Positions 1-8,946 of a stretch of DNA of 8,946 nt are shown here, in pieces. Position numbers and translations under genes: made by a program. Positions within the stretch are counted from its first letter, which is position 1. The number at the start of each line of letters is the position of its first letter. The stretch comes from Candidatus Saccharimonadota bacterium. Lineage in GTDB: Bacteria > Pseudomonadota > Gammaproteobacteria > Enterobacterales > Enterobacteriaceae. The notes under the pieces were generated by a model, which saw only the letters and a program-made list of their open reading frames with translations, had not been told where the DNA came from and ran no database searches. The stretch is from contig NZ_CP046218.1 of assembly GCF_012571345.1 (NCBI RefSeq), positions 193,500 to 202,445 of the forward strand, written 5' to 3'.

Positions 1-1094
1 GCTTTAATAATAGCAACCATAAACACACCATGTTCAAAAACATATTGTTCTGTTAATATATTTTTTTCACTAACAATATTTTCAAAACTATGTTGTTGAT
101 ACTGTTTTCTCCATGTTAATAAATTTATATCATTATTTTCCCAATCAGTTATCATGTTTTGTGAAAATGTTCCAGATATAATATCATCCATATGTATTTT
201 GAACAACGGTTGTAATATTTTTTTTAATCGCATAGATAAGTAATATGCATGTATTTTACTCATATTATCTAATCGATCCATCATTAAACTTATTCCACCC
301 TGTTTTAAGGCTTCAGTAATATATTCCCAGCCGTATTGAATTAATTGTGAAGCAGTTATAGGTTTAACATGTAGACTAATAAGTTTATCATAAAATATCA
401 TAGAAGCTGTTTGTAGCATACCACATAATACTGTTTGTTCACCCATCAAATCAGATTTAACTTCTGCAGCAAATGAAGATTCTAACACACCTGCTTTGTG
501 ACTACCTATAGATACAGCCCAAGCTTTTGCTATTTCTAAAGCATCATGATCATAATTATTATGAATAGCAATTAATGCTGGTACCCCAAAACCACGTTGA
601 AATTCTTCTCTTACTTCTGTGCCTGGACATTTTGGTGCTACCATTATTATATTAATATTACTTGGAAATTGCTCGCCTTCTTCAATAATATTAAAGCCAT
701 GTGAATATCCTATTGTAACTTTTTTTTTTAATAAAGGTTTAATATTTTTAAAAACTTTTTTATGTTGTTTATCTGGTGTTAGATTAATAATTAGATCTGC
801 ATATGGTATTAGTTCTTGTATAGTTCCAACAACAAAATCATGTTTTTTTGCTCTTTGCCATGAAATATTTTTATATATAATCGCATTCCTTGTTAGAACA
901 TATGAAACATCTAATCCAGAATCTCTCATATTTAATCCTTGATTTAATCCTTGCGCACCACAACCAATAATAACAATTTTTTTATTTTTAAGAATTTTAT
1001 TCCCTTGTTCAAATTCTTTATTTGTCATTAAACGCGATTTTTGCAATGTATTTAATTTTTCACGGAAGTTTAAAGTATTAAAATAATTATTCAT
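1..1094 (-). CDS. ilvC: ketol-acid reductoisomerase, N-terminal ~364 codons; the 3' end lies beyond the left window edge
   Basis: It is absent from the ORF track because it is open to the window edge. The reverse complement from ATG 1094..1092 reads [65 protein letters not shown] and stays open to position 1 (last residues ...[17 protein letters not shown]). This is collinear with E. coli IlvC (MANYFNTLNLRQQL...[23 protein letters not shown]...EQEYFDKGVLMIAMVKAG). An AAGG lies about 11 nt upstream of the ATG. Confidence 0.93.
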
Positions 1095-1204
1095 AGATAT
1101 AGCAACCTTCTATATATAGTACTGATAAACACTAATATATTTATCATAATAATAAAAATATTCTTTGTTTATTAAACATTATATAAATCAAAAATTTTTT
1201 ATCA

Positions 1205-1230
1205 ATAATGTTTTTATATAAAAACATTAT
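1205..1230. repeat. perfect 26-nt palindrome ATAATGTTTTTATATAAAAACATTAT in the ilvD-ilvC spacer; possible intercistronic hairpin, function unknown
   Basis: All 13 position pairs are complementary when checked base by base. It starts 11 nt downstream of the ilvD stop on the transcribed (minus) strand. A third copy of the 9-mer AAACATTAT lies at 1174..1182. The stem has only one G:C pair and no adjacent U-run, so a terminator role is unproven. Confidence 0.5.
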
Positions 1231-1240
1231 CTAGCATATA

Positions 1241-3097
1241 TTATTTATAGTACTTAAATGTATTAAGATCCCTAATAGCACCTTTATCTGCACTTGTTAC
1301 GAAAGCAGCATAAGTTTGCAATGCAATAGAAATATTTCTTTTACGTTTTTTCGGGGTATAAGCTTTTATACCTCTATTTTTTTCTTTGTGTATTCTTTGA
1401 GTAATAACATCGTGAGATATTTTAAGATTAATAGTACGTTGCGGTATATTAATTTCTATTATATCATTATTTTCGATTAGAGCTATTAAACCATGATTTG
1501 CCGCTTCTGGAGATATATGTCCGATAGATAATCCTGATGAACCACCAGAAAAACGACCATCAGTAATTAATGCACAGTTTGTATCTAATCTCATAGTTTT
1601 TAGATATGATGTAGGATATAACATTTCCTGCATTCCTGGACCTCCTTTAGGTCCTTCATATCTAATAACTACTACATCACCAGGAATAATATGTTTATTT
1701 AAAATAGCTTTTACCGCATCTTCTTGACTTTCATATACTTTAGCTTTACCAGTAAAAATCATTAACTTGTTAGGGACACTAGCTGTTTTCACTACACAGC
1801 CATGTTTTGCAATATTACCATATAATACCGCTAAACCACCATCTTTACTAAAAGCAGAATCATAAGATCTAATACAACCAATTTTTCTATTTGTATCTAA
1901 ATTATGAAAAAATTTGTTTTGTGAAAATGGTTGTATAGTTTTTATATTACCTGGCGCAGAAGAAAAAAAGTTTTTAATATCTTTATTATGTGTGATAGTA
2001 ATATCATATTTCATTATTGTGTCATATAAAGTTACATTCATAATATTTTTTACAGTAGCATCTATTAAACCTATTTTATATAGTTCATTTAATAAACTTA
2101 TAACACCGCCAGCTCTATGAAAATCTTCCATATAATATTTTTTTGTACTAGGTGATAACATACATAACCAAGGTACTTTTCTAGATAACATATCTATTTC
2201 TGATAAATTTAAAGATATTTTAGCTTCATGTGCTAATGCTAACATATGTAAAATAGTATTAGTAGAACCACCCATAGCAATATCCATTGTGATGGCATTA
2301 ATAAAAGCTGATTTATTAGCAATATTACGAGGCAAAACATCAATATTATCTTCTTGATAATATTGATGTGTAATATTAACTATGGTTTTGCCTGCTAGCA
2401 TACATAAGTTTTTGCGGTTTATATGTGTTGCTAATAGTGTACCATTACCTGGCAGTGCCAAACCTAGTGCTTCCGTAAGACAATTCATAGAATTTGCTGT
2501 AAACATTCCTGAACAAGAACCACATGTAGGACATGCATTATCTTCAATATTTTTTATGCTAGATTTAGAAAATTTTGTGCTACCTCCATATATCATGGCA
2601 TCAACTAAATCAATTCTTTGTTCCTGGGAATTTATATATATTTTACCTGCTTCCATAGGACCCCCAGAAATAAAAACTGTAGGTATATTTAAACGCAAAG
2701 AAGCCATTAACATTCCAGGAGTAATTTTATCACAATTAGTAATACAAATCATGGCATCTACACAATGTGCATTAATAACATATTCTATAGAATCTGCAAT
2801 AAGTTCTCTAGATGGTAAAGAATACAACATACCACTATGACCCATAGCTATACCATCATCAATAGCTATTGTATTAAATTCTTTTGCAATAGCACCATTT
2901 AAAGTAATTTCTTTAGAAATTATTTTAGCTATATCTTTTAAATGTATGTGTCCAGGTACAAATTGGGAAAATGAATTAACTATGGCAATAATAGGTTTAT
3001 TAAAATCATCATTACGCATACCAGTAGCTTTCCATAATGCTCGAGCTCCAGACATATTACGTCCTTGTGTTGTTGTTGATGAACGATAAATGGGCAT
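1241..3097 (-). CDS. ilvD: dihydroxy-acid dehydratase
   Basis: This 618-aa ORF is collinear end to end with E. coli IlvD (616 aa). The N-termini match ([27 protein letters not shown] vs [27 protein letters not shown]). Conserved blocks include [63 protein letters not shown] and ITDGRFSGG. Confidence 0.97.
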
Positions 3098-3223
3098 GAT
3101 AATCTCGTTTTATAAGTAAAAAAGTATATATTAATATGTTTTAATTAATTTTAGTAAGTTTTAATATTTCTTGCTAATATATAAAAATAAATTTTTTTGT
3201 ATTTTGTTTTTATATATATTATT

Positions 3224-4041
3224 TTACCTCTACTAATAATTACTATATTAGTAATTTTATGTATAAAATATTTATTATTATGATAAATATTTCATTTATT
3301 TAATAGTTCTTATACAACATAATTTTCATAAATAAAAATTGAAAACATACTGTAAGTGCAAAATACTATAATAAGTTATCATCCTAAAAAACAGTATATA
3401 AAACTAATACAATATGTTTTTTAATCATGAACATATTTTTGTTAATGCTTTAAAAAATAACATCTAAAATGATTTCATATATTTTTTTATAATCACTATA
3501 TTCATGATACATGTCCCTACATATATACCAATTATAAAAATCATTTCTAATATTTTATATTATCATCATTATATGATTGCTATTATGTTTTATACCATTA
3601 CTAAATTATCATATTATTTTTAATAATAATATTACTATAAAAACATACTAATCATGATATGATTAAAATAATCTTTAGTATTTACAATATTGATTCTTAT
3701 TTTATTTATATGAAATAGAATTTTGATATATATTGCTGTTAAATAATATATTTTTATAAATTCATACGTAATATTAATGTGTTTACTAACAAAAAATTAT
3801 GTAAAATAATAATGCATTTTTATATTATAAAAAACATATTTAATATAATTTGCATGATGTTAAACAATAAATATTTTATAAAGGATTATAACATAATCTC
3901 GGACTATGTAAAATAACAACACTATAATTAACTATGTATATTATAATATTCATTATAGATTATTTATATCGAATCATATCATTGTATAACTAAATTAAAT
4001 TTGTTTTTTTTTATAAAAATTAAAATATTTGCTTATGTCAT
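3224..4041 (-). pseudogene. ilvE: decayed branched-chain amino acid aminotransferase gene (ilvE remnant); boundaries approximate
   Basis: It occupies the ilvE slot of ilvG-M-E-D on the same strand, and the 970-bp gap compares with about 930 bp for enterobacterial ilvE. The track shows no ORF on either strand. Minus-strand reading of 3790..3638 gives 51 stop-free codons (VSKHINITYEFIKIYYLTAIYIKILFHINKIRINIVNTKDYFNHIMISMFL). These align without gaps to E. coli IlvE residues ~76-126 (IDELMEACRDVIRKNNLTSAYIRPLIFVGDVGMGVNPPAGYSTDVIIAAFP) with 9 identities, clustered as LTxxYI(K/R)xL. In the same frame, 3529..3484 GIYVGTCIMNIVIIKK matches GYISEGAGENLFEVKD, and 3322..3299 LCCIRTIK matches RCGPVTKR. 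A candidate start ATG at 4041, 26 nt after the ilvM stop, is followed by TAA at codon 3. There are more than 20 in-frame stops and at least one frame change near 3880..3912. Confidence 0.6.
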
Positions 4042-4067
4042 ATTAAAAGATAAAAATGATATTTAGA

Positions 4068-4298
4068 TTATTGGATCATGATATTTTTTACATCTATTAG
4101 TTTAGAAATTTGTTGTACTAATAAATGTATAGATTTATAGCTCTTAACTATAATATAAAAGATAATATTATTATCTTTTTTTATTGTATTCATATTTATA
4201 GAACATAATAAATATCCTCTATGACGTATAATCCGTATAATACGTTCAGTAATTTCAGGAATAATATTGGTGATTATATATAATTGATATTTTTTCAT
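4068..4298 (-). CDS. ilvM: acetolactate synthase II small (regulatory) subunit
   Basis: The 76-aa ORF starts immediately after the ilvG stop (TAAATG). It aligns without gaps to E. coli IlvM residues 1-76 (PEITERIIRIIRHRGYLLCSINM vs PETLERVLRVVRHRGFHVCSMNM; KLIDV vs KLVDV). It lacks the last ~11 residues of the 87-aa E. coli protein. Confidence 0.85.
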   Translation of the reverse strand: MKKYQLYIITNIIPEITERIIRIIRHRGYLLCSINMNTIKKDNNIIFYIIVKSYKSIHLLVQQISKLIDVKNIMIQ

Positions 4299-5975
4299 TT
4301 AATCATTCTCTATCATATTATCATTACTTTGTCCAGGTGGTACTAAAGGCCAAACATTGTCATTTTCATTGATTTTTACATGTAATATATAAGTATTTTT
4401 CACTGAAAACATTTTTTTTAATCCTAAATATATTTCAGATATTTTTTTAATACTTGAACCTAATATGTCAAAAGCACTAGCTAATTGTAAAAAATTAGGA
4501 TTATCATTTAATATAGTCTCACTATATCTTTGGTTAAAAAATATTTGCTGCCATTGACGAACCATACCTAATCTTTGATTATCTAATAATACAATTTTAA
4601 TAGGTAACTTTTTTCTTTTAATAGTATTTAGTTCTTGTATATTCATCATAAAAGAACCATCACCAGAAATACAAATTACTGTATGTTTAGGATAAGCTAT
4701 TTGTGCACCAATAGCTGCAGGTAAACCAAAACCCATAGTTCCTAAACCACTAGAAGTAATAAATTTTCTTGGATGTTGAATATTAATATGTTGCGCAGCC
4801 CACATTTGATGTTGACCGACATCGGTAGTAATAATAGTATTCTTAGGCATTATTTTTGATAGTTTGTTTAAAAATATAGGAGCAAAAATTTTTGTATCAT
4901 TACAATTATCATTATAATTCCAAGTATATTTTTTTTTTATTATGCTTACATAATTTAACCAAGATCTGATATTTTTAGGTTTGATCAATAAAGGGATGTA
5001 ATCATTTATATCACCCAACAATTTTACATGTGCTAAACAAATTTTATCAAATTCTGCAGCATCAATATCTAAATGTATGATTTTAGCTTTATTAGCAAAT
5101 GTTTTAATATCACCAGTAACGCGATCATCAAATCTAGCACCTATAGCAATAAGAAGATCACATTTTTGTACTGCAATATTTGCTGCTTGATTACCATGCA
5201 TTCCTAACATACCTAAATAATAAGGATCATCATATAAAACTACACCTAAACCTTTTAGTGTTACTACGGTAGGTATTTTTGTATATTGGATAAATTGTCG
5301 GAGTATGTCTACGGCATTGCTTAGACTAACCCCTCCACCTATATACAATATAGGCATATTCGCTTGATATAACATTTTATTAACTTTATGTATGTCATTA
5401 TTAATATAAAATGTTTTTTTATTTTTAATTTTAGTAGTTTTATGACTATTTTGTATAGCATTTATATTTTTAAATAATTGTATATCTTTCGGTATATCTA
5501 TTAAGACAGGTCCAGGACGATTAGATAAAGCAATATCAAAAGATTGAGTTAGTATAGAATATAATGTTTTTGGATCTGTAATTAAAAAACTGTGTTTTGT
5601 ACATGCTAAGGACATGCCTATAATATCTATTTCTTGAAAAGCATCGGTACCAATTAATGATAATGGTACTTGACCTGTAATAGCAATAATAGGAATAGAA
5701 TCCATCATAGCATCTGCAATTCCAGTAAGTAAATTAGTAGCACCAGGTCCTGAAGTAGCTATGCATACTCCTATATTTCCAGTGGCTCGTGCATATCCAA
5801 TAGCTGCTATTGCTGCTCCTTGTTCATGTCTGCATAATACATGTTCTATATTAGAATGATATAATGCATCATATAATGGCATAATGGCACCACCAGGATA
5901 ACCAAAAACTATTTTAATGTTATGTTGATATAATATTTGTACTATATATTCTGCTCCATTCATATTAATTTTCAT
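4299..5975 (-). CDS. ilvG: acetolactate synthase II large (catalytic) subunit, intact
   Basis: The 558-aa ORF is collinear with full-length E. coli IlvG. Conserved blocks include MNGAEYIV (vs MNGAQWVV), [87 protein letters not shown] and VWPLVPPG. The E. coli protein begins at the position of the second Met here, so ATG 5963 is an alternative start. GAGGT directly abuts the ATG at 5975. Confidence 0.95.
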
Positions 5976-6162
5976 ACCTCAATGTATATAATTATTAATA
6001 AATTATATGTATATTCTATGCAACATTGTTTTTTAAGAATCTAGTAGGAATATTTTAAATATTTATTTATTATAATTTAATATATATTTAAAAAATTTTA
6101 AATAAAATTTATTTTTTATAGAATTAATATCAGATTTTTTATGAAAAGTATATTATTTGTTA

Positions 6163-6235
6163 CAGGGGTGGAGGGATTTGAACCCCCAACTACCGGTTTT
6201 GGAGACCGATGCTCTACCGTTTGAACTACACCCCT
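6163..6235 (-). tRNA. trpT: tRNA-Trp, anticodon CCA; 3' CCA not encoded
   Basis: The reverse complement is AGGGGTG TA GTTC AAACGGTA GAGC A TCGGT CTCCAAA ACCGG TAGTT GGGGG TTCAAAT CCCTC CACCCCT G. It folds into a full cloverleaf with a perfect 7-bp acceptor stem and the anticodon loop CU-CCA-AA. It is near-identical in architecture to E. coli tRNA-Trp, including the U11:G24 pair and discriminator G. The downstream bases are TAA, not CCA. Confidence 0.93.
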
Positions 6236-6412
6236 ATATGTATTTATAAATAAAATCTTTTTTTTACATTATATAACACATATATTTTTTTTATCAATAT
6301 AGAATATACAATATGTTTGTTAGAAAAGTAAAATTTTTGGTTGACATTTATATTTAAGGTAGTACAACATAAGGATACTATATATTTAAACTATTTTCAA
6401 TGATATTAAACC

Positions 6413-7990
6413 ATGATAAGTAATACAAATAAATATGCATTTATTAGTGTTGTAAATAAATCTCATATTTTAACTCTAGTTAAAATATTGATACAATATA
6501 AGTACAAGATTATTGCTAATCTAAAAACGTATCTATTTTTAAAATCTCAAGGATATGAAGTTATTAATTTAGCTGACTATTTACAGGATAATGATCCTAT
6601 ATCTAATTTAAACTTATTAGTAAATAATAAGCTTTATAATGGGATTACTAGCAATAGAAGTATACAAGACATCACATTATTCAAACAACACAATATTTAT
6701 TTGATTGATTTAGTAGTTATTAATATACATGATTTTTATATTTATGATAATAATCAAGTCATTAATATTGAACGTTCAATTTATAATATTGATAATATTA
6801 CATTATATTTATTGTTATCAGCAGCAAAAAACTATAAGTATGTTACGTCCATAATCGATCATATTGACTATGATTTTATTATTAGTGAATTGCAATCTAA
6901 TTGTTTTATTTCTTTAAATACAAAAATACAACTAGCAAATAAAACTTTACATTATGTTTATTTATATATAAAAAAATTAGCTACCTTTTTTAACACGAAT
7001 CATGATTTTTTATTATATGAGAATGCAAATACAGACAACCGAAAATACAATATTAATAAATTATCTTTACAACAAAAAGATAATATACAGTTTGAATCAA
7101 TAGACTACCATCAAAAACAATTTCTAAATAACATAGAAGAATATTTACAACAAAGCAATTTACAGCAAATACAAGGGAAAGAATTAACATATATTGATTA
7201 CATTGCTGTTAAAATTATATTAGATTATTTCAATATTTTTATTCAACCAACATGTATGATTTTCCAGAAGACAAAATTATGTTCTGTAGCATCGCATGTA
7301 ATTTTAGTACAAGCTTATATCAATGCTTATTGTGCAAATAACGTTTTGATACAAAATGACATGATAATTGGTTTAAATCAACCATTAGATGTTGATACAG
7401 TAACACATATAGTCCAACATGCACATATTAAAATAATTTTAGTTCCTAATATTACACATAAAGCTCAACAAATTTTATCAAAGAAAAATATTATTGTATT
7501 AATATATAAATTAGATAAGAATTACAAAAAGTTCAATATACAGTATATTAATCAAGAGTATTTTATTAATAAATCTAATGATTACATTTTCCAGCAAAAA
7601 AACATTAATATTGTTAGTTTGCGTAAACCCACACAACAAGAAATGAAAGATATGTTTTTTTGCTGGAAAATTCTTAAATATATTAAAAGTAATAGTATTA
7701 TTTGTAGTAAAAATAATATTACCTTGGGAATTGGAAATAGTAAAACTAATTTACTGCATTCTATTAAAATAGCTATTAAAAATGCAAAGATAAATGGATT
7801 TAATATAAAGAATTCATGTATAGCTTCTGAAGTTTTTATTACTACAGAACAATGTATACATTATATAGCTAAATATGGTATTACATGTATTATACAACCT
7901 GGAGGTTCTATACATGATAAAATGATTATTAGTGTTGTTAACAAATATAATATATCTATGATTTTTACTAATATTCGCTATATATCATAA
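6413..7990 (+). CDS. purH: bifunctional AICAR formyltransferase / IMP cyclohydrolase homolog, highly divergent with eroded active-site motifs
   Basis: The 525-aa ORF is collinear with E. coli PurH (529 aa). Conserved islands include QGKELTY (vs QGKALSY), FCWKILKYIKSNSIICSKNNITLGIG (vs [26 protein letters not shown]), GITCIIQPGGSIHD (vs GVTCVIQPGGSIRD) and ISMIFTNIRY (vs IAMLFTDMRH). Elsewhere identity is low and many signature motifs are replaced (see findings). Confidence 0.8.
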   Translation: MISNTNKYAFISVVNKSHILTLVKILIQYKYKIIANLKTYLFLKSQGYEVINLADYLQDNDPISNLNLLVNNKLYNGITSNRSIQDITLFKQHNIYLIDLVVINIHDFYIYDNNQVINIERSIYNIDNITLYLLLSAAKNYKYVTSIIDHIDYDFIISELQSNCFISLNTKIQLANKTLHYVYLYIKKLATFFNTNHDFLLYENANTDNRKYNINKLSLQQKDNIQFESIDYHQKQFLNNIEEYLQQSNLQQIQGKELTYIDYIAVKIILDYFNIFIQPTCMIFQKTKLCSVASHVILVQAYINAYCANNVLIQNDMIIGLNQPLDVDTVTHIVQHAHIKIILVPNITHKAQQILSKKNIIVLIYKLDKNYKKFNIQYINQEYFINKSNDYIFQQKNINIVSLRKPTQQEMKDMFFCWKILKYIKSNSIICSKNNITLGIGNSKTNLLHSIKIAIKNAKINGFNIKNSCIASEVFITTEQCIHYIAKYGITCIIQPGGSIHDKMIISVVNKYNISMIFTNIRYIS

Positions 7991-8035
7991 TTTATAATAT
8001 AATACTTCTTATAATATTTTATATTTGGATACTAT

Positions 8036-8791
8036 ATGACAGATTGGGTAACTGGAAAGATAAAAAAAATAAAATATTGGCCTAAAGATTTATTTAGCGT
8101 TATTATACATGCTAATATTAATATGTTTATTCCAGGACAATTTACAAAATTATCTCTCAAAATTAATAATACACAAGTACAAAGAGCATATTCATATATT
8201 AATGCTCCAGAAAATAAAAATCACGAATTTTATATTAAAAATATTATTTGTGGTAAATTAACATCATATTTAAAATCATTAAAATATGATGATAATATTA
8301 TTATAGCTAAAAAAGCGTTTGGAACATTTACTATAAAAAATATTAATCCTTGTCAAAACTTATGGATGATTTCTACTGGGACAGGAATAGGTCCATATTT
8401 ATCAATCTTACAAGATGGTCAATGTTTTAAAAAATTTGAAAAAATTATTTTAATATACTCTATACCAAATATGGATTATTTTAGTTATTATAATTTAGTT
8501 ATGTTTTTATATAAAAAATATCATAAACAATTAATTATACAAATTGTTTTAACACAACAACATCATGTGAAAGATGAAAATATTTTATATGGACGCATAC
8601 CACAATTAATTTCAAATAAAATTTTAGAAAATAAAATTAATATTAAAATACATAAAGATTCTACACATGTGATGTTATGTGGGAATCCTAATATGATAAA
8701 AGAAACACAAAATATTTTACAACATGATTATAATTTAAGAAAAAATTATATTGATTTACAAGGTCATATTACTACAGAACAATATTGGTAA
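8036..8791 (+). CDS. fpr: ferredoxin/flavodoxin-NADP+ reductase
   Basis: The 251-aa ORF is collinear with E. coli Fpr (248 aa). Matches include MTDWVTGKIKKIKYW (vs MADWVTGKVTKVQNW), GQFTKL, VQRAYSY, LWMISTGTGIGPYLSIL, GRIPQLI, SHVMLCGNPNM and C-terminal TTEQYW (vs TAEHYW). Confidence 0.9.
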   Translation: MTDWVTGKIKKIKYWPKDLFSVIIHANINMFIPGQFTKLSLKINNTQVQRAYSYINAPENKNHEFYIKNIICGKLTSYLKSLKYDDNIIIAKKAFGTFTIKNINPCQNLWMISTGTGIGPYLSILQDGQCFKKFEKIILIYSIPNMDYFSYYNLVMFLYKKYHKQLIIQIVLTQQHHVKDENILYGRIPQLISNKILENKINIKIHKDSTHVMLCGNPNMIKETQNILQHDYNLRKNYIDLQGHITTEQYW

Positions 8792-8833
8792 TATGCATTA
8801 CAAAGAATTTATATAATATATGCGGTATAATAT

Positions 8834-8946
8834 ATGAAAAAATTTTTGATTATAGGTAATTGGAAATTACATGGAGATTTAAATTTTATAAGGCATAGTA
8901 TACAACAATTAATTCATTATATACAAAATAAAAAACTACTATATAG
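8834..8946 (+). CDS. tpiA: triosephosphate isomerase, first 37 codons; continues beyond the right window edge
   Basis: ATG at 8834 opens MKKFLIIGNWKLHGDLNFIRHSIQQLIHYIQNKKLLY, which remains open to the window end. IIGNWKLHG matches the TpiA N-terminal catalytic block (E. coli VMGNWKLNG). Adjacency to fpr echoes their proximity in E. coli. Confidence 0.8.
   Translation, partial: MKKFLIIGNWKLHGDLNFIRHSIQQLIHYIQNKKLLY

Follow-up and report, generated by a model that had tools for sequence, protein, structure and literature searches.

What became of ilvE in a bacterial symbiont that has kept ilvG, ilvM, ilvD and ilvC, and what is the stretch of apparently empty DNA that now lies in the place where ilvE would be expected? 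The window considered here, the whole stretch of 8,946 nucleotides (nt) that was analysed, carries on its minus strand, in this order, ilvG, ilvM, a 970-nt gap without an open reading frame (ORF; 4067..3098), ilvD and the 5' part of ilvC, and on its plus strand purH and fpr. The gap is the longest ORF-free stretch of the window, and the largest ORF inside it comprises at most 45 amino acids. An earlier note on this DNA had observed that the gap occupies the ilvE slot on the strand of the operon and had taken it for a near full-length ilvE pseudogene that was inactivated comparatively recently. We find that the pseudogene stands and that the recent date does not. The gap is almost certainly a dead, near full-length remnant of ilvE that has remained in its ancestral place in an ilvG-ilvM-ilvE-ilvD-ilvC cluster.

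The ilvM-ilvD slot in reed-beetle symbionts

The IlvD protein encoded in the window matches, at 100% identity, the one annotated for the Enterobacteriaceae endosymbiont of Macroplea mutica. Its identity to the protein of the M. appendiculata symbiont is 94%, and for most symbionts of Neohaemonia, Donacia and Plateumaris the figure is 70-77%. These symbionts of reed beetles are known as 'Candidatus Macropleicola' and have genomes of about 0.46-0.52 Mb. Around the gap the genes of the pathway are intact, as the earlier note had held, with the qualification that of ilvC the window covers just the 5' part. The large subunit of acetolactate synthase II is encoded by ilvG (4299..5975, minus strand; 558 amino acids), a single ORF whose orthologues in the relatives carry the TPP_enzyme_N, TPP_enzyme_M and TPP_enzyme_C domains, and the small subunit by ilvM (4068..4298, minus strand; 76 amino acids), which is matched by E. 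coli IlvM in tblastn (37% identity, E 6e-10) and whose orthologues carry ACT_5. Downstream of the gap, ilvD (1241..3097, minus strand) encodes a protein of 618 amino acids with 64% identity to E. coli IlvD, and ilvC (3..1094, minus strand) is open over residues 1-366 of E. coli IlvC (tblastn, 59% identity) until it runs off the window.

We compared the neighbourhood of ilvD in four relatives, the symbionts of Neohaemonia nigricornis (L083), Donacia thalassina (L084), Plateumaris pusilla (L085) and M. appendiculata (L082). In all of the first three (3/3) ilvM and ilvD are separated by an intact ilvE, which encodes 308-309 amino acids with an Aminotran_4 domain; counted from the stop of ilvM to the start of ilvD, the interval measures 1009-1012 nt, as against 970 nt in the window. 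The gene of the N. nigricornis symbiont (L083:5041-5967; PF01063, Aminotran_4) has the same position, strand and length as the remnant described below. Since the slot is filled by ilvE in these relatives, the gap in the window is the positional equivalent of ilvE and its two short spacers, about 42 nt shorter, with the position, strand and length of an ilvE orthologue. The near equality of the lengths agrees with the earlier claim that the gene was eroded by point mutation and not by deletion. In the M. appendiculata symbiont the distance between ilvM and ilvD is 884 nt, and no gene has been called there.

Traces of IlvE in the gap

From 14 IlvE proteins of Macropleicola we made a profile, which was searched with hmmsearch against all six frames of the gap, with stops masked, and against 1000 dinucleotide-preserving shuffles. 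The best domain, on the operon strand, spans HMM positions 46-133 and scores 18.1 bits, whereas the shuffles reach 5.2 bits at most (mean -1.85, sd 1.24, n=1000); the two next-best matches are on that strand as well and collinear with it, one upstream in a different frame (HMM 3-44) and one towards the 3' end (HMM 268-308). With a frameshift-aware profile-to-DNA aligner based on dynamic programming (DP) and written for the present analysis, the gap scores 127.4 (z = 20.7) against 34.7±4.5 for 500 shuffles (maximum 55.5), its reverse complement scores 28, which is the level of the shuffles, and the gap of the M. appendiculata symbiont scores 70.7 against 35.0±4.8 for its shuffles (z = 7.4). Default tblastn with composition correction on places IlvE 46-125 at 3880..3641 for 10 of the 14 Macropleicola queries, with E values down to 8e-6, and IlvE 271-309 at 3243..3127 for one query (E 0.04). 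No shuffle reached the real score (0/1000 for hmmsearch, 0/500 for DP), so the comparison with shuffled controls proposed earlier comes out in favour of the pseudogene: the similarity of the gap to IlvE exceeds composition-matched chance, as is found for a homologue by descent of ilvE (PF01063).

The remnant as a whole, here psi-ilvE (3127..4019, minus strand), runs collinear with columns 1-309 of IlvE; the DP path takes profile positions 4-309 from 4010 to 3127, in agreement with the DNA diagonals described below. That path crosses 9 stops and 6 frameshifts; because the aligner can dodge stops by way of frameshifts, its exact course and these two counts are soft outside the strong blocks. Upstream of the remnant lie 48 nt (4020..4067, minus strand) of the former ilvM-ilvE spacer, which measures 52 nt in the intact relatives; the collinear offset between the two is +4. 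Column 1 of IlvE is placed at 4019..4017, where the codon is now ATT and not ATG. The N-terminal block (3885..4013, minus strand; columns 3-44) is in the original frame and corresponds to the upstream hmmsearch match (frame +1, HMM 3-44); in DP of single blocks, profile 1-45 gives z = 4.0, a score that 0/200 shuffles attained, with the match ending at gap position 183. A +1 frameshift after column 45 follows (3878..3881, minus strand), which confirms the frame change that had been noticed near 3880..3912, and beyond it begins the best-preserved block (3641..3880, minus strand; columns 46-125), which is interrupted by two in-frame stops at columns 52 and 73. In tblastn this block has 33% identity over 80 amino acids, and profile 46-133 gives z = 14.9 in block DP, with the match ending at profile position 125 and gap position 427.

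The reading frame in which the earlier note had followed IlvE-like fragments over at least 320 nt is continuous for only 240 nt (3880..3641). Its first fragment, 3790..3638, belongs to this significant block; the other two, 3529..3484 and 3322..3299, both fall in the middle of the gap, where profile 126-190 and profile 226-265 score at chance level (z about 0) with ends off the collinear diagonal, and the frame of 3322..3299 is itself off that diagonal. Columns ~126-178, which include the lysine that binds pyridoxal phosphate (PLP; column 160), would be expected at 3498..3640 (minus strand) and are unrecognisable there (block DP z about 0), as had been said of the PLP-lysine block before; at offset 0 the position of the lysine codon reads TTT. 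A weak trace downstream of it (3405..3497, minus strand), on the +16 diagonal, is suggestive of IlvE columns ~179-209 (EGAGEN..KIKNHIL) and goes no further than that. Among 801 offsets, that diagonal scores best here at the DNA level (z = 4.3), and the protein block 190-215, which covers the same motif, ends on the expected diagonal with a score reached by 12/300 shuffles, a marginal figure that was obtained with redrawn block boundaries, the initial ones having split the EGAGEN..KIKN motif. The C-terminal block (3127..3255, minus strand; columns ~268-309) corresponds to the third hmmsearch match (frame +3, HMM 268-308), and profile 261-309 gives z = 5.1 (0/200 shuffles) with the match ending at profile position 309 and window position 3127. 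The former ilvE-ilvD spacer (3098..3126, minus strand) contains a putative ribosome-binding site of ilvD (AACGAGA), and the 21 nt that immediately precede the start of ilvD do not differ between the two Macroplea symbionts.

What can still be recognised, then, is the first ~125 and the last ~40-50 codons of ilvE, the middle with the PLP-lysine block being unreadable. For the central ~45% (columns ~126-260), which is at chance on the protein level, homology follows from position, length and the one weak DNA diagonal. These diagonals were obtained by an information-weighted ungapped scan against the three intact loci, which worked where nhmmer did not, a DNA profile of the three intact ilvE regions having yielded no nhmmer match in this gap or in the M. 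appendiculata one. In many segments of the scan the collinear diagonal is the best of 801 offsets, with offsets of +4, 0, +16 and +38 along the gap. As far as nucleotide comparison can tell, these offsets show collinearity over the entire length of the gap, with net losses of ~16 nt in 3588-3497 and ~22 nt in 3408-3257, and of ~42 of 1012 nt overall. The ~20 codons that the earlier note had considered missing around 3575..3553 find no support in these offsets.

The main frame of the remnant contains 34 stops, in line with the more than 20 reported earlier, and every frame contains dozens. Six of the stops, at IlvE columns 10, 20, 52, 73, 301 and 303, are common to both Macroplea remnants; the first two are in the N-terminal block, and the last two stand in the place of both tryptophans of the C-terminal block. 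The two remnants also have in common an inserted codon behind column 41 and the +1 frameshift that follows column 45. An uninterrupted ORF, a start codon and the PLP-binding lysine, which a functional ilvE would possess, are all absent from the remnant. Set beside the intact ilvE of Macropleicola, the remnant retains the N-terminal, middle and C-terminal blocks in collinear order, with 33% protein identity in the best of them, and differs from it in the lost start codon, the many stops in the main frame, at least one ancient frameshift, the unrecognisable catalytic lysine and a GC content of 14.6%, compared with 24-27%. That errors of sequencing or assembly produced the stops and frameshifts, or that recoding overcomes them during expression, has a negligible chance of being right, for although apparent gene truncations in the D. 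crassipes symbiont genome are indeed artefacts of N runs, the reading is refuted here by the occurrence of the same lesions in two independently sequenced genomes, and it is further contradicted by a window with zero N bases, by dozens of stops per frame next to intact genes on the same strand, and by the disappearance of both the start codon and the catalytic-lysine block.

It could also be supposed that ilvE was deleted and its place afterwards filled or enlarged, that the gap is an unrelated AT-rich spacer, and that low-complexity translations yield the IlvE-like fragments by chance. At 14.6% GC any translation is indeed rich in I, K, N, Y and F, the middle third of the gap is at chance, and several searches were empty: Pfam gave nothing at E <= 10 on the six frames of the gap with stops masked, default tblastn with E. 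coli IlvE gave zero matches in the gap even at E < 100, and nhmmer failed as described above. The tblastn result is explained by the distance of the E. coli query, which is too great for an ungapped, single-frame search; with the frameshift-aware aligner the same protein scores 65, while the best of 20 shuffled copies of it scores 36. IlvE of the Neohaemonia symbiont scores 120 on the gap by this method, while other AT-rich proteins from that symbiont and from the window do not match it: the non-IlvE controls, which are IlvG, IlvM, IlvD, IlvC, CarA, PurH and Fpr from the former, PurH and Fpr from the latter, and also E. coli IlvA, score 28-50. Rfam and tRNA scans had no match inside the gap, and neither Pfam, Rfam nor the non-IlvE proteins offered a better match, which answers the earlier question of whether another gene family might account for the region. 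The three blocks are moreover in the correct order, on the correct strand and at the correct spacing, and the length of the gap equals that of ilvE and two spacers less 42 nt. The shuffles, the reverse strand and the other proteins together refute the unrelated spacer, and we consider it very improbable.

Decay, neutrality and age of the remnant

The two Macroplea remnants are 86% identical over 869 aligned positions. In ilvD and ilvM taken together, the two symbionts are 88.3% identical at third codon positions and 96-97% identical at first and second positions. Conservation between the remnants is uniform (78-92%), with a sole island in the ~20 nt before the ilvD start. An identity like that of third codon positions, evenly distributed, indicates that the remnant evolves neutrally. 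Its GC content has come down to that of third codon positions (9.5-15%) and of the other spacers of the window (11-15%). Shared disabling lesions, a neutral rate and a neutral base composition, the marks of a unitary pseudogene, are thus all found in it. At the sites on which the three intact ilvE genes agree, 75 of 94 G/C positions are now A/T (80%) and 36 of 293 A/T positions are now G/C (12%), and G>A and C>T are the commonest of these substitutions, which bears out the bias from G/C to A/T that had been noticed by eye.

Since the lesions are common to both Macroplea remnants, the inactivation is older than the split of their symbionts. A two-state decay model, which takes as inputs the share of ancestral G/C sites still retained (20%) and the divergence of the two remnants in the G/C class, would put the loss of constraint at some 5-8 times the age of that split, a crude and rough estimate made on alignments that favour matches. 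The shared lesions, the neutral divergence and the GC content at the level of spacers make this an old pseudogene and not a recent one, and the locus of a related symbiont, from which the earlier note had hoped to date the inactivation, argues against the recent transition that it envisaged. In our reading, ilvE became inactive in an ancestor common to both Macroplea symbionts, later than the split from the lineage of the Neohaemonia symbiont, and it has decayed from then on mostly through AT-biased point substitution and a few small indels, with its length nearly kept. The remnant in this way dates the loss of ilvE between two splits, and it identifies the route as slow mutational decay in place rather than excision.

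That the length is nearly kept despite so long an estimated decay invites the suggestion that the remnant is retained for a non-coding job, as a promoter or long 5' leader for ilvD-ilvC or as a small RNA. The per-gene RNA-seq table for M. mutica (PMC12508126) gives a baseMean of 6803 for ilvD and 7026 for ilvC, against 1191 for ilvG and 15 for ilvM, which would fit a promoter upstream of or inside the remnant, and a similar step in expression is seen before ilvE in D. marginata (PMC12508126). As a matter of per-gene counts, the step from ilvG and ilvM to ilvD hints at an internal promoter; the low count of ilvM, however, may be an artefact of counting in a short gene that abuts ilvG. A near-consensus sigma-70-like site is present at 3912..3885 on the operon strand, and a promoter and terminator scan detected no terminator-like sites in the gap, but promoter-like sites occur there at chance frequency (43 against 42.2 expected), and at 15% GC such a scan is uninformative. 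Constraint of the kind that a non-coding function would impose is not apparent between the two Macroplea remnants, whose conservation is no higher than that of third codon positions outside the island next to ilvD. The M. appendiculata remnant has in addition lost a further ~90 nt from the very block that survives best in M. mutica, in the middle of the remnant, and its ilvD is still present. Rfam, too, found no match. We therefore regard a retained non-coding role as unlikely. The 96% of the length that has survived an old decay might reflect an unusually low deletion rate or the retention of the dead ilvE as a promoter or ~1-kb leader driving ilvD-ilvC, a suggestion that we make with little confidence; if the retention were true, a pseudogene would have been exapted as a regulatory spacer.

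A dead ilvE that decays neutrally in place remains the preferred reading, and as such the remnant supplies demonstrably neutral DNA on which the mutation spectrum and the deletion rate of the symbiont can be gauged. Pseudogenes eroded to this degree escape generic annotation tools, and a profile made from close relatives still detects them.

Loss of ilvE and the last step of the pathway

The loss of ilvE in the Macroplea symbionts is already published. Reis et al. 2020 (Nat Commun 11:2964, PMC7289800) reported that both Macroplea species harbour symbionts which have lost the gene, that the remaining pathway for Val, Leu and Ile is intact, and that compensation by host enzymes is assumed. A later paper (EMBO Rep 2025, PMC12508126) restates this loss and suggests that regulation has passed to the host, and in its orthogroup table the M. 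mutica cell for ilvE is empty. In keeping with these reports, IlvE of either Macroplea symbiont is absent among the database matches, in which many other reed-beetle symbionts are present. The word 'pseudogene' is absent from the main texts of both papers, which say 'loss', and pseudogenisation is mentioned in the supplement of PMC7289800 solely for metB. The organism, the gene and the conclusion are thus the same as ours, and the collinear remnant in situ is undescribed in these two papers; its survival is accordingly a small addition to a published result, the only new part being a readable remnant in place with its shared lesions. As a separate candidate we considered a second, independent decay of ilvE in the D. 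crassipes symbiont, where IlvE is 'partial' (P0137) and ilvG is split, and rejected it, both features being due to N runs in the record.

With ilvE dead in place, what is known of the pathway suggests that synthesis in the symbiont presumably runs as far as the 2-oxo-acid precursors of Val, Leu and Ile. The final transamination would be carried out by another aminotransferase, which the literature takes to be the host branched-chain aminotransferase (BCAT), although the term 'BCAT' is absent from PMC12508126. Pathway knowledge and the cited literature together make it probable that host BCAT completes the three amino acids. That a beetle symbiont without the last enzyme for Val, Leu and Ile probably relies on its host for this step is likewise in the literature already, and the independent, Buchnera-like hand-over of the last transamination that the earlier note had put forward agrees with both papers (PMC7289800, PMC12508126), where host compensation is an assumption.

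The comparison with Buchnera and its aphid hosts is close in outline and differs in several respects. It has been proposed that a division of labour of the Buchnera type lets the host control the flux, as relayed in PMC12508126 from the literature that it cites. In the aphid symbiosis the symbiont lacks the terminal transaminase and keeps the upstream genes ilvC and ilvD, as in the window. Host BCAT performs the last step there, whereas in Macroplea this role of host BCAT is assumed. To our knowledge no ilvE remnant is detectable in Buchnera, in contrast to the eroded gene that still fills its slot here. The acetolactate synthase of the Macroplea symbiont is the ilvGM enzyme, again in contrast with the Buchnera system, and the symbiont belongs to another lineage and lives in a beetle host, which makes its loss of the last enzyme an event independent of that in Buchnera.

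Erosion of the ilvE remnant in the two Macroplea symbionts

When the ilvM-ilvD gap of the Macroplea appendiculata symbiont (L082:5117-6000), the sister locus to that of the M. mutica symbiont, is set against window 3742..3648 of the ilvE pseudogene, about 90 further nucleotides are seen to be gone from the M. appendiculata genome, in deletions of 62 nt and 24 nt together with smaller ones. These losses lie exactly within the IlvE block that has survived best in M. mutica (window 3641..3880), and deletional erosion of the remnant is therefore still under way, independently in both lineages.

The symbiont of Donacia crassipes (CP046202.1) at first seemed to have undergone pathway decay of its own, a second and independent case, where ilvG (626..2223) is split into two ORFs and ilvE (2501..3311) is annotated as a "partial" IlvE of 270 aa. 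We rejected this candidate, as both the split and the partial protein are explained by runs of N; the locus holds 189 N, beyond which coding sequence resumes in frame.

The region upstream of ilvG

On the operon strand, no leader-peptide-like ORF of at least 20 aa was found upstream of ilvG in window 5976..6161, and any attenuator of the ilvL type there is not an obvious one. The sole Rfam match in this interval, to SAM-SAH, falls under threshold (19.9 bits, E 0.78) and is probably due to chance. Also upstream of the ilv cluster, a minus-strand tRNA-Trp gene with anticodon CCA (window 6162..6236; 65.8 bits to the Rfam tRNA family, and called by ARAGORN as well) is flanked by purH and ilvG.

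Promoter-like sites and expression across the cluster

The best sigma-70-like site in the remnant lies on the minus strand at window 3912..3885 and matches at 11 of 12 positions (TTTACA, a 16-nt spacer and TATAAT, with an upstream TG); in the sister genome its -10 element is kept and its -35 element is weaker. Overall, promoter-like sites are about as common as chance predicts, with 43 observed where 42.2 are expected.

Across the ilvG-ilvM-psi-ilvE-ilvD stretch (window 1241..5975) and ilvC, published per-gene counts for the M. mutica symbiont (PMC12508126 supplements) give baseMean values of 1191 for ilvG, 15 for ilvM, 6803 for ilvD and 7026 for ilvC, of which the very low ilvM value may be a counting artefact. 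Counts climb similarly in D. marginata, where ilvE and ilvD stand above ilvG and ilvM (PMC12508126 supplements). Such a rise is suggestive of an internal promoter located downstream of ilvG, in which case the dead ilvE may serve as a transcribed leader.

Follow-up and report, generated by a model that had tools for sequence, protein, structure and literature searches.

We propose that the open reading frame at positions 6413..7990 (plus strand) of the window, the whole 8,946-nucleotide stretch of DNA analysed here, encodes a catalytically dead descendant of PurH, a pseudoenzyme that is probably kept for a non-canonical role; judging from the sequences compared, we place the probability of this reading at roughly 0.6. 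The DNA is that of the symbiont of Macroplea mutica, a fully aquatic reed beetle of the Haemoniini, and the symbiont genome measures ~0.47 Mb. The 525-residue protein (GJT87_00960; WP_168895561.1) belongs by origin to an active enzyme family, lacks residues essential for catalysis, and has been subject to purifying selection after their loss in three lineages.

The homology to PurH is collinear across both domains. PDB chains of PurH align to residues 7-523 in the canonical domain order and nearly without gaps, and the locus, lying between ilvG and fpr, is syntenic with the canonical purH of Plateumaris symbionts. The Pfam profile AICARFT_IMPCHas (PF01808) matches residues 137-456 with 160.6 bits, and the MGS domain (PF02142) scores 18.9 bits, below its gathering score of 24.1. 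The NCBIfam models TIGR00355 (purH) and NF002049 give 290 and 291 bits against cut-offs of 528 and 402, respectively, about half of what canonical symbiont PurH proteins (Plateumaris, Buchnera and Wigglesworthia) obtain with the same models (548-616 and 608-668 bits). The NCBI label for the frame is “hypothetical protein” only, which hides the PurH homology. An earlier note on this DNA had described a 525-codon open purH frame, and this was confirmed: the frame has a single stop, the terminal one, and its product is a full-length homologue. The other five frames over the same stretch contain 29-83 stops, and a random frame of 525 codons at purH composition would be open with P~1e-23. The G+C content of 21.7% is similar to that of fpr, whereas the ilvE remnant (3098..4067, minus strand), a true pseudogene (Reis 2020) used here as a neutral yardstick, has 14.6%. 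An overlapping gene or RNA was considered as the element holding the frame open and was rejected, given the stops in the other frames and the coding pattern of substitutions in the purH frame.

The extent of motif loss was measured against 117 diverse PurH proteins, in which 112 alignment columns are at least 95% conserved. The M. mutica symbiont PurH retains 55 of these 112 columns (49%); the cyclohydrolase half accounts for 18 of 37 and the transformylase half for 37 of 75. In contrast, each of the 117 references and the two Plateumaris orthologues keeps at least 103, those of Blochmannia, Buchnera and Wigglesworthia included (at least 104 in the latter two). All of the nucleotide and folate loops SVSDK, STGGT, GRVKTLHP, IDIGG, RYGENPHQ, SAFGG, GIGAGQxSR and SDAFFPFRD are altered, and nine of 16 invariant glycines are lost in all three Haemoniini symbionts; the pocket residues that survive are D127, K139, N140, N427, F475 and R522. 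The adjoining fpr keeps 53 of 55 conserved columns (96%), though its HMM score too falls below the fpr cut-off. A low HMM score alone is no sign of decay in AT-rich symbionts, and it is the conserved-column counts that separate fpr from PurH. Because fpr is preserved in this way, and given the counts for Buchnera and Wigglesworthia, pure AT mutational pressure was rejected as the cause of the motif loss, in support of the earlier view that mutational bias alone does not explain it.

The register of the motifs was fixed by alignment to human and avian ATIC; in the N-terminal half, which aligns without gaps, residue n corresponds to human ATIC n-2 (all motif coordinates are on the plus strand). 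The phosphate-binding loop of IMP cyclohydrolase, SVSDK, reads SVVNK (residues 12-16; 6446..6460), with Val14 at the position of human Ser12 and the Lys14 equivalent retained. ANLKT replaces S(T/S)GGT (residues 35-39; 6515..6529); the two glycines are gone and the Thr37 equivalent is retained. In place of GRVKTLHPK(I/V)HGG the protein has NLNLLVNNKLYNG (residues 65-77; 6605..6643), a loop of low confidence in the predicted structure, in which human Arg64, Lys66 and Thr67 correspond to Leu66, Leu68 and Leu69. NLYPF has become NIHDF (residues 104-108; 6722..6736), and the equivalent of Tyr104 is His106 in M. mutica, Tyr in M. appendiculata and Asn in Neohaemonia. In the stretch IDNITL...SAAKN (residues 126-140; 6788..6832), IDNITL (6788-6805) has lost the Gly-Gly of IDIGG and SAAKN (6818-6832) is kept, so that D127, K139 and N140 still stand for Asp125, Lys137 and Asn138. 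The IMP cyclohydrolase active site Lys66, Tyr104, Asp125 and Lys137 thus reads Leu68, His106, Asp127 and Lys139; the two that are lost, Lys66 and Tyr104, are conserved active-site residues (PMC9525906).

The transformylase half opens with FESIDYH for YGENPHQ (residues 227-233; 7091..7111), just preceded by Gln226 at the position of human Arg207. C-VIVKHANP-C is replaced by C-MIFQKTKL-C (residues 281-290; 7253..7282), in which the catalytic Lys-His pair, 100% K and H in the 117 references, has become Gln285-Lys286 (nt 7265-7270). This pair is K266/H267 in the human enzyme and K267/H268 in the avian and fungal ones. Lys267 and His268 are key catalytic residues of AICAR transformylase (PMC9525906). 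Across the Haemoniini symbionts these positions read Q-K (M. mutica), Q-N (M. appendiculata) and N-K (Neohaemonia). LIQND stands for SAFGG (residues 312-316; 7346..7360) and is followed by a one-residue insertion. Within 7685..7756, KSN (residues 425-427) is kept, its Asn being the human Asn431 equivalent, and GIGNSKTNLL (residues 439-448; 7727-7756) replaces GIGAGQMSRV with loss of the Ser450 and Arg451 equivalents. SDAFFPFRD has become SEVFITTEQ (residues 472-480; 7826..7852, with SEVFITT at 7826-7846), where the avian Phe542 equivalent is retained as F475 and that of Asp547 is Gln480. A C-terminal island from PGGSIHD (residues 496-502) to MIFTNIR (7898..7978) is well conserved in all three Haemoniini symbionts and includes Arg522, the equivalent of human Arg588.

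The replacements that the earlier note had read by eye in both halves, the change of Lys-His to Gln-Lys among them, were all found where it had placed them, and a rigorous alignment does not restore the catalytic residues; the by-eye register was correct. Two details needed adjustment. The loss of SAFGG stood, but the aligned residues are LIQND rather than IQNDM; likewise the replacement by GIGNSKTNLL stood, but the range given for it, 7736..7753, covers only its inner six residues.

As read from the orthologues, the motif loss is old and predates the split of three Haemoniini lineages, since the same erosion is common to the symbionts of M. mutica, M. appendiculata and Neohaemonia nigricornis, in all three of which the ORF is open and collinear. 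Donaciinae symbiont loci were gathered via Fpr homologues and then their contigs, the Neohaemonia locus being reached via fpr; an IlvG-based contig scan matched only unrelated bacteria, at no more than 59% identity. Macroplea and Neohaemonia PurH share 53-56% amino-acid identity, and half of the positions are identical in all three proteins, spread across both domains. Other reed-beetle symbionts show different fates of the gene: it is intact and canonical in Plateumaris pusilla and P. sericea, frameshifted and decayed, with frame switches, in P. rustica, P. consimilis and P. braccata, and deleted in Donacia. An apparent ilvG/ilvE split in the Donacia semicuprea locus was traced to masking, the stored sequence containing a run of N there.

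Since the loss, purifying selection has clearly acted along the entire length of purH, which has accumulated substitutions about twice as fast as its neighbours. Pairwise GY94 F3x4 maximum-likelihood estimates with likelihood-ratio tests were used, as NG86 underestimates dS at purH composition. Between M. mutica and M. appendiculata, omega is 0.126 (LRT against omega = 1: 113, p = 2e-26), and the differences at codon positions 1/2/3 number 55/25/83. Amino-acid changes affect 74 codons, against 115-126 (sd 5; ~119) expected neutrally, which places them 8-10 sd under the neutral expectation, and simulated neutral placement of the same 163 substitutions gives an expectation of about 11-13 stops. 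There are no indels in the 1575 nt of purH, against 12 gap events in about 870 nt of the ilvE remnant, which is 84% identical between the two species. This remnant has 29-36 stops per frame, in agreement with the more than 20 reported earlier. Measured against the ilvE-remnant divergence (about 0.16-0.2), the constraint on purH could be as weak as dN/K ~0.35. Omega is reliable for the Macroplea pair only; because dS between genera is saturated (3 to >10), only dN and identity were compared at that level, and the Macroplea-Neohaemonia dN is 0.32 for purH, 0.32 for tpiA and 0.31 for degP. With three Haemoniini sequences, site-level inference is thin. The earlier argument that a stop-free frame of this length speaks against long neutrality was right. 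The accompanying suggestion of a very recently relaxed, cryptic pseudogene is refuted by the sharing of the loss among three lineages, by omega and by the absence of indels. In two respects purH does not behave as a pseudogene, its frame being undisrupted in all three lineages and its evolution non-neutral.

The losses take in the Lys-His pair of the transformylase, the equivalents of Lys66 and Tyr104 in the cyclohydrolase and almost every Gly-rich loop for nucleotide or folate binding, and by then the symbiont, according to the literature, lacked the IMP-using enzymes PurA and PurB. After this loss purH was not left to decay: the frame persists at full length and free of indels in three descendant lineages. 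At the mRNA level, the published RNA-seq (PMC12508126) shows ordinary expression comparable with neighbouring genes, with baseMean values of 902 (purH), 597 (fpr), 564 (tpiA) and 403 (lysS). In our model the protein would no longer turn AICAR, a by-product of histidine synthesis, into IMP, and the gene would have been retained because the folded PurH protein with its two domains serves another purpose, most probably the non-catalytic binding of a nucleotide-like ligand or a protein partner; a few pocket residues survive. Weak or altered catalysis is possible, given the surviving D127, K139, N140, N427, F475 and R522. The gene neighbourhood contains nothing that points to a non-catalytic role. 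Of the three explanations offered earlier, retention for a non-catalytic or partial function is the best supported. We lean, if only slightly, towards the further view that a single-copy PurH-fold protein with both catalytic centres lost, which selection has maintained over tens of millions of years, has a new function specific to the Haemoniini symbionts, for which AICAR/ZMP binding or buffering, a new enzymatic activity and a structural partnership are candidates.

The AlphaFold model has a mean pLDDT of 84.5, dropping to low values only in the linker and in the loops of the former active site; since canonical PurH dominates the alignment behind the model, it does not count as independent evidence for a retained fold. 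Foldseek, used to confirm the fold family only, returned PurH/ATIC for all top matches. The global TM of ~0.49 is low because the relative placement of the domains in the monomer model is not that of the crystal dimers; taken by itself, the N-terminal domain reaches a TM of 0.87 with ForH.

A new enzymatic activity gained in the Haemoniini ancestor, with the burst of change on the stem as adaptive remodelling of the pocket, is the strongest of the competing explanations, although we regard it as unlikely. On the branch between Haemoniini and Plateumaris the ratio of purH to neighbour protein rates amounts to 3.1-4.4; it is 1.8-2.4 later and ~1.1 on the Plateumaris tips, consistent with a burst followed by renewed constraint. 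Furthermore, 22 of the 49 columns lost in all three lineages carry the same new residue (for example G38K, P107D, G228E, E340K and Q444K), many replacements require 2-3 nucleotide changes, some run against the AT bias, and D127, K139 and N140 are retained. However, the old catalytic positions are not fixed (Q-K, Q-N and N-K; H, Y and N), and the formerly invariant columns are conserved no more than average, 45% being identical in all three proteins against 50% over all positions. Most replacements reduce the G+C of the codon (from 1.0 to about 0.5 per codon), which is what relaxed constraint predicts, and the Gly-rich ligand loops have been broken up, not remodelled.

Less probable again is that the protein has no function and that purH is translated for the sake of the fpr (and tpiA) transcript, stops being removed by polarity and missense changes filtered by misfolding only. 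The arrangement of the locus is compatible with this: the spacer to fpr (7991..8791 on the plus strand for spacer and gene, with the intact control fpr at 8036..8791) measures 45 bp in Macroplea and 65 bp in Neohaemonia against 129-139 bp in Plateumaris, a terminator scan found no terminator-like site between purH and fpr, rho is present and expressed, and the constraint is diffuse over the full length and spares the catalytic sites. Upstream, the 437-bp ilvG-purH spacer (5976..6412), 91% identical to that of M. appendiculata, presumably carries divergent promoters; a promoter scan gave 27 promoter-like sites where chance alone would yield 29.6, and is uninformative at 21% G+C. Against a role in polarity alone, a frameshifted purH lies directly upstream of an intact fpr in three Plateumaris symbionts and the deletion in Donacia left fpr unharmed, while an omega of 0.13 and a dN equal to that of tpiA and degP exceed the usual constraint from misfolding avoidance. 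In addition, C-poor RNA is a poor Rho substrate, and this RNA derives from DNA of 21% G+C.

It is very improbable that the protein still works as PurH and, like that of Buchnera, converts AICAR from histidine synthesis into IMP, here with an active site that has diverged. In favour of this are a full-length, collinear and transcribed gene that purifying selection maintains, and a retained his pathway that yields AICAR. The his genes, folD, glyA and fmt, the last three of which allow 10-formyl-THF to be made, occur in 26 of 26 genomes (Reis 2020, Supplementary Data 1), and Buchnera and Blochmannia are known to have a truncated route from AICAR to purines (PMC2649895). Nevertheless, the equivalents of Lys-His, Lys66, Arg64, Thr67, Arg207, Ser450, Arg451 and Asp546 and all Gly loops are lost with no conserved substitute, and not one of the 119 other PurH proteins compared, Buchnera included, has fallen this far. 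In the same published table, from which the absence of purA and purB in Haemoniini symbionts is taken, purA is confined to Plateumaris, purB is listed for P. pusilla and P. sericea alone, whose genomes are also the two that carry an intact canonical purH, and a search of Supplementary Data 1 for the term ‘IMP dehydrogenase’ gave no entry for guaB. By this table neither pair of IMP consumers, purA with purB or guaB with guaA, is complete, and because purA, purB and guaB are absent IMP would be of no use to the cell. Moreover, purH is missing from 18 Donacia symbionts that have the same his pathway (Reis 2020). The earlier proposal of an enzyme with a remodelled active site is disfavoured because the catalytic-site replacements differ among lineages and purA and purB are missing. 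A pseudogene in neutral decay that by chance still lacks a stop, as the lost catalytic motifs, the missing canonical pathway context and the NCBI label might suggest, can practically be dismissed: 0.05 neutral substitutions per site would bring about 6 stops and leave the frame open with P of about 0.001, whereas it was kept independently in three lineages with omega far below 1, no indels against the 12 of the ilvE remnant, and far too few amino-acid changes.

The catalytically dead PurH that we favour resembles PurH/ATIC (PF01808 + PF02142; TIGR00355) in full-length homology, two-domain order, predicted fold and synteny with the Plateumaris gene. It differs in retaining 49% of the invariant columns, in lacking the Lys-His pair, the Lys66 and Tyr104 equivalents and most ligand loops, and in scoring at about half the equivalog cut-off. 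As with the orphan purH of Buchnera and Blochmannia, the gene is kept in an insect symbiont that produces histidine and is without the early steps of purine synthesis (PMC2649895, PMC7360925). The P. pusilla and P. sericea symbionts, with purH, purA and purB present and a canonical PurH, fit that model. The Haemoniini symbionts do not: purA and purB are absent, and the logic of AICAR recycling cannot apply because the catalytic residues of PurH are gone. The purH pseudogenes of P. rustica, P. consimilis and P. braccata and the ilvE remnant share the genome family, the mutational regime and the lost canonical need, but are marked by frameshifts, numerous stops, indels and very low G+C (14.6% in the ilvE remnant), none of which is seen in the M. 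mutica symbiont gene. Like known pseudoenzymes, such as pseudokinases and the beetle GH28 pseudoenzymes cited in PMC12508126, the protein is homologous to an enzyme, has its catalytic residues replaced, and is conserved and transcribed across lineages; it differs from them in that no duplication preceded it and the 0.47-Mb genome has no active copy.

KEGG and RAST annotation calls the gene purH (K00602; IMP cyclohydrolase / AICAR transformylase), and metabolic reconstructions that include AICAR-to-IMP conversion in Haemoniini symbionts are therefore probably wrong. Four conditions of purH occur among reed-beetle symbionts, namely canonical in P. pusilla and P. sericea, decaying in three other Plateumaris, deleted in Donacia and apparently dead but kept in Haemoniini, and the question can thus be tested by comparison within one symbiont group. 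Tiny symbiont genomes are thought to keep only genes that are used, and a dead enzyme held by selection in three lineages would run counter to this. Haemoniini purH points to an unrecognised function of the PurH fold. If our reading is true, it would also provide a rarely documented example of an unduplicated gene in an extremely reduced genome giving rise to a pseudoenzyme.

The open reading frame at 6413..7990 (+) encodes a protein of 525 residues; a protein search matched it at 100% identity with "hypothetical protein GJT87_00960", from the Enterobacteriaceae endosymbiont of Macroplea mutica. This bacterium, 'Candidatus Macropleicola muticae', lives in obligate symbiosis with a reed beetle that is fully aquatic; its chromosome measures 467,736 bp and has a G+C content of 23.3% (Reis et al. 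2020, PMC7289800). The protein is a full-length PurH homologue, collinear over both domains, with 160.6 bits against Pfam AICARFT_IMPCHas and alignments to solved PurH structures spanning residues 7-523. The MGS-like domain scores 18.9 bits, under its gathering score of 24.1. The NCBIfam purH equivalogs give 290-291 bits, below both cut-offs (528 and 402), hence the NCBI name; canonical PurH of other AT-rich symbionts reach 548-668 bits.

On the minus strand the window carries ilvC (partial, 1..1094), ilvD (1241..3097), an ilvE remnant (3098..4067), ilvM (4068..4298) and ilvG (4299..5975), and on the plus strand the purH-like frame is followed by fpr (8036..8791) and the start of tpiA (from 8834). 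The ilvE remnant has 14.6% G+C and 29-36 stops in each frame; its loss is specific to Macroplea and was already reported by Reis et al. 2020. Antisense to ilvC and ilvD run three plus-strand frames of 68-152 aa (619..942, 1914..2120 and 2382..2840); lying inside well-conserved genes, these mechanical ORFs are in all likelihood spurious. The purH-fpr spacer measures 45 bp in both Macroplea symbionts (7991..8035; 11579-11623 in the fetched locus L001), 65 bp in the Neohaemonia symbiont (L082 9936-10000) and 129-139 bp in Plateumaris symbionts with a canonical purH (L084 9862-10000; L085 9872-10000); the short spacer in Haemoniini could allow co-transcription of fpr with purH.

An earlier note, made by eye, had reported an open purH frame with replaced motifs in both catalytic halves. 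Our alignments found every replacement where it had been placed, with two cosmetic corrections: the counterpart of SAFGG is LIQND rather than IQNDM, and the span assigned to the GIGAGQMSRV equivalent, indeed replaced, covers just its inner six residues. The register was also right, as the alignment is gapless against human and avian ATIC (residues of the N-terminal half are numbered two above their human counterparts) and the C-terminal blocks match the regions of avian Asn432, Phe542, Asp547 and Arg589. In the cyclohydrolase active site, human Lys66 and Tyr104 are replaced by Leu68 and His106. Arg64 and Thr67, which we take to be pocket residues of this half, read Leu66 and Leu69, whereas Asp125, Lys137 and Asn138, presumably of the active site, are kept as D127, K139 and N140. 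Asn431, Phe541 and Arg588, which we assume line the transformylase pocket, are likewise kept (N427, F475 and R522). The transformylase has lost the Lys-His pair that is key to its catalysis (Lys267/His268 in C. neoformans and avian numbering; PMC9525906), the M. mutica symbiont having Gln285-Lys286 there.

We then compared the protein with 117 diverse PurH, including those of Buchnera, Wigglesworthia and Blochmannia, in which 112 alignment columns hold one residue in at least 95% of sequences. It keeps 55 of these, whereas all references keep at least 103 (median 112), and both halves are equally affected (18/37 in the cyclohydrolase, 37/75 in the transformylase). Hence the protein lacks residues present in every working PurH. 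In the identical test the neighbouring fpr, our control for AT pressure, retained 53 of 55 columns; the erosion is therefore specific to purH and, as the note had argued, mutational bias alone is insufficient for it. Fpr itself scores only 273 bits against an NCBIfam cut-off of 390, so that in this genome a low HMM score alone is no sign of decay. Several fpr orthologues are named merely 'FAD-binding oxidoreductase'.

A collection of 5.8 billion proteins contains only two close relatives, from the symbionts of M. appendiculata (86% identity) and Neohaemonia nigricornis (55%), so that the degenerate form is represented by three sequences. Syntenic loci of nine Donaciinae symbionts were retrieved via their Fpr proteins. 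The frame is open and collinear in all three Haemoniini symbionts (524-525 codons), and each protein keeps exactly 55 of the 112 columns. Forty-nine columns are lost in all three, 22 of them with an identical replacement, and most of the damage is therefore older than the Macroplea/Neohaemonia split. Neighbour-protein distances are 0.31 between the two Haemoniini genera against 0.37 between Haemoniini and Plateumaris; given a Donaciinae crown age of 75-100 My (Reis 2020), the constraint on purH has probably lasted several tens of millions of years.

Pairwise GY94 (F3x4) likelihood fits between the two Macroplea symbionts gave an omega of 0.126 for purH (likelihood-ratio statistic against omega = 1 of 113, p = 2e-26). 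This is far below 1; the neighbours have 0.043 (ilvD), 0.055 (ilvM), 0.058 (ilvG) and 0.076 (fpr). NG86 gave 0.22 for purH and 0.08-0.21 for the neighbours. The 163 nucleotide differences fall 55/25/83 at codon positions 1/2/3 and change 74 amino acids, where 163 substitutions placed randomly under an AT-biased neutral model would change 115-126 (sd 5) and create 11-13 stops; none is observed. The two genomes share 89.7% identity in purH with zero indels; the ilvE remnant, 84.2% identical, has 12 gap events over roughly 870 aligned bases. With that remnant as the neutral yardstick, purH could be less constrained in absolute terms than the codon-model omega implies (dN/K up to ~0.35), yet still far from neutral. 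The note's point that a stop-free frame argues against long neutrality is borne out, since 0.05 neutral substitutions per site would already bring about six stops (probability of an open frame ~0.001).

For Macroplea against Neohaemonia, saturation of synonymous sites makes omega unreliable, and we used dN and identity instead. The dN of purH (0.32) equals that of tpiA (0.32) and degP (0.31), at 53-56% amino-acid identity. The three proteins agree at half of all positions, distributed over both domains; identity dips at the interdomain linker, the former GRVKTLHP loop and the NLYPF loop. According to branch lengths fitted to protein distances, purH evolved 3.1-4.4 times as fast as its neighbours on the branch between Haemoniini and Plateumaris, 1.8-2.4 times as fast on every later Haemoniini branch and ~1.1 times as fast in Plateumaris tips. 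The pattern is one of rapid change that gave way to a new, steady and somewhat looser constraint. Collectively, the three lineages inherited the loss from their common ancestor, and purifying selection has since acted on both the frame and the amino-acid sequence.

The gene is transcribed: a published RNA-seq data set from the M. mutica symbiont lists it as WP_168895561.1, annotated purH K00602, with a baseMean of 902 and no significant difference between larva and adult; fpr has 597, tpiA 564, lysS 403 and clpP 905, none of these values being length-normalised (PMC12508126). The same study lists several antisense transcripts to GJT87_RS00960 at low abundance (baseMean about 1-2); the antisense frames of 6413..7990 hold 29-66 stops each. 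Neither this paper nor Reis et al. 2020 comments on a degenerate purH (the gene is called "purH" in one and "IMP cyclohydrolase / AICAR formyltransferase" in the other), and a single literature text search on endosymbiont pseudoenzymes gave no related case. The AlphaFold2 model has a mean pLDDT of 84.5, low only at residues 63-67, 111-114, 204-228 and 380-384 (former active-site loops and linker), and its best structural matches are all PurH/ATIC (E down to 1e-34). Because its underlying alignment is dominated by canonical PurH, the model no more than weakly suggests a retained PurH fold.

Sister lineages show how fast purH falls apart when it is no longer needed. PurH is canonical in the symbionts of Plateumaris pusilla and P. 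sericea, where its gene occupies the same locus position (103-104 of 112 columns; KH, IDIGG, GIGAGQMSR and SDAFFPFRD intact; TIGR00355 563-566 bits). In P. rustica (L087 ~8440-9890), P. consimilis (L083 ~8285-9885) and P. braccata (L086 ~8680-9710) purH is frameshifted or heavily decayed, in pieces across frames or hardly recognisable; the published orthologue table scores it present in P. consimilis. The 680-790 bp ilvG-fpr interval of Donacia tomentosa (L088 9213-10000) and D. semicuprea (L089 9324-10000) shows no purH similarity, the gene being completely deleted at these two loci. In D. semicuprea ilvG, and apparently ilvE, are each called in two pieces (L089 ~8950-9040, ~6790-6890); we rejected ilvG as a pseudogene because the break is a masked run of N, a data artefact. 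All five Plateumaris loci, but no Haemoniini or Donacia locus, have a SIS_2-domain gene between carA and ilvC (L083 564-1151, L084 511-1113, L085 423-1025, L086 867-1454, L087 575-1168).

By published gene content, his genes, folD, glyA and fmt are kept in 26/26 symbionts, purA is confined to Plateumaris and purB to P. pusilla and P. sericea, exactly the two genomes whose canonical purH is intact; guaB had no entry under the term "IMP dehydrogenase" (Reis et al. 2020, Supplementary Data 1). In Buchnera and Blochmannia an orphan purH takes AICAR, a by-product of histidine synthesis, into a truncated purine pathway (PMC2649895, PMC7360925), and the Plateumaris purH-purA-purB pattern is consistent with this logic. 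On this gene content, canonical purH becomes dispensable and visibly decays once downstream purine steps are lost, Haemoniini being the exception.

Our best guess, at a probability of about 0.6, is that the folded PurH body has a non-catalytic role, either binding a ligand through the pocket residues that survive or partnering another protein. A new catalytic activity on the PurH scaffold is unlikely, as the old catalytic positions vary among Haemoniini with no fixed new residue (Q-K, Q-N and N-K at Lys-His; H, Y and N at Tyr104), and the replacements are mostly relaxed AT-ward drift (codon G+C from 1.0 to ~0.5). That the frame is translated solely for downstream fpr, with selection against misfolding, has a slim chance, given the frameshifted purH upstream of a healthy fpr in the three Plateumaris symbionts. 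Continued PurH activity is very improbable: the protein belongs to the family by homology but fails its functional definition in equivalog score, catalytic dyad, cyclohydrolase residues, binding loops and pathway context. A neutral or cryptic pseudogene, as the note had offered, can be dismissed on the omega, the lack of indels, the too few amino-acid changes and the ancestral loss.

Judged from its sequence, the purH-like protein would fit the operational definition of a pseudoenzyme. The Haemoniini protein would no longer make IMP from AICAR, and has probably been retained for something independent of the canonical catalytic residues.
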